A stretch of 64,000 nucleotides of DNA from an uncultured Actinomycetes bacterium (GCA_963743945.1 CAVURO010000010.1:418156-482155); one strand, 5' to 3'; shown: positions 1 to 64,000, counted from the first letter of the stretch. Made by a program: numbers and translations. The notes: a model not told the origin generated them from the letters alone.

Positions 1-600
1 CTCTGCACCCCCGATCGCCCCGACCTGGAGGCATTCATCGCAGCCTGCATTGCGGGAGGCGTCGACGTGGTGCAACTGCGGGACAAGCACCTCGAGGCCG
101 GCCCCCTCACCGTGCGAGCCGCGCTCGCATGCAGGGTCTGTCGAGATCTCGGCGTTCCCTTCATCGTGAACGACCGGCCGGACATCGCCCTTGACGTCGC
201 GGCCGACGGCGTGCACGTGGGCCAGGACGACGTCGGCCCCGCGCTCTGCCGCCGAATCCTCGGGGACGAGGCGATCGTCGGCCTTTCCACCCACGCGCCG
301 CACGAGCTCGATGCCGCAGGCGCCGAACCGATCGATTACGTGTCCGTCGGACCGGTGTCGGCCACCCCGACCAAGCCGGGCCGGCCGGGCACGGGCACGG
401 ATTACGTGCGTTACGCCGCCGATCGGGCGGTTCGGCCCTGGTTCATCACCGGTGGCGTCGCCCCTGATCGGATTCCGGAGCTCGTCGCCGCCGGAGCCGA
501 GCGTTTCGTGGTGGTCCGCCTGTTGACCGAGGCCACGGACCCCAGCGGGGCCGCTCGCTCACTGAGAAGGGTCATCGACGAGAGGCTCGCCAACCGCTGA
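1..600 (+). CDS. thiE: thiamine-phosphate synthase, 5' end outside window
   Basis: Frame 1 is open from nt 1 (LCTPDRPDLEAFIAACIAGGVDVVQLRDK...). FIVNDRPDIALDVAADGVHVGQDD and GPV..T.TKPG fit the ThiE pattern. Tracked ORF 67..600 is the internal part. Confidence 0.85.
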   Translation, partial: LCTPDRPDLEAFIAACIAGGVDVVQLRDKHLEAGPLTVRAALACRVCRDLGVPFIVNDRPDIALDVAADGVHVGQDDVGPALCRRILGDEAIVGLSTHAPHELDAAGAEPIDYVSVGPVSATPTKPGRPGTGTDYVRYAADRAVRPWFITGGVAPDRIPELVAAGAERFVVVRLLTEATDPSGAARSLRRVIDERLANR

Positions 601-1371
601 TTCGGGCGTCCGCTCCTGGACGGGCGATTGCCGTTCGATCCAGCCAAGGAGCACCGCAACGGCTCGGGGGTCGTGACGAAGGCGGTGACCGGCTCCCGAG
701 ATCATGTGCAACTCCGCGTTCCCGTGATAGTCGGCCAACAGACGAGCGTCCGACGGCGGAACGATCTCGTCATCGGAACCCTGCACGAGCAGGAGCGGTC
801 GCGGCGCCAACTTTTCGACCAGATCGATGGGGCGGATCGCCTTGAGCTCACGGACCCATCGATCGACGTTGGGTGGAAAGTCGGCATGGCGAATCACCCC
901 GACATCGCGTGCATGCTCGAGGAACCGGCGCGGGTGCTCGACCCAGTCGTCGAAGTCGGCCCGTGCGGAAAGTGCGGCGACGCCCCTCACCCGCTGGTCG
1001 TTCGCGCCGGCGCACACGGCCAGCGAACCCCCCGTGCTGGAGCCGGCAAGCCAGACCTCGTCGGCTCCCGCAGCGCCGAGGAGGTGGTCGATGGCCGCGC
1101 TCAGGTCATCAAGCCATCCCTGCAGGGAGAAGTCGCCCTCCGAGGCGCCGGTGCCGCGAAAGTTGAAGGTGAGCACGGTCCAACCGGTCTCACCGGCAAT
1201 GCGGTCGGCGAGCTCGGGATAGGTGCGAGCAGCGTTCTCGGCGTGGCCGAGACCCACCGGGAACCCATGGCACAGGACGAGCCCGGGGCGAGCGGACAAC
1301 GCCGCACGACCCGTGGGCTCGCTGAGGTGGGCTGCGAGACGAAGGCCGTTGCTCTGGATGATGTCATGCAC
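559..1371 (-). CDS. alpha/beta-fold hydrolase
   Basis: 270-aa ORF with LVLCHGFP region, nucleophile elbow GSSTGG and C-terminal SGAGH. Its 3' end overlaps thiE convergently by ~40 nt. Confidence 0.8.
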   Translation of the reverse strand: MHDIIQSNGLRLAAHLSEPTGRAALSARPGLVLCHGFPVGLGHAENAARTYPELADRIAGETGWTVLTFNFRGTGASEGDFSLQGWLDDLSAAIDHLLGAAGADEVWLAGSSTGGSLAVCAGANDQRVRGVAALSARADFDDWVEHPRRFLEHARDVGVIRHADFPPNVDRWVRELKAIRPIDLVEKLAPRPLLLVQGSDDEIVPPSDARLLADYHGNAELHMISGAGHRLRHDPRAVAVLLGWIERQSPVQERTPESAVGEPLVDDPSQ

Positions 1372-1408
1372 CGCGAAGACCCCACCGTCTCATGGCACGC
1401 GGACTTCG

Positions 1409-1621
1409 TTACGCAGCGTCGCTCGATGCGCAGTGACGACACGGTCGATAGGAACGGTTGCGAGCCTCGACCAGGGTGTCGGGCCCGAAACAGATGAAGG
1501 TCTCGGCTTCCATCAACTCGTCGATGCCACAGGCGTCCTGTGCGTTGTCGAGGTCATGCACACGTTGGACGCGCTTGTCGCCCACCCAACGAAAATGCTC
1601 AAACTTGATCGGTCGGGACAT
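1409..1621 (-). CDS. small hypothetical protein (70 aa)
   Basis: GC3-rich ORF filling the gap between two minus-strand genes. C-terminal CRHC pair. No family recognised. Confidence 0.45.
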   Translation of the reverse strand: MSRPIKFEHFRWVGDKRVQRVHDLDNAQDACGIDELMEAETFICFGPDTLVEARNRSYRPCRHCASSDAA

Positions 1622-1645
1622 GGTCGCAAGTTAGCAGAACCGCGC

Positions 1646-2248
1646 TCATGGAGAGCCAAGCCGATGGACCGAAACGGCGTAATCACCCCCTGGAACGAAC
1701 ACCTCGCGATCCCAGGTCGCCCAGCGCTCGACAAGGGTGAATCCGACCTCCGAAGCGCAACGGTCATAGGCATCGAGTGCCAATCGCCCTTCCTGCAACT
1801 GGAACCCAGCGATCAGTCGGCCGCCGGTGCGCAGATGCCGCGCCATGTTGGCCAGGACAGCGCCCTCCGTTCCCTCTGCCAGGAAGATCATCACGTTTCC
1901 GGCCAGGACGATGGCGTCAAAGCAACGACGCCTGCCGGTCCCGGCCTGCTCGACCTCGATCTCGGACAGATCACCCTTAAACCAGGTCTGCTCGGGCGCC
2001 TTGGCCCGTGCCGCCTCCAACATCGCCGGATCCAGATCGACGCCCACGACGTCGACGCCACGTCGATGCAGCTCGATGGCCACCCTCCCGGTGCCACAGC
2101 CCGCATCGAGGACCGATCCGAAGCCGAAGGACTCGACGAATGCGGCCTCGCCGTGCATGTCCCGGCCCGTTGCCGCGAGTCGGTCAAATCGGTCGTCGTA
2201 CTCGCGTCCCCGGGCCGATCCTTCCTCGAGCCAACGGTTCGCGGCCAT
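1646..2248 (-). CDS. class I SAM-dependent methyltransferase
   Basis: LDAGCGTGRVAIEL (motif I). Start set at ATG 2248 (MAANRWLEEG) because the longer tracked ORF (to 2386) overlaps the upstream gene, whose stop is at 2250-2252. Confidence 0.85.
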   Translation of the reverse strand: MAANRWLEEGSARGREYDDRFDRLAATGRDMHGEAAFVESFGFGSVLDAGCGTGRVAIELHRRGVDVVGVDLDPAMLEAARAKAPEQTWFKGDLSEIEVEQAGTGRRRCFDAIVLAGNVMIFLAEGTEGAVLANMARHLRTGGRLIAGFQLQEGRLALDAYDRCASEVGFTLVERWATWDREVFVPGGDYAVSVHRLGSP

Positions 2249-2249
2249 C

Positions 2250-2735
2250 TCAGATCGCCTGAGGCGGGCCGGCAGCACCGATGGCCTGGAGGTAGGCGAC
2301 CTGGACCTCGAGCACCACGCGAACGTGCTCCTCGGTGATGTCCAGCCCGGACTCGCCCACCGTCGCCATGATCGCCGAGACGGCATCGTCGTCGCCCACG
2401 ATCACCAGATCACCGAACGACCGTTGGCCGTCGATCGCCGGTTCGGCCTCGTCCTCATCACCACGGCTGCGCTCGGGCCCGAGATCGGCGACGGCCGACG
2501 TGGCCTCACGGTTGAGCTCGTGGAGATAGCCCTCCAGGATCCGGCGGACCTCCTCATAGCTGAGCACCGCACTGACCTCGAAGGGCAGGCGCTCGGCAAT
2601 CCATTCGACTGCCTCGTCGAGGTCGAAGACGGGACGAGGCGCCTGCTCGATGAGGCGGCTCACCTCACGGCCGATCACCACGGCAGCAATGACAAAGGTC
2701 AGGGCGAGGGCAACGAGCACCGCCACGATCTGCAT
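2250..2735 (-). CDS. membrane-anchored hypothetical protein
   Basis: Start chosen at MQIVAVLVALALTFVIAAVVIG (one N-terminal TM helix) inside tracked ORF 2250..2822. Acidic soluble domain. No family recognised. Confidence 0.55.
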   Translation of the reverse strand: MQIVAVLVALALTFVIAAVVIGREVSRLIEQAPRPVFDLDEAVEWIAERLPFEVSAVLSYEEVRRILEGYLHELNREATSAVADLGPERSRGDEDEAEPAIDGQRSFGDLVIVGDDDAVSAIMATVGESGLDITEEHVRVVLEVQVAYLQAIGAAGPPQAI

Positions 2736-2788
2736 GATCAGCAGGCTAGGGGCATTCTCCCCGCCGCGGAAAAGGGGAAGGGCGGGTG

Positions 2789-2824
2789 AAAAAGCGGAAT
2801 GGCCCGGCTTGCGCCGGGCCATTC
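2789..2824 (-). terminator. rho-independent terminator after the acyl-CoA dehydrogenase gene
   Basis: Perfect 12-bp stem gaatggcccggc / gccgggccattc (2797-2808 / 2813-2824) with a 4-nt loop. It is followed on the minus strand by CGCTTTTTC. Confidence 0.75.
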
Positions 2825-2849
2825 CGTGGGTTGGGTGTTCCCCTCGATG

Positions 2850-3965
2850 CTACAGGCCAATCCGTTGGGCCAAAAGCTCGCGGTGATAGGTGGGGTCTCC
2901 CAGGAACAGCTCCGAGGTCTTGGCTCGCTTGAAGTACAGGTGAGCCGGGTGCTCCCACGTGAACCCGATACCGCCGTGAATCTGGATGTTCTCGGCTGCG
3001 GTGTGGAAGTAGGCCTCCGAGCAGAACGCCTTCGCCAGGCTGGCGACAGCGGGAAGCTCGTCGTTCAGCTCCGCGGCGCTCCAACCGGCGTAGTAGGCGG
3101 CGGACTTGGCGGACTCGACCTCGAGCAACATGTCGGCGCACTTGTGCTTGATGGCCTGGAACGAGCCGATCGGCCGACCGAACTGCACGCGATCCTTGGC
3201 GTACTGAACCGCCATGTCGAGACACACCTGGGCGCCACCGACCTGCTCGGCGGCAAGCGCCACGGCTGCGAGATCGAGGACGCGGCTCATGACGGTCCAG
3301 CCCTCACCCTCGGTGCCGATCAGGCGGGCGGGGGTGTCGGCGAAATCGAGCTTGGCCTGCTTGCGGGTCTGGTCCATGGTGACCAACGAGGTGCGGGTCA
3401 GACCCGCTGCGTCGCCCGACACCGCAAAGAGGCTCACGCCTGCGCCCGTGCGAGCGGCCACAAGGATCAGGTCGGCGATGGCGCCGTCGAGCACGAACAT
3501 CTTGGAACCGGAGATCGTCCAGCCATCGCCGGACTTGGTCGCTGCAGTCGTGATGCCTGCCTCGTCCCAGCGGCCGCTGTCCTCGGTGAAGGCCAGCGTG
3601 GCGATCGTCTCGCCGGTTGCGATACCGGGAAGCAGCTCCTTCTTGGCGGCATCGTCACCCGAGTGAACGAGGGCGTTTGCGGCGAGCACGATCGAGGAGA
3701 AGTACGGTGCGCACAGCAGGGCGCGGCCCATCTCCTCGAGAACGACGATGAGCTCGATGAAGCCGAAGCCCGACCCACCGAACTCCTCGGGGATGGCAAG
3801 GCCCTGCAGGCCGAGCTGCTCACCCATCTGCTTCCACACGGTCTCGTCATAACCTGCGTCGCCATCCATGAGGCGACGGACCTCGGCCTCGGGAGACTTC
3901 TGCTCCAGGAACGAACGGACGGTGCTGCGAAGCTCTTCTTGCTCCTCGGAAAATGCGAAGTTCAC
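2850..3965 (-). CDS. acyl-CoA dehydrogenase
   Basis: 371 aa. MNFAFSEEQEELR start, IPEEFGGSG and C-terminal IQIHGGIGFTWEH are typical of the ACAD fold. Confidence 0.9.
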   Translation of the reverse strand: MNFAFSEEQEELRSTVRSFLEQKSPEAEVRRLMDGDAGYDETVWKQMGEQLGLQGLAIPEEFGGSGFGFIELIVVLEEMGRALLCAPYFSSIVLAANALVHSGDDAAKKELLPGIATGETIATLAFTEDSGRWDEAGITTAATKSGDGWTISGSKMFVLDGAIADLILVAARTGAGVSLFAVSGDAAGLTRTSLVTMDQTRKQAKLDFADTPARLIGTEGEGWTVMSRVLDLAAVALAAEQVGGAQVCLDMAVQYAKDRVQFGRPIGSFQAIKHKCADMLLEVESAKSAAYYAGWSAAELNDELPAVASLAKAFCSEAYFHTAAENIQIHGGIGFTWEHPAHLYFKRAKTSELFLGDPTYHRELLAQRIGL

Positions 3966-4086
3966 CTAGGGCCCCCTTGGACGGCTCTGATCGATGTACG
4001 GCTTGGATGCAGTGCGATACGCCGCAATGTTTACTAGACCTGGGGTCAGGCGTCGAGACGGGATGCCGCGAGCGAGAGGGACAGCC

Positions 4087-4701
4087 ATGGCAGCGGATAC
4101 CTTGCACTATCGAGACGCCCGGATCGAGGTCCACAAGGTGGTCGTCGGGCCCTTTGAGAACAACGTTTTCGTGCTTCGCTGCAGGGAGACGGGCGAGGCG
4201 ATCCTCATCGACGCCGCCAACGAGCACGAGTTGCTCCTGGACCTGTGCCGACACCTCGGCGTGCGCAAGGTCGTCGAGACCCACGGGCACTGGGACCACA
4301 TCCAGGCGATTCCCGCCGTGCGCGACGCGGGCTACGACGTGGGGGTGACGGCCGGCGATGCGGCGATGCTCGACAGCTACGACTTCATCCTGGAGGACGA
4401 GTCGGCCATCGATGTCGGCCGCCTGCGGGTGCACACCCACGCCACCCCCGGTCACACACCGGGCTCGATCTGCTTCTCCGTGGAGGGCGCCCCGCTGCTC
4501 TTCAGCGGCGACACCCTCTTTCCCGGAGGGCCGGGCAACACCGAGGGGAACCCCGACCACTTCTCCCAGATCATCACGGCCATCGACGGGCGACTCTTCA
4601 CGTTTCCGGACGACACCATCGTGTTGCCGGGCCACGGAACCGACACCACGATCGGCACCGAACGACCTCATCTCGACGAGTGGGTCGCACGAGGCTGGTA
4701 G
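4087..4701 (+). CDS. MBL-fold metallo-hydrolase (glyoxalase II-like)
   Basis: THGHWDH metal motif, PGHTPGS and GDTLFPGG. Start at ATG 4087 (MAADTLHY) inside tracked ORF 3994..4701. Confidence 0.85.
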   Translation: MAADTLHYRDARIEVHKVVVGPFENNVFVLRCRETGEAILIDAANEHELLLDLCRHLGVRKVVETHGHWDHIQAIPAVRDAGYDVGVTAGDAAMLDSYDFILEDESAIDVGRLRVHTHATPGHTPGSICFSVEGAPLLFSGDTLFPGGPGNTEGNPDHFSQIITAIDGRLFTFPDDTIVLPGHGTDTTIGTERPHLDEWVARGW

Positions 4702-4742
4702 CACGAGGCTGGTAGCACGAGGCCTGGAGCACGCGGCCTGCA
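4687..4742. repeat. 14-bp tandem repeat x4 spanning the stop codon of the MBL gene
   Basis: gcacgaggctggta at 4687-4700 and 4701-4714 are identical. 4715-4728 (gcacgaggcctgga) and 4729-4742 (gcacgcggcctgca) are diverged copies. The TAG stop at 4699-4701 straddles the junction of units 1 and 2. Confidence 0.9.
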
Positions 4743-4783
4743 AAGGGGCCTGCGGCCCGGTGATTCCCCGTAACCTGAGGATC

Positions 4784-5380
4784 GTGGACACCCTTGCCGC
4801 CATCGCCGCTCGGCGCTCGATCGGACGCCTCGTGGAGCCCGGACCGACGCCGGAGCACCTTCGCTCCATCCTGGAGGCAGCGGCCTGCGCTCCCGATCAC
4901 GGCGAGCTGCGGCCCTTTCGTCTCACCGTGCTGGAGGGTGCGGCCAAGGACGCCTTCGGACACGTGCTCGAGGCGGCCTATCGAGCCCGCTGCAAAGCCG
5001 ACGGGGTCGCCGTCGAGGAGTCGAAGGCCGCCAAGGATCGCACCAAGCTGGGCCGGGCCCCCACGGTTGTGGTCGTCGGGGCCGCCCGTCAGGAGGGAGG
5101 GTCGTCGAAGACGCCGATCCCGATGATCGAACAGATCTCGGCAACCGCGGCCGCCTGTCAGAACGCCTTGTTGGCAGCAACCGCTCTCGGGTACGGATCG
5201 ATGTGGCGCACGGGCGACTGCTGCTACGACGAGCCGGTCAAAGCGGCTTTGGGCCTCGGTGAACCGGACGCGATCGTGGGCTTCCTGTATCTCGGCACGG
5301 CAACCGACGAGGCCAGGGATGCGAAGCCACCGAAGGTCGCCGACCTCGAAGGGCTCGTGACGTACTGGTCTCCCCCGTGA
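4784..5380 (+). CDS. nitroreductase family protein
   Basis: C-terminal 198 codons of tracked ORF 4358..5380. GTG at 4784 is preceded by GAGG (4777-4780). RRSIGR, PDHGELRPFRL and GYGSMWRTG resemble the nitroreductase fold. Confidence 0.8.
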   Translation: MDTLAAIAARRSIGRLVEPGPTPEHLRSILEAAACAPDHGELRPFRLTVLEGAAKDAFGHVLEAAYRARCKADGVAVEESKAAKDRTKLGRAPTVVVVGAARQEGGSSKTPIPMIEQISATAAACQNALLAATALGYGSMWRTGDCCYDEPVKAALGLGEPDAIVGFLYLGTATDEARDAKPPKVADLEGLVTYWSPP

Positions 5381-5760
5381 CGAGCCCGGCCCTTCCCGCC
5401 GATGAGAGGCCTGTGGACATCACGCCGGTTCACACCGACGACCTGCCTGCCACGCCGGTGCGGGATCGCAACATCCCCGCGAGCGCCTGGGTCGAGGCGC
5501 CGGCCGCGCTGCGCAGCCTCGGACACGACATCGGCGTGCCCGACGCCATGTACAAACGCCGGATCGGGCCATGGCTCCTGTGGCGAGCAGGGCCCGCCGC
5601 CAAGGCGGATGCCCGCTACCTCGCCATTCGGTCCGACGACCTGGAGCGCAGCTTCCACTTTCGCCTGTTCGCCGACGGCACCGGACACGGTCTCGGCCCG
5701 ACCGGCACCCCTCACGCCCGCTTCCGATCCTGGAAGGAAGACCTGCGGGACTCTGCCTGA
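5377..5760 (+). CDS. hypothetical protein
   Basis: 127 aa. GTGA start/stop overlap with the nitroreductase gene. GC3-rich codons. No family recognised. Confidence 0.5.
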   Translation: MTSPALPADERPVDITPVHTDDLPATPVRDRNIPASAWVEAPAALRSLGHDIGVPDAMYKRRIGPWLLWRAGPAAKADARYLAIRSDDLERSFHFRLFADGTGHGLGPTGTPHARFRSWKEDLRDSA

Positions 5761-5852
5761 TCACCCCTGGCCACCCCCGGGCGGGACCCCTGGGAGGCGT
5801 AGAATACGCAAACGACGTGACCATCCACCGGGCGTAGAGGCCCGGCGAGGCT

Positions 5853-7328
5853 TCAGGCAGAGCCGGTCGCATGCATGCTCGCCTCGCCGGGAAGCCCAAA
5901 GACATCGGCGGCGGTGAAGGCCAGTGTCCCCTCCGGAAGATTCTTGAAACCGTCGCGGGCACAAACGGCGTATCCGAGTGCGTCAGGATCCAGATGGAGG
6001 CCATCGGCGACCTTGCGACGAAGGTCATCGACCATCCGTCGAGCGTCGGGGAATTTCGTCCATTTGGCTTCTCCAGCAAGGACGGGAGTCGCCGAACGTT
6101 CAGCGAGAACAAGAGCATCCAGCTGGTTGTTGCTCGATCGATCCCACCACGAGCCAACGGCAACGACATTGCCCTTGACACCAAGGCGCCCGTCGTTCGC
6201 AAGGCGCCGAAGATGTTGGCGGAACACCTCTTCCCAGACACCTCCCATGTGATCGTTGAGTGAGTCGACCAGGACGGGGACGATAGCGGCGCCCAACCCA
6301 CGCTCAATTTCCGTGTGGTATCGAGAGGCAACACCCAGATGGAACGCAAGGAAGGGATCGGCGAGGCGATAGTGACGCAGCCTCGAACGCTCTGGTTCTC
6401 CAACGGGGGCAAGTCTCTCGATGAGGCGCAGATCGACCAGCCGATCAAGGGTTCGGGCCGGTTCTGCCTTGATCCGATCCTTGATCCGCCCGTATTCACT
6501 CACGCCGTTTGCGATGGCATGGAGGACCTGGTGTGCGAATTCACCACGATCAAGATCGGCTCGAAGCACAAAGTCACCTTCGGTCAACAAACGGGCCCCC
6601 GGCTGACAGACCAGCCTGCTGATGTTCGCCTTGACCGATTCCCCCTGATCCCACCATGCCAAATACATCGGAACGCCCCCCACGATGCCGTAGACCAGGG
6701 CTCGGTTCTGAGGCGAGAGTCGTTCGAGCATGAGTGCCGCCTCGTGCGGGGCAAACGGATGGACACCCAGCGAGAGATCGAAGCGGCCATACAGGGCTTC
6801 ACGTTCTTCTTGAATCGCCTGCATGTATCGGACAGCAGAGCCGCACAACAAGATGCGCAGCCTGGTCCTGCCTGCCGAACGGTCGAGAAAGGCGCGTAGC
6901 ACCTTTGGCAGTTCCGGTGACGACGCCACCAACTCCGGGAACTCGTCCAACACCAGCAACAGTGGCCTTTGCTGCGCACGGCCTGCGAGGTCGTCGAGCG
7001 CGTCGTCCCAGCTGACGTAAGGGCGATCCACAAGATCACGCAAGGCCGGACCCACCCCACCGATGGCCTCGATTCCCATGGTCGCGACACCCATGATCGA
7101 TGTGCCCTGAGCCATCTGATGAACGCGCTCGGCCAGTTGCGCAAGCTCTTCAAGCGCGCTGCGGCCTGCTCCCGTATGAAAGATCGACGGCTTGTCTGTC
7201 ATGAACTGTTGGATCAGTGCGGTCTTGCCCACTCGTCGACGGCCCCAGACCACCGCAGATTGTGTCTGTTCAGACCACCATCGTTCGAGTGCCCGCAGCT
7301 CTCGAACACGATTGACGAACACAGCCAT
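5853..7328 (-). CDS. AAA-type ATP-binding protein with DUF234-like C-terminal region
   Basis: 491 aa. Walker A GRRRVGKT and Walker B LLLVLDEF. The layout resembles the archaeal-ATPase/DUF234 family. RBS GGAGGGG lies 5 nt before the ATG. Confidence 0.8.
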   Translation of the reverse strand: MAVFVNRVRELRALERWWSEQTQSAVVWGRRRVGKTALIQQFMTDKPSIFHTGAGRSALEELAQLAERVHQMAQGTSIMGVATMGIEAIGGVGPALRDLVDRPYVSWDDALDDLAGRAQQRPLLLVLDEFPELVASSPELPKVLRAFLDRSAGRTRLRILLCGSAVRYMQAIQEEREALYGRFDLSLGVHPFAPHEAALMLERLSPQNRALVYGIVGGVPMYLAWWDQGESVKANISRLVCQPGARLLTEGDFVLRADLDRGEFAHQVLHAIANGVSEYGRIKDRIKAEPARTLDRLVDLRLIERLAPVGEPERSRLRHYRLADPFLAFHLGVASRYHTEIERGLGAAIVPVLVDSLNDHMGGVWEEVFRQHLRRLANDGRLGVKGNVVAVGSWWDRSSNNQLDALVLAERSATPVLAGEAKWTKFPDARRMVDDLRRKVADGLHLDPDALGYAVCARDGFKNLPEGTLAFTAADVFGLPGEASMHATGSA

Positions 7329-7390
7329 GCCACCCCTCCAGCTGCAACTTACCGTTCGTGTAACTTACATGATCCGTCAGCAGATGATCG

Positions 7391-8362
7391 TCACCACGAC
7401 CGTGGAGGTGGCCCGGAACGGCCCAGCAGGAAGTCACGCATGCCGAGGAGTCGGCCGCGGAGATGCCAGTAGGGGGTTTGGCGTGAGGGAACGATGACGC
7501 CGACCAGCGTGATCCATGCGGTGAGGGCAAAGAGGACCGCTGCTCGGACGACGCCGAAGTGCCGGCGGACCAGGAGCAGCGTGTTGCGCACCATGAGGTA
7601 TTCGGGCACACCGACCTCGGACGACATGGTCGGGTTGCGGACCACGGCGCCCCAGACCACCCCCACCTGCCAGCCGGCACGACGGGCACGCTCGCCGAGA
7701 TCGGCCTCCTCGCAGTAGGCGAAGTAACGCTCGTCGAACAGACCGATGTCAACGAGACATGCCCGGCTCGCCACCATCAACGTGCCGTGTGGGTAGCCCG
7801 AGTCCTCCCAGCCGGGCACGCGTGAGGATGGCACCAGGTAGCTGCCGCAGTACTTGTGGACCATGGGCTTCACGTTGGTCGAGGTGTCGCCGTACTCGGC
7901 ACTGGCGAGCCCCGCGTGGGGATGCGCCGCCACGGCGGTCAGAAGGCGCTCCAGGCAGTGTGGCTCGGGCGACGCGTCGTGGGGGCAGACGAGCACCCAG
8001 TCACCGAGCTCCCCCGGGGCGGCGGCGAGGAAATGTCGCAGACCCGCGTTGGCTCCGGGACCAAACCCGGTGTTGGCCCCCAACTCGAGCAGCACGGCGC
8101 CGGGGAGCCCCGCCCGCAGGATGTCCCGATCCTCGGGCGACGAGCCGTTGTCGGCCACCACCAGTCGCAGGGTCACGCCGGCCTGCTCGGCCTGGTGCAG
8201 CAGCGTGTGGCCCGTGCGAACGCAGGCCTGTGGTTGGCTGCGGTGCACGATCACGGCGGTGACCACCGCCACCCCCGGTATCCCGCCGGCCCGTCGCTCG
8301 GGCAAGTCCTCGCGTTGCTCGTGCGAGTTCTCGCGTTGGCCGGCCGTGCGCGTCGCAGCCAT
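7391..8362 (-). CDS. family 2 glycosyltransferase
   Basis: Start at ATG 8362 (MAATRTAG), 10 nt after the pepF stop. VVADNGSSPED, NTGFGPGANAG and DERYFAYCEEADL are typical of GT2. The tracked ORF extends spuriously to 8704. Confidence 0.85.
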   Translation of the reverse strand: MAATRTAGQRENSHEQREDLPERRAGGIPGVAVVTAVIVHRSQPQACVRTGHTLLHQAEQAGVTLRLVVADNGSSPEDRDILRAGLPGAVLLELGANTGFGPGANAGLRHFLAAAPGELGDWVLVCPHDASPEPHCLERLLTAVAAHPHAGLASAEYGDTSTNVKPMVHKYCGSYLVPSSRVPGWEDSGYPHGTLMVASRACLVDIGLFDERYFAYCEEADLGERARRAGWQVGVVWGAVVRNPTMSSEVGVPEYLMVRNTLLLVRRHFGVVRAAVLFALTAWITLVGVIVPSRQTPYWHLRGRLLGMRDFLLGRSGPPPRSW

Positions 8363-8372
8363 CGTCGGGGCG

Positions 8373-10166
8373 CTACGCGCGATAGCCCGCGTCGAACGCC
8401 GCCGTCTCGGCAGCGTCGAGGTTGGCTTCCACGATGTCGAGTCCTCCGTCCCAGAAACCCGGGTCGGCCAGGTCGCAGCCCACGATGTTGCCCAGGGTCT
8501 CGGGAGCCATCGACCCGCCCGACGACAACAGGTTGAGGTAGCGGGGCACGAAGTCCGACCCTTGTTCCTCGTAGCGGCGGTAGACGGACAAGGCCAGGAG
8601 CTGCCCGTAGGAATACGCGTAGACGTAGCCCGGCGTGCCGATGAAGTGCGGGATGTACGACCACCACGACCGGTAGCCCTCGGTGATCTCGACGCTGTCG
8701 CCAACCATCTCCAGCTGGCTTTGCTGCCACAGATCGCCGAATCGCTCGACCGACAACTCGCCCTCGCCCCGGCGGGCCTCGTGGACCAAGCTCTCGAAGC
8801 GGTTCATGGCGGTCTGGCGAAAGACCGTGGCGATGGCTCCCTCGATGTTCTCGGCCAACAGGGCGAGGCGTGCCTGGGGGGAATCGGTCGCCTCCAACAG
8901 ACGTCCGAAGACCACCGTCTCGCCGAACACGGAGGCCGTCTCGGCCAGGGTGAGCGGCGTGGACTGATGGAAGATGCCCTGCTCGCGGGCCATCCACGCA
9001 TGGAGGCCGTGGCCGAGCTCGTGCGCCAGGGTGAGCACGTCCCTGCGTCGGGAGGTGTAGTTGACCAACACGTAGGGGTGCACCGAGGGGACGGTGTACG
9101 AGCAGAACGCGCCGGGTCGCTTGCCGGGGACGGCAGGGGCATCGATCCATCGCTCGTCGAAGAAGCGCCGGGCGACCGTCGCCATCTGCGGCGAGAACGA
9201 CTCGTAGCTGTCGAGCACGAGCGTGCGGGCCTCGTCCCAGCCGATCTGGGTGTCCTCGGTCTCGAGGCTCGCCATGCGGTCGAAGTCGGCGAGGCGGTCG
9301 AGGCCGAGCAACCTGGCCTTCAGCCGGTACCAGCGTTGAGGAATGTCGTTGCGGCGGCGCACGGCGTCGACCAGCGCCTCGACCGACTCGTCACTCGCCT
9401 CGTTCGAGAGGTTGCGGCTCGACAACCAGCTCGGATAGCTCCGCAGCCGGTCGTTGACGGCCTTGTCGTGCAACAAGGTGTTGAAGATGAAGGCCCGGGT
9501 GCGCAGACCGGGTTCGAGGGACGCCGTCACGGCCTCGGCAGAGGCCTGGCGGACGTTGCGATCGGGAGAGGCGAGGCGGGAGAGCGCCTCTTCGAGCGTG
9601 ACGGTTGCGCCGTCGAGGGTGGCCTCGAGGGCAGAGGTCAACTCACCGAAGAGCCGCACCCACGCCGAGGAGCCGGTCACCGACTTCTCGGTCAGGATCT
9701 TCTCCTCCGGCTCGCTCAACAGGTGGGGGCGATAGCGCCGAGCCGCCTCGAGGTGGTGGCGGGCAAAGGTCAATCGGTCATCGGCCAGCAGAGCGGCGAC
9801 CCGATCGTCGTCGAGCGCCGCCCATTCGAGATCGAAGAACAACAGCTCGGTGCTGATGGCCGTCGCCCGCTCCTGCACCCGCTGCACGAGCGCTCCCCGA
9901 GCCGGGTCGGCCATGTTGGTCGAGAACGCCAGGCCGGCATAGGAACCAACCCGACCGATCAGCTCGGATACCTCCGCCAGCCCGGTCATGAACGCCGCCA
10001 GGTCGCCGGCGTCGAAGCCGGCAAGTTGCCCTCGCCTGGACGCCAGCTCGGACGCCCGCCGAGCCGCTTCGTCCAACATCGCGTCGATGGCCTCATCACC
10101 CCTGCCGTCCAGCAGGTGGGTGAGGTCCCACCGGACATCAAGGGCCTCAACCTCGGTTGTCGTCAT
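8373..10166 (-). CDS. pepF: oligoendopeptidase F family (M3B) metallopeptidase
   Basis: 597 aa. Zinc motif HELGHGLH. Length and overall pattern fit PepF. Confidence 0.9.
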   Translation of the reverse strand: MTTTEVEALDVRWDLTHLLDGRGDEAIDAMLDEAARRASELASRRGQLAGFDAGDLAAFMTGLAEVSELIGRVGSYAGLAFSTNMADPARGALVQRVQERATAISTELLFFDLEWAALDDDRVAALLADDRLTFARHHLEAARRYRPHLLSEPEEKILTEKSVTGSSAWVRLFGELTSALEATLDGATVTLEEALSRLASPDRNVRQASAEAVTASLEPGLRTRAFIFNTLLHDKAVNDRLRSYPSWLSSRNLSNEASDESVEALVDAVRRRNDIPQRWYRLKARLLGLDRLADFDRMASLETEDTQIGWDEARTLVLDSYESFSPQMATVARRFFDERWIDAPAVPGKRPGAFCSYTVPSVHPYVLVNYTSRRRDVLTLAHELGHGLHAWMAREQGIFHQSTPLTLAETASVFGETVVFGRLLEATDSPQARLALLAENIEGAIATVFRQTAMNRFESLVHEARRGEGELSVERFGDLWQQSQLEMVGDSVEITEGYRSWWSYIPHFIGTPGYVYAYSYGQLLALSVYRRYEEQGSDFVPRYLNLLSSGGSMAPETLGNIVGCDLADPGFWDGGLDIVEANLDAAETAAFDAGYRA

Positions 10167-10207
10167 GGCCGCCGAGTCTACGAGTGCGAAGCTGTGGCTG
10201 CCGATGA
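10113..10207. repeat. direct repeat copy A (functional pepF codons 1-18 plus ~40 nt upstream)
   Basis: A 40-mer caggtgggtgaggtcccaccggacatcaagggcctcaacc and the next 26 nt are identical to copy B. Similarity decays by ~10207. Confidence 0.9.
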
Positions 10208-10241
10208 AGAGCGAAGGGCTACTTCAAGCCTCCCGTTGATG

Positions 10242-10676
10242 TCAGCCGTCAACCAGGAGTTCGACGTCCACACCGAGGGCCCGGTACGTGCCGAGCGCAC
10301 GTCGGTCACGGGTGACGAGAACGATTCCATGCTCGACCGCCGCCGAACCTACGAGCGCGTCGTAGACGGATCCACCGGCAACCCCGCTCACAACGAGTTG
10401 CGCCAACAGGACACCGGCTCTTTCAGCGGAAAGGAAGCGGCTTTCCGGGAAGTTGGCAGCAATCAAAGCCACCACCGTTGCAGGCGACCGCCGAGCAGGG
10501 GGCGCCAGGCGCGTCAGCACCGAGAACGTCTCGAAGACGGCATGCCCCGCAAGGCCGAGAACCCGGTCGCCGAGTGCTTGAGTCGTCGCCTCGTGCTGTT
10601 GGTGATCGCCGACAACAAGCGCCACCGCCACGCTGGTGTCAACAAGCGCATCGGGGGCCCTACTGCTGGTCGCCAT
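10242..10676 (-). CDS. vapC: PIN-domain ribonuclease toxin VapC
   Basis: MATSSRAPDALVDTSVAVAL start with the conserved acidic D, later SVYDALV and LVTRD. Start at ATG 10676 inside tracked ORF 10242..10715. 17-nt overlap with the upstream antitoxin gene. Confidence 0.8.
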   Translation of the reverse strand: MATSSRAPDALVDTSVAVALVVGDHQQHEATTQALGDRVLGLAGHAVFETFSVLTRLAPPARRSPATVVALIAANFPESRFLSAERAGVLLAQLVVSGVAGGSVYDALVGSAAVEHGIVLVTRDRRALGTYRALGVDVELLVDG

Positions 10677-10893
10677 CACGCAACATTTGAACGTCCTGGT
10701 CGTCGATGGTGACACCCGATGGCGGAATCACCAGACGACCCCCACGCTGCTCCAAACCCTCGCCGGCGATGGGCTCCAGCCGGAGCCCCGTTCCGTCCGC
10801 AACGACCTCGACAACACCTGGTCGCAGTCCCAATCGATCTCGCAATGCCTTGGGAATGACCAAACGTCCTGCCTGATCAATGGTTGCACGCAT
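10660..10893 (-). CDS. vapB: AbrB/SpoVT-type antitoxin VapB
   Basis: MRATIDQAGRLVIPKALRDRLGL is the classic SpoVT/AbrB swapped-hairpin motif. Start at ATG 10893 inside tracked ORF 10660..11010. Confidence 0.8.
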   Translation of the reverse strand: MRATIDQAGRLVIPKALRDRLGLRPGVVEVVADGTGLRLEPIAGEGLEQRGGRLVIPPSGVTIDDQDVQMLRDGDQQ

Positions 10894-10959
10894 GCCATTA
10901 TGATACCAGTAAACTGGCTGAATCCTTGATCCCCCCTTCGACCCAGCCCCACCCCCACA

Positions 10960-11075
10960 GAGCGGCCGTGAGTTCAAGAAATATTGCGTCGTTGGGCTCC
11001 ATCGGCGCATCGTCGTCGAGGGAGGTCATCTTCGCCAAGAACGTCACCGAGACGTTGCACCAGCTGATCCCGCCC
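10960..11075 (+). pseudogene. cysteine desulfurase (sufS-like) gene fragment
   Basis: 11001-11057 matches sufS 15634-15690 at 55 of 57 nt. Translation IGASSSREVIFAKNVTETL versus SufS IGASSSNEVIFAKNVTETL. Weaker protein similarity extends ~40 nt to the left. No start and no continuation. Confidence 0.8.
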
Positions 11076-11347
11076 GTGCTGGTGAACCTCACTGACTTCG
11101 CCTTCGAATCGAGCGCGGATCCGGGCCTTCGGTACGAGGTCAACCGCGGCCCCCTGGCAGCTGGGACGAGATCGCCACCGTGAGACACTACCTGCCCGAA
11201 CGGCGAGAAGGTCCGCCTCGACGCGCTGTTGCAGCTCGAGCTCACCGTCGAGGACCCGTGGGCCCCTGGCTGGGTACCGCTCTACGGCTTCATCGAGCAG
11301 TGCTTCGTCGGGATCGGGCTGGTACTCGACGGGCTCGAAGCCCTCGA

Positions 11348-11431
11348 GTGACTTGAACCTGGTGCCGTTTCGCGACCGTTACCGTCGAGAGAAGGCATCA
11401 GTTTCAAGTTCTGACTTGAATCTGTAGCCGT
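11348..11431. promoter_or_regulatory. candidate operator/promoter region of the AbiEi-like gene
   Basis: 21-bp direct repeats tgacttgaacctggtgccgtt (11348-11368) and tgacttgaatctgtagccgtt (11411-11431). Inverted repeat ttcaagt-tctg-acttgaa at 11402-11419. Another gacttga lies on the opposite strand at 11465-11471. Locally AT-richer. Confidence 0.5.
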
Positions 11432-11460
11432 TATACGACATATGCAGTGGCGTTTCGGCC

Positions 11461-12381
11461 ATGAAGTCAAGTCCGCCGCCAGGCCACTGGCAAAGCCCTG
11501 TCGGTGCTGAGCGACGCGTGCCGGGGTGGGCGCAGGGGGTCGTCGCTGCATTGGCCCGCGATCAACCCAGGGTGGTGACCCGAACAGATGTGGACGCCCT
11601 CCTCCACGAGCTCGGCGTGGTGCGCGGCACCGATGACGCCATCGCTGAGCTGCGGCGGCTCGGCTGGCTCGTGCACCTCGGCATCGCGGGGACGTGGACC
11701 TTCATCCCGCCCGGCCAGGCCGAGGTCGTCGATCCCTACCTCGGCTTGCGAGCCTGGGACCGGATCGCCTCGCCCGGCTTCCACCTCAGCGGCGCCAACG
11801 CCGCGTGGTTCCTCGGGTACCTCGACCGGGCCTCCGACGGCAAGGCGCAGATCCTCCTGCGCGCCGAAACCTTGCTGCCCAAGGGACTTCGCGCTTCGGT
11901 GTCAACGCTTCGGTGTCAACACTCCGACTGCCTTGGTCGCCCAGCCCGCACGCCCTCGAACCAACACAGCGGTACCTCATGCGGCGCCGGCTCGACCTCG
12001 TCCGCTGGTCCGACGGTCTTCCCTGCATCGGGCCCCGAAGCACTTCTGGCCCAGCTCGCGCTCCGCCCCGCCTCCTTCAAGCCTTGGGATGACCTCATCG
12101 CACATCTCCCACGCCTGGTGGAGGACACCGACGACGATCGCCTCACCCAGCTACTCGAAGGGTCCTCCGCCGCAGCCTGGCAGCGCTCTGCCTACCTGCT
12201 CCACGCCGGAGGCTCACCGCAGCGAGGGATCGCCCTGTTCGATGCCGCCCCCCTCGATCGCTGGCCGGTGACCGTCTTCGCCGTCGGCGAGACCACGAAC
12301 GACGATGGGCTGTGGGTTCCGCAGTACGAGCTGGTCGACCGGCTCGTCCACCCGACGCAAGCACAGCTGGGAAAGGCCTGA
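11461..12381 (+). pseudogene. AbiEi-like (type IV TA antitoxin/transcriptional regulator), internally frameshifted
   Basis: The N-terminus VVTRTDVDALLHELG...ELRRLGWLVHLGIAGTWTFIPPG resembles AbiEi wHTH proteins. A 14-bp tandem duplication at 11892-11920 plus an extra C in the run 12033-12036 put ~42 codons out of frame. The alternative frame reads RYLMRRRLDLVRWSDGLPCIGP. Confidence 0.6.
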
Positions 12382-12382
12382 C

Positions 12383-12646
12383 GTGGCAGAGCTCACACGG
12401 GCGCTCATCGTGAACCACGGCCGCGGACGCAACGAGGCCTTCGGACCCGCGCTCCTCGACGTCGCCGAGGCCGAAGCCTGCGCCGAGAAGCTCGCCCGAT
12501 ACCGGCGAGTCCCCTACGCCCGCGACCTCTACGACCTCGCCTGGTTCGCCGGCCGCCACCTCGGCGACGACGAGCGTCGCTGGGCGGCGTGCGACCACCG
12601 ACACCGCGAGGAGATCGAGGCAGCGATCTCGGCTCTCCGGGGCTGA
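12383..12646 (+). pseudogene. truncated AbiEii-like nucleotidyltransferase toxin remnant (87 codons)
   Basis: GTG 12383 lies 1 nt after the AbiEi-like stop. ACAEKLARYRR..ARDLYDLAWFA resembles the C-terminal EK..A...R....RDlyDl signature of AbiEii/DUF1814. The nucleotidyltransferase core is absent. Confidence 0.5.
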
Positions 12647-12750
12647 CCCGGACCGCGCCGGACGGCCGGTCACGTTGGTCACAAAGTTGGTCACGGATTT
12701 CGCAGCACGAGCCGCCAGGCCGACGCAGCGATCCGCTTGTTGAGCGGCGT

Positions 12751-13539
12751 CTACTCCAGCCGGTTGGCCGTGATGAGGACGGTCTCGAATTCCATGACGA
12801 ACGACCCGCCGAAGTCATCGATGGCCGTTCGAATCCCTTCGAACAGCCGCGCTTGGACGACGGCGTCCAGGGCGGTGTGGTCGCTACGTGAGAGAAGCTG
12901 CTCCAACCACTGGTCCCTCTGGTAGGTCTGGCTCCAGGGAAACCACGTCTCGGTCGGGGCATCGAATTCGGGTACCGCCGCGATCGCGTCGAGCTCCCTG
13001 GGCGAGTCCGATCTCCGGTCGGTTGATCGGTTGGCACCGTAGCCCCTGAAGACGGTGTGAACGCCACTCGGCGACGCGCTCGCGTACACCTCGGTGAGAA
13101 CGTCGGCGAGATCGTCGGGCGGAGATCCGCAGTTCCAGATCAGGCCGATTCGTCCCCCGGGGCGCAGCACAGAGGCGGCTTTCGCCGTCGCGACCGGGAG
13201 GTCGAGCCAATGCCACGCCTGCGCCGAGGCCACCCGATCAAACGTGCGGCCGGCGGGCTCCCAATCCTCGAAGGCGCCGACTTCGACGTCGATGCCGTGG
13301 CTGCGAGCGATCTCTGCCATCCGTGGAGCGACTTCCACGCCGAGGACTTTGGCGCCCCGCTCGGCGATCTGTCGCGCCGCTATGCCGGTGCCGCACCCGA
13401 CGTCGAGCACCTTGAGCTCCGACGGTTTCGGACCGAGCAGCGCGTCGATCACCGAGTCGGGGTACCGCGGGCGGTACCGGTCGTAGCGCTGGGCCTCCTG
13501 GTCGAACAACCTCGATCGTTCTCGGGCTAACGGTTTCAT
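12751..13539 (-). CDS. class I SAM-dependent methyltransferase
   Basis: VLDVGCGTGIAARQIAERG (motif I). Start at ATG 13539 (MKPLARERS) inside tracked ORF 12751..13686. Confidence 0.85.
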   Translation of the reverse strand: MKPLARERSRLFDQEAQRYDRYRPRYPDSVIDALLGPKPSELKVLDVGCGTGIAARQIAERGAKVLGVEVAPRMAEIARSHGIDVEVGAFEDWEPAGRTFDRVASAQAWHWLDLPVATAKAASVLRPGGRIGLIWNCGSPPDDLADVLTEVYASASPSGVHTVFRGYGANRSTDRRSDSPRELDAIAAVPEFDAPTETWFPWSQTYQRDQWLEQLLSRSDHTALDAVVQARLFEGIRTAIDDFGGSFVMEFETVLITANRLE

Positions 13540-13775
13540 TCCACGTCCTCTTCGGGCTGAACTCGAGAAACAGCGCGAGGACATCGTCGGCCAAGCAGAA
13601 CGGACACTACAAACTGCCTTCGGGCCGGGCCTGTGAGTTTGTCCTCCTGCGCTCACCGTCGTCGGCCGCCCCGCCCGATTCGGCATTCTGCCCTGGTGTC
13701 AGTGAACGCGCGCGCCGCTTTGTGATAATGGTGCCCCGAACGCCGGCCGGGCGCCCGACACCACCTGCCGCCCAA

Positions 13776-13872
13776 CAGGTGGGTGAGGTCCCACCGGACA
13801 TCAAGGGCCTCAACCCTCGGTTGTCGTCATGGCCGCCGAGTCGACGGGAGCGAGGTGTGGCTGCCGGATGGG
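13776..13872. repeat. direct repeat copy B (relic pepF start, frameshifted)
   Basis: Same orientation as copy A. One extra C after ...ctcaacc makes the relic read MTTTEG-stop from the pseudo-start at 13820. Confidence 0.9.
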
Positions 13873-13988
13873 GCGCGTGGCTCATCCAAGCTCCACGTGA
13901 GGGCCATCCGGAGCCTCACGTGACCATCGTGCCTTTCTGTCATCGTGAGGCAACAGTGCCGAAACGACCGCTGGATACCCTCGCCTCC

Positions 13989-14540
13989 ATGCCGCTGCCC
14001 CTGCTGGTCAACTTCATCGGTGGCTCCGAGGGACCTTGGAGTGTGACGAGCCAGAAAGCTGTCACGGGGCCCGATCTTCCCATGGTTCCGTTCGTACGGG
14101 TTGTGGAAGGCCGAGTGCTCGCTCGACCGCCGGCCGGTTGGGCGCTCCAGGGCGTGACGAGCAACGAACGCTACGTCGAGCGGGCCGAACGGGTCGCCCT
14201 GAGCGATCGGCAGGAACCGCTCGGTCGTTCGGATGCGACCTGCGCGGCGCTCATCCCCATCACGAAATCGCCCGCGTGGTGGGATCTGACCCAGGACCAA
14301 CGACGAGCGATCCTCGAAACCCGCTCTCGCCACATCGCCATCGGTCTGGAATACCTACCGGCGATCGCCCGCCGCCTTCACCACGGTCGTGACATCCGCG
14401 CGGAGTTCGACTTCCTGACCTGGTTCGAGTTCCCGCCCGAGGCAACCGAGGAGTTCGAGGATCTCGTGGGCCGCCTCCGGGCGACCGAGGAGTGGTCCTA
14501 CGTCGAACGGGAGGTGGACATCCGACTCGCTCGCCAATGA
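13989..14540 (+). CDS. chlorite dismutase family protein (short form)
   Basis: 183 aa from ATG 13989. IPITKSPAWWDLTQDQRR, IGLEYLPAIARRLHHGRD, EFDFLTWFEF and TEEWSYVEREVD match the Cld/HemQ-family C-terminal domain. Confidence 0.8.
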   Translation: MPLPLLVNFIGGSEGPWSVTSQKAVTGPDLPMVPFVRVVEGRVLARPPAGWALQGVTSNERYVERAERVALSDRQEPLGRSDATCAALIPITKSPAWWDLTQDQRRAILETRSRHIAIGLEYLPAIARRLHHGRDIRAEFDFLTWFEFPPEATEEFEDLVGRLRATEEWSYVEREVDIRLARQ

Positions 14541-14574
14541 TCCACCGGTCAACCAGGCGCTCTTGGCTCGGATG

Positions 14575-14604
14575 AATTTCTCCTATCTGGGTAGTGCTAA
14601 TGCC
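14575..14604. promoter_or_regulatory. conserved AT-rich motif upstream of sufC-sufS-sufU (site 1)
   Basis: aatttctcctat-ctggg-tagt-gct-aat-gcc. The 12-mer aatttctcctat and the tagt/aat/gcc blocks recur at 28214-28244 upstream of sufB. Confidence 0.55.
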
Positions 14605-14629
14605 TGAGGCCATGTCCTAGAATGAGGGC

Positions 14630-15384
<755 letters not shown>

Positions 15385-15388
<4 letters not shown>

Positions 15389-16626
15389 CGCCGGCGGCGC
15401 TCACCCTCGACGTCGAGCGGGTCCGCAAGGACTTTCCGATCTACGACACCTACGCAGGAAGGCCGTTCGTCTTTCTCGACTCCGCTGCGTCGTCCCAGAA
15501 GCCCCGAGCCGTGCTCGATGCGATGACCAACTACTACGAGACCACCCACGCCAACGTGCACCGGGGCGTCTACGCGATTGCGGAGCATGCGACCGAGCTC
15601 TACGAGGGATCCCGGACCAGGATCGCCCGCTTCATCGGCGCATCGTCGTCGAACGAGGTCATCTTCGCCAAGAACGTCACCGAGACGTTGAACCTGGTCG
15701 CCCAGACCTGGGGACGGGCCAACCTTGGACCCGACGACGCCGTGCTGCTCACCGAGATGGAGCACCACGCCAACATCGTGCCCTGGCTCATGTTGGCCGA
15801 ACACATCGGCTTTGAGCTGCGCTACCTTGGCATCACCGAGGACGGTCTGCTCGACCTCTCCGATCTCGACGCGAAGCTCGACGGGGTCAAGTTGGTCGGA
15901 TTGACCGCCATGTCCAACGTGCTCGGAACGCTCACGCCGGTTCGCCGCATTGCCGATGCCGCCCACGCGGCGGGCGCCGTCGTCGTCGTCGACGCAGCCC
16001 AGTACACCCCGCACATGCACACCCGGGTGCACGATCTCGGCGCCGACTTCCTCGGCTTCACCGGCCACAAGATGCTCGGCCCGACCGGTGTCGGCGTGTT
16101 GTGGGGACGAGAGGCGTTGCTGGACGCGATGCCCCCGTTCCTGGGCGGCGGCGACATGATCCGCGATGTCCGCCTCGACGGGTTCACGCCAAACGAGTTG
16201 CCCTGGAAGTTCGAGGCGGGCACACCGCCGATCGCCGAGGCCATCGGGCTGGGCATGGCCATCGACGAGTTGGAGCGCTACGACCTCGACGCCATCCGGG
16301 CCCACGAGATTCAGGTCACGGGCTATGCCCTGGCCTCACTGGCGGATCGCTTCGGCGACGACTTCACCGTCCACGGACCGCTCGACCCGACGCTTCGAGG
16401 TGGGGTGTTGTCCTTTGCCTTCAAGGGCATTCACCCCCACGACCTCTCCCAGGTGCTCGACCAGTCGGGCGTCTGTGTGCGTGCCGGCCACCACTGCGCA
16501 AAGCCCCTCATGCGTCGTCTGGGTGTCGGCGCAACCGCGCGGGCATCCTTTTACGTGTACAACAATGAGGCTGATGTTGACGCGCTGGCCGAAGCGCTTG
16601 TAGTCGCCGCCGATCTGTTCGGCTGA
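15385..16626 (+). CDS. sufS: cysteine desulfurase SufS
   Basis: Start at ATG 15385 (MTPAALTLDVERVRKDFPIY). HANIVPW, FTGHKMLGPTG (PLP lysine) and RAGHHCAKP (active-site Cys) are present. The tracked ORF begins spuriously at 15019. Confidence 0.92.
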
Positions 16627-16645
16627 TTCAGGAGACCGTAGAACG

Positions 16646-17149
16646 ATGCCTGGCCTCGAAGACCTCTACCGAGAGATCATCCTCGATCACTACCGCAACC
16701 CCCGAAACCGCGGCGAGCTGCCGAGCCCTCCCGCGCATCGGGTCGAGGGGTTCAACCCGCTCTGCGGTGACGAGATCGTGCTGTACGTCGACGTCGATGA
16801 CACCGGCACCGTCTCGGACCTGAAGATCAGCGGACAGGGGTGTTCGATCAGCCAGTCTTCGGCCTCCATGATGTCAGCGGCGATCAAGGGAAAGAGCGTC
16901 GAGGAGGCCCGGGCACTGACCCGTGCGTTCAAGGCGCTCATGTCGATTCACGAGTCGAAGCTCGAAAGCGAGAGCGCGGGGCCGGCACCCGACGGAAGTG
17001 GCACCGACACGCCGGTTCCCGACCCTGCCGTCAAGCTCGGCGACCTCGAAGCCCTGCAGGGCGTGGTCAAGTTTCCCGTGCGAATCAAGTGCGCGACCCT
17101 GTCGTGGAACACGCTCACCCAGGCACTCGACGAGGCCGCCGCAACCTGA
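16646..17149 (+). CDS. sufU: SUF-type Fe-S scaffold SufU (NifU-like N-terminal domain)
   Basis: LYREIILDHYRNPRN, NPLCGD, GQGCSIS and KCATLSW cysteine ligands. Contains a ~30-aa low-complexity insert (ESKLESESAGPAPDGSGTDTPVPDP). Confidence 0.9.
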   Translation: MPGLEDLYREIILDHYRNPRNRGELPSPPAHRVEGFNPLCGDEIVLYVDVDDTGTVSDLKISGQGCSISQSSASMMSAAIKGKSVEEARALTRAFKALMSIHESKLESESAGPAPDGSGTDTPVPDPAVKLGDLEALQGVVKFPVRIKCATLSWNTLTQALDEAAAT

Positions 17150-17155
17150 TCGCCT

Positions 17156-17178
17156 CAGCCCGCGTCCTGCTCGGGCTG
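17156..17178 (+). terminator. possible terminator hairpin after sufU
   Basis: 7-bp stem cagcccg / cgggctg with a 9-nt loop, followed by ggtatcttgg (weak U tract). Confidence 0.35.
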
Positions 17179-17199
17179 GGTATCTTGGGTGGCATCCAA

Positions 17200-17223
17200 G
17201 ATGTAAGCGTATATGCTTACATC
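17200..17223. promoter_or_regulatory. perfect 24-bp palindrome (candidate operator) overlapping the HTH gene start codon
   Basis: GATGTAAGC-gtatat-GCTTACATC. The ATG of the HTH gene (17213) lies inside the right half. Confidence 0.7.
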
Positions 17224-17806
17224 TGTGATAGCCTCTGAGCTGGTCCACCAGGCGAGAGCACATGCAAACCTGTCCGTTCGCGCTTTGGCCCAGGCATCCG
17301 GCGTCGCTGCAAGCACGATCCACCGTATCGAGCAAGGTGAGCTGAACCCGACCGTCGCCATGCTCGAGCGCATCGTCGAGGCTTCCGGCATGCGGCTCCA
17401 CATCGAGGCCCAGGATGACTACGCCGCCAGTGTCCTGGGGCTGGCTCGCTCCATCCACAAGGACATCAACCGAGGTGACACGAGCTCCCCGGTTCGCAAG
17501 GCCGCCGAACTGGCCCACCGATTTCACCACGCCGAGGGTCACACTCGTCACCGGATGATCGCCGCAGAACCCCCGACGACCGGTGACGCCCGTTGGGATG
17601 CGTTTGTCGCTGCGCTGGCCGAGTGGCTGGCGGTGCAGGCAGGCGACCACGTCCCCCAGTGGGCACGCGATGACACGCGTTACCTTCACCGTGGGTGGTG
17701 GGTCACGCCGATGAAGGCTGTACATGCCTGGGAATATGCCGGAACCCCCGCCTCCTTCCAGCATCGTGGGGTTTACATCCATCGTGACTCGCTGACCAAT
17801 GTGTAG
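17213..17806 (+). CDS. XRE-type HTH protein with ~130-aa C-terminal domain (putative antitoxin/regulator)
   Basis: LSVRALAQASGVAASTIHRIEQGELNPTVAMLERIV is a canonical XRE HTH. The C-terminal domain is unassigned. It lies 8 nt upstream of the nucleotidyltransferase gene. Confidence 0.8.
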   Translation: MLTSVIASELVHQARAHANLSVRALAQASGVAASTIHRIEQGELNPTVAMLERIVEASGMRLHIEAQDDYAASVLGLARSIHKDINRGDTSSPVRKAAELAHRFHHAEGHTRHRMIAAEPPTTGDARWDAFVAALAEWLAVQAGDHVPQWARDDTRYLHRGWWVTPMKAVHAWEYAGTPASFQHRGVYIHRDSLTNV

Positions 17807-17814
17807 AAGCCGCC

Positions 17815-18375
17815 ATGCTCACCCGTGAACGAATCATCGAGCTTTTCGCAGAGCTCAACAATGAGCTTTGCGACATGGGCATCCGAGGTGACATCTTCAT
17901 CGTGGGTGGTGCGGCGATGACACTTGCCTATGACGCCCGCCCTGCCACACGCGACATCGACGGTATTTGGCGCCCCTCCACCGAGGTTCGTGCCGCCGCT
18001 GCCCGGGTCGCTCAACGTCACGATGACCTGGGGCTCGATTGGCTCAACGACGGTGTAAAGGGATTCCTGCCAGGCGATGACCAAGGCAGTTCGAGGGTCG
18101 TCTACGACAACACGTGCCTCACGGTCTCCGCCGCCTCGCCGGAGTACCTGTTGGCCACCAAGCTGTTGGCGAGCCGAGTCAGTCGTGACGAGGATGACAT
18201 CCTCACGCTGTACGACCTCTGTGGGTTCGCCACGACAGACGAGGGGCTCGCACTGATCGAGCGCTACTACCCCGGAAAGCCGATCGAGGCGAAGGTCGGG
18301 TTCTTCCTTCAGGAACTGCTCGAATCAACCGCGGGCCACAGGACAACCCGGTTTCCTGAGGACCCGGTTTCCTGA
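17815..18375 (+). CDS. DUF6036-type minimal nucleotidyltransferase (putative toxin)
   Basis: FIVGGAAMTLAYDARPATRDIDGIW fits the NTase-fold GG-x(n)-D-x-D signature. 186 aa. Confidence 0.7.
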   Translation: MLTRERIIELFAELNNELCDMGIRGDIFIVGGAAMTLAYDARPATRDIDGIWRPSTEVRAAAARVAQRHDDLGLDWLNDGVKGFLPGDDQGSSRVVYDNTCLTVSAASPEYLLATKLLASRVSRDEDDILTLYDLCGFATTDEGLALIERYYPGKPIEAKVGFFLQELLESTAGHRTTRFPEDPVS

Positions 18376-18411
18376 GGACCCGGTTTCCTGAGGATCCGCG
18401 GGGCCTGAGGA
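18347..18411. repeat. 16-bp tandem repeat x3 plus a degenerate fourth unit, spanning the stop codon of the NTase gene
   Basis: cccggtttcctgagga at 18347-18362, 18363-18378 and 18379-18394, then tccgcggggcctgagga. The gene's TGA (18373-18375) is the ctgagg of unit 2. Confidence 0.9.
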
Positions 18412-18416
18412 TTCGA

Positions 18417-19757
18417 CTACTGGACGGGGTGGGCGAGACGGGCGGCGCCTTCGGAGTCGCCTGCGCTGACTGCCTCGAGCATGGGAACGAACGCCTTGGC
18501 GTCCTCGAAGAGGTCGAAGTTGGGGGCCAGGACGCGGGCGAGGCCGTCGAAGTAGAGAATCTGCTTGAAGAGCAGGACGAGCTGCGAAGGCAGGGGAAAC
18601 CCGTGCTGCGATGCGGTCTCGAGGGCTTCCTTGAGCAAGGTCCCGATGCGGATCTGGGAGAAGTCACCCGTGGCCAGATGACGAGCCGCGACCTCGGCCA
18701 TCGCCTCGCCCGCTCCGGGACCCACCAGACCGTGAGCCTGCAACATGAGCAGGCCCGTGCCGAAACGGGTGAAATCGTTGGTGAACACCGCAAGCAGGAT
18801 CTCGGCGCATCCCTGCTGATCGATCAGCTCGACAAAGCCCACGATGCCGAAATCGACCATGACCACCTGGCCGTTGGGACCCACCAGGATGTTGCCCCCG
18901 TGACCATCGGCATGAAAACAGCCGTGGACGAATGCCGATTCCAACAAGCCCCCGAGCACGGCATGCAGCACCTGCTCAGGCTTGGCGCCCAGCGCGACGA
19001 GCTCGTCGTGATCACGGACGGCGACGGCCTCGACGAACTCCATGACCACCACCCGGCTCGTGCACAGGTCGAGGTCGGGAACCGGCACCTTGATGTCCCA
19101 GGTGGCGAGCACGGGCGCCAGGGCGCCCATGGCTTCGGCCTCCTTGCGAAAATCGAGTTCTCGTTCCAGGCCGATGCCGAGGTCGTCGATGGCAGCGACG
19201 AGACGCAGCGCTTCGAGGCGGGGCCGAACCTTGATCGCCATGCCGGCGGCATTGCGCAGGAGTCGGAGATCGGCGGCGAGCCCGTCGAGGATGCCCGATC
19301 GCTGCACCTTGACGGCAACGGGTCGCGAGCCGTCGAGTGTGGCTCGATAGACCTGGGCAACCGATCCGGCGGCCACCGGTGTCGGGTCGAGCTCCAGGCG
19401 ACTCGCCTGGTCTCCCAGATCCTCGGCGAGGGTTCGTCGGACGACCTCGAGGGGCTGGGGAGCAACACCGTCGTGAAGCCCCTGAAGAATCGTGGCCAGC
19501 CGGGGTGGGAAGGTGCCCGGGCTGGCGGCGACCAACTGACCGAGCTTCACCCACGACGGGCCCAGCTGCTCGGCGGTGCGGTGCAGCATCGTGCGCCGTG
19601 TCCTCGGGAGCCAGACGTCGATCGCCACCCGGCGGGCGGCTACGGCCCCGATGGCGCCCATACGCCTGGTGAGCGCAAACCGGGGAGCGGGCTGCGTGAG
19701 ATGCCACGGAAGCTTCTCGTCGTTCGTGGTTGTCAAAGCGGTCGCAGTCCTCTCCAT
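18417..19757 (-). CDS. ABC1/UbiB family atypical kinase
   Basis: 446 aa. LGPSWVKLGQLVAASPGTFP, VAVKVQRSGI and FHADGHGGNILV match ABC1-kinase motifs. Confidence 0.88.
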   Translation of the reverse strand: MERTATALTTTNDEKLPWHLTQPAPRFALTRRMGAIGAVAARRVAIDVWLPRTRRTMLHRTAEQLGPSWVKLGQLVAASPGTFPPRLATILQGLHDGVAPQPLEVVRRTLAEDLGDQASRLELDPTPVAAGSVAQVYRATLDGSRPVAVKVQRSGILDGLAADLRLLRNAAGMAIKVRPRLEALRLVAAIDDLGIGLERELDFRKEAEAMGALAPVLATWDIKVPVPDLDLCTSRVVVMEFVEAVAVRDHDELVALGAKPEQVLHAVLGGLLESAFVHGCFHADGHGGNILVGPNGQVVMVDFGIVGFVELIDQQGCAEILLAVFTNDFTRFGTGLLMLQAHGLVGPGAGEAMAEVAARHLATGDFSQIRIGTLLKEALETASQHGFPLPSQLVLLFKQILYFDGLARVLAPNFDLFEDAKAFVPMLEAVSAGDSEGAARLAHPVQ

Positions 19758-19787
19758 CTGTGCCCGGCCAACGGTACCGGCGTTCGA

Positions 19788-20111
19788 TCAGGTCTCGTCG
19801 ATCAGGTTTATCCGCTGTTGACCCGTTGCGGCCAACTCGGCGGCCTCCGCGAGAGCGAAACAGGTCTCGGTGATGCCGTGGGCTGCATGACTCACGATGT
19901 CGATCACGACCTTGTTCCAGCTGTTGGACCAGTCGGGATGGTGGTCGAGTCGCTCGGCGGCATCCGCCACCTCGGTCATGAACGCGAAGGCGGCCTCGAA
20001 GTCGACGAAGGTGAACTCCTTGTGCAGGCTCCCACCGACCACCGACCACCCGTCCAATGCGACCAGTCGAGCGTCGATCTCCCCTGGGGTCAGCAATGCA
20101 GCACACACCAT
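19788..20111 (-). CDS. 4a-hydroxytetrahydrobiopterin (pterin-4a-carbinolamine) dehydratase
   Basis: Start at ATG 20111. LDGWSV...KEFTFVDFEAAFAFMTEVADAAERLDHHPDW fits the PCD family. Confidence 0.85.
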   Translation of the reverse strand: MVCAALLTPGEIDARLVALDGWSVVGGSLHKEFTFVDFEAAFAFMTEVADAAERLDHHPDWSNSWNKVVIDIVSHAAHGITETCFALAEAAELAATGQQRINLIDET

Positions 20112-20334
20112 TCGACCTCCCTGGTGACTCACCTGTCCGCCGGGCCACTTGTGATGTCCGGTCCGGTGCAACGGTAACCGGCCCGGTCCACGTTGGGCAG
20201 TCCGTCCCGGCTCTTCACGTGATGGGGGCGATCTTGTCAGGCGACCACGCCGACTGCGAGAATGCCGACGACCGGACCGACTGGCATGGTGGAGGCACCC
20301 CGATGTGGGTGGCTATCCACGGGGGAGATGGACC

Positions 20335-21624
20335 ATGGAAGCGACCAGCGCCGCTGAGATCACCGTTCGCACCGATGTTCGAGCATGGCTCGATGCCAAC
20401 TGGGACCCCGACCTCACCCTGCGGGCATGGTGGAAGACCCTCGGCGAGTCCGGCTGGGGCTTCCCCACGTGGCCCACCGACTGGTTCGGCAAGGGACTGT
20501 CGGGCGAGCTCGCCGGCGTGGTTCGCGACCAATTCGCCCGTGCCGGGGCCCTGGGCCCTCCAGGGGGACTCGGTCAGGGACTTGCCGCTCCGACCATCAT
20601 CAACCACGCAACCGAGGAGCAGAAGGAACGCTATCTCCGCCCCCTCGCCACCGGCGCCGAGGCGTGGTGTCAGCTCTTCAGCGAGCCGGGCGCCGGTTCC
20701 GATCTGGCGAGCCTCCAGACCCGGGCGGTCAAGGACGGTGACGAATGGGTTGTCAACGGACAGAAGGTGTGGACCTCCGGAGCGCAGGTCGCCGACCGGG
20801 GAATGCTGGTCGCTCGCACCAACATCGACGCGCCCAAGCATCGGGGCATCACCTATTTCATCATCGACATGGACCAGCCGGGCATCGAGATCCGCCCCCT
20901 CAAGCAGATGAACGGGGCCTCCCAGTTCAACGAGGTCTTCTTCACCGACGCCCGAGTTTCGGATGCCAACATCATCGGCGACCGGGACGCCGGCTGGGGT
21001 GTGGCCGTGACCACACTGGCCTTCGAACGCTCGGGCATCGGCGGTGGTGGCAGCCTGATGGGCGCCGGCGGCCTGCCGGGCGAGAAGGCGGGGCTGCTCG
21101 ACCTGCGGGTGGGTGACATCCTCGAGGGCAAGGGCCCCAAGGCCGAGGGGTCGTCCTCCATGGCCTTCTTCGGCCGTTCGGCCAAGTTGACCCGCCAACT
21201 CGCCCAGTCCATGGGCAAGACCGATGACCCCGTGGTGCGCCAAGGTCTGGCCCACCTCCACTCGCTCGAGGAGATCGCCCGCTACACCACCCTGCGGGCA
21301 AAGGCTGCCATCCAGGCGGGAGGGCGTCCGGGACCCGAGACCTCGACCGGCAAGCTTGCGGCGGCCAACCTCATGCGGACCGCACGTGACCTGGGCATGG
21401 GCATCATCGGCGCTCACGGCATGCTCAACGGGAGCGACGCCCCACTCGGTGGCGCGATGCAGATGCTCACCCTCTCGAGCCCGTCGATCGCCATCGCCGG
21501 CGGGTCGGACCAGATTCAGCGAAACATCATCGGCGAGCGTGTGCTCGGCCTGCCCCGCGAGCCCTCCGTCGACAAGGACGTTGCCTTCCGGGACCTGAAG
21601 GTGGGGACCCAACGAGCCGGCTGA
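20335..21624 (+). CDS. acyl-CoA dehydrogenase
   Basis: Start at ATG 20335 (MEATSAAEI). WCQLFSEPGAGSDLASLQTRA, WVVNGQKVWTSGA and IAGGSDQIQRNIIGERVLGLP are present. Confidence 0.9.
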   Translation: MEATSAAEITVRTDVRAWLDANWDPDLTLRAWWKTLGESGWGFPTWPTDWFGKGLSGELAGVVRDQFARAGALGPPGGLGQGLAAPTIINHATEEQKERYLRPLATGAEAWCQLFSEPGAGSDLASLQTRAVKDGDEWVVNGQKVWTSGAQVADRGMLVARTNIDAPKHRGITYFIIDMDQPGIEIRPLKQMNGASQFNEVFFTDARVSDANIIGDRDAGWGVAVTTLAFERSGIGGGGSLMGAGGLPGEKAGLLDLRVGDILEGKGPKAEGSSSMAFFGRSAKLTRQLAQSMGKTDDPVVRQGLAHLHSLEEIARYTTLRAKAAIQAGGRPGPETSTGKLAAANLMRTARDLGMGIIGAHGMLNGSDAPLGGAMQMLTLSSPSIAIAGGSDQIQRNIIGERVLGLPREPSVDKDVAFRDLKVGTQRAG

Positions 21625-21690
21625 ACCAATGAACGCCGGCACACCGACGGTGAGGGCCTGAGAACCATGGCCCGCCGGAGGCCGGCCACC

Positions 21691-24246
21691 TCAGGAAACC
21701 AGTCGTTGGAACAGCGCGCCGACCCCCGGGGACGGTAGCGGTCGGTGGAGATAGAAGCCCTGGCCGGAGTCGCAGCCCATGCGCACGAGCTCGGTGAACT
21801 GCGCTCGCGTCTCGATGCCCTCGGCCACAACCGCCAGACCAAGCTCGTGCGCAAGCTGGATCACCGACGCAACGATCGCTCGATCCGACGCTTGGCTCTC
21901 CATGTTGGCGACAAAGGAGCCGTCGATCTTGAGCTCCGCCAGCGGATAGCGGGCCAGGTACGCCAGGGACGACCAGCCCTTGCCGAAATCGTCGACGGCC
22001 AGGCGGACATCGAGATCGGCCAGGGCGATGACCGTTTCGAGCACCTCGGGAGAATCGCCCATCATCACGCCCTCGGTGATCTCCAACACCAACTGGGAAG
22101 GGGGAAGGTTGCTCGTGGCCAACGCCTCGATCACCATGTCGACGCACCCGGGCTCGCCCAACTGCAGCGCCGAGAGGTTCACCGCGATGCAGGGGGCGTC
22201 GTCGCCGATCGACCGTTGCCACGCTCGAGCCTCGTGGCAGGCCCCGTTGAGCACGAACCGGCCGAGGTCGCCGATCATCCCGGTCTCCTCCGCAACGGGG
22301 ATGAACTCGTCGGGCGGGATCATGCCGCGGCGGGGATGGTTCCAGCGCGCCAGTGCCTCGACGGAGACGACCATCCCTGTCGAGAGCGAGACGATCGGTT
22401 GATAGGCGATCGTGAGCCCGCCGTCGGCAAGCGCTCGACGCAGATCGGTCTCGGTCTCCATCCGTCGCCGAGCGCTCGCCCGAAGATCGAGATCGAAAAG
22501 CTCGTAGCGCGACCGGCCGGACCGCTTGGCCTGGTACATCGCCAGATCGGCGTCACGCAACAACGTCGTCGCCTCGATCGATCCGGCGCCTTCGTTGCTC
22601 GCCACGCCGATGGAACAGGAGATCACCAGCTCCTGTCCATCGATCATGAAGGGCTTGGTGAACTCCTCCAGGATCACGGCGGCAAAGGCCGCGGCGTCGT
22701 CGCTGGTCGAGGAGACCAGCTGTATGGCGAACTCGTCGGCTCCGATTCGCGCAACCATGCCTTTCGGCCCCCCGGTGGCCAACAGGCGCGCCGCTGCCAG
22801 ATCGAGCAGTTGATCGCCCAAACGATGGCCCAGGCTGTCGTTGACGGTCTTGAACCGATCGATGTCGCAGACCAGCACGGAGACCAAGCCGGCTCGGAGG
22901 CTGTCGGCCAGTTGGTCGAGGAACCAGGCGCGGTTGGGAAGGCCGGTGAGACGATCGTGGGAGACCTCATGCGCCAGCCGGTCCTCCAGGCCGTGGGTTT
23001 CCTGAAGATGGCGGGCTGCGTCGAAGGCCGCTCCGACCTGAGCTGCCAAGAGCTCGAGGCACTCGAGCTCTGCCGCTGTCGGCGCTCGCAACGTCGATGT
23101 TGCCGAGACCATCACCCCGAGCATGTCCCCTTCGCCCCAGATCGGCACGCCAACCACCAGGCCGAAACCCACCTGGCGCAAGAAGCGCCACGGATGGTCG
23201 CTGCCGGTGTCCGCATCCAGGATGACGGTTCCACGTTGGGTGTGAACCGCACGGACGATGCTCGACTCGTACCGGTCGAGCGGATGTTCCTGCCCGTCGC
23301 ACTCTTGACCGTCGGACTCGTGCCCGTCGGACTCCTGCCCTTCGCGAAAGGGCGTCCAGGAACCTCGGCGGTTCGTGCCGAACACCTCCATGGTCTCGAA
23401 TCCGATGGTCCTGCCACCCTCGAGTGCCGCGTCGAGCACCCGAGCGCTGTCGAAGGTCGTCATCGCCCGACCGGTCTCGGCTGCGACCCGCAACAGGTCG
23501 GCACGACCCCGAGCGGCGATTTCCTGGCGTTTGACGCGCTTCAATTGGCGCATCAGGACGTCGGCCAACAGGCCCATCAACAGGCCCAGCATCATGACGG
23601 TGACGAGTTGCCAGACGACCACGCCGACATCCAAGGGCTGGTCCGCCACGTTGCCGACCACCTCGGCGATCACGACATAGGCCACCCCGGTCCCGAACCA
23701 GGTCATCGCTGCCGCCTGCATGCCGAAACGAGCAGCCGCTCCCGTGATCGGAAAGAGCAGCATCACATAGCCGAGCTCACGTCCTTCGTACACCATCTCC
23801 GCCAGGAAGACGAGGACCACTGCGCTGTCGAGCACCAACTCGATCCTCGCCGAACGAACCAGCCTCGCGAAGCTCTGTCCGCGCGCTCGACGCGAAAAGG
23901 CATTGGCGGCGCAAAGCGGTACCAGGAGGCCGAGCGTGATCAACCAACGATTGAGACCTGGATCGTTCCCGGCGGGGGGCGGCGATACAAGAAAGCGCCC
24001 AACCGCCACGACCATGACCGTTCGACGAACGGTGTGAATCAGCCGGCCGATTTCGTCGAACCGCTCCCGATCAACATCGCGGAAGAGATCGAGGACGTCG
24101 CCGGGAACGGACAACGACCGATCGTGCAGCCGAAATGCGAACACGAACAAGGCTACCGCACTCGCACGCCGATCACCCGAAGTTCCTGCAGAACCGCAGG
24201 CAGCCGATCGGATCATCCTCCGTGCGCCTTCGGCAGTCGTGGGCAA
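21691..24246 (-). CDS. membrane-anchored GAF-GGDEF-EAL signalling protein
   Basis: Multi-TM N-terminus. GGDEF domain with a variant RIGADEF motif. EAL domain (EALARWNHP, DDFGKGWSSL). Start uncertain (24246 or the internal Met at 24216). Only 23 nt downstream of the sufC stop. Confidence 0.85.
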   Translation of the reverse strand: MPTTAEGARRMIRSAACGSAGTSGDRRASAVALFVFAFRLHDRSLSVPGDVLDLFRDVDRERFDEIGRLIHTVRRTVMVVAVGRFLVSPPPAGNDPGLNRWLITLGLLVPLCAANAFSRRARGQSFARLVRSARIELVLDSAVVLVFLAEMVYEGRELGYVMLLFPITGAAARFGMQAAAMTWFGTGVAYVVIAEVVGNVADQPLDVGVVVWQLVTVMMLGLLMGLLADVLMRQLKRVKRQEIAARGRADLLRVAAETGRAMTTFDSARVLDAALEGGRTIGFETMEVFGTNRRGSWTPFREGQESDGHESDGQECDGQEHPLDRYESSIVRAVHTQRGTVILDADTGSDHPWRFLRQVGFGLVVGVPIWGEGDMLGVMVSATSTLRAPTAAELECLELLAAQVGAAFDAARHLQETHGLEDRLAHEVSHDRLTGLPNRAWFLDQLADSLRAGLVSVLVCDIDRFKTVNDSLGHRLGDQLLDLAAARLLATGGPKGMVARIGADEFAIQLVSSTSDDAAAFAAVILEEFTKPFMIDGQELVISCSIGVASNEGAGSIEATTLLRDADLAMYQAKRSGRSRYELFDLDLRASARRRMETETDLRRALADGGLTIAYQPIVSLSTGMVVSVEALARWNHPRRGMIPPDEFIPVAEETGMIGDLGRFVLNGACHEARAWQRSIGDDAPCIAVNLSALQLGEPGCVDMVIEALATSNLPPSQLVLEITEGVMMGDSPEVLETVIALADLDVRLAVDDFGKGWSSLAYLARYPLAELKIDGSFVANMESQASDRAIVASVIQLAHELGLAVVAEGIETRAQFTELVRMGCDSGQGFYLHRPLPSPGVGALFQRLVS

Positions 24247-24269
24247 CCACTCGTACCTCCAACCGACCC

Positions 24270-25088
24270 CTACGCCAGAGGGTCGGCGAAGGGATCGACG
24301 GAGGCCGATTGCTTGGAGGAACCCGCCTGAGAAAGGGTCGAGGCCTCCTCGTCGCCGAGGTAGGCCGCGTAGCCGTCACGTTCCAGCTCGTGGACCAACT
24401 CGGGTCCTCCGGTTGCGACGATACGACCCTTCACCAGGACGTGGACCACGTCGGGCCGCAGCTCGGTGAGCAGGCGTTGGTAGTGGGTGATGGCCAACAC
24501 GCCCAGGCCGTTCTCGTGGGTCTCGGCTTCGACGCGTCTGCTCACGTCGACGAGGGCATCCACATCAAGGCCCGAGTCGATCTCGTCGAGGATGGCAAAG
24601 CGTGGCCGGAGCACACCCAGTTGCAGCGTCTCGTTGCGCTTCTTCTCACCACCGGAGAGGTCGACGTTCAGGGGCCGAGCGAGGAAACGCTCGTCGAACC
24701 CGATGCGCTCCGCCTCGGTGACCATCAACGCGTGCACGTCGCTGCTCGCGCGTCCCGCGGTGACGAGGGCCTCGTGCAACATCGACTCGAGCGACACACC
24801 TGGCACTTCCGTGGGGTACTGCATCGCGAGGAAGAGGCCGGCCCGGGCGCGCTCCCAGGTGGCCAGGCTCAACAGGTCGAGCCCCTCAAGGGTGACCGAT
24901 CCGCCGAGGACCCGGTAACCGGGCTTGCCCATGAGCACATGCGACAGCGTCGACTTGCCCGAACCGTTTGGCCCCATGACGGCGTGCACCTCGCCGCTTC
25001 GCACAACGAGGTCGATGCCGCGAAGGATCTCTTTGCCGTCGACGCCGGCACAGAGGCCTTCGATGACCAGCTCGCCTGTCGCGTTCAT
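24270..25088 (-). CDS. sufC: Fe-S cluster assembly ATPase SufC (paralog 2)
   Basis: GPNGSGKST, LSGGEKKRNETLQ and AILDEIDSGLD. Carries a ~25-aa C-terminal tail absent from paralog 1. Roughly 45% identical to paralog 1 by eye. Confidence 0.9.
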   Translation of the reverse strand: MNATGELVIEGLCAGVDGKEILRGIDLVVRSGEVHAVMGPNGSGKSTLSHVLMGKPGYRVLGGSVTLEGLDLLSLATWERARAGLFLAMQYPTEVPGVSLESMLHEALVTAGRASSDVHALMVTEAERIGFDERFLARPLNVDLSGGEKKRNETLQLGVLRPRFAILDEIDSGLDVDALVDVSRRVEAETHENGLGVLAITHYQRLLTELRPDVVHVLVKGRIVATGGPELVHELERDGYAAYLGDEEASTLSQAGSSKQSASVDPFADPLA

Positions 25089-25402
25089 GGCAACACCACC
25101 CAGACCGAACCGCCCTCGACCTCGACCTCATAGGTGGGAACCGGTTGCGTCGCCGGCAGGACGTCGGGACACCCGGTCTCCAGCGAGAACGAGCTGCCGT
25201 GCTTCCAGCATTCGATGTGGCGATTCTCCACATGGACCTCACCTTCGCTGAGGGCGATGTTGGCATGACTGCAACGATCGTTGAGGGCGTAGAAGTCCTC
25301 CTCGATGCGGACCAGCACGATCTTCGTCCCCGCCTCGACAAATGGACGAGCGGTGCCGGACGTGATCTCGTCGACGCCGCACAGTCGTGCTCGGACGCTC
25401 AT
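25085..25402 (-). CDS. Rieske [2Fe-2S] ferredoxin-like protein embedded in the suf operon
   Basis: CSH...CWKHGS Rieske ligand pattern. 4-nt overlaps with sufD and sufC. Confidence 0.85.
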   Translation of the reverse strand: MSVRARLCGVDEITSGTARPFVEAGTKIVLVRIEEDFYALNDRCSHANIALSEGEVHVENRHIECWKHGSSFSLETGCPDVLPATQPVPTYEVEVEGGSVWVVLP

Positions 25403-26724
25403 CGGCTTCCCTCCCGGGCAGTGGAGCCCGGCTCCTCGAGCTCTCGGCGGTCGAGCTTGGCGACCACCTCGGCCCGAAGGCGCTCAACCACGCCGGCAAC
25501 CGGGAGGCGCTCGAGCACCTCATCGAAGAATCCCAGCACGATGAGCCGTTCGGCCATCGTCGGTGTCACGCCCCGACTCTCCAGATAGAAGCGCTGCTCC
25601 TCGTCGATCGGGCCAACGGCCGAGGCATGAGAACATCGCACGTCGTTGTTCTCGATCTCCAGCGTGGGGACCGACTCGGCCCAGGCGCCATGGGACAGCG
25701 TGATGTTGCGATTGGTCTGGGAGGCATTGACGCCCGCCCCGTCCTTGCCGATGTGCACGAGACCTGAATAGACGGAGCGAGAATGGCCCTGCACGGCTCC
25801 CTTGAACAACAGGTTGCTGGTCGTGCGCGGCGCGACGTGATGCTGGGTCGTGCGGACATCGTGCATCTGGCCTGCCTCGCCGAAGTAGACGGCCAACATG
25901 GTGGCCGACCCACCCTGGCCCGCCAACGTGGAACCGACACGCGAGCGTGCGTAGTCCCCGCCGAGCGCGACCATCGATGTGTTCAACGTTGCATCGCGCT
26001 CGACGTTGCCCGCCTGGCGGCCCAGCTGCCAGACCCGTGGTCCCAACAGCTGTGCATCGAGGTACGAGACATGTGCGCCGGGCCCGGCATCGAGCTCGAC
26101 CACCGGAATCACCAACGCATCGAGATCACTCGACTCGTGATGCATGAGCACGGTCATCTGGCTGTCGGCGCCCGCCTGGACGACCAGATGGGGACAGGAG
26201 ACTCCGCCGTCCACACTCAGCTGGTGCAGCACGACAAAGGGGGCTTCGACCACGACCCCGGCCGGCACCGCCACGAGGATCGGGTCGACCATCAGCGCGT
26301 CATGCAGGATCGCGATGCCGTCGTCGGCGGCGGGCACGGCCAACGTGCCGAGGCTCTTGGCCGGTCCCTCCCCATCGGCGTCGAGCTCGCCGAGGCGCCC
26401 GAGTTGGACGCCCTTGGCCGCGAGCTCCTCGTCCAGCAGGACATAGGTCACCCAGCCATCACGAACGACAACGACGCCCGCCGCATCCTCCAGCGCGTCG
26501 AGCACCGGTTGGAGCTCGACGGGAACAGCCTTTGCCTGCGCCGGAGGTTCTTCGACGACCGGCGTGTACCGATCGAGGTCGAGGTCGTCGACGCGGCTGT
26601 AGCGCCAGATCTCGGCCTCGGAAGTGGGAAGGGGTGCAGCCGCGAAACGAGCGACAGCGTCGTTGCGACGAGTCCGGAGCCACGCCGGGCCGGCGAGTCC
26701 CGAGACGCCATCAAGGGTGAACAT
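25399..26724 (-). CDS. sufD: Fe-S cluster assembly protein SufD
   Basis: 441 aa directly downstream of sufB. C-terminal SHGAWAESVPTLEIENNDVRCSHASAVGPIDEEQRFYLESRG fits the SufBD family. Confidence 0.9.
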   Translation of the reverse strand: MFTLDGVSGLAGPAWLRTRRNDAVARFAAAPLPTSEAEIWRYSRVDDLDLDRYTPVVEEPPAQAKAVPVELQPVLDALEDAAGVVVVRDGWVTYVLLDEELAAKGVQLGRLGELDADGEGPAKSLGTLAVPAADDGIAILHDALMVDPILVAVPAGVVVEAPFVVLHQLSVDGGVSCPHLVVQAGADSQMTVLMHHESSDLDALVIPVVELDAGPGAHVSYLDAQLLGPRVWQLGRQAGNVERDATLNTSMVALGGDYARSRVGSTLAGQGGSATMLAVYFGEAGQMHDVRTTQHHVAPRTTSNLLFKGAVQGHSRSVYSGLVHIGKDGAGVNASQTNRNITLSHGAWAESVPTLEIENNDVRCSHASAVGPIDEEQRFYLESRGVTPTMAERLIVLGFFDEVLERLPVAGVVERLRAEVVAKLDRRELEEPGSTAREGSR

Positions 26725-26781
26725 GAAAACGGGTGAGCCTTTCTCGCACGGGGAGGGGAGGAGGAGCGGGCGACGGGCAGC

Positions 26782-28179
26782 TCAGCCGACGCTTCCCTCC
26801 ATCTGGAGTTCGATGAGACGACTCCACTCGACCGCGTACTCCATGGGCAGGGTCCGGGTGACGGGCTCGATGAACCCGTTGACGATCATGCCCATGGCCT
26901 GTTCCTGCGAAAGGCCGCGGCTCATGAGGTAGAAGAGCTGCTCGTCGTTCACCTTGGACACGGTTGCCTCATGGCCGACGACCGCATCACGCTCGCCGAT
27001 CTCCATGTACGGATAGGTGTCCGAAACGCTGTCGCCGTCGAGGATGAGTGCATCGCACTGAACGTGGCTCTTGCAGCCGTGGGCACCCTCCTCGACCCGG
27101 ACGAGTCCTCGGTAGCTGGTGCGCCCGCCGTCCTTCGAGATCGACTTGGAGACGATACGACTCGTGGTCTCCGGAGCGGCATGGACCATCTTGGCCCCTG
27201 CGTCCTGATGCTGGCCCGCTCCGGCATAGGCAACCGAGAGCACCTCACCCGAGGCCTTCGGTCCGACCATGTACACGGCGGGGTACTTCATGGTGAGGCG
27301 ACTTCCGATGTTGCCGTCGATCCACTCCATGTGGCCCTCGGCCTCGACCCGGGCCCGCTTGGTCACCAGGTTGAACACGTTGTTCGACCAGTTCTGGATG
27401 GTCGTGTAGGTCACACGAGCGGAGGGCTTGACCACGATCTCGACCACCGCCGAGTGCAGCGAATCGGTCGTGTACACAGGAGCGGAGCAGCCCTCGATGT
27501 AGTGCACCTGGCTACCCTCGTCGGCGATGATGAGCGTGCGCTCGAACTGGCCCATGTTCTCGGCGTTGATGCGGAAGTAGGCCTGCAGCGGCATCTCGAC
27601 GTTGACACCGGGGGGCACGTAGATGAACGACCCGCCCGACCACACGGCCGTGTTCAGGGAGGAGAACTTGTTGTCGTTCGGCGGGATGATCGTGCCGAAG
27701 TAGGCACGAACGATCTCGGGGTACTCACGCAGCGCCGTGTCCATGTCGCAGAAGATCACGCCCTGTTGCTCGAGGTCTTCACGGTTGCGGTGGTAGACCA
27801 CCTCCGACTCGTACTGGGCGGTCACGCCGGCGAGATACTTGCGCTCGGCCTCGGGGATGCCGAGCTTCTCGTAGGTGTTCTTCACCGACTCGGGAAGGTC
27901 GTCCCAGACGTCGACCTGCTTCTCGGTGGGCTTGATGTAATAGAAGATGTCGTCGAAGTAGATCTCGGACATGTCGCCGCCCCAGTTGGGCATGGGCCGA
28001 CGGTCGAAGTAGTTGAGCGAGCGCAGGCGCAGATCGCGCATCCACTCGGGCTCGCCCTTCATCCACGACATCTCCTGCACGATGTCGGCGTTGATCCCAC
28101 GCTTGGGCTTGAAGACGTAGTCCTCGGCGTCACTCCAGCCAAGCTTGTAGCGCCCAATGTCGAGATCGGTCACAGCCAT
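26782..28179 (-). CDS. sufB: Fe-S cluster assembly protein SufB
   Basis: 465 aa. GRYKLGWSD..., [10 protein letters not shown] and [16 protein letters not shown] are typical of SufB. Confidence 0.93.
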
Positions 28180-28213
28180 GGCAAGTACTCCGTCTGAAAC
28201 GAGGGATGGGGTT

Positions 28214-28244
28214 AATTTCTCCTATGGCCATAGTAACAATTGCC
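28214..28244. promoter_or_regulatory. conserved AT-rich quasi-palindromic motif upstream of sufB (site 2)
   Basis: aatt-tctc-ctatggccatag-taac-aatt. The central 12 bp ctatggccatag is a perfect palindrome and the outer aatt arms are symmetric. Shares the 12-mer aatttctcctat with 14575-14586. Confidence 0.6.
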
Positions 28245-28273
28245 GGGGCCGACGCAACCCCTGATCCGGGACC

Positions 28274-28792
28274 TCAATCGATACGTCGCAGCTCGTTCTT
28301 GTAGCGCGAAGCGTTCCAGACATAGAGCTGAGCAGCCATCTCGACAAAACCCGGCTTCACCGCGCCCTCCTTGATCGTGGCGGGGATGCCGAGCGCCATG
28401 GCCCCTGTGGGCACTTCCATGTTGTTGGGCACGACGGCGTTCGCCCCCACGAGAGCGCACGTCCGCACGATCGCCCTGTGCAACACGACCGACCCCGAGC
28501 CCACAAGGGATGCGTCCTCGATCGTGCAGCCCTCGAGATGGGCAAGGTGGCCGACCACGCAGTCGGCCCCCACGATGGTGGGCAACTCCGCGGTTGCGTG
28601 GATCACCGTGCCGTCCTGAATCGACGTGCGTGCGCCCACCTCGATGTGTCCGTAGTCGCCGCGCAACACCGCCGAGGGCCAGATCGACGCCTCGGCGCCG
28701 ATCACGACATCACCGATCACGGTGGCGTCGGGGTGAACATAGGCGTCGGGATGAATGTCGGGCACACGATCGCCCAGTGCGTAAATCGTCAT
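28274..28792 (-). CDS. gamma-class carbonic anhydrase family (left-handed beta-helix) protein
   Basis: Start at ATG 28792 (MTIYALGDRVPDIHPDAYVHPDATVIGDV). Hexapeptide repeats and the His ligand pattern of the gamma-CA/YrdA family. Confidence 0.85.
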   Translation of the reverse strand: MTIYALGDRVPDIHPDAYVHPDATVIGDVVIGAEASIWPSAVLRGDYGHIEVGARTSIQDGTVIHATAELPTIVGADCVVGHLAHLEGCTIEDASLVGSGSVVLHRAIVRTCALVGANAVVPNNMEVPTGAMALGIPATIKEGAVKPGFVEMAAQLYVWNASRYKNELRRID

Positions 28793-28808
28793 GCCCGAAC
28801 CGTAACGT

Positions 28809-30959
28809 GTGGGTGTGACCGAGACTGCGCAAACTTCCTTCAGGCCCACCGCTCCCCCGGTGGCGAAACGTGTTCCGAGTGAACGACTGGCCCACGGCCA
28901 TCTGGTCGTCGACGAGTACGCGTGGATGCGAGATCGAGAGGACGACCCCGATGTGGTCGCCTACATCGAGGCAGAGAATGCCTGGACACAGGCGGAGATG
29001 GCCCATACAGCCGAGCGTCAGGAAGCGTTGTTCGAGGAGATCCGATCCCGCATCCAGGAGACGGACCTCTCGGTCCCGGTTCGCAAGGGCGACTGGTGGT
29101 ACTACTCGCGCACGGTCGAGGGCATGCAATACGCCATCCATTGTCGCAAACCCGCCTTTGCCGACGCCGATCGGCGTGATGTCGAGCCCGGTGACGATGT
29201 CGCCGAGCAGATCATGCTCGACCAGAACGTGCTCGCCGGCGACTCGGAGTTCTTCGCCCTCGGCGCCTTCGACCTCAGCCCCCGGGCCGACCTGTTGGCC
29301 TATGCCACCGACACCACCGGAGGCGAGTTGTACACGATGGCCTTTCGCAACCTGACGACCGGGGAGGACCTGCCCGACCGGATTCCCGAGACCTACTACG
29401 GGACCGCCTGGGGCAACGACAACCGGACCTTCTTCTACGTCAAGACCGACGAGGCAATGCGCCCGTACCAACTCTGGCGCCACACGTTGGGCACGCCGGC
29501 GAACGATGACGTCCTCGTGTACGAGGAGCCCGACGAGCGCTTCTACCTCGGGATCGGCACCACGAAGGACGAGCGTTGGCTCGTCCTTCACCTCGGCTCC
29601 AAGATGACCGACGAATGTCGGATCCTCTCGGCGGACGAGCCAACGGGAACGTTCCACCTCGTCGAGGCCCGACAACAGGGAGTCGAGTACGGGGTCGAAC
29701 ACCACGGTGATCGCTTCCTCATCGTCACCAATGCCGACGAGGCCGAGAACTTCAAGCTCATGGAGGTGCCCGACACGGCGCCCGAGCGGTCCAACTGGAC
29801 CGAGGTCATCGCCCATCGTCCCGACGTCCACCTGAGCGGCATCGACGTCTTTGCCGACCACCTCGTGCTCTTCGAGCGTGCCGACGGTCTCCGGCGGATC
29901 CGTGTCCGCAGTCTCGTCGACGCCGACGACTGGATCATCGATCAGCCCGAGCAGGTCTCGACTTCCTCGGGTGGGTCAAATCCCGAGTTCGACTCCACGG
30001 TGCTGCGCTACGGCTACACCTCGATGGTCACACCGAGCTCGGTGTTCGACTACAACCTCGTGACCCGTGAGCGGGTGCTTCGCAAGCAACAGCCCGTCCT
30101 CGGGGGCTATGACCCTTCGCTCTACGCGACCGAACGCGTGTGGGCGACCGCCGACGACGGCACGAGGGTTCCCATGTCGCTGGTCTATCGCAAGGAGGCG
30201 GGCGCTGGCGGAGGACGGCCCGCCGGCCCTCGCCCGGCACTGCTCTACGGCTACGGTTCCTATGAGGCGAACATGGACCCGGGCTTCTCCTCGATCCGGC
30301 TCAGCCTGCTCGACCGGGGTTTCGTCTATGCCATCGCGCACATTCGAGGTGGCGGCGAGATGGGTCGCCAGTGGTACCTGCGGGGCAAGTTCCTCGACAA
30401 GCGCAACACGTTCACCGATTTCATCGCCTGCGCCCGTCATCTCACCCGTGAGGGCTGGACGACGCCCGGCCAACTCGTCATCCGAGGCGGCAGCGCCGGC
30501 GGCCTGCTCATGGGCGCCGTCGCCAACATGGCCCCCGAGCAGTTCGGCGTGGTCATCGCCGAGGTGCCCTTCGTCGACGCGTTGAACACCATCCTCGACC
30601 CGTCGCTGCCGCTGACCGTCATGGAGTGGGAGGAGTGGGGGAACCCCGTCGAGTCGAGTCAGTACTACGACTACATGAGCTCCTATTCCCCCTACGAGAA
30701 CGTGGTGGCACAGGACTACCCTGCCATGTTGGTGACTGCCGGGCTCAACGACCCCCGCGTCTCCTACTGGGAGCCGGCCAAGTGGGTGGCCAAGCTCCGC
30801 GCGACCAGGACCGACAGGAATCGGCTGCTTCTCAAGACCGAGATGGGCGCCGGCCACATGGGCCCCTCGGGCCGCTACGACGCATGGAGGGATGAGGCGT
30901 TCGTCCTGGCCTTCATCCTCGACACCCTCGGCATCAGGGAGGACTCGGCAGCCGGCTGA
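28809..30959 (+). CDS. ptrB: S9 family prolyl oligopeptidase / oligopeptidase B-like
   Basis: 716 aa with a GTG start. N-terminal beta-propeller region and a C-terminal catalytic domain with GGSAGGLLMG (Ser), D and GAGHMG (His). Confidence 0.88.
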   Translation: MGVTETAQTSFRPTAPPVAKRVPSERLAHGHLVVDEYAWMRDREDDPDVVAYIEAENAWTQAEMAHTAERQEALFEEIRSRIQETDLSVPVRKGDWWYYSRTVEGMQYAIHCRKPAFADADRRDVEPGDDVAEQIMLDQNVLAGDSEFFALGAFDLSPRADLLAYATDTTGGELYTMAFRNLTTGEDLPDRIPETYYGTAWGNDNRTFFYVKTDEAMRPYQLWRHTLGTPANDDVLVYEEPDERFYLGIGTTKDERWLVLHLGSKMTDECRILSADEPTGTFHLVEARQQGVEYGVEHHGDRFLIVTNADEAENFKLMEVPDTAPERSNWTEVIAHRPDVHLSGIDVFADHLVLFERADGLRRIRVRSLVDADDWIIDQPEQVSTSSGGSNPEFDSTVLRYGYTSMVTPSSVFDYNLVTRERVLRKQQPVLGGYDPSLYATERVWATADDGTRVPMSLVYRKEAGAGGGRPAGPRPALLYGYGSYEANMDPGFSSIRLSLLDRGFVYAIAHIRGGGEMGRQWYLRGKFLDKRNTFTDFIACARHLTREGWTTPGQLVIRGGSAGGLLMGAVANMAPEQFGVVIAEVPFVDALNTILDPSLPLTVMEWEEWGNPVESSQYYDYMSSYSPYENVVAQDYPAMLVTAGLNDPRVSYWEPAKWVAKLRATRTDRNRLLLKTEMGAGHMGPSGRYDAWRDEAFVLAFILDTLGIREDSAAG

Positions 30960-30977
30960 AGGGCCGGCAGGGCTCGC

Positions 30978-32849
30978 TCAGGGCTCGGTGGTCGTCTGGT
31001 CGACGAGCGAAAGCCGGCCCCGGACCTCGTCACGGAGGTCGATATCGAGCACGGTGCCCTCCGCTGCACGGATCACGTCGAGGATCTCGTCGCCGACGAG
31101 TTGCTCGCGATCCAACAAGGCGTCCCGCAGTGCCTCGAGGATGTGCTGGTGTGCCGTGATGAGGTCCTCGGCTGCCTTCCGGGCCGCTTCCAACATTTCC
31201 TCGACCTGTTCCCGAGCCGCATCGTGGGCAAGGACCTTGGCCACGATGTTGCCCGCGCCGGCGACCATCGCTGCGTCGTAGCTGATCAGCGAGCCTCCCA
31301 TGCCAAAGGAACCGACCATCTGCGCAGCGGTCGTCGTGGCGGCGAAGAGGTCACCCGAGGGTCCCGAACTGATCTCGCCGAAGTACAACGTCTCGGCGAC
31401 CAGACCGCCCATGGTGATCGCCATGAGCGCATCGAGCTCCGAGCGGACCCGCATGAAGCGCTCCTCGGAATCGGAGTGCGCGAGCAGGCCGAGCGCCTCG
31501 GCGCGCTTGATGATCGACAGCACCTCGAGCTTGCGGGCCCACGGCGAGTCCTGATCGGGGCCGACCCGACCGACGAGATAGGCAACCGTGGCATGGCCCG
31601 CCTCGTGGGTGGCGATCCGGCGCCGTTCATCGGCGGTGTAGTCGACGGGCTGCTCGAGACCGATCTCGGTGGTCATCTTGGCGCGTTGCAGGTCTTCCCA
31701 GCCGAGACGGCCGGCTCCCTGGCGCAGTGCCCAAACCAGGGCCTCGTCGAAGAGGTGCTCGATCATGACCGGGGAGTAGCCGGCCGTCATCGCCGCCAAC
31801 GTGTCCCGCCGCTGAGGCTCGTCGAGGGCCTTGTCATGGGCCTTGCGATCCAGGTAGTAGTCGATGATCTCCCGCCGATCACGACGCCCGGGAAGACCGA
31901 AGTGGATGCTGCGATCAAAGCGTCCGGGGCGCAGAAGCGCCGGGTCGAGGTCGGCAGAGCGATTGGTGGCGCCGATCACCAGGATGTTGGCCGGCGCTGA
32001 TGTCGGCTTGCGACGCTGACGATGCGCCGGCAGGAAGCGGTTCACGAGCTCCACGACCACACCGGCCAGGCGGACCGAGGTGGTCGGCTCGTCAAAGCTC
32101 TGCAACTGGATGAGCAACTCGTTCACCACACCCGAGACGCCTTCGCGTTGCGTCGAGCCCGACATGCCGGCGCGAGCGCCGCCGATGGCGTCGATCTCCT
32201 CGATGAAACCGATGGCGCCGCCCTCCTTGCGGGCCGTGGCTCGAAGCGCCCGGAAATAGCTGCGGATCTTGCGGTTGGTCTGGCCGTAGTACATCGACTG
32301 GAAGGCCGATGAGGACACGAACAGGAAGGGCACACCCGCGTCGCGGGCCATGGCCTTGGCCATGTAGGTCTTCCCCGTTCCGGGAGGGCCCTCGAAGAGC
32401 ACACCCCGCCGTGGCGTACCACCCATCTGCTCCTTGAACATCTTGTGCGCGAGGAAGATGTTGAGGGTGCGGACGATCTCCTCCTTGACCACGCCGGCGC
32501 CACGAACGTCGTCAAGGCCGACCTCGATCTCGTTGGCCCGGTAGCGAACGTGCGGCGAACGCCCGGCGAGCACGAGCGGCACCACCATGACCAAGGTGAA
32601 GAGCACGATCAGACCCGCCCCGGGAATGAAGGGCGCCGCCTCGGCGCTCACCTTCGGCAGACCGAAGCCAACCGGGTTGCCGCTGAGGACCCGCAGCCAC
32701 AGGAAGCCGGCAATCGGCGCGAGCACGAAAGCGAGGCGGGCGAGGCGACGGAGACGAACCCGCTCGCGGGTGAACCCCACGTCGACGAGCGAGGAGTTCA
32801 GCACATCCGTGCGCGCCAGGGTCTCGATGTCGAGCTTCCGGTCAGCCAA
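30978..32849 (-). CDS. FtsH-like AAA+ zinc metalloprotease paralog
   Basis: Two N-terminal TM helices, Walker A GPPGTGKT, Walker B FIEEIDA and zinc motif HEAGHA. Start proposed at TTG 32849 (GGAGGA, 7 nt, TTG). The tracked ORF runs to 33059 across the neighbouring gene. Confidence 0.8.
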   Translation of the reverse strand: MADRKLDIETLARTDVLNSSLVDVGFTRERVRLRRLARLAFVLAPIAGFLWLRVLSGNPVGFGLPKVSAEAAPFIPGAGLIVLFTLVMVVPLVLAGRSPHVRYRANEIEVGLDDVRGAGVVKEEIVRTLNIFLAHKMFKEQMGGTPRRGVLFEGPPGTGKTYMAKAMARDAGVPFLFVSSSAFQSMYYGQTNRKIRSYFRALRATARKEGGAIGFIEEIDAIGGARAGMSGSTQREGVSGVVNELLIQLQSFDEPTTSVRLAGVVVELVNRFLPAHRQRRKPTSAPANILVIGATNRSADLDPALLRPGRFDRSIHFGLPGRRDRREIIDYYLDRKAHDKALDEPQRRDTLAAMTAGYSPVMIEHLFDEALVWALRQGAGRLGWEDLQRAKMTTEIGLEQPVDYTADERRRIATHEAGHATVAYLVGRVGPDQDSPWARKLEVLSIIKRAEALGLLAHSDSEERFMRVRSELDALMAITMGGLVAETLYFGEISSGPSGDLFAATTTAAQMVGSFGMGGSLISYDAAMVAGAGNIVAKVLAHDAAREQVEEMLEAARKAAEDLITAHQHILEALRDALLDREQLVGDEILDVIRAAEGTVLDIDLRDEVRGRLSLVDQTTTEP

Positions 32850-32968
32850 GGGATGATCCTCCGTCCGTGGTGATGATTGGGGCCTGGTGACAAGTTCGTG
32901 CCGGCGCGGGCACGCTCCTGCGGAGCCGGACATTTCACCCGGACGAATGGTTCGCGGACGGGCCTCGC

Positions 32969-33484
32969 TCAGGACTGGAGGTTTCGATACCCTCCCCGGA
33001 AGAAGACGAGTGGCGCCCCTTCGTGACCCACGGCGAGCTCGACCACTCGCCCGACGCACAGGTCATGATCGCCGAGCTCCACAACCGAGTCGATCTCACA
33101 GTCGATCCAGGCCAACACCCCATCGAGACGGGGGGACCCCGTCGAGGCCCTCTGCCAACCGATACCGGCGAACTTGTCATCGCCCTTCGACGCGAAGACC
33201 CGACAGACCTCCTCCTGGTCGCCGGCCAGGATGTTCACACAAAAGGCTCCTGTTTCACGGATGCGGGGCCACGAGCTCGATCCCTTGTCGGCGAAGAAGC
33301 CCACGAGAGGCGGATCCAGCGAGATCGAGCTGAACGAGCCGACCGCGAGTCCGACCGGGCTGTTGCCCGAGGAGGCCGTGACAACCGTGACCCCGGTCGG
33401 AAAGTGGCCGAGCACCTGACGGTAGTGGGCCGGCTCGATGACCACCTGGTGGGCAGGACTCGTCGCGGAGAGGTTCTCTGACAT
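32969..33484 (-). CDS. flavin reductase family protein
   Basis: FPTGVTVVTA, SFSSISLDPPLV and the C-terminal LVFFRGGY are typical of flavin reductase-like domains. Confidence 0.85.
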   Translation of the reverse strand: MSENLSATSPAHQVVIEPAHYRQVLGHFPTGVTVVTASSGNSPVGLAVGSFSSISLDPPLVGFFADKGSSSWPRIRETGAFCVNILAGDQEEVCRVFASKGDDKFAGIGWQRASTGSPRLDGVLAWIDCEIDSVVELGDHDLCVGRVVELAVGHEGAPLVFFRGGYRNLQS

Positions 33485-33551
33485 GTTTCGTGCTTAGCAC
33501 GTCATGCCATTCGCCGTCAGGTCTCCAAGGCCCGGCGACTGCCGAAACCTG

Positions 33552-34445
33552 TCAACCCCCGACAACCAGGGTGAGTCCCTCGGAGGCGGCGATGACCTGC
33601 TCGATGCCGCAGGACGTCGCCTGGGCCCGGGCCTCGGTGAGAAGTCGGTCCATCATGACGTCGTCATGGTCGGGGTCGTGATGGAACAGGACGAGTTGAT
33701 GCACACCCGCCTGGCGGGCCACCTCGACGGCATACTCGATGCTGCAGTGGCCCCAGTGCGCCTTGTGCTGCCATTCCGACGCGGTGTACTGCGCGTCATG
33801 GATGAGCACATCGGCGCCTTCGCACAGCTCGAGCACGGAATCGGCCACGGTCATGGATCCGTCGAGAGGGGCCTGGTGGTCGCTGACGTAGGCAACCGTG
33901 ACGCCGTCCCACTCCACCCGATAGCCGTTCGTGGCGCCGATGTGAGGCACGGGACGGGCTCGGATCTTCGCCGTTCCGATCACCACATCGGTGTCGTGGA
34001 GATCGTGGAAGCGAATCCGTCCCCGCAGGTCGCTCAGCCGAACCGGAAAGTACGGCGGGCCCATGAAGACGTCGAACGCCTCGGCCAGCGAACCTTCATC
34101 GCACCGTGGCCCGTAGATGTCGAACTGGGCGCCGGGCCGATCGATCGCAGCCAGGAAGGGCAGGCCCTGAACATGGTCCCAGTGGAGATGGGTGACCAGC
34201 GCCGAGCCACGAAAGCTGCCGTCGGTGGGCAGGCCGGCGCCCCAGAAGCGCAGGCCGGTGCCCAGGTCGAGGACGATGGGATCCTCACCCGGCACATCGA
34301 GCACGACGCAGGCCGTGTTGCCCCCGTAGCGGTGATTCGCTTCGCAGGAACACGGCGTCGAGCCTCTTACTCCATAGAACGTGATGCGCAGTGGATCCCC
34401 CTTTGAGCTTTGGGGGATGGTAGCGCCGGCCTCGGGCTGAGTCAC
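33552..34445 (-). CDS. MBL-fold metallo-hydrolase
   Basis: VTHLHWDHVQG metal motif. FYGVRGS N-terminus. LFHHDPDHDD. Confidence 0.8.
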   Translation of the reverse strand: MTQPEAGATIPQSSKGDPLRITFYGVRGSTPCSCEANHRYGGNTACVVLDVPGEDPIVLDLGTGLRFWGAGLPTDGSFRGSALVTHLHWDHVQGLPFLAAIDRPGAQFDIYGPRCDEGSLAEAFDVFMGPPYFPVRLSDLRGRIRFHDLHDTDVVIGTAKIRARPVPHIGATNGYRVEWDGVTVAYVSDHQAPLDGSMTVADSVLELCEGADVLIHDAQYTASEWQHKAHWGHCSIEYAVEVARQAGVHQLVLFHHDPDHDDVMMDRLLTEARAQATSCGIEQVIAASEGLTLVVGG

Positions 34446-34473
34446 GGTGAATCCACCGGTGTGACCGATGTCA

Positions 34474-35598
34474 TCACACGGCGCGAGGCCGGGCAGTGGC
34501 CAGGAGCCCGCGCTGTTGCAACATGATCTTCAGATCCTGGGGTTTCGTCGCCGCGCTCATGGCGCTGCGCACGTCGATGCTCCCGTTGGCGATCAACTGC
34601 ACCAGTGACTGATCGAACGTCTGCATGCCGTAGTACTCGCCGTCGGCAATGATCTCGTGGATTTCGCCGCCCTTGTCGGGGTCGACGATGCACTGTTGAA
34701 TCCGGCCATTGGCGATCATGACCTCGACGGCAGGTACCCGCGAGGTGCCGTTGGAGCCCGAGACGAGGCGCTGACAGATCGTTCCCCGCAGGACGCCGGC
34801 GAGCGACGTGCGGACCTGATGCTGCTGATAGGGCGGGAAGAAGTCGACGATACGACTCACCGTCTCCATCGCGTCGATGGTGTGGAGGGTCGAGAGCACC
34901 AGATGGCCGGTCTCCGCTGCCGCCAATGCCGCGGACACCGTCTCCTCGTCGCGCATCTCACCGACCAGGATCACGTCGGGGTCCTGGCGCATGGCACCCC
35001 GCATCGCCGTTGCGAAGTCGGGTACGTCGATGCCGACCTCCCGTTGGCTCAGCGCGGCGAGCTTGTCGGAATGCAGCACCTCGATCGGATCCTCGATCGT
35101 GATGATGTTGCACGGGCGGCTCTCGTTGATGTGATCGATCATGGCGGCCAGGGTGGTGGTCTTGCCCGAACCCGTCGGGCCCGTCACCAGAACCAGGCCA
35201 CGATGTTCGAGAGCAAGGCGTCCGACCACCTCGGGCAACCCCAACTCCTCGAAACCGGCCGAGTTGGTCCGCACCGCACGAAAGACCATGGCCACGCTGC
35301 CCCGTTGGCGGAACGCATTGACTCGAAAGCGTCCGAAACCGGCAATGCCGTAGGCGAAGTCGACATCGCCGCCGTTCTCGAAACGGTCGAGCACATGCGG
35401 TGGCGTGATCGACGCGCACATCTCGCTGGTATCAGCGGGCTTCAGCATGTCCTGGCGCTCGAGCGGCTGCAGAACACCGTTGCACCGCACTCGCGGCGGC
35501 GATCCCACCTTCAGGTGCAGATCGGAACCACCGGCCTCCACCATCTCCCGCAGGAGGCCGTCCAACCGCTTGTTCGCCACAAGGGAAACATCGACCAC
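34474..35598 (-). CDS. pilT: type IV pilus retraction ATPase PilT family
   Basis: Walker A GPTGSGKTTT, AMRQDPDVILVGEMRD and TGHLVLSTLHT. No other pilus genes in the window. Confidence 0.88.
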   Translation of the reverse strand: MVDVSLVANKRLDGLLREMVEAGGSDLHLKVGSPPRVRCNGVLQPLERQDMLKPADTSEMCASITPPHVLDRFENGGDVDFAYGIAGFGRFRVNAFRQRGSVAMVFRAVRTNSAGFEELGLPEVVGRLALEHRGLVLVTGPTGSGKTTTLAAMIDHINESRPCNIITIEDPIEVLHSDKLAALSQREVGIDVPDFATAMRGAMRQDPDVILVGEMRDEETVSAALAAAETGHLVLSTLHTIDAMETVSRIVDFFPPYQQHQVRTSLAGVLRGTICQRLVSGSNGTSRVPAVEVMIANGRIQQCIVDPDKGGEIHEIIADGEYYGMQTFDQSLVQLIANGSIDVRSAMSAATKPQDLKIMLQQRGLLATARPRAV

Positions 35599-35616
35599 TT
35601 CGGGTCGATGCTTGAG

Positions 35617-35717
35617 TGATCGGCGCCGAGATCAGCCGGGTCTTCTCCGTGCTGAGATCAGCGGGTCTCCTCGGTGGTGAGATCGCCCGGGGACTGAGGA
35701 GGGTCGAGATCGGCGCC
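35617..35717. repeat. four phased GAGATC-containing repeats (~26-bp period) in a divergent intergenic region
   Basis: gagatc at 35628, 35654, 35679 and 35706. Units 1 and 2 (gagatcagccgggtcttctccgtgct / gagatcagcgggtctcctcggtggt) are clearly related. gatcggcgcc occurs at both ends (35618 and 35708). Confidence 0.7.
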
Positions 35718-35737
35718 ACGTCGTAGGGTTCCCGTTC

Positions 35738-36616
35738 GTGAAACTCGATGAGAAACATGTCGCCGCGGGCAACCTCGACGTTGCCTACCTCACGACCGGT
35801 CCCACCGACGGACCCCTGGCGCTGTGCCTGCACGGATTCCCCGACTCGCCCTGGACCTGGCGGCACCTGGCCGGGCCGTTGGCCGAGGCCGGGTTCCACG
35901 TCGTGGCCCCGTTCCTCCGTGGCTACGCACCGACCGCGGTGGCGGCCGACGGCTGCTATCAGACCGGCGCGCTGGTGGCCGATGCGGTGGCGGTGCACGA
36001 AGCCCTCGGCGGTGACGAACGGGCCGTCCTGATCGGCCACGACTGGGGCGCCGTTGCGGCCTACCCCACCGCGGCCTTCGCACCCGAGCGGTGGTGCCGA
36101 GTCGTAACCGCCGCCGTTCCCCCTCCCGGCGCGCTCGCCGGGGGGTTTCTGTCCTACGACCAGCTCAGACGCTCCTGGTACATGTACTTCTTCCAGCACC
36201 CCCTGGCGCTCATGGCGGTGGGCATGGGCGACCTTGCCTTCATCGATCGCCTGTGGGAGGACTGGTCGCCGGGTTACGACGCCACGGAGGACCTCGCCCT
36301 GCTCAAGCCGTCGCTGCGCGACCCCGCCAACCTCGCCGCCGCCATCGGCTACTACCGGGCCACGCTCGGGGGAGTGGCCCCCGATCCCTCCTATGCCGCC
36401 GAGCAGGCTGCTCTGCAGACACCCAACCCCCAGCCCACCCTGTACCTGCACGGCGACCAGGACGGCAGCATGGGCGTGGAGCTCGCCGGGACGGCCCTCG
36501 GCTTCCTCGGCGAGGGAAGCAGGGTCGAGATCATCCCCGAGGCCGGGCACTTCCTGCACCTCGAGAAGCCTGACGTCGTCAACCACCTCATCGTCGACTT
36601 CCTGACCTCGTCCTGA
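35738..36616 (+). CDS. alpha/beta hydrolase (epoxide hydrolase-like)
   Basis: GTG start. LCLHGFPDSPWTWR, nucleophile region GHDWGA and C-terminal GHFLHLEKP. Confidence 0.85.
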   Translation: MKLDEKHVAAGNLDVAYLTTGPTDGPLALCLHGFPDSPWTWRHLAGPLAEAGFHVVAPFLRGYAPTAVAADGCYQTGALVADAVAVHEALGGDERAVLIGHDWGAVAAYPTAAFAPERWCRVVTAAVPPPGALAGGFLSYDQLRRSWYMYFFQHPLALMAVGMGDLAFIDRLWEDWSPGYDATEDLALLKPSLRDPANLAAAIGYYRATLGGVAPDPSYAAEQAALQTPNPQPTLYLHGDQDGSMGVELAGTALGFLGEGSRVEIIPEAGHFLHLEKPDVVNHLIVDFLTSS

Positions 36617-36664
36617 ACTCGAGTTGTCGGCATGTCGGTTTCCCCCGGTCGGCGGTGCTGAACG

Positions 36665-37537
36665 TCAGGCCAGGCGGAATGCGGCGTCGTCCCGTGTGGC
36701 GAGGCCGTCGGCAACGACGCGATCGGCGACGAGCCGGGCACGCGAGACGTCATCCGGCCATCCCATGACGGTCGCCAGGTCGACATAAGACACCGGACCC
36801 CTACGGAGGGCGTCGACCAGACGACCTCGACCCTGGCGGTCCGAACCGGCGAAGGTCGACTGCGGAACGCTCACGCCGGCCGATCCGACAACGGGGTCGG
36901 GGGCGGGAAAGCCGGCGTTCGCCCAGGCACAGTGCGCTTGCAGCGGGCAGGCACCACAGCTCGGAACCCGACGCGTGCAGACCATCGCCCCGAGATCGAA
37001 GACGGCCTGACCCCACGCCCAGCCGTGGCCCTCGGGCACCAACCCGTCCGCCACGGATTGCGCCTCCCCACGGGCGAGCGAGCGACCCATCGCCGCACGG
37101 GCCAGGAAGCGACCGGCATTGGTATCGACGAGGCCCCGGTCCTGTTCGAAGGCGAAGACCAACACCGCTCGAGCGGTATAGGGACCGACCCCCGGAAGCG
37201 CCAACAAGGCCTCCAGATCCCGAGGCAGTTCGCCGCCGTGACGATCGACGACCGTCTGGGCCGAGCGATGCAGGTTGAGTGCCCGACGGTTGTACCCGAG
37301 CCCTGCCCAGGCCTGGACCACCTCGGCCACGGGTGCTGCCGCGCACACCGGCGCGCTCGGGAACCGCGAAAGGAATGCCTCCCAGCGCGGCACCACCCGT
37401 GCCACCTGGGTCTGTTGCAACATCAGCTCCGAGACCAACACGGCCCACGGGTCGCGCGTCGCTCGCCACGGCAGGTCCCGTCGCACCTCCCCGCCCCAAT
37501 CGAGGAGTGCCCGCTGCAGCGGCTTCAGTCGGCCCAA
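36665..37537 (-). CDS. mutY: A/G-specific adenine DNA glycosylase
   Basis: DPWAVLVSELMLQQTQV, HhH LLALPGVGPYTARAV and the Fe-S cluster CTRRVPSCGACPLQAHC (C-x6-C-x2-C-x5-C). Start uncertain (TTG 37537 proposed). The tracked ORF to 37888 overlaps the MaoC gene. Confidence 0.82.
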   Translation of the reverse strand: MGRLKPLQRALLDWGGEVRRDLPWRATRDPWAVLVSELMLQQTQVARVVPRWEAFLSRFPSAPVCAAAPVAEVVQAWAGLGYNRRALNLHRSAQTVVDRHGGELPRDLEALLALPGVGPYTARAVLVFAFEQDRGLVDTNAGRFLARAAMGRSLARGEAQSVADGLVPEGHGWAWGQAVFDLGAMVCTRRVPSCGACPLQAHCAWANAGFPAPDPVVGSAGVSVPQSTFAGSDRQGRGRLVDALRRGPVSYVDLATVMGWPDDVSRARLVADRVVADGLATRDDAAFRLA

Positions 37538-38040
37538 ACGTCGTCGTGGTAGGGACGGCGACGCTTGGGAGCGGCTTGGGCCTTCCAGACCATGACCTTG
37601 CGACGGAAGTAGCAGACCTCGTCGCCGTGCTGGTTGAAGCCCTTGGTCTCGACCGTGACGATGCCACGATCGGGCTTCGACGACGACGGGGCGACCGCAA
37701 GCACCCGGGTCTCGGCATAGATGGTGTCGCCGTGGAACGTCGGCTTCTTGTGCGTCAGCGACTCGATCTCGAGGTTGGCGATGGCGGCGCCGCTGACATC
37801 GGGCACGCTCATGCCCAACACCAGCGAGTACACGAGGTTGCCGACCACGACGTTCCTGCCGTGCACCGTCTCGTTCTCGGCGAACCACACGTTGGTGTGA
37901 AGCGGATGATGGTTCATCGTGATCATGCAGAACAGGTGGTCGTCGTACTCGGTGATGGTCTTGCCCGGCCAGTGCCGGTAGACGTCGCCGATCTGGAAGT
38001 CTTCGAGATAGCGGCCGAAGGGCCGGTCATAAGTGGTCAC
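37525..38040 (-). CDS. MaoC-like (R)-specific enoyl-CoA hydratase/dehydratase
   Basis: 171 aa. FEDFQIGD-type N-terminus (LEDFQIGDVY) and hot-dog fold pattern HHPLHTN. Confidence 0.85.
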   Translation of the reverse strand: MTTYDRPFGRYLEDFQIGDVYRHWPGKTITEYDDHLFCMITMNHHPLHTNVWFAENETVHGRNVVVGNLVYSLVLGMSVPDVSGAAIANLEIESLTHKKPTFHGDTIYAETRVLAVAPSSSKPDRGIVTVETKGFNQHGDEVCYFRRKVMVWKAQAAPKRRRPYHDDVWAD

Positions 38041-38135
38041 CCGCGCATCCTACGACGGCGGGTCAGGTCGCCCAAAGCCTGCGTGCAGGCCCCGTCGATG
38101 TGAGTCCGGGCGACGGCAATCGGTACCGTTTGTGC

Positions 38136-39716
38136 ATGACCACCCCCGATCTCCACGCCGCGAGCGCTGTTGTCGACCTCGCCTCTTCCGTCGTCAGCCG
38201 GGCCGCCCGTCATCTCGCCTCCCAGGGCTCCCTCGACGACAATCAGCAGATCGCCTACGACCTGGCACATGCGGCCTCGGCAACAGCGAGCGCGAAGGCC
38301 ATGCTCCGCTACGGAGCAAAGGGTGAGATCGAGGCGGCCCTCGCCGTGGCCTTCGTGGCCGACGCGATCCATGACCTCGCCTCGAAGCTGCTCGGCCGAG
38401 AAACCTCCTGGGGCCTGGAGCCCGGCGTCCTCGACGATGCCATGGCTTTCGTCATCACCTATCGAGACCCCGCGTTCCTTGCCGGCCTGGCCGACGAGTC
38501 CGGTCCCCGCCACCTCGACGCCGACTTCGAGATGGTCCAGGACACCTTTCGGCGATTCGCCGAGGACAAGATCCGCCCCGAGGCCGAGCACGTCCATCGC
38601 ACCAACGGTGACATTCCCGAGCACATCATCGCCGGCCTGGCCGAGATCGGCTCGTTCGGGCTGTCGGTTCCCGAGGAATACGAAGGCTTCGCCGCCGGGG
38701 GTGAATCCGACTACATCGGCATGGTCGTGGCAACCGAGGAGCTCTCCCGTGGATCACTGGGCATCGGCGGCTCGCTCATCACCCGTCCCGAGATCCTGAC
38801 CCGGGCGCTGGTGCGCGGCGGGACCGAGGAGCAGAAGCGAACATGGCTTCCCCGTCTGGCGAGTGGCGAGGTCATGGCTGCCGTCGCCGTCACCGAGCCC
38901 GACTTCGGCTCGGACGTCGCCGGCCTCAAGGTCACCGCCACGTCCGTCGAGGGCGGCTGGGCCATCAACGGCGTGAAGACCTGGTGCACCTTTGCCGCCC
39001 GGGCCGACGTGCTCATGTTGTTGGCCCGTACCGACCCCGATCGCACCAAGGCCCACAAGGGTCTCTCGTTGTTCGTCGTGCCCAAGCCCCGGGGGGAGGG
39101 TCATGGCTTCGCCTTCACCCAGCCCGACGGCGGCAAGATGGAGGGGCGGGCCATCGACACCATCGGCTATCGGGGCATGCACTCCTACGAGGTGGCCTTC
39201 GACAACTGGGTGGTGCCGCGCGACGGCCTCATCGGCGGCGAGGCCGGCCTCGGCAAGGGCTTCTACTACCAGATGGAGGGTTTCGAGAACGGCCGTCTGC
39301 AGACCGCTGCCCGTGCGATCGGGGTCATGCAGGCCGCCTATGAGGCCGCCTGCAGCTACGCGATCGATCGGTCGGTGTTCGGCCGACCTGTGGGCGACTA
39401 CCAGCTCACCAGGATCAAGCTCGCCCGCATGGCCGTGCTCATCCAGGCCGGCCGCCAGTTCGCCTACGAGGTCGCGACGCTCATGGCCAAGGGCGAGGGG
39501 GCGCTCGAGGCCTCGATGGTGAAGGCCTACGTCTGCAAGGCCGCCGAGTGGGTGACCCGCGAGGCACTGCAGATCCACGGCGGCATGGGTTACGCCGAGG
39601 AGTTCCCCGTGAGCCGTTACTTCGTCGATGCCCGCGTGCTGTCCATCTTCGAGGGCGCCGACGAGACCTTGTGCCTCAAGATCATCGCCCGTCGCCTCGT
39701 CGAGGACGCCGCCTGA
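38136..39716 (+). CDS. acyl-CoA dehydrogenase (long form)
   Basis: Start at ATG 38136. VTEPDFGSDVAGLKVTA, WAINGVKTWCTFA and LQIHGGMGYAEEFPVSRYFVDARV are present. Confidence 0.9.
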   Translation: MTTPDLHAASAVVDLASSVVSRAARHLASQGSLDDNQQIAYDLAHAASATASAKAMLRYGAKGEIEAALAVAFVADAIHDLASKLLGRETSWGLEPGVLDDAMAFVITYRDPAFLAGLADESGPRHLDADFEMVQDTFRRFAEDKIRPEAEHVHRTNGDIPEHIIAGLAEIGSFGLSVPEEYEGFAAGGESDYIGMVVATEELSRGSLGIGGSLITRPEILTRALVRGGTEEQKRTWLPRLASGEVMAAVAVTEPDFGSDVAGLKVTATSVEGGWAINGVKTWCTFAARADVLMLLARTDPDRTKAHKGLSLFVVPKPRGEGHGFAFTQPDGGKMEGRAIDTIGYRGMHSYEVAFDNWVVPRDGLIGGEAGLGKGFYYQMEGFENGRLQTAARAIGVMQAAYEAACSYAIDRSVFGRPVGDYQLTRIKLARMAVLIQAGRQFAYEVATLMAKGEGALEASMVKAYVCKAAEWVTREALQIHGGMGYAEEFPVSRYFVDARVLSIFEGADETLCLKIIARRLVEDAA

Positions 39717-39779
39717 TCGGACGCGCTCGGGAAGCGTCGATGGACCGGGCCCGTCCTGGGGCTCCCCAGCCGTTACGGT

Positions 39780-40796
39780 ATGGCCATGCGGATCGCACTG
39801 ATAGCACCCCCATGGGTCCCGGTGCCGCCGCTTGCCTACGGTGGCACCGAAGCGGTCATCGATCGCCTCGCGCGTGGCTTCCAGACGGAGGGCCACGAGG
39901 TCCTGCTCTACACCACCGGTGACTCGACCTGCCCGGTTGCCCGCCAGTGGTGCCTCGCAAAGTCCGAGGGCATGCGGATGGGCTCGGTCGTGCCCGAGCT
40001 GCGCCACATCATCCACGCCTACGAGGCCGTCAAGGACTTCGACATCGTGCACGATCACACGGTGATGGGCCCGACCTATTCGGAGCGATTCCCATCCCTG
40101 CGGGTCGTCACCACGAACCACGGACCCTTCAACGCTGAGCTGACCGACATCTACCGGTCGATCACCCCACGGGTGCCCATCATCGCCATCTCGCATGATC
40201 AGGCAGCCCAGGTGCCGGACCTTCCCATCGCCAGGATCATCCATCACGGCATCGACCTCCAGACGATTCCGGTCGGCAGGGGAGACGGCGGCTACTTCTT
40301 GTTCCTGGGTCGCATGGTCGCCGAGAAGGGACCTCAGCGGGCGATCGAGGTGGCCAGGGCGGCGGGGGTTCCCCTCCTGCTGGCGGCCAAGATGCGTGAA
40401 CCCGCCGAGCGTGTGTACTTCCAGAACATCATCGAACCGATGTTGAGCGAGTCGATTCGCTACGTGGGTGAGGTCGGGGGCCAGGAGAAGATCGATCTGC
40501 TCAACGGCGCGATCGGGCTGTTGAACCCCATCCGCTGGCACGAGCCCTTCGGTCTCGTCATGATCGAGGCGCTGGCCGCCGGCACACCCGTCCTTGCCTT
40601 CAAGGAGGGTGCCGCACCAGAGATCGTCGAGCACGGCATCACCGGCTTCCTCTGTGACGACATCGACGACATGGTCGATGCAGTCGCCCAAATCGACACG
40701 ATCGACCGGGCAGCCTGCCGTCTCGCCGCGGAGCAGCGCTTCTCGACCGAGCGCATGGTCAACGAGCACCTCGAGCTGTTCCGAAGCCTGTTGTAG
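39780..40796 (+). CDS. GT4-family (GT-B) glycosyltransferase
   Basis: MRIALIAPPWVPVPPLAYGGTE N-terminus and C-terminal EPFGLVMIEALAAGTPVLAFKEGAAPEIVEHGITGF. Confidence 0.88.
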   Translation: MAMRIALIAPPWVPVPPLAYGGTEAVIDRLARGFQTEGHEVLLYTTGDSTCPVARQWCLAKSEGMRMGSVVPELRHIIHAYEAVKDFDIVHDHTVMGPTYSERFPSLRVVTTNHGPFNAELTDIYRSITPRVPIIAISHDQAAQVPDLPIARIIHHGIDLQTIPVGRGDGGYFLFLGRMVAEKGPQRAIEVARAAGVPLLLAAKMREPAERVYFQNIIEPMLSESIRYVGEVGGQEKIDLLNGAIGLLNPIRWHEPFGLVMIEALAAGTPVLAFKEGAAPEIVEHGITGFLCDDIDDMVDAVAQIDTIDRAACRLAAEQRFSTERMVNEHLELFRSLL

Positions 40797-40798
40797 CC

Positions 40799-42229
40799 TC
40801 AGACCTCACCGGACACGACCGGGAGCTGTTGCGGGTCGGTCGAGCTCGGTTCGTGATCGCCTTGATCCAGACGGAACGGGGGGTAGCGATCGGTCATGAG
40901 GGCGACGTAGACGATCACGCGAAAGATCCAACGGTTGATGCCCATGATCAGGTTGTACAAACCTCGGGGGTAGCGGCCCGTCATCAAGAGGATGACTGCA
41001 GCAATCAGCACCAGGAGCCCGAGCAGGCCACGGTTGAGGAAGATCCCTCCCCCACGGTCGTCGCCGTCGCTCGACCAGGTCATGGTGAGCACGCCGACGA
41101 TGAGGAGGTGCGGCAGCGCGAGAAGCCACGACTTGATCAGCACCAGGCCCCGGGAGAGGCCCTCGGGGTAAACGATGTCGAGACCGGCCGGGTACTCGGC
41201 CGGATCAAGGGTGAACGGCGGGTAGGCGTCGGTGCCGAGTGGGCTGACCGCGTAGTAACCGACCCTCCAGGACCACCGCAGGACGCCGACGTTGAAGTCG
41301 AAGATGGCCCTTGGGTAGCGACCGGTGAAGAGGATCCCGAAGAAGGCGACGACGGTCAGGACGGCGAACGCAACCCAGAGGAATCCGAGGACGATGAAGT
41401 GGGGGATGGCAAGGAGCCACTTGATCATCCAGCGCCAACGACTGAGGTTGGCGTCGAGATCTCCTTCGATCGACAACGGGTGAGCCCGAGTGGACACCTC
41501 CCCGGCCGGCGATCCCGGTTCGACCTCGGCATGTGCCCTCCCCACGGCAGGCTTTCCGCCGGCGACCGCGCCGGCGATGATCATGACCGTCCCGATCACG
41601 AGCACGACGATGCCGGCAGCGCCGAGTCCGAGGGCGATCGGAGTCAGGAAATCGATACGTCCCCCGAGCTCGAGGTCGGCACGCACCCCGCGCGACCCAT
41701 CGGCGTTCATCACGACGATCGCCCAGCGTCCCGGCTCCAGATCCCAGGTGATGGTCTGCGTTGCATCACCCGACGCCTGCGCCACCCAGAAGCCCCGATC
41801 GGCGGGACGATCGGGGCGGGAGGATCCGTCGCCGTTCTCACGGCGATAGTCGGCGGAGAACGGGTTGAACGCCACGTCGACGATGTCGTCGTGGGGGACT
41901 CCGGCGAGGTAGGCCTCGACGTCGGATTCGGGACCGATGCCGACGAAGATGTCGCCCGTTCCGGCGTTGTCGGCGCGGAGCCGCACGGTGACAAGGTCTT
42001 GATCGGTCCACCACTCATCCGGTCCAGGGTCGCCGAGATCGATCTTGTCGGAGGTCAGCGCGTAGCCGGCGGTCTCGAAGCGCTCGTCGGAGGTCGCGAA
42101 GTATCCGGCGTCATCGCGCTGGGTGACAAGAGCGAGACCGAGGACGGCGCCGGATGCGAGCGATGCAACGCCCAGCAGCGCAACGAGTGACCCGATGACC
42201 AGCAGGAGGACGCGCCCAGGCTTCATCAT
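40799..42229 (-). CDS. DUF4389-domain membrane protein
   Basis: N-terminal TM helix and an extracytoplasmic domain. Two copies of the DUF4389 pattern (FTGRYPRAIFDFNVGVLRWSWRVGYY...YPPFTLD and MTGRYPRGLYNLIMGINRWIFRV...YPPFRLD). Confidence 0.8.
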   Translation of the reverse strand: MMKPGRVLLLVIGSLVALLGVASLASGAVLGLALVTQRDDAGYFATSDERFETAGYALTSDKIDLGDPGPDEWWTDQDLVTVRLRADNAGTGDIFVGIGPESDVEAYLAGVPHDDIVDVAFNPFSADYRRENGDGSSRPDRPADRGFWVAQASGDATQTITWDLEPGRWAIVVMNADGSRGVRADLELGGRIDFLTPIALGLGAAGIVVLVIGTVMIIAGAVAGGKPAVGRAHAEVEPGSPAGEVSTRAHPLSIEGDLDANLSRWRWMIKWLLAIPHFIVLGFLWVAFAVLTVVAFFGILFTGRYPRAIFDFNVGVLRWSWRVGYYAVSPLGTDAYPPFTLDPAEYPAGLDIVYPEGLSRGLVLIKSWLLALPHLLIVGVLTMTWSSDGDDRGGGIFLNRGLLGLLVLIAAVILLMTGRYPRGLYNLIMGINRWIFRVIVYVALMTDRYPPFRLDQGDHEPSSTDPQQLPVVSGEV

Positions 42230-42344
42230 GCTCCTTGAACCGTGAGGTGTGAACCGGAAGCATCATCGGACCCCCACTCGGCCGGGGGCAGAGGCTTTGG
42301 ACCCTGAAAACCGGCTTGGCCGCGAATCGCTCGGACTGCAGGGC

Positions 42345-42656
42345 TCAGGCCGTCGCGATGACCCGGTAGTGCTCCACGGTGGGCGCGGGGTCGTAGAAGT
42401 GATGCAGGAGTCCCCGCCATTCGTCAAAGGCCGGTGATCCACGAAAGCCCTCGAGATGGTCCTCCAACCGTTCCCACTGCACGAGGAGCAGATAGCGGTT
42501 CTCGGTCTCCAGGCATCGCTGCAGCTCGAGGGCGATGAAGCCCGGACTCGCGGCCAGGAGCTCCTTCGCCTGAGCAAAGGTTCGCTCGAATGCCGGCGCC
42601 TCACCGTCACGAATGTTCAGGACGATGTGTTCGAGGACTTGCGATTCCGATGCCAT
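42345..42656 (-). CDS. antibiotic-biosynthesis-monooxygenase (ABM) domain protein
   Basis: Start at ATG 42656. ~100-aa ferredoxin-like ABM pattern (FERTFAQA..., YLLLVQWERLEDH, FRGSPAF..W). Confidence 0.75.
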   Translation of the reverse strand: MASESQVLEHIVLNIRDGEAPAFERTFAQAKELLAASPGFIALELQRCLETENRYLLLVQWERLEDHLEGFRGSPAFDEWRGLLHHFYDPAPTVEHYRVIATA

Positions 42657-42749
42657 GGCCGCCCACGGTAGCTGCCTCCGCTGTACGGGATGGCCCTTGA
42701 ACGGCGATGACCCGGTGGGCAAAAGGTGGCCCCCTGCACCGAACGCCGT

Positions 42750-44909
42750 CTAGGTTGTCGCCGCTCCCGGTTTCATGGCCGTCGACGGACGACGCGGCTC
42801 GTGGACCAGTTCCACGCCCGCGGGCAGCCCTTCGACCGACACACTGTCGCCCTCGACATCGATCGAAACCCGATTGCCGCCCAGGGGAATCCGATCAACC
42901 TTGAGGTGCTTGATGGCAGCCGGCAACACCGGGTCGAGCCACACCTTGCCGTGGGGCAGCCACGGGTCGAGGCGCAACATCGAACGCAACAACAACAGGG
43001 GCGACGCCGCAGCCCACGCCTGTGGCGAGCACGACGCGGGGTAGCTCAACGGCACGGGCAGCTCGGCACGGTCAAGCCCGCCGAAGAGCTCGGGAAGGCG
43101 CCCTCCCATGCACGCAGCGGTGTCGAGCAGACCCATGATGACCCGATGGGACTCCTCGACGAAGCCGTAACGCATCAGACCTGCCGCGACGATGGCCGTG
43201 TCGTGGGGCCAGATCGACCCGTTGTGATAGCTGATCGGGTTGTAGCCCACCATCGATGACCCGAGCGTGCGGATGCCCCAACCCGTGAACATCTGGGACG
43301 ACAGCAGCTTCGCCGCCACCAGGGGCGCCTTGTCCTCGTCGATGATGCCGGTCCACAGGCAATGGCCGATGTTGGACGTCAGCGCGTCCAGGGGACGCTT
43401 GTCCCCGTCAAGGCCCAGCGCAAACCATCCCTTGTCCTCCAACCAGAAGTCACGGTTGAAAGCGGTCTTCAGTGCCGCCGCGCGGCTGCGGTAGAGCTCG
43501 ACGGCCTCCTGATCGCCCGCCTCGTGGGCGAAGTGCGCACGGGCGATGTAGGCGCCGTAGGTGTACGCCTGGACCTCGCAGAGGGCGATCGGCCCCTCCC
43601 CGAGTCGCCCGTCGGCAAAACGGATACCGTCCCAGGAGTCCTTCCAGCCCTGGTTGCGCAGGCCTTGGGGCGTTGCCCGCGAGTACTCGACATAGCCGTC
43701 CCCGTCCCGGTCACCGAACTCCGCGATCCACGCCATGGCCCGATCGGCATGGGGCAACAACTCGGCCACGGCCTCGGAGGCGAGGCCCCATCGCTGCAAC
43801 TCCCCGAGCAGCATGACGAACAGGGGGGTCGCATCGGCCGTGCCGTAGTAGATGTGCCCCCCACCCAGGGAGAGGGAGGTGGCGGCGCCGAAGCGCATCT
43901 CATGCAGGATGCGGCCGGGCTCCTCCTCGGTCTCCGCGACCACGTCGTCACCCTGGAATCGAGCAAGCGTCTGCAGGACCCCCAGCGAGAGCTCCGGATC
44001 GACGATCAGCGCCATCCACGACGTCAGGAGGGAATCGCGTCCGAACAACGTCATGAACCATGGGGCGCCGGCAGCCACCACCGTGCGTTCCGGGTAGTCG
44101 GGGTCGAAGATGCGCAGGGCGCCCAGGTCCTCGTGGCTCTGGGTCACCGCAACCGCCAGGCCGGCGTGGTTGGTCGTCACCGTCGGGACCTGCTTGCGCC
44201 ACTGGGCATGGCGCTCCGTCGGAGCGGCCTTCTCGACGGGCTGACCGCATCGGTAACGGGGCTCGATCTCCTCGTCCTCGATCACGGGTGCGACCTCCAG
44301 GCATGCCCGCCACTCGCCGCCGGGTTCGATGCTCACCTCGACCAGGGCCCCGTGGTGGCCGACCGAGTCGAAGCCGGTCATCCGGTAGACGACACCACGT
44401 CGGTTGTCGTCGAGTTCATAGCCGAGGCGCAACTCGCCGTCCCGAGCCTCCACGGATCGTTGCCCGCGAATCTCGACCCTGGACTCCTTGACCTCGAACA
44501 GATCGGCGAAATCGGCATCGGTGATGAGCTCGACGATGCACCGCGCCGGCTCGAGACCGAAGTTGCGAATCGTCACGTCCTCCCGCATGCCGCGACCCAC
44601 GTACCGGGTGCGAAAGGCGAGCAGGGTGCTGTCGGCCACACCGGCTCGGGGGTAGGCGCGGGACACGAAGGTGCCGGTGAACGGGTTCGAGGTGAAGGCC
44701 GACAGCGGCTCCATCCGGTGTCCGTTCAGCCTCAGCTCGAGAGCGGAGAGAAAACGCGAATCACGGACGAACAGCCCCTGGGGCATGCCGGCGACGATGT
44801 CACCCGTACGACCGGAGATGCAGAACGTCGAGCCCTGCACCAGGGTGATCGTTCCAACCGCCGTCCCCACGGCCGGCACCTCTCCTGAGAAGGTCCACGG
44901 TTCTGCCAC
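42750..44909 (-). CDS. glycogen-debranching-enzyme-like amylo-alpha-1,6-glucosidase family protein
   Basis: 719 aa. N-terminal GDE_N-like region (TLVQGSTFCISGRTGDI). C-terminal (alpha/alpha)6 domain (DGYVEY...GLRNQGWKDSWD, CEVQAYTYGAY). Confidence 0.85.
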   Translation of the reverse strand: MAEPWTFSGEVPAVGTAVGTITLVQGSTFCISGRTGDIVAGMPQGLFVRDSRFLSALELRLNGHRMEPLSAFTSNPFTGTFVSRAYPRAGVADSTLLAFRTRYVGRGMREDVTIRNFGLEPARCIVELITDADFADLFEVKESRVEIRGQRSVEARDGELRLGYELDDNRRGVVYRMTGFDSVGHHGALVEVSIEPGGEWRACLEVAPVIEDEEIEPRYRCGQPVEKAAPTERHAQWRKQVPTVTTNHAGLAVAVTQSHEDLGALRIFDPDYPERTVVAAGAPWFMTLFGRDSLLTSWMALIVDPELSLGVLQTLARFQGDDVVAETEEEPGRILHEMRFGAATSLSLGGGHIYYGTADATPLFVMLLGELQRWGLASEAVAELLPHADRAMAWIAEFGDRDGDGYVEYSRATPQGLRNQGWKDSWDGIRFADGRLGEGPIALCEVQAYTYGAYIARAHFAHEAGDQEAVELYRSRAAALKTAFNRDFWLEDKGWFALGLDGDKRPLDALTSNIGHCLWTGIIDEDKAPLVAAKLLSSQMFTGWGIRTLGSSMVGYNPISYHNGSIWPHDTAIVAAGLMRYGFVEESHRVIMGLLDTAACMGGRLPELFGGLDRAELPVPLSYPASCSPQAWAAASPLLLLRSMLRLDPWLPHGKVWLDPVLPAAIKHLKVDRIPLGGNRVSIDVEGDSVSVEGLPAGVELVHEPRRPSTAMKPGAATT

Positions 44910-44937
44910 AGTGCAAAACTAGCGGTCGGCCTCACCT

Positions 44938-45693
44938 TCACCGTCGGATGCTCAGGCCTCGCAGGTAGAACCAGTAGGTGCGCCACCGAAGATCGCCGCG
45001 GAGCACGCCGAGCAGCTCTCGGTACATCGCCACGGTTCGCCTCATGCCCACGACGAACCCGAGCTTGTCGCGCTTGGTGCGATGTGACACGCCACTCATC
45101 GTGCGAACGGTGGTCTCGAGACGGTGCTCGGCGATCACCTCGTTGATGCGGAGCTCGATGGTGTATCCCTGCAGCTTCCCTTCGGGAATCGCCTCGAAGA
45201 CCCACCGGGGCAGGATGCGTTCGCCGCTGATGGGTGGCCAGCGACGCACCAGCGGGTTCCAGAACCAGCCATAGTCGAAGAAGCCGACCGACATCGTGGC
45301 CACCCCCTCGACAAACGGTTCACAGAGCTGATCGAGGTGGGCGGAGGTCAATCCGGTGCAGTCACCGTCCACGAAGAGAATGCCCCCGGCATCGCACGCT
45401 GCGACACCGGTGGCCATCGCGAGCGCCTTCGAGCCCGACGACACCTCGCGACGCAACACCCGGGCCCCGGCAGCCTCGGCGAGTGCCCCGGTGGCATCGG
45501 TCGAACCGTCGTCGACGACGATCACCGAGCGAACGAACCGACACCCGCGTGCCGCCAGGACATTGGCCTCGATCGTGACCGCCTCGTTGCGGGCCGGCAT
45601 CACACAGTCGATGATCGCGGCGGCCCTCGCGCTTCCGGGCCCGGCCCCGAGGTCCGGGAAGGGGTCCTCCCTCGAGCCTCGATGCAGGGACAT
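44938..45693 (-). CDS. family 2 glycosyltransferase (glucosyl-3-phosphoglycerate synthase-like)
   Basis: VMPARNEAVTI, VVDDGSTDATG and LFVDGDC (DxD). Confidence 0.8.
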   Translation of the reverse strand: MSLHRGSREDPFPDLGAGPGSARAAAIIDCVMPARNEAVTIEANVLAARGCRFVRSVIVVDDGSTDATGALAEAAGARVLRREVSSGSKALAMATGVAACDAGGILFVDGDCTGLTSAHLDQLCEPFVEGVATMSVGFFDYGWFWNPLVRRWPPISGERILPRWVFEAIPEGKLQGYTIELRINEVIAEHRLETTVRTMSGVSHRTKRDKLGFVVGMRRTVAMYRELLGVLRGDLRWRTYWFYLRGLSIRR

Positions 45694-45710
45694 GTCGTCC
45701 TGCGTCGTCC

Positions 45711-46655
45711 TCAGCCTGCGGAGCGGACGAACCCGGCTCGCTCACCCCGGGCGATGAACTTGAGGGCCATCTTGCGCGACGCCTCGTCGATCATCTCGTC
45801 ACCGAACATCACCGCCCCCTTGCGCTCGCCTTCGGTTGCCTCCTTGTAGGCGTCCAGGATGGCGTGAGCCCGATCGAACTGCTCCTGGGTGGGCGAGAAC
45901 AGCTCGTTGAGGATGGTGACCTGGTCGGGGTGCAGGGCCCACTTGCCGTCGTAGCCGAGCACCTGGGTGCGTCGGCAGTAGTCACGGAACAGGTCGGGCT
46001 CCCGGATCTTCAGGAACGGTCCATCGATCACCTGCAGGCCGTTTGCCCGCCCCGCCATGAGGATCTTCGAGAAGACGTAGTGGAAGTGGTCACCCGGGTA
46101 ATCGGGGATCTGGACGCCGCCGGTGAGCACCGGCATCTCCATCGAGGCGGCGAAATCGGCCGGGCCGAAGATGATCGTCTCGAGGCGAGGTGAGGCCGCG
46201 CAGATCTCCTCCACGTTGATGAGCCCACGCGTCGTCTCGATCTGGGCCTCGATGCCGATGTGTCCGATGGGCAGCCCGGCGTTGGCCTCGACCTGGGTCA
46301 GGAGAAGATCGAGCGCAACAACCTCGGCGGCCGACTGCACCTTGGGCAACATGATCTCGTCGAGCCGATCGCCGGCGTTGCCGACGACGTCGATGACGTC
46401 GCCATAGGTCCACTTGGTGTCCCAGGCGTTGACCCGAACACACAGCACGCGATCGCCCCAGTCGAGGTTCTTGATCGCGTCGACGACCTTTGCCCTGGCC
46501 TCGATCTTCTCGAGCGGCGCCACCGAATCCTCGAGGTCGAGGAAGGTCATGTCCGCTTCGATGGTCGGACCCTTCTGCAAGAAGCGCTCACTCGATCCGG
46601 GGACCGACAGACACGAGCGACGCGGGAGACTCCTGGAACGTTCAGACATGCCCAC
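45711..46655 (-). CDS. HpcH/HpaI aldolase / citrate lyase beta (CitE)-like acyl-CoA lyase
   Basis: RRSCLSVPGSSERFLQKG...DMTFLDLEDSV and DGPF...DGKWALHPDQV fit the CitE/malyl-CoA lyase family. Confidence 0.85.
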   Translation of the reverse strand: MGMSERSRSLPRRSCLSVPGSSERFLQKGPTIEADMTFLDLEDSVAPLEKIEARAKVVDAIKNLDWGDRVLCVRVNAWDTKWTYGDVIDVVGNAGDRLDEIMLPKVQSAAEVVALDLLLTQVEANAGLPIGHIGIEAQIETTRGLINVEEICAASPRLETIIFGPADFAASMEMPVLTGGVQIPDYPGDHFHYVFSKILMAGRANGLQVIDGPFLKIREPDLFRDYCRRTQVLGYDGKWALHPDQVTILNELFSPTQEQFDRAHAILDAYKEATEGERKGAVMFGDEMIDEASRKMALKFIARGERAGFVRSAG

Positions 46656-46670
46656 ATGGTATGCGCTCGA

Positions 46671-47879
46671 TCAGGAAAGGCCCAGATCGCCGGGGGTGAG
46701 CTGCTCGTCGAGCAGACGGGCGAAGCGGGCGGGATCGCCGCCGACAAATCCTCGGCACAGGGGGAACCCCTCGACGTAGCACGTCATGTAGGCCCGCCAG
46801 ACGGGGTCGTTGAGGAAGGAGACCAGCTTCTCCGCACGGTTTCGGGGCATCAGCCCCCACTGCTGGGCATAGGACACGGCCTCGTCCACGGCGGCGCCCC
46901 GCTCGTGCAACAGGAGCGCGACGTTGCCCCGAACCCGGCCCAGGCCCTCGCCTGCCTCGGCAACCACTGTTGCGACCTCCTGATCGAACGGCACACCCTG
47001 GCTGCGGAGATGGCGTGCCAGCATGGTCATCTGTGCTTCGGCATGGGGTGACACGACGACCTCGAGGCCGAGATCGGCGAGGCCCTCGGCCATCAGGCAC
47101 TGGGGAGTTCCCACCAGGAAGATGGTCTCCTCCAGGAGATTGCGCCGCCGCACCAGGCCCACCTCCTTGCGGGTGTGCTCGGTGTGGTGGCCTGGATAGG
47201 CCTCATGAGCCATGAGGTGGGCCAAACCGGGGGCGAGCACCGGAAGATCGACGTTGACGGCAACCCGACTGCGCAGGTCGCCGAGGTAGTAGTTGAAGCC
47301 GGACCACGGACGGTCGGTCACCAACTCGATGTCGACCCGCTCACCGTCGGGAAGGCCGAAAAGACGGCCCGTGCGCTCACGCAGGTCGTCGCAGAGCGAG
47401 TGCAGCACCCCCGACAGGCGATCGACCGGGACCGCCTGGGCCTCGCGCCACGTCGTCAGGCGCTCGGCGACAGGTCCGCCGCCGGGCAAGGCCTCGTCAA
47501 GGCGGCTGTGCGCGGCGACCAGATCCTCCTCGTCGGTCCACCGCGGTCGAACGCCGTAACAGGTCTCAACCTCGTCCGCGTAACCGATGACGGCGCCCGC
47601 CAACCGCGCTGCCGTCGTGGAAAGCCCACGCACCTGGGCGCGGAGCCAATGCCGCCGCGCTGGATCCAGGCTGCTGCCGGCGGTGGGCTCGAGCTCACCA
47701 AGAAGGGCACGGGCCTCACGGGCAAGCTCAGCCGGGTCGACGAGCGACTCCCGCGCCACGACCCGGCGGTGCGCCTCCGGTCCGTAATAGGCGTCGACCA
47801 GCCCGTCGAGATGGCGTCCCAGCCGCAGCCCCAACAGCAGATACCGGTCGACCAGCGGCTCGTCGTGGGCATCCGGGAT
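46671..47879 (-). CDS. DUF885-like protein with HExxPGHH-type motif
   Basis: HEAYPGHHTEH motif. Start proposed at TTG 47879 (GGGAGGA, 4 nt, TTG; LADIPDAHDEP...). The tracked ORF continues spuriously to 48515. Confidence 0.65.
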   Translation of the reverse strand: MPDAHDEPLVDRYLLLGLRLGRHLDGLVDAYYGPEAHRRVVARESLVDPAELAREARALLGELEPTAGSSLDPARRHWLRAQVRGLSTTAARLAGAVIGYADEVETCYGVRPRWTDEEDLVAAHSRLDEALPGGGPVAERLTTWREAQAVPVDRLSGVLHSLCDDLRERTGRLFGLPDGERVDIELVTDRPWSGFNYYLGDLRSRVAVNVDLPVLAPGLAHLMAHEAYPGHHTEHTRKEVGLVRRRNLLEETIFLVGTPQCLMAEGLADLGLEVVVSPHAEAQMTMLARHLRSQGVPFDQEVATVVAEAGEGLGRVRGNVALLLHERGAAVDEAVSYAQQWGLMPRNRAEKLVSFLNDPVWRAYMTCYVEGFPLCRGFVGGDPARFARLLDEQLTPGDLGLS

Positions 47880-47950
47880 GTCAGCCAAGCCGTCCTCCCT
47901 CGAGAGGCACAACCGATGAGCAGGCCACCATCGGATACCGGGTCGGTGGC

Positions 47951-48016
47951 GCCGAACGGCGCTGGGGAACGGGCGCCTGGGGAACGGGCGCATGGGGAAC
48001 GGGCGCATGGGCAACG
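47951..48016. repeat. 15-bp tandem repeat x3 plus partial flanking copies, intergenic
   Basis: ggggaacgggcgcct (47964-47978) and ggggaacgggcgcat (47979-47993 and 47994-48008), then gggcaacg. A degenerate copy lies at 47951-47963. Confidence 0.9.
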
Positions 48017-48091
48017 AATGGTCCGGCGCCCTACGGGTGGACCGGTCCGCTGAACCTCGGAGCCGGGCTGTTTGGGCCATGGACGCGCACC

Positions 48092-48739
48092 CTACCTCGG
48101 GTCGGCGCCGCCGGGGGCTCGAAGGCCCGGCAGCGCCGAAGGGATCAGGAGATCGGGCACCACGGAGCAATCCACTCGTTGGATGACCGACGGCATGGAG
48201 GCGACGCCGTCGGGGCCGATGACCAGCGTCGTTCGCTGACGTGGCAACACCGTCCATCCGCCGACGTCGTCGGCGGCCGAACGCACGACCTGCCAGTAGC
48301 GTTCGGGAACCGCTCGTCCCCATGGAAGGACGACGGCGAGCATCGAGTCGAGCCCCACCGGGTCGCCGATGCCCCACCTTTCGTGGTCGGACACGAGGAA
48401 CCCGTCCGGTCCTCCGGCAGCCGCCTCGATCACCGGATCGCCCTCGTGGTGGGCACCATACGCTCGGACGTGCACCATGGTGTCGTCCTCGTCGATCTCC
48501 TCGATCACCCGCCATGCCTCACGAGCCGGGTCGCCCGCCTGGAGCAGGCGGGAACACAACGTCCACATCGCACCGGCCTCGCCATGGTGGGCGAGCAGAC
48601 GCCTCGCGGCCAACACCAGGCCGCGCTCGTCACCCGAGGCGGCCAGATCGGCCAGGGCGACTGCCGCCTCCTGGACGAGCAGCGATTGATCAACGCCACG
48701 AGCCCGTGCCACTGCTCGGAGACGCTCGACGGGATGCAC
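48092..48739 (-). CDS. hypothetical protein
   Basis: GC3-rich ORF. Start uncertain (GTG 48739 proposed so that it does not overlap the divergent gene). No family recognised. Confidence 0.45.
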   Translation of the reverse strand: MHPVERLRAVARARGVDQSLLVQEAAVALADLAASGDERGLVLAARRLLAHHGEAGAMWTLCSRLLQAGDPAREAWRVIEEIDEDDTMVHVRAYGAHHEGDPVIEAAAGGPDGFLVSDHERWGIGDPVGLDSMLAVVLPWGRAVPERYWQVVRSAADDVGGWTVLPRQRTTLVIGPDGVASMPSVIQRVDCSVVPDLLIPSALPGLRAPGGADPR

Positions 48740-48779
48740 ACCCAGACCATGCCACAGCTCAAAACTTCCCGGTAGGGCC

Positions 48780-49292
48780 GTGGGCGCGATACGTTCTCCC
48801 GTCGTGGTCAACGATGCCCCCGCTGATTTGGCGCTTACTCCGATCAATGGTGACGCAACCACGCTCCAGCAGTGGTTGACGACCTTCCATCTGGTGGTGG
48901 TCGTGCTCGACCCCTACACCCATGAGAGCGCCTGGCTGCTCCCGACGGTGGCACGAACCCTGCGGGTGTACGCCGATGCGGACTGCCGTGTGGCGCTGGT
49001 GGTGGCGGGCTCCCCCGACGAGACCCGCCAGTTCCTCGGGCCCTATGCCCAGGAGTTCCTGACCTTCGCCGACCCGGACCGCCTGGTGGTCAAGGGTCTC
49101 GAGCTGACGAACCTGCCGGCGATCGTCCACATCCGACAGGACCTCAGCATCGCCGGATCCGCCGAGGGCTGGCAGCCTGCCGAATGGCGTCAGGTGACCG
49201 AGTCGCTCTCGGAGTCGATGCGATGGAGCAAGCCCCTCATCCCGGGACCACGCGACCCGGCTCCGTTCGAGGGTTCTGCGGCACGATCCTGA
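48780..49292 (+). CDS. hypothetical protein, possibly thioredoxin-like fold without CxxC
   Basis: 170 aa with a GTG start. Pattern of alternating beta/alpha segments (HLVVVVLDP...RVALVVAG...LPAIVHI). No catalytic Cys pair. Confidence 0.5.
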   Translation: MGAIRSPVVVNDAPADLALTPINGDATTLQQWLTTFHLVVVVLDPYTHESAWLLPTVARTLRVYADADCRVALVVAGSPDETRQFLGPYAQEFLTFADPDRLVVKGLELTNLPAIVHIRQDLSIAGSAEGWQPAEWRQVTESLSESMRWSKPLIPGPRDPAPFEGSAARS

Positions 49293-49480
49293 GCGCTGGG
49301 CCGTAGCGGGAAGCTACCTGCACGAAATGGTGAAGGACCCCGAAGTGAAGATGTCCGAACGACGATCGGCGCTCGAAACACAACTCGCCGAAGCCATCGA
49401 CGTGTGGGTCTCACACTCCGCACCGCGTCAGGCAAGTACCTCGGCGGCAGCGAGCACACCCGGCTAGTTTGAGACGGCCG

Positions 49481-50250
49481 CTACGGGATGGTGAACTCGC
49501 GGATGACGGCCCCCTCGATCAGCTCAGGGAGTGTCGTGTCCGACCGGGCCACCTTGCCAGCCTTGAATACGTCGACGGCGAACCATAGCGGCATTTTCCG
49601 CTCTGCGTCGTTCTTACCAAGATGGACTTTTCCACGACGTATACCCATCTCCAGAAGCTCGGTGATCCCGACGGCTACTGCTGACCAGAGTCGCGGCAAC
49701 TCGTCGTCGGGCAGACGGATCAGATCGATTCCATCGACAAGCCCGCCGACGTACTGCAGGTACTCGTCGCCCTCGGCTCGGACACCACGTCCGGCGTCGT
49801 GTTGCGAGCGACCTCGCTCGGACTCGGCGAGCTTCGACCGGTCGTCAGCGCACTACGCCGACGACGCCGACCACGTCATCAGAGCGCAGCGGGCTGGTCT
49901 TGAGCGTGACGTGCTCGTTGGTGCGCAGGTCGTAGACCCAGGTCTCTTTGTGCAGGGTCGGCAGCGGCGGCGGCCTTCGCCCTGTCGGACCAGCGCAGCC
50001 ATCGTAGATCGACGGTCACCACGAACCGCGTCAGATCGGGAGCCTGGTAGCAGCGCAGGACGCATACACTCGGCGAAGATGACCGAGCTCCGTTCGGAAC
50101 AAGCGAGGCCATCTTAGATCCTCGGGGTCGTGCTCGACGCACGGTCGTTCCTCGCGATCTTCCTGGGGCTCACGAGGGGACTCATTCCAACTGGTTGCTC
50201 ACTTTCATCGGCCGTCGGGGTGATGTGCTTGAGGAGAAGGGCGGTGCCGG
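49481..50250 (-). pseudogene. hsdM: relic of the C-terminal half of a type I restriction-modification methylase (hsdM), multiply frameshifted and 5'-truncated
   Basis: On the minus strand, in three frames separated by stops: LLLKHI / HPDGR / LFRTELGHLRRVYASCAATRLPI / TLHKETWVYDLRTNEHVTLKTSPL. This parallels (from memory) EcoKI HsdM FLQHII..LHPGGR...LFEGG.G..IRR.L...C.LHTILRLP...DVWVYDLRTN. Locally lower GC. Confidence 0.6.
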
Positions 50251-50341
50251 ATCGGACGGGCGCCTTCCGCCGGATCCCGCCGGCCGAGGCCGACCTTGGG
50301 CGGCGCGCCCCGCCGACGTCGGCGGCTGCGGAGGTGATCTC

Positions 50342-50477
50342 CCGTACGATCGTGCGGATCAGGCGCCGGTTCCGAGAGATCGGGTTGGATTGGAACAGTT
50401 TCCGCACGATCGTGCGGAAACTGCGCATCGTAGGAGATTCGAACGGCTATTCTCGTTGTACCCGCACGATCGTGCGG
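50342..50477. promoter_or_regulatory. three 16-bp palindromes phased at exactly 60 bp (candidate HipB operators)
   Basis: ccgtacgatcgtgcgg (50342-50357) and ccgcacgatcgtgcgg (50402-50417 and 50462-50477). The last is 70 nt upstream of the hipB ATG. RBS aaggagg at 50531-50537. Confidence 0.7.
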
Positions 50478-50546
50478 TCCGGTATTGAGGAGCGATGTGC
50501 GGATCAGCGCATCGTTCGCGGCGGACGGAGAAGGAGGTGGAACGCG

Positions 50547-50846
50547 ATGGCGGGTGACGATCGAGGAGATCCGCGGCTCGACCCGCTGGCGGCAGCGGTG
50601 CGGGCCCGTCGGCGCGCGCTCGCGCTCCGTCAGGGCGAAGTAGCCGACCTGGCCGGCTGCTCGGAACGTTTCGTCTACACCCTCGAGCGGGCCAAGGGAT
50701 CGCTGCGACTCGACAAAGTGCTCGATGTGCTCGGCGTGCTCGGTCTGGGCCTCGAGATAGGGGTCGGCACCCCCGGCGTCGTACCGCGAGCCGGCGGCGC
50801 CCGCGCCACAAGTGGGCGCGATACGGAGCCGGACCGCTCGCGATGA
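50547..50846 (+). CDS. hipB: XRE-type HTH antitoxin HipB
   Basis: RRRALALRQGEVADLAGCSERFVYTLERAKGSLRLDKVLDVLGVLGL is an HTH. ATGA overlap with hipA. Start at ATG 50547 within tracked ORF 50130..50846. Confidence 0.8.
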   Translation: MAGDDRGDPRLDPLAAAVRARRRALALRQGEVADLAGCSERFVYTLERAKGSLRLDKVLDVLGVLGLGLEIGVGTPGVVPRAGGARATSGRDTEPDRSR

Positions 50847-52075
50847 GTCCACCTGCCCCCGAGGAGCTTCGATTCATCGGTGAGGGGTCGGTGTTCAAGG
50901 CCGGTCGGCTCGCCGGTCGACTCGTACGTGAACCCGTCGGGGTTCGCTTCGAGTACGTCGAGGACTATCTCGCCGACCCCACCGCGCGGGCCGTGGCCAC
51001 GACGCTTCCGCTCAGCGCCGCGCCGGTCCGAACCGGCAGCGCGGGCGCAGTGCCCCCGTTCTTCGCGGGCCTGCTCCCCGAAGGACGCCGGTTGAGCGCA
51101 CTGCGACGGGCGGTGAAGACATCAGCTGACGACGACCTCACCCTGCTGCTGGCCGTCGGCTCTGACACGATCGGCGATGTCCAAGTGGTACCGACCGGCG
51201 AGGTTCCCGCCTCGACGCCAAGTGCGGTCACCGTCGGCGACTGGTCGGACGTGAGCTTCGACAGGTTGTACACCGAGTTGACCGGCGAACTCCTTGCCCC
51301 CGAGCGTGCCGCAATTTCCGGCGTGCAGACCAAGGCTTCGGCCCGGATGATCTCCTTGCCGGTGCGTCGAGCCCACGAGCGGTACCTCCTCAAGTTGGAC
51401 CCGCCTGAGTTCCCCCACCTCGTCGCGAACGAGGCGTTCTTCCTGGCCGCTGCTCGAGCGTCGGGTCTCGCAGCCGCCCACGCCGAGGTCGTCGCCGACG
51501 GCAATGGCCGCCACGGGCTCCTCGTGCGCCGGTTCGACCGTGTCGCGCCCGGCGACGCCTCGGGGTCGTCGATGCTTGCCCAAGAGGACGCCTGCCAGGT
51601 GCTCGGCCGGTATCCCGCGGACAAGTACAACATCGACGCCGCGGAGATCGTGCGTGGACTCGCCGCGGTCACCTCCGCGCCGGTCGTCACGGCACGCGAC
51701 GTGATCCGCCAACTCGCGTTCGCGTACCTCACTTGCAACGGCGACGCTCACGCGAAGAACTTCTCCGTGCTGTCCGACGCTTCGGGTGAATGGCGCGTCA
51801 GCCCCGCCTACGACCTGCCGTCGTCGTACCCGTACGGCGACCACACGACCGCGCTGTCCATCGGCGGCAAGACGGACGAGCGGATCGGCCGGTCCGACTT
51901 CGTGACGTTGGGAGAGGCCGTAGCCGTCCGTGCACGTGCCACCGAGAGCGTCCTCACCGATCTCGTCGACCGCTGCGACGAGTGGTTGTCCCGGCTCGAC
52001 GACCTGCCGTTCGACTCCCGTACGCTCCACAAGCTGCGACGCGCGATCGAGTACCGACGCGAACGTCTGCGCTGA
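50843..52075 (+). CDS. hipA: HipA family serine/threonine kinase toxin
   Basis: 410 aa. N-terminal PPFFAGLLPEGRR...IGDVQV. C-terminal catalytic NGDAHAKNFSVL and SPAYDLPSS. Confidence 0.88.
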   Translation: MSPPAPEELRFIGEGSVFKAGRLAGRLVREPVGVRFEYVEDYLADPTARAVATTLPLSAAPVRTGSAGAVPPFFAGLLPEGRRLSALRRAVKTSADDDLTLLLAVGSDTIGDVQVVPTGEVPASTPSAVTVGDWSDVSFDRLYTELTGELLAPERAAISGVQTKASARMISLPVRRAHERYLLKLDPPEFPHLVANEAFFLAAARASGLAAAHAEVVADGNGRHGLLVRRFDRVAPGDASGSSMLAQEDACQVLGRYPADKYNIDAAEIVRGLAAVTSAPVVTARDVIRQLAFAYLTCNGDAHAKNFSVLSDASGEWRVSPAYDLPSSYPYGDHTTALSIGGKTDERIGRSDFVTLGEAVAVRARATESVLTDLVDRCDEWLSRLDDLPFDSRTLHKLRRAIEYRRERLR

Positions 52076-52192
52076 GCGCTGCCGACGCGGACACGTATCG
52101 CGAATCGACCACCTCAACGGTGGTTCCTGACCTACGCTCCCAGGTGGACGGTTCCCGGGAGGGTTCGGTCGACTCGTGACGAACTATTTGCT

Positions 52193-52221
52193 TTGCAAAC
52201 ATGATTTTTGTCACATATCGT
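52193..52221 (+). promoter_or_regulatory. candidate sigma70-type promoter of the four-gene operon
   Basis: TTGCAA (52193-52198), 17 nt, then TATCGT (52216-52221) in the most AT-rich stretch of this part of the window. Flanked by small inverted repeats tttgc-ttt-gcaaa and gtcac-atatc-gtgac. Confidence 0.45.
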
Positions 52222-52314
52222 GACGTGGCCGGCCGCACACCTGGGAAGCGTGCGTCGGCGCCCGGAACACGCCGAGACACTGGGGTGATCGATCCAACTT
52301 CGAAGGGGCCATGC

Positions 52315-53178
52315 ATGGACAACGGCAGTCTGAAGCAGAGCACGGTCAAGGGGCGGGACCTTCAGGAGCTCGTGGTCTCCGATCCCATCGCCCACAGCAA
52401 GGGTTACGACTACCACTTGCTCGAGATCGCGACCATCGACTTCACCAGGCCCCATCCGATCATCGAGCAGTGCGTTGCCCTCGAGCACGAGAGCTGGAAA
52501 CCCCAGGAGGACTTCCTGGCCTACATCGCCAAGCGCGACCTTCTGGCCTACGTGACGTTCAAGGGCAAGGTCGTCGGCTTCCTCGTCATCACGGTTTGGC
52601 TCAACGGCGACTACGGCGTCGTGAGCGTCGACGAGGCCATGATCTCGAAGGACCAACGGGGCAACGGCCTGGCGCTCAAGCTGGTCTGGTTCCTGTGCCA
52701 CCTCCTGGTGGTCCGCCTTCTCGGCAACCGCGATGTCAAGCGGGCCGTCCTGCTCGGCCTCACGGTCAGCCCCGTCGCCATCCAGGCCACGTATCGTTAT
52801 CGCCGGATCTTTCGGAACAACTCGTTCAAGCCAAATGAGCAGCTGACGGATATCGCCTGGCAGTACCTGAAGAAGTACGACTACGAGGCACTCGATCCGA
52901 CCAGGCCGTGGTTCGTCAAAGGCGCCTTTCCCGGTTCCTCGAAGTGGAAGCCCACGCTGCGCAAGGGCAGGGACAGGGCAATCGTCCCCACGAACTTCGA
53001 CTGCCACGACCGCGGGGACGCCTTCTTGTTCATGGGAGCCGCCTCCCGGCGCTTCGGGACGGTGGTGACGACCGTCCGATCCATCCCGTGGTTCGGGTGG
53101 AGAATCATGAAGGGCTACGACTTCACCGTTCCACTTCGACGCGTGGAGTCGACGAGCCTGATCTCCGAACGAGATTGA
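52315..53178 (+). CDS. GNAT-like acyltransferase-fold protein with unassigned C-terminal half
   Basis: Start at ATG 52315 (MDNGSLKQ) with RBS GAAGGGG 5 nt upstream. VVGFLVITVW...GVVSVDEAMISKDQRGNGLALKL resembles GNAT motif A (Q/R-x-x-G-x-G/A). The C-terminal ~150 aa match no family I recognise. Confidence 0.6.
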   Translation: MDNGSLKQSTVKGRDLQELVVSDPIAHSKGYDYHLLEIATIDFTRPHPIIEQCVALEHESWKPQEDFLAYIAKRDLLAYVTFKGKVVGFLVITVWLNGDYGVVSVDEAMISKDQRGNGLALKLVWFLCHLLVVRLLGNRDVKRAVLLGLTVSPVAIQATYRYRRIFRNNSFKPNEQLTDIAWQYLKKYDYEALDPTRPWFVKGAFPGSSKWKPTLRKGRDRAIVPTNFDCHDRGDAFLFMGAASRRFGTVVTTVRSIPWFGWRIMKGYDFTVPLRRVESTSLISERD

Positions 53179-53184
53179 TCACCC

Positions 53185-54495
53185 GTGCGGCTGCTCGACT
53201 ACCGCCACTACCCGTACGGAGCGTTCGATACGCACCTGCACGCTCATCTTCCTGCACCCTTGCAGCAGAGGGTGGTCGAGCGCCGGCTGCGCAAGGTCGT
53301 CCGCGACGCGTACCGAAACGTTCCGTTCTACCGCTCCGGCTTCGACCGCGCCGGGCTGAACCCCGCGCATTTCCGAGGCTCCGCTGATCTCGCGCTGCTC
53401 CCGTTTCTCACGAAGGCGGACGTCCAGAAGCACTTCCCGAACGGTTTGGTGGCCAGGGGGACAAACCTTGATCGATGCGTGCATTCCGCAACGACAGGTT
53501 CGAGCGGCGTGGCGACCAACTTCGTCTTCACGCCGAAGACCTATGCCTACTATCACGCCACCAGCTTCAAGGTGTACACGATGGTGGGTTATCGCCCATG
53601 GCATCGGGCGACCTACATCAAGTACACCGCCGTCCCCGCTCCGAATCTCGGTCCCATCTTCCGTGTCGGTCATATCCCATCGCTGGTTCCCGTCGAGGAG
53701 CACATCGAGGCGTTGCGCCGACAACGACCCGATCTTCTGGTGGGCTATGCGTCACTGGTCCTCGACGTGGCCCGCAACGTCACCGAGGACGACCTGCGGG
53801 TCATCAAGCCTCGATTCATCTCGGTCAACTCCGAGCTCTCGACCCAAGCCCAGCGCGACGAGATCGCCGCCGTCTTCCAGTGCCCCGTCTACGACGAGTA
53901 TTCGTCCGAGGAGACCTGGATGATCGCCTCGCAATGCCGTGAGCATCGATACCACCTCTTCACCAACAATGTCTGGGTTGAGTTCCTCGATGCCGACGGA
54001 AGCGAGGTGCCCGCCGGCGAGGTCGGCGAGATCGTGCTCACGACGCTTCAGAGCCCGGCGATGCCCTTCATTCGCTACCGAATCGGTGATCTCGGACGCG
54101 CCGGAACGGAGCCGTGCCCCTGCGGCAGCACCCTTCCGGTGCTGGCATCCTTCGAGGGCCGCGCCGATGACGCCTTCGTGCTCACAGGGGGCGATCGTGT
54201 CCCCTCGCTGAAGCTTCTCAACGTCTTCACGACCTTCATCAAGGCTGATGGCGATTTCATCCGTGAGTTCAAGCTGGTGCAAACCGATCTCGCCAAGGCA
54301 ACCGTTCACCTTGTGGCAGGGCCCCACTACTCCACCGAACAGGCTGATGCCCTCCTTCGCAAGCTCCAGTCGCTGCTTCCGGAGCCCGTCACCTTCACGA
54401 TCGATCTCGCCGACCGCCTGGACGCAGGGGGCATCAAGCACAAGGCGATCGAATCCCTCGTGAAGCCGACCGGGTCAAGGGAGCCGGCCCGATGA
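53185..54495 (+). CDS. PaaK / coenzyme F390 synthetase-like adenylate-forming enzyme
   Basis: 436 aa with a GTG start 6 nt after the preceding stop. VPFYR, SATTGSSG (P-loop-like A3), YDEYSSEE (A5), RYRIGDL (A8) and CPCGS are typical of phenylacetate-CoA-ligase-like enzymes. Confidence 0.8.
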   Translation: MRLLDYRHYPYGAFDTHLHAHLPAPLQQRVVERRLRKVVRDAYRNVPFYRSGFDRAGLNPAHFRGSADLALLPFLTKADVQKHFPNGLVARGTNLDRCVHSATTGSSGVATNFVFTPKTYAYYHATSFKVYTMVGYRPWHRATYIKYTAVPAPNLGPIFRVGHIPSLVPVEEHIEALRRQRPDLLVGYASLVLDVARNVTEDDLRVIKPRFISVNSELSTQAQRDEIAAVFQCPVYDEYSSEETWMIASQCREHRYHLFTNNVWVEFLDADGSEVPAGEVGEIVLTTLQSPAMPFIRYRIGDLGRAGTEPCPCGSTLPVLASFEGRADDAFVLTGGDRVPSLKLLNVFTTFIKADGDFIREFKLVQTDLAKATVHLVAGPHYSTEQADALLRKLQSLLPEPVTFTIDLADRLDAGGIKHKAIESLVKPTGSREPAR

Positions 54496-55595
54496 CCGGT
54501 CTCGGCGAGCCCCGAGCCGCCGGCACCTGGCGTCGCTACGCGCCATGGGTCGTCGGCATCGTGATGCTGATCGGTCTCGTCGTCGTCGTTGACCTCGACG
54601 AGGTCATCGACGCCTTGAGGCGCGCCGATCTGGCTCGCTACGCACCCCTTGCCGTGGGGTTCATCCTCGTCTGGTTCCTCGTCGAGACCCACAATCTGGG
54701 GTCGCTGCTCAAACGCTTCGGACACCGACGACCCCTTTCCGAACTGGCCGCCGTACGCGCGTACACCTACCTGCTCATGGTGCTCAACTACAACCTCGGG
54801 GTGGGTGGGATCGCCCTCTATCTCCGTTCCACGGTCGGCATCCCAATGGTTGAGGCATCGAGCCTCATGCTCTTCTACATGTATGCCGAGGTTGCCTCGC
54901 TTGCGGCGATGTCCGTACTCGGTGCCGTCATCCTGCCGGGAGAGCCCCACGTCGGAAAGATCGCCCTGATCGCGGGCGGCTTCCTCATCGGGTCCACGGC
55001 CCTCATCGCAGGCTATCGTTCCTTCGGCGATCACCTCCCTCGACGGCTCGGACGACTGAGCCTCCTGGCAAGCTTTCGTGAGGCGTCACCCTCGACCGTT
55101 CTGATCATCATCGTCGGGCGAGGCGCCTACTTTCTCGCCTTCATCGCCTTCTTCTATCTGGCACTCCCGGCCTTCTCGGTCGAGGTGCCGTTCATGGCCC
55201 TTCTCGTCCTCGTGCCCACCATCTTCTTCATCGGCAACCTCCCGGTCAGTGCGGCCGGTCTGGGAACCATGCAGGCGGCCATGTTGTTCTTCTTCCGCTC
55301 CTACGGCTCCCAGAGCGACATTGCGGCGTTCAGCATCGTCTACAGCGGCACGTTGATCGTCCTGCGGCTGCCGCTCGGCCTCGTTGCCGCATGGCGCCAC
55401 GCCGGTCTGGTCTTCGGACCACGCAACGCATTCGCACAACCACCCATTGACCTGGGATCATCGTTCCACGAGGAAGACCTCCGCAGGGGGGAGCCTCACA
55501 GGGACGACCTCTGCTTGGGGACCTCCGCCGGGGGGAGCCTTGCAAGCGCACCGATTCTGACATCGCAACCCACGACTTCACGAGGAAATCCATGA
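54492..55595 (+). CDS. polytopic membrane protein resembling the lysyl-PG synthase TM / flippase-like (UPF0104) region
   Basis: 367 aa with ~8 predicted TM helices. N-terminal VVDLDEVIDALRRADL..., mid YNLGVGGIALYL and late IGNLPVSAAGLGTMQAA are reminiscent of PF03706-type proteins. ATGA overlap on both sides. Confidence 0.6.
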   Translation: MTGLGEPRAAGTWRRYAPWVVGIVMLIGLVVVVDLDEVIDALRRADLARYAPLAVGFILVWFLVETHNLGSLLKRFGHRRPLSELAAVRAYTYLLMVLNYNLGVGGIALYLRSTVGIPMVEASSLMLFYMYAEVASLAAMSVLGAVILPGEPHVGKIALIAGGFLIGSTALIAGYRSFGDHLPRRLGRLSLLASFREASPSTVLIIIVGRGAYFLAFIAFFYLALPAFSVEVPFMALLVLVPTIFFIGNLPVSAAGLGTMQAAMLFFFRSYGSQSDIAAFSIVYSGTLIVLRLPLGLVAAWRHAGLVFGPRNAFAQPPIDLGSSFHEEDLRRGEPHRDDLCLGTSAGGSLASAPILTSQPTTSRGNP

Positions 55596-57040
55596 CCTTC
55601 AGCCGCACATCCGCTTCCCTCCTTCGTCGGTCCCGACCCGCCAAGATCACGATCGGCGCCTTCATCCTGATCGGCGCGTTGGTCGCCGGGCCGGTCGCCG
55701 AGGCATGCGACGTCGCCGTCATCTCCGGGAAGTCGTCGAACACCGATCGACCGATCATCTGGAAGAACCGGGACGACTCCAACAGCTACTTCCAGGGCAT
55801 CCGTTCGTACCCCGCCCGCAACGCCGACATCGGCGCGCACACCTGCCTCGAAGAGGTCGTCTACGTCATCAACAAGCCCATCTGCGGCGGTGGGGCAAAC
55901 GAGTCGGGCTTCGCCGTCCTCAACGCCAGCGTGTATTCCAACACCAATGTCGAGGAGACCCTGAACGTCGACGTCACGCTCATGAAACGGGCTCTGGAGC
56001 GTTGTGCCCTGGTCACCTGCTTCGAGAACCTGATCGAGCACTGGAACGACGCTCCCGACGCAACCGCCGTCATCAGCTCGAACTTCGTTGCGATGGACGC
56101 CAAGGAGGGGGTGATCCTGCTCGAGGCCAACAGCGGGATCGGCACCAAGCCCGCCGTGTTCCGAGTCGATGCGAACGAGGCGGGCACCGCCAATCACACC
56201 AACTTCAACCGATTCGTCGCCAACCCCGGCGTCGAGCGCAAGGAGCGGGGTACGGCGCTGCTCGCGGACCTCGATGCCCGGGACCAACTCACGCCCGATC
56301 AGGTCATGAAGAGCGTCGCCAAGGACGTGTGCGGTGACGTGCCTGCCGTCGACCCCGCCCGCTTTCCGACCAACAAGTGCATCAGCCGCGCCCAGACGAC
56401 GGCGGCGGTCGTCATCGAAGGTGTCACACCTGGGATGGACCCCCGGCTCACCACGATGTGGGTCAACCTCGGCGAGCCCTCGGTGGGCGTCTTCGTGCCG
56501 ACCTTTCCCGCCGCGAGGTCGGTCCCGAGCAAGATGGCCTCGACCAACATGTTCGGGTACGCGGCGTTCAACCTGGCGATCGTCGACAAGGAGTTCTCGC
56601 TCTACGACAACAACGGCGCGGTCAACAGCATCCTGCCCGTCCCGTGGATGGACACGAACATCAACTTGACCAAGTTGACAGCACTGCAGGCGATCACCCA
56701 ACCCATCGAGGACGAGGCGGTGGCTCGGACCAGGACGTTCGTCAACGAACTCGAGGCCCTTCCTTCAGCGGTCAGCGCTGCATCACTCGCCGCCTTCAGC
56801 CAGACCGCCACCGAACGGGCCTATGCACGCTACGTCGACGGCGGCTTGAGTTCGGGCCGCATCGACCTCAAGCTCCTCGCCAAGTGGGCACTCCAGACGC
56901 TGCGCCCTCGCGTCGGCATCATCGAGAACATCCGCCGTGGCATCGAGATCAACCAGCGCTACCTCAAGAGCCAACTCCCGCTTGAAGCTGCCGCGCTCTC
57001 GCAGCTGCTGGCCAAGACCACGACCAAGGCTCAGCCCTAG
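55592..57040 (+). CDS. secreted N-terminal-Cys (Ntn) hydrolase, peptidase C69-like
   Basis: The signal peptide ends AEA|C (Cys39, nt 55706-55708). The mature N-terminus [23 protein letters not shown] resembles the C-[ST]-x-[IV]-x-[VA]-G-K-...-N-[RE]-D start of C69-type Cys-Ntn hydrolases. 482 aa. Confidence 0.6.
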
Positions 57041-58440
57041 ACCACTCCACCCTTGGTCAGCGCCATGACATCGAGGACCCGGTCGAGCTCCTCGCTCGAC
57101 ATCAGACCCCGGTCGAGAACGATCTCGCGAATCGAACGGCCCGTGGTCGTTGATTCCTTGATGACTTTTGCGGCTTCCTCATACCCGATGTAAGGGTTGA
57201 GCGAGGTTCCGATCGACGGCGAGGATTCGGCGTACGCCTTGCAGCGTGCCTCGTTTGCCTTGATGCCGACGATGCACTTGTCCGCGAACGCCACGCTGAC
57301 CGTCGAGAGCAGTCGAATCGACTCCAGCAGGTTTCTGGCCATGACCGGCATCATCACGTTCAGCTCGAGGTTCCCCTGCGAGCCGCCGAAGGCAACGGCA
57401 GCGTCATTGCCGATCACCTGGGCCGCCACCTGGCACACCGCCTCGGGCAACACCGGGTTGACCTTGCCCGGCATGATGGACGACCCGGGCTGGAGATCGG
57501 GCAGGAATATCTCGGCGAGGCCCGTGCGCGGACCACTGGACATCCACCGAAGGTCGTTGGCGATCTTCACGAGCGACACGGCCACCGTGCGAAGCTGTCC
57601 GGAGGTCTCGACGAGCGCATCGCGCGCTCCCTGGGCCTCGAAATGATCGCGTGCCTCGGTGAGCGGCAGGCCGGTCTCGGCCACGAGGGACTTGATGACC
57701 GAACGAGCGAAGCTCTTGGGAGCATTGATGCCCGTACCGACCGCGGTGCCGCCCAAAGGAAGCTCGCCGAGGCGCGGAAGGACTGCCTCGAGGCGCTCGA
57801 TGCCGCGCTCGATCTGCGCGGCGTAACCGCTGAACTCCTGCCCCAGGGTGACCGGCGTCGCGTCCATCAGGTGGGTGCGGCCGGACTTCACGACCTTGGC
57901 AAAGGCTCGGGCACGTGCCCGGAGCGCCTTGGCAAGGTGTTCGAGCGAGGGGATGAGATCCACGATGACAGCCTCGGTGGCTGCCAGATGGATGGCCGAG
58001 GGAAAGACGTCGTTCGACGACTGCGACGCGTTGACATGGTCGTTCGGGTGCACCGGACTGCCGAGGCGCTCGGTGGCCAGAAAGGCGATGACCTCATTCG
58101 CGTTCATGTTCGACGACGTGCCCGAACCGGTCTGGTAGACGTCCACCGGGAACTGGTCGTTCCACGAGCCGGCGGCAACCTCGGCTGCGGCGGAAGCGAT
58201 GGCCTCCGCAATCGCCCGGTCCACCTTGGGCACCTCTTTCAGGCGGGCGTTCACCGGTGCTGCCGCGCCCTTGATGAGGGCGAGAGCACGTATCAGGCGG
58301 GGCTCGATCACCAGACGTGAGATCGGGAAGTTGTCCACCGCACGTTGCGTTTGCGCCCCCCAGCATGCGGACACAGGGACACGGACGTCGCCCATCGAGT
58401 CATGCTCGATGCGGAAGTTGGCCTCAGGGTTGTCGGTCAT
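57037..58440 (-). CDS. fumC: class II fumarate hydratase
   Basis: Start at ATG 58440 ([17 protein letters not shown]). [32 protein letters not shown] and [16 protein letters not shown] are as in actinobacterial FumC. The tracked ORF extends spuriously to 59043. Confidence 0.88.
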
Positions 58441-58678
58441 GAACGGCGACGCTAGCAAGGGACAACCCCACCCCGGAGATCGTCGGGGCCGTGCCTCGCC
58501 GACGTCGGACGCACAACCTCTCGAAGGCGGACAGATCCGTCTACGTTGTGGCGAAGGGCACAATCCGCTCACGGTCTCATCCACGACAGCGTGATGGCGC
58601 CCACGGGGACTCCCCCCGGGTTCGGGACCTCTAGGATGCCGGATTGTCACCGCATGTGAAGGAACAGGACCGAGCGCA

Positions 58679-60406
58679 GTGAAGAAGGGGAGGCAAGGGT
58701 TCGTGGGACGCCTCGGCGCCCGACTGGGCGTACGAAGGACCGCGCCCGAGGACGCGACGAGCGACCTGGACGAGCTCCTGGCGACGAGCCCCGACGCGCT
58801 CATCGTGCACCGGGAGATGACGGGCGAGATCCTCGCCGCAAACAAGGCGGCGATCAACCAGTACGGCTGGACGCTCGAGGAGCTGCGGCAACGGACGCTC
58901 ATGGATCTCGCCGAGGACGTCGATCGCGAGGCGATGACCGAGGCATTTGCGAACCAGCTCGGCAGCCTGGTGCACGTCGGCGAATGGCAGCACCGGCGCA
59001 AGGACGGCACCACCCTGTGGGTCAGCACCACGACCCAACCCATGACGTATCACGATCTCCCCGCCCGCCTGGTCATCGCCCACGACGTGACCCACCGCCA
59101 CACGACTCTGGAGGAGCTGACCCATCAGGGGACCCACGACACCTTGACCGGGCTTCCCAACCGGATGCTGTTCGTCGATCGGCTGAACAACGCTCTCGCA
59201 CGATCCGCCAGGGGGACACGGTCGCTCGCCGTCCTCTTCTGCGATCTCGACCGGTTCAAGATCATCAACGACACCATGGGCCATCGCGCCGGCGACGCAC
59301 TCCTCCAGGCGGTTGCCCGCCGGCTTCGTGAAGCCGTCCGCCAGGGTGACACGGTCTCTCGTTTCGGCGGCGACGAGTTCGTGATCCTTGCCGAGGACCT
59401 CGGCAACGACGTTGACGCCATCGCGGTGGCGGAGCAGCTGACCACATCGCTCTCGACCCCCCTCCTGCTCGAGGGCCAGGAGATCGTCATCACCGCGAGC
59501 ATCGGCATCGCCGTCGGCAACGCCTCCACGCACAACGCCGAAGCGCTGCTGCGTGACGCCGACACCGCCCTCTACCGCGCCAAGGATGCCGGGCGCGCCC
59601 GCCATGAGCTTTTCGATGCCGACCTCCGGCGACAGGCACGCGAGCGGGTCAACACGGAGTCCGCGCTGCGGCGCGCCCTCGATGCCGACGAGCTCCTGGT
59701 GCACTACCAGCCGATCGTCTCCCTCGACACCGGCCTGGTCTCGGGCGTGGAGGTGCTCCTGCGCTGGGCGACCCCCACGGGCGAGTTGCTCAGACCTGCC
59801 GACTTCCTGTCGGTGGCCGAGGAGTCGGGGCTGATCGTTCCCATCGGCCTCGCCATGCTCGACAAGGCCTGTGCCCGTGCCGCAACGTGGCACCGGCAGA
59901 TCGGCGAGCCACCAACGCTGTGGGTGAACCTCTCCGCTCGCCAGCTCACCACGCCGGGCCTCGTGGCGGCAGTGGCGGAGACGATCGAGTCGTGGTTGCC
60001 CTCCCCTCGGGCAATCGGGTTCGAGATCACCGAATGCAGTCTCGACCCGTCCGACAGCCTCATCGAGGGCGTCGTCGGTGAGCTCGCCGAGATGGGGGTG
60101 CGCATCGCGATCGACGATTTCGGGACAGGCTACGCCTCGTTGTCCTACCTTTGGCGCTTCCCCGCAGACGTCATCAAGATCGATCAATCGTTTGTCGCCC
60201 GGCTGGGTGAGGATCGCGAGGCCACGGTCATCGTCTCGGCCATGACCCAACTCGCACGCTCACTCGGCAAGCAGGTGATCGCCGAGGGAGTCGAGACCGA
60301 TAATCAGCTCGCCCGCCTGCGTCGAATCGGCTGCGATGCGGCACAGGGCCACCTCTTCGCGGCGCCTGCCTCCGCGGAGATCATCGAGCGGCTGATCGTC
60401 GTCTGA
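58679..60406 (+). CDS. PAS-GGDEF-EAL signalling protein
   Basis: PAS region ([29 protein letters not shown]), intact RFGGDEF and an EAL domain ([16 protein letters not shown]). GTG start. Confidence 0.88.
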
Positions 60407-60449
60407 ATTCCCGTCCGTCTGCATTCCCGCCCGTCTGAACCCGCATCTG
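60406..60449. repeat. 16-bp tandem repeat starting at the stop codon of the PAS-GGDEF-EAL gene
   Basis: attcccgtccgtctgc (60406-60421) and attcccgcccgtctga (60422-60437), then acccgcatctga. The gene itself ends ...cgtcgtcTGA (60404-60406), so the cgtctga element recurs 3-4 times. Confidence 0.8.
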
Positions 60450-60484
60450 AGCCCGTCCATGCCGAATCCCGAGGAGGATCAATC

Positions 60485-61357
60485 ATGAAGTTCGGAGTCA
60501 TGTTCTCCAATGTCGCCGCATTTGCCGAACCCGAGGGAGCCCGAGCGCTCGCGACGACGGCCGAGGAGGTGGGCTTCGAATCGATGTGGACCGTCGAGCA
60601 TGCCGTGGTTCCGAAAGGCTATGAATCGGCCTACCCCTATTCGGCATCGGGCAAGATGCCCGGAGGCGAGTTCATCGCCCTCCCCGACCCGTTCGTGTGG
60701 CTCTCCTACGTGGCTGCGCTCACCAGCACCATCAAACTGGGCACCGGCATCGCCATTCTCCCGCAGCGAAATCCCGTCATCGCGGCCAAGGAGGTCGCCT
60801 CCCTGGACCGACTTTCGAACGGACGGGTCCTGCTCGGCGTGGGCGCAGGCTGGTTGGCCGAGGAGTTCGCCGCACTCGGCGTTCCGTTCGAGCGACGTGG
60901 CGATCGCCTCGACGAGTACATCAAGGCGCTGCGGGTCCTCTGGAGCGACGAGTCCCCCACCTTCTCGGGTGAGTTCGTCTCGTTCACCGACTGCGTGTGC
61001 CTCCCCCAACCCACGGCGGGCAGCGTCCCCATCGTCATCGGAGGTCACACGCCTCGAGCTGCTCGCCGGGCAGGTGAGCTCGGCGACGGCTTCTTCCCGG
61101 GGTCCGCCAAACCCGATGAGTTGGCGACCCTGCTCGACATCATGCGCAGGTCCGCCAAGGGCGCCGGGCGAGACCCGGACGCCATCGAGATCACCGTGGG
61201 GGGAGGCTTCACGGTGGAACAGGCCAGGACCCTCGCCGATCTGGGAGTCGACCGTGCACTCATCGCTCCCATGGCCTTCGACGCCGAGGGAATCCGGCGT
61301 CAGCTCACCACCTTTGCCGAGGAGGTCATCGGCGTGGTCAACACGCCGTCAGCGTGA
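60485..61357 (+). CDS. LLM-class (luciferase-like) F420-dependent oxidoreductase
   Basis: MKFGVMF..., GFESMWTVEH, LGTGIAILPQRNP, GRVLLGVGAGW and VPIVIGGHT. RBS GAGGAGGA upstream. Confidence 0.85.
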   Translation: MKFGVMFSNVAAFAEPEGARALATTAEEVGFESMWTVEHAVVPKGYESAYPYSASGKMPGGEFIALPDPFVWLSYVAALTSTIKLGTGIAILPQRNPVIAAKEVASLDRLSNGRVLLGVGAGWLAEEFAALGVPFERRGDRLDEYIKALRVLWSDESPTFSGEFVSFTDCVCLPQPTAGSVPIVIGGHTPRAARRAGELGDGFFPGSAKPDELATLLDIMRRSAKGAGRDPDAIEITVGGGFTVEQARTLADLGVDRALIAPMAFDAEGIRRQLTTFAEEVIGVVNTPSA

Positions 61358-62606
61358 CGGAGTCCTCGCCTTCGTCGACCTGTGAGTCATCGTTGAGCGT
61401 GGACCACTTCTCGATCGCGGCGACCAGCTCACGCAGATCCTCCTCGGTGTCCATGGCGAAGGTGGCACGCAGGCAGGTGGTCGACCCCTCCCTCCACGCC
61501 ACATACCAGTCGCCACCCCACCCCTCGGTGGCTCGCCGCACGTCGCCGGCATCATCGAGAACCTTCCCCAACATCAACTGCAGGATGAGCTCCCCGATCG
61601 AACCTTGATCGATCAGTGCTCCGTCGGCGGGCGGCGGATCAACCGTGATGGGACCCTCGCCCCTGATGTAGAGGTCGGGGTGGAGCAGCTGCTCGCTCGT
61701 GGTCGGCGGTCTCGCGAAAGCGTCGACGAGCGCAGGCATCCCGCCATGACGTTCGATCGTGGAAATCAGATCCTCGCCGACCTCGTAGGGAAAGCCGACC
61801 AGGGCGGGAATCACCTCAGGGATGGACACCGCGGGCAGATCGTCGCCGAACTGGCCCTCCTCCCTTGATGCCCGACTTCGCTCCGAAGGCGTGAGCGAAC
61901 GGCGATAGGCCGACTCGACCGTCAGCGCGCTGCCCTCGACCAGGGCGGAGAACCCCAGTCCGGTCTCGTCGTCGGCCTCCGTCATCTCCTCACGATCGAG
62001 GTCGAAGAGTTGATCGTCGAGCGCATGGGTCAGCTCGTGGACCAGCGTGAGCCGAACGAATGGGCCGGTCTCATCTCCCCGGACAACCAGCTCGTCGGTC
62101 TTGGGATCGTAGAAGCCCAGGACGGCCGCGCTCAGAAAGCGGTTGAGCGCATCGAACAGGCCACCGGTGGGTTCGAGAAGACCAAGGAGCCCAAGGAGCT
62201 CCTCCGTCTTCTCGACGTCCTCCCGATCCTCTTCGGCATCCTCCAGAAGGCGCTTCTCGAAGGCCGCGCCATCGAGCAGCGCGACCTTGACGGGGTGCCG
62301 GAACCGCTCGGAGCGCTGCCCCTCGATGAAGGTCGACAGCTCGGCGACAACCTCACGAAGCGATCGAACCTCCCCATCGGCCTTCGAGGTGTCGTCGGTC
62401 CCCGAAAGCAGCAGCGACGAGAGCATGCCCCCCACGAGCCCGACCGCGACGACCGCGCCGACCACCCGCACCCAGGGCGCCGACCCTCGCTTCCCCGAAT
62501 GGCGCCCGCCGTGATGACCTGCGCCCCCCTCGACGTTGTCGAGATCGGCGTCGGGCCGATGAGGATCAGCCCGAGGCGCGGGCTGATCCGGGGGCACCCA
62601 ACTCAT
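61338..62606 (-). CDS. membrane-anchored putative zinc metalloprotease (HExxH)
   Basis: Start at ATG 62606 (MSWVPPDQ). One TM helix (VRVVGAVVAVGLVGGMLSSLLL). LVHELTHALDDQ motif. Family not recognised. Confidence 0.6.
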   Translation of the reverse strand: MSWVPPDQPAPRADPHRPDADLDNVEGGAGHHGGRHSGKRGSAPWVRVVGAVVAVGLVGGMLSSLLLSGTDDTSKADGEVRSLREVVAELSTFIEGQRSERFRHPVKVALLDGAAFEKRLLEDAEEDREDVEKTEELLGLLGLLEPTGGLFDALNRFLSAAVLGFYDPKTDELVVRGDETGPFVRLTLVHELTHALDDQLFDLDREEMTEADDETGLGFSALVEGSALTVESAYRRSLTPSERSRASREEGQFGDDLPAVSIPEVIPALVGFPYEVGEDLISTIERHGGMPALVDAFARPPTTSEQLLHPDLYIRGEGPITVDPPPADGALIDQGSIGELILQLMLGKVLDDAGDVRRATEGWGGDWYVAWREGSTTCLRATFAMDTEEDLRELVAAIEKWSTLNDDSQVDEGEDSVTLTAC

Positions 62607-62613
62607 CGGGAAC

Positions 62614-63678
62614 TCAGGTCCGGGGTGGCGCAGTAACCACCACGGGGTCGAACGTGATGGTCGGTGGCACACTCGGCGCCGTTTCCTGGGGAGCGGCCGG
62701 CGCGACCGTGGTCACGGTGGTCACCGGGACGGTTGTCGTGGTGGATTCCGCCGGAGCCGTCACCTCGGGCGCCGTCACCTCGGGTGACGGCGCCGGCGTC
62801 TCGGGCGGGGGCTCAACGGTGATGTACTCGGTCGGACCGCCACCACCTCCGGGCGACTCGCCGACCACATGGACCGGGTCGCCCTTGGCGACCAGGCTCG
62901 GGAAGTACTCAGCGATGTGCATGGGAATGCGAACGCAACCGTGTGAGGCAGGGTGAGTCGGGACCGAGGTCGAACCGTGCACGGCGATGCCGCCGGAGGT
63001 GAAGTACACCGGGTTGTAGAGCTTGCCCAGGCGGGACTCGCGCCATCCCGAATAGCGCCACATGAATCGGAAATCGCCGGTCGGTGTGGTGGCGGTCTGA
63101 CACGACCCGTTGACGCAGTACCTCCGGCCGGACCCGGTCGATATCGTCGAGATGAGTCGAACCTTGTTGTCCTTGTAGAGGATCAGCACTTGGCGGGCCA
63201 GGTCGATCTCCAGGCGGTTGCCCGCTCCATCGGGCACCAGAGCCGGCACCGTGATGCCGGCGCTCAACGCCGCGAGGACCTCGGCATTGACCACTCCACT
63301 CGGCTCGAGGCCCTGGAACTTCTGAAACCCCTCCACGGCGTAACGCGTGGCGAGGCCGAACGATCCGTCGACCCTCCCCGGGTCGAAACCCAACTCGACG
63401 AGACGCTGCTGCACAGCCAACACGTCGTCACCCTTCGCTCCCTGGGCGAGATCGGCGGCGGCGGTCATGGGCGGCGGCGCGGGAGCCGTGGTGGTCGTCG
63501 TCGTCGTGGTCTCAGGTGGTGCCGTCGTCGTCGAGGCAATGGATTTGCCGCTCACCGCGCCGGCGTCTGCGTGATCCTCATGGTCGACACCGGTGACCCC
63601 GTATGCGCCGGCGGCTGTCATGACCAGCATGAGCGTGGCACCGACCGACCCCCACCGCATCCCGGTCATGACCGCCAT
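62614..63678 (-). CDS. L,D-transpeptidase with peptidoglycan-binding domain
   Basis: PG_binding_1 pattern (GDDVLAVQQRLVELGFDPGRVDGSFG) and YkuD catalytic SHGCVRIP. Pro/Thr-rich linkers. Start uncertain (ATG 63678, 63669 or 63660). The tracked ORF to 63876 would run into the tRNA. Confidence 0.85.
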   Translation of the reverse strand: MAVMTGMRWGSVGATLMLVMTAAGAYGVTGVDHEDHADAGAVSGKSIASTTTAPPETTTTTTTTAPAPPPMTAAADLAQGAKGDDVLAVQQRLVELGFDPGRVDGSFGLATRYAVEGFQKFQGLEPSGVVNAEVLAALSAGITVPALVPDGAGNRLEIDLARQVLILYKDNKVRLISTISTGSGRRYCVNGSCQTATTPTGDFRFMWRYSGWRESRLGKLYNPVYFTSGGIAVHGSTSVPTHPASHGCVRIPMHIAEYFPSLVAKGDPVHVVGESPGGGGGPTEYITVEPPPETPAPSPEVTAPEVTAPAESTTTTVPVTTVTTVAPAAPQETAPSVPPTITFDPVVVTAPPRT

Positions 63679-63809
63679 GACGCCCGCCTGCGCTCCCCGC
63701 TCCCCACTTGACCCAGTCGCAGCATGGATCTCAATCTTGCACACATCGGACCCAGAGGGACGCATACGCAGCCGTTGGGGACCGCCGGCACCTTGGGCGA
63801 TGGATTCGG

Positions 63810-63890
63810 TGCCGGCGGCGGGATTCGAACCCACATGCCCGAGGGCAGTCCGTTTTAAGCGGACCGTGTCTGCCATTCCACCACGCCGGC
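63810..63890 (-). tRNA. tRNA-Leu (anticodon UAA)
   Basis: Minus-strand sequence GCCGGCG-TG-GTG-GAATGGCAGA-CAC-G-GTCCG-CTTAAAA-CGGAC-TGCCCTCGGGCATGT-GTGGG-TTCGAAT-CCCGC-CGCCGGC-A. It folds as a cloverleaf with a long variable arm. CCA is not encoded. Confidence 0.9.
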
Positions 63891-63966
63891 TTTGGACGAT
63901 GGGCCTGTGTGTCCAACCCTACGCCCTGGGACACTCCCCAGACCCGTGATCAGCCGTGCGCTCGAT

Positions 63967-64000
63967 CAGCCGTCGAAATCGACGGTTGCGCCCTCGTCCA
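63967..64000 (-). CDS. 3' end of an unidentified gene (11 codons visible)
   Basis: The minus-strand frame reads ...DEGATVDFDG-stop (TGA at 63967-63969). Too short to classify. Confidence 0.3.

Follow-up and report, generated by a model that had tools for sequence, protein, structure and literature searches.

Relics of pepF and sufS in a strain-variable islet between pepF and the Cld-sufCSU genes of an uncultured actinomycete

The region that separates pepF from the divergently oriented Cld-sufCSU, all of them core genes, in the window (the whole 64,000-nt stretch of DNA analysed) is best explained as a strain-variable intergenic islet. As to how it arose, the account we favour, at about even chances, is duplication-insertion followed by loss of the redundant copies, through general or illegitimate recombination and without a site-specific integrase. 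Seen directly at the locus are a repeat of the pepF start, an empty site in a related contig, long and short alleles with the same breakpoints, a mosaic of modules and the absence of a recombinase. The features, in order of position, are as follows.

8373..10166, minus strand: pepF, M3B oligoendopeptidase F, intact, 597 aa (Pfam Peptidase_M3 and Peptidase_M3_N)
10097..10203, minus strand: repeat copy A, comprising codons 1-23 of the live pepF and the 37 nt before them; homologous to contig L098 up to ~10212
10225..10917, minus strand: vapBC cassette, also in short-allele strains (Pfam; edges by blastn)
10242-10715, minus strand: vapC, PIN domain (Pfam PIN, E = 2e-11)
10660-10893, minus strand: vapB, MazE/AbrB type (Pfam MazE_antitoxin, E = 1.6e-6)
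10918..11002, no strand: vapB-upstream DNA common to long and short alleles, stopping at the left breakpoint; 18-nt indel relative to the short allele
10996..11061, plus strand: sufS piece, 66 nt, oriented as sufS; parent 15629-15694, 94% identical, E = 4e-23
11003..13926, no strand: long-allele-specific mosaic; 295 unrelated nt instead in five short-allele contigs
11062..11351, plus strand: 'X', remnant of a coding sequence that shares the frame of the sufS piece; GC3 up to 0.97, one internal stop
11349..11439, plus strand: operator-like palindrome and pair of 28-nt repeats preceding abiEi (repeat finding; self-inverted match 11351-11409)
11461..12381, plus strand: AbiEi-like antitoxin gene, 306-aa ORF kept (Pfam AbiEi_1, E = 4e-19)
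12305..12646, plus strand: AbiEii fragment (DUF1814 nucleotidyltransferase toxin), 113 aa (PADLOC AbiEii, E = 1.4e-16)
12733..13686, minus strand: class I SAM methyltransferase module (Pfam); CDS 12751-13539 intact, 262 aa
13759..13866, minus strand: repeat copy B, pepF-start relic, ATG 13828-13830, with an extra base
13873..13926, no strand: 54-nt patch seen only in the long allele, in place of the central part of the ancestral DNA between pepF and Cld (alignments)
13989..14540, plus strand: Cld-family (chlorite dismutase-like) gene, 183 aa (Pfam; homologues typically ~180-190 aa)
14630-15388, plus strand: sufC (Pfam; synteny with L003 and L100)
15385-16626, plus strand: sufS, parent of the 66-nt piece (Pfam; same synteny)
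16646-17149, plus strand: sufU (Pfam; same synteny)

The live start of pepF (ATG at 10164-10166, minus strand) recurs in the same orientation on the far side of the islet. Positions 10097-10203 and 13759-13866 agree at 100/109 nt (91.7% over 109 columns, E = 3.75e-36; blastn, MAFFT and repeat finding), which confirms the direct repeat of ~95 bp at the pepF 5' end put forward in the original prediction, and blastn found only these two copies in the 64-kb window. A 40-nt run, 10113-10152 and 13776-13815, is identical and is followed by one extra C in copy B and then by 26 further identical nt; both this structure and the predicted frameshift of the relic, which reads MTTTEG-stop, hold in alignment and translation. 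The extent given earlier, codons 1-18 plus ~40 nt upstream, was right in placing the repeat on the pepF start and is revised by measurement to codons 1-23 plus 37 nt. Similarity past 10203/13866 is non-significant (p = 0.11), and a leftward extension is marginal (p = 0.02). The closest match of copy B is copy A in its own genome (92%); identity is ~87–89% against L098 and against the short allele once a 2-nt extraction offset is allowed for.

The empty site that had been proposed as a check, with pepF abutting Cld in a relative, exists in the related metagenome contig L098, where no DNA corresponding to that between the copies is present and an intact pepF faces Cld at 195 nt from ATG to ATG. 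Copy B, a dead relic of a pepF start, is placed and oriented towards Cld just as the live start is in L098, as had been suggested for its relation to the original divergent region; in the window the relic ATG is 158 nt from the Cld ATG, versus 195 nt for live pepF in L098. The intergenic DNA of L098 matches copy A to ~-45 and copy B to ~-40, and by alignment it is no precise recombinant of the two repeats. The flanks are conserved, pepF and sufCSU adjoining even in the 71–75% relatives L003 and L100, and a protein 99% identical to the PepF of the window (P0001) is present in sister strains.

A further set of five contigs from sister strains (97% identical, different runs) carries a short allele in which pepF-vapBC is kept. 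All five share identical breakpoints at 11002 and 13937 by blastn, with the right edge at ~13927 by alignment, and the two alleles differ by a clean replacement of 2934 nt versus 295 nt between common flanks. The variable segment, 11003-13936, contains most of the 66-nt sufS piece, the degraded abiE operon, the methyltransferase module and copy B. Content between the flanks differs by strain (vapBC, XRE, abiE, methyltransferase), and other events are recorded at the locus in relatives, namely a vapBC paralogue in L086 and L098 and a Cld deletion in L082 that left a stump of ~25 nt. Between adjacent genes, divergence at 4-fold sites ranges from 0% to 7.9%, the strains being mosaics produced by recombination.

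Between the copies, vapBC and a sufS-like fragment were identified as predicted, the former from its PIN and MazE domains and the latter from the 66-nt match. The vapB and vapC ORFs overlap at 10660-10715 and show the arrangement of a VapBC type II toxin-antitoxin system, a PIN toxin with an overlapping upstream small DNA-binding antitoxin. The second vapBC of L086 and L098 sits between Cld and sufC and is 89.8% identical to the first. The sequence preceding vapB (10918-11002 together with the 295 nt of the short allele) is not homologous to that preceding the L086 paralogue, a point against the duplication-insertion account, under which the first vapBC may have arisen with the duplication or before it. 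The remaining cargo is largely decayed, in agreement with its description as mostly pseudogenised. AbiEii, correctly called truncated, retains 113 aa against a 280-position profile in two matching stretches, the best-scoring of which covers profile positions 154-189 (PADLOC). The claim that the AbiEi-like gene is frameshifted finds support in a GC3 frame plot that goes out of frame at ~11900-12000, whereas the 306-aa ORF is still open; an internal loss of frame is thus plausible but not proven. A pair of full-length AbiEii and AbiEi, as in an AbiE type IV toxin-antitoxin system, was not found at the locus, and the abiE system is judged from its sequence to be non-functional. Autoregulation by AbiEi through promoter repeats is described in PMC7319586 and PMC3985639.

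The SAM methyltransferase is intact, as stated earlier, and the long-allele block apparently carries no other intact cargo. Its module, 12733-13686, shows 88% nt identity (range 87–89%) over exactly that span to copies in unrelated contexts (L093-L096). Remnant X matched only itself in a phmmer search of 1.8 billion representatives, and a source was found neither for X nor for the 72 nt at 13687-13758 nor for the 54-nt patch; the last contains a palindrome, CACGTGAGG-N11-CCTCACGTG (13894-13922), that is unique in the window. The sufS piece meets the vapB-upstream DNA in a single junction at 10996-11002, where GCTCCAT and GCTTCAT form a microhomology matching at 6/7 nt, which by itself is weak evidence. 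The interior of the piece is identical to sufS of L086, a short-allele contig, and 2 nt off the sufS of the window itself; of its two differences from L086 sufS, one falls within the junction microhomology and the other close to the right end.

The arrangement is not an assembly artefact. A chimera, in which the relic and the sufS piece came from wrongly joined reads of co-existing strains, draws on the joint occurrence of both alleles in the same series of sequencing runs and on the tendency of short-read assemblers to break at these repeats, but we regard it as very improbable: an independent NCBI contig (L090) has the same arrangement at 99.7% over 5.2 kb, spanning sufS to vapB, and Logan contigs from other runs are 99.8–99.9% identical over the 1.9–2.8 kb that they span, L091 from inside copy B to inside the sufS piece and L092 from inside copy B to inside abiEi. 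The Logan contigs end exactly inside the repeats, as expected for real ones. The original prediction read the locus as a single ~3.7-kb element bounded by attL/attR-like repeats, which had integrated into the first ~55 nt of pepF and supplied a new 5' end. The model weighed here is accordingly one of site-specific recombination into the first ~55–70 nt of pepF, with later loss of the integrase and decay of the cargo. Direct repeats with a core of 40 and 26 identical nt do flank the segment, the empty site and the relic exist, and vapBC, abiE and a methyltransferase are typical cargo of mobile islands; the interpretation is partly supported to that extent. Its unity is contradicted by the alleles, however: the strain-variable unit (11003-13936) is out of register with the DNA between the repeats (10204-13758), and vapBC persists in strains without copy B. 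No recombinase domain or remnant turned up when annotated genes and larger unannotated ORFs in 10204-13758 and its neighbours were searched with Pfam and PADLOC, bearing out the statement that no integrase survives, and no tRNA gene lies in positions 1-30000 of the window. Intact, integrase-bearing relatives of the island, which had been proposed as a search target, were absent among the cargo relatives searched; these occur singly, with neither pepF nor abiE adjoining, and on the longer contigs no integrase call falls within 8 kb of them. Phages gave no match to the segment and plasmids only weak matches to the methyltransferase gene (67–71%, actinobacterial replicons). An att model also leaves the sufS piece unaccounted for, and the closeness of copy B to copy A is not what a foreign mimic beside a native site would show; a degenerate pattern of the repeat core hit one other locus only in JGI metagenomes, a single normal pepF start. 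The short allele is ruled out as an excision product by its 295 unrelated nt, which hold no relic pepF start in any of the five contigs, and by 52 nt of ancestral intergenic DNA that it retains and the window has lost. Taken as a whole, an integrated element is improbable.

A better contender, though still an unlikely one, is a patchwork import, in which a linear piece of DNA, from a sister strain or from some other donor, replaced the 295-nt spacer without a large tandem duplication. Homology-facilitated illegitimate recombination (HFIR) or end joining would have fixed it, and the 66-nt and 107-nt pieces would be local templated filler, nearby DNA copied at both junctions by, for example, microhomology-mediated template switching. 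The clean replacement of 295 nt, the microhomology of the left junction, the location of both local pieces at, or close to, the edges of the foreign block, the mosaic nature of the strains and a sufS piece nearer another strain's allele than the window's own all suit such an event. Against it, fillers of these sizes at both ends, in parental orientation and in the order of a tandem joint, would be coincidence, and random filler is not expected exactly at the L098 position of the pepF start.

Duplication-insertion, to which we return, makes that order the expected one. The parents run pepF ... sufS, whereas along the window the sufS piece (plus strand) is followed by the foreign block and the pepF-start relic (minus strand), so that fragments of the boundary genes stand in parental orientation with the distal before the proximal, as would be seen at the joint of a tandem duplication. 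Some duplication of sufS must have occurred because the downstream sufS is intact, and the modular build of the block, with a methyltransferase module that has copies elsewhere, a truncated AbiEii and the X gene remnant, lends the reading further support, as do the absence of a recombinase and the other duplications and deletions recorded at the locus in relatives. From these elements we infer an order of events and a mechanism. A tandem duplication would have run from pepF codon 23 to sufS nucleotide 15694, with the foreign block (X, abiE, methyltransferase) at the new joint, either through illegitimate joining between sister chromosomes or through RecA-mediated single-crossover (Campbell-type) insertion of a circle bearing that chromosomal stretch and the foreign block. 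The product would have been pepF(A) ... sufS', foreign block, pepF-start(B) ... Cld-sufC-sufS. Deletions of redundant copies may then have followed, one joining vapB-upstream DNA to sufS' at the 7-nt microhomology and leaving the 66-nt piece, a second removing DNA between copy B and Cld, to give a single functional copy of each core gene, with the foreign block enclosed by two short remnants, the sufS piece and copy B. Against the model stand the number of steps required, at least four, and the three stretches for which no source was found (X, the 54-nt patch and the 72 nt at 13687-13758). Private changes number ~7 in 107 nt for copy B versus 0–1 in 59 nt for the sufS piece (Poisson p ~0.04), an imbalance that one common origin would accommodate only if the donor strain differed from the recipient or if copy B decays faster. 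No intermediate with a full duplication was present among L081-L100, where L086 has two vapBC paralogues with differing upstream flanks.

Single-crossover integration of a circle with chromosomal homology, as in F-prime or suicide-plasmid integrants, is established bacterial genetics. As in tandem duplication or duplication-insertion with reductive deletion, direct repeats of a chromosomal segment here flank foreign DNA, a fragment of the distal gene precedes one of the proximal gene at the joint, a dedicated recombinase is dispensable and redundant copies are lost later; unlike those systems, the locus shows two short relics in place of a full duplication, the 54-nt and 72-nt patches are extra, and the donor circle is hypothetical. 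HFIR, known from naturally transformable bacteria, usually deletes recipient DNA and does not duplicate it. The islet resembles its products in having foreign DNA fixed beside a homologous anchor at a junction of few-nt microhomology, and differs in that two local gene fragments need explaining and that competence and transformation would have to be assumed for the host (the term itself is used in PMC6382021). With integrase-type islands and prophages that enter a gene end and restore it, the islet shares a repeat covering a gene end, a gene kept intact via one copy and a cargo of defence and toxin-antitoxin genes, but not an integrase; its boundaries are off the repeats, its content is composite and a second core-gene fragment lies inside. 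Like defence and toxin-antitoxin hot spots, the flexible islets between core genes, it has conserved flanks and strain-variable content, although it is very small and its content mostly dead.

For pepF, the proposal that the intact gene uses island-borne upstream sequence holds beyond ~45 nt, where vapBC replaces the old intergenic DNA, and fails for the first ~45 nt, which are of native type. With so little native upstream DNA left, transcription of pepF probably starts within the vapBC operon or runs through it. On the favoured reading the locus reflects ordinary genome plasticity.

The direct-repeat geometry and pepF-start relic of the original prediction were both borne out, the first by blastn and the second by translation. 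Comparison of the region with the whole window paired 10097-10203 (copy A, the live pepF start) with 13759-13866 (copy B, the relic) at 91.7% identity over 109 columns (E = 3.75e-36), and the same search returned no third copy within 64 kb. The first description also holds exactly for the identical runs of 40 and 26 nt and for the single additional C that parts them in copy B. No significant extension of the similarity was found past 10203/13866, and a proposed continuation to the vapC stop was also tested and was not significant. The main features are as follows.

10164-10166, minus strand: pepF ATG; copy A comprises codons 1-23 and 37 nt upstream
13828-13830, minus strand: relic ATG in copy B; translation MTTTEG*
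10996-11061: sufS piece of 66 nt; parent at 15629-15694, 94% identity, E = 4e-23
13894-13922: palindrome upstream of Cld, a 9-bp perfect inverted repeat, CACGTGAGG-N11-CCTCACGTG, unique in the window
Right of the repeat-flanked segment, plus strand: Cld (Cld-family gene), sufC, sufS and sufU; gene calls verified

Domain checks identified vapC as a PIN protein, vapB as MazE-type, AbiEi as AbiEi_1 and the class I SAM methyltransferase as intact. Cargo decay, also predicted, was confirmed in the abiE genes: the AbiEii fragment matches the PADLOC AbiEii model (E = 1.4e-16) with a length of just 113 aa, and AbiEi keeps its ORF but its GC3 frame signal slips at ~11900-12000, so that abiE is presumably dead. 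The DNA at 11349-11439, immediately ahead of abiEi, contains a pair of 28-nt direct repeats (79% identity) overlapped by a palindrome; these resemble the operator repeats reported for AbiEi in other AbiE systems. A plus-strand coding remnant at 11062-11351, here called X, continues the reading frame of the sufS piece; among 1.8 billion representatives, phmmer matched only X itself, and Pfam and PADLOC were blank. The methyltransferase module (12733-13686) retains 147 nt of its own upstream sequence and shows 88% nucleotide identity to copies in unrelated contexts, including Arr, APH and SMR genes. tblastx against these loci drowned in high-GC noise, and the comparison was taken no further than the boundaries given by blastn.

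Exact-protein look-ups gave no record for the pepF, sufC and AbiEi products of the window, and that for Cld returned only the contig L090. A protein search recovered PepF relatives at 99% and 87% identity, and context look-ups with those proteins and VapB led to L081 and L086-L089, five contigs of separate sample origin that share ~97% identity with the window. All five carry a short allele, in the order pepF, copy A, vapC, vapB, 295 nt and Cld, with identical breakpoints relative to the window (11002 and 13937). A decayed pepF relic hidden in the 295-nt spacer was considered and rejected (p = 0.14-0.83 against shuffles). The window's own arrangement, the long allele, was found again in L090 (99.7%, spanned from sufS to vapB); L091 and L092 (99.8-99.9%) cover the block interior only, both ending inside the repeats. 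As an origin of the long arrangement, an assembly artefact is highly improbable. Two structural alleles therefore co-exist in the population, both being present in the sequencing runs SRR22387914, SRR22387915, SRR22387920, SRR22388193 and SRR13723387.

The private segment of the long allele extends over 11003-13936 by blastn, with a right edge at ~13926 by alignment, and contains the sufS piece, X, abiE, the methyltransferase, copy B and a 54-nt patch; vapBC lies outside. Neither allele is a simple derivative of the other. Within otherwise shared DNA upstream of vapB, the window has an 18-nt insertion (10930-10947) relative to the short allele. Divergence at four-fold sites between the window and L086 ranges from 0 to 7.9% among neighbouring genes, and recombination between strains is therefore frequent. 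The ATPase_2/DUF234 gene (5853-7328; L086 7475-8950) shows 0 differences at 290 four-fold sites and 0.1% nucleotide difference overall, vapB shows no differences at all, and pepF, adjacent to the ATPase_2/DUF234 gene, differs at 7.9% of four-fold sites; such identity beside a divergent pepF indicates recent recombination or a local sweep.

GTDB representative genomes were rejected as a source of an empty site because they are too distant, the best species-representative PepF matches reaching only 71% identity in Acidimicrobiales and Acidimicrobiia MAGs. In two relatives, L003 (71%) and L100 (75%), pepF directly faces sufC-sufS-sufU without Cld; the divergent junction is therefore old, and extra DNA accumulates within it. 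The empty site anticipated by the original prediction was found in L098, the sole JGI contig matched by a degenerate pattern for the repeat core, where an intact pepF start (MTTTEVEALDVRWDL...) abuts Cld across 195 nt. The intergenic DNA of L098 can be matched to copy A as far as about -45 and to copy B as far as about -40; over the final ~62 nt ahead of Cld it aligns once more with both alleles. A further 52 nt are common to the short allele and L098, in place of which the window has the unalignable 54-nt patch. By this comparison, the short allele corresponds to the empty site with an insertion of ~1 kb, vapBC together with its flanks, at -45 and without duplication, and copy B occupies the place of a pepF start. 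The divergence between copies A and B is about that seen among strain alleles. The inverted repeat in the patch, confined to the long allele and followed by a third half-site, CGTGAGG, at ~13935, may be an operator; RNA folding of the patch was no better than shuffles (z = -1.4).

Further features, in the relatives and in the window, are as follows.

L086 1434-2854 and L098 977-2280: second vapBC paralogue, with two unannotated ORFs of 141 and 85 aa
25399-26724, minus strand: sufD, ~10 kb from the Cld-suf cluster
26782-28179, minus strand: sufB, ~10 kb from the Cld-suf cluster

The second vapBC paralogue lies between Cld and sufC and shares 89.8% nucleotide identity with the pepF-side copy, and the homology reaches 17 nt beyond the vapC stop codon. 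Immediately after the Cld stop lies DNA that resembles a vapC 3' end and through which a 90-aa ORF of L098 (977-1249) reads. In the lineage with 87% PepF identity (L082 1-640, also L083-L085), Cld is reduced to its last ~25 nt and vapC to its 3' end, and an orphan vapB and an XRE-type HTH gene remain. L082 was dropped as proof of an ancient vapBC beside pepF, as Cld has been lost and its ~25-nt stump adjoins the vapC remnant. Of these four contigs, three share a starting point ~120 nt upstream of vapB, and L082 starts just 111 nt beyond it, a pattern suggestive of a further repeat or a variable point at this position. Directly after sufU, an HTH_XRE gene (197 aa) and a DUF6036 nucleotidyltransferase gene (186 aa) at 17213-18375 resemble a further toxin-antitoxin-like pair beside the suf cluster. 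A minus-strand ORF at 24270-25088, a probable sufC paralogue, overlaps blastn matches to sufC (67-71% identity); together with the distant sufB and sufD, this makes Cld-sufC-sufS-sufU a separate, partly redundant suf unit.

At the left edge of the long-allele block, vapB-upstream DNA is joined to the interior of sufS at GCTCCAT/GCTTCAT. The downstream sufS is intact, and part of its sequence must therefore have been duplicated, as must the pepF start. Both relics keep their parental orientations, with the piece of the distal gene first, the foreign DNA next and the piece of the proximal gene last; this is the signature of a tandem-duplication joint and favours duplication-insertion from pepF codon 23 to sufS nt 15694 with later deletion of the redundant copies, a history to which we give about an even chance. 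The duplication could have arisen by illegitimate joining of sister chromosomes or, equally, by a RecA-mediated Campbell-type event that inserted a circle with that stretch, X, abiE and the methyltransferase; redundant copies would then have been deleted. A Campbell-type event with a donor from another strain would also explain the divergence of copy B from copy A and the near identity of the sufS piece to the sufS of L086, the two mismatches being one base within the junction microhomology and another close to the right end of the piece. From the window's own sufS the piece differs by 2 nt, and at 15650-15655 the window encodes Asn (AAC) where the piece (11017-11022) and L086 encode Arg (AGG); the relic keeps the older allele, because L003 also has Arg there. 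This history needs at least four events, no intermediate with the full duplication was found among L081-L100, and it provides no source for the 54-nt patch, the 72 nt at 13687-13758 or X. Copying of junction 'filler' during strain-to-strain replacement is a less probable alternative.

An integrated element with att-like repeats, as originally proposed, is unlikely. The repeats do resemble att sites in geometry, and the relic, empty site and decay hold, so that part of the earlier interpretation is supported; a single integrated element is not. The model fails on three of four testable membership features: a recombinase, presence/absence edges matching the repeats, and related elements. No recombinase domain was detected in the annotated genes and larger unannotated ORFs tested between the repeats, no tRNA gene lies within 30 kb, and the edges fall off the repeats. 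blastn of the block gave no match to phages and just weak matches to plasmids (67-71% identity, methyltransferase genes on actinobacterial replicons). The proposed search for integrase-bearing relatives of the cargo found none on the relatives' contigs: no integrase, pepF or abiE is called on those with methyltransferase relatives, the two longer of which reach ≤8 kb from the gene. An integrase-less unit homing to the pepF-Cld divergent promoter region, having captured the pepF start as a homology arm for insertion by host RecA, with the vapBC cassette moving by the same route, is more doubtful still; vapBC does occur as a discrete cassette in at least three contexts within the locus.

The proposal that pepF relies on island-borne upstream DNA does not hold for the nearest ~45 nt, which are native in both alleles, and does hold beyond them. 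There, vapBC lies on the same strand 75 nt upstream, and pepF is probably transcribed with or from it. Consensus sigma-70 promoter and terminator scans of this high-GC DNA gave nothing useful.

The locus is an ordinary, well-resolved scar of recombination in a toxin-antitoxin/defence islet that varies between strains. It implies no new biology or mechanism. Its main value is as a worked example: short pieces of adjacent core genes inside an 'island' can reveal a duplication-deletion history and mimic att sites, and a predictor of islands that looks for direct repeats would wrongly call an integrated element here. The locus further shows that several structural alleles (empty site, short, long, doubled vapBC and deleted Cld) co-exist in an uncultured Acidimicrobiia-like population, and marks the pepF-sufCSU junction as a hot spot where toxin-antitoxin and defence debris accumulates.
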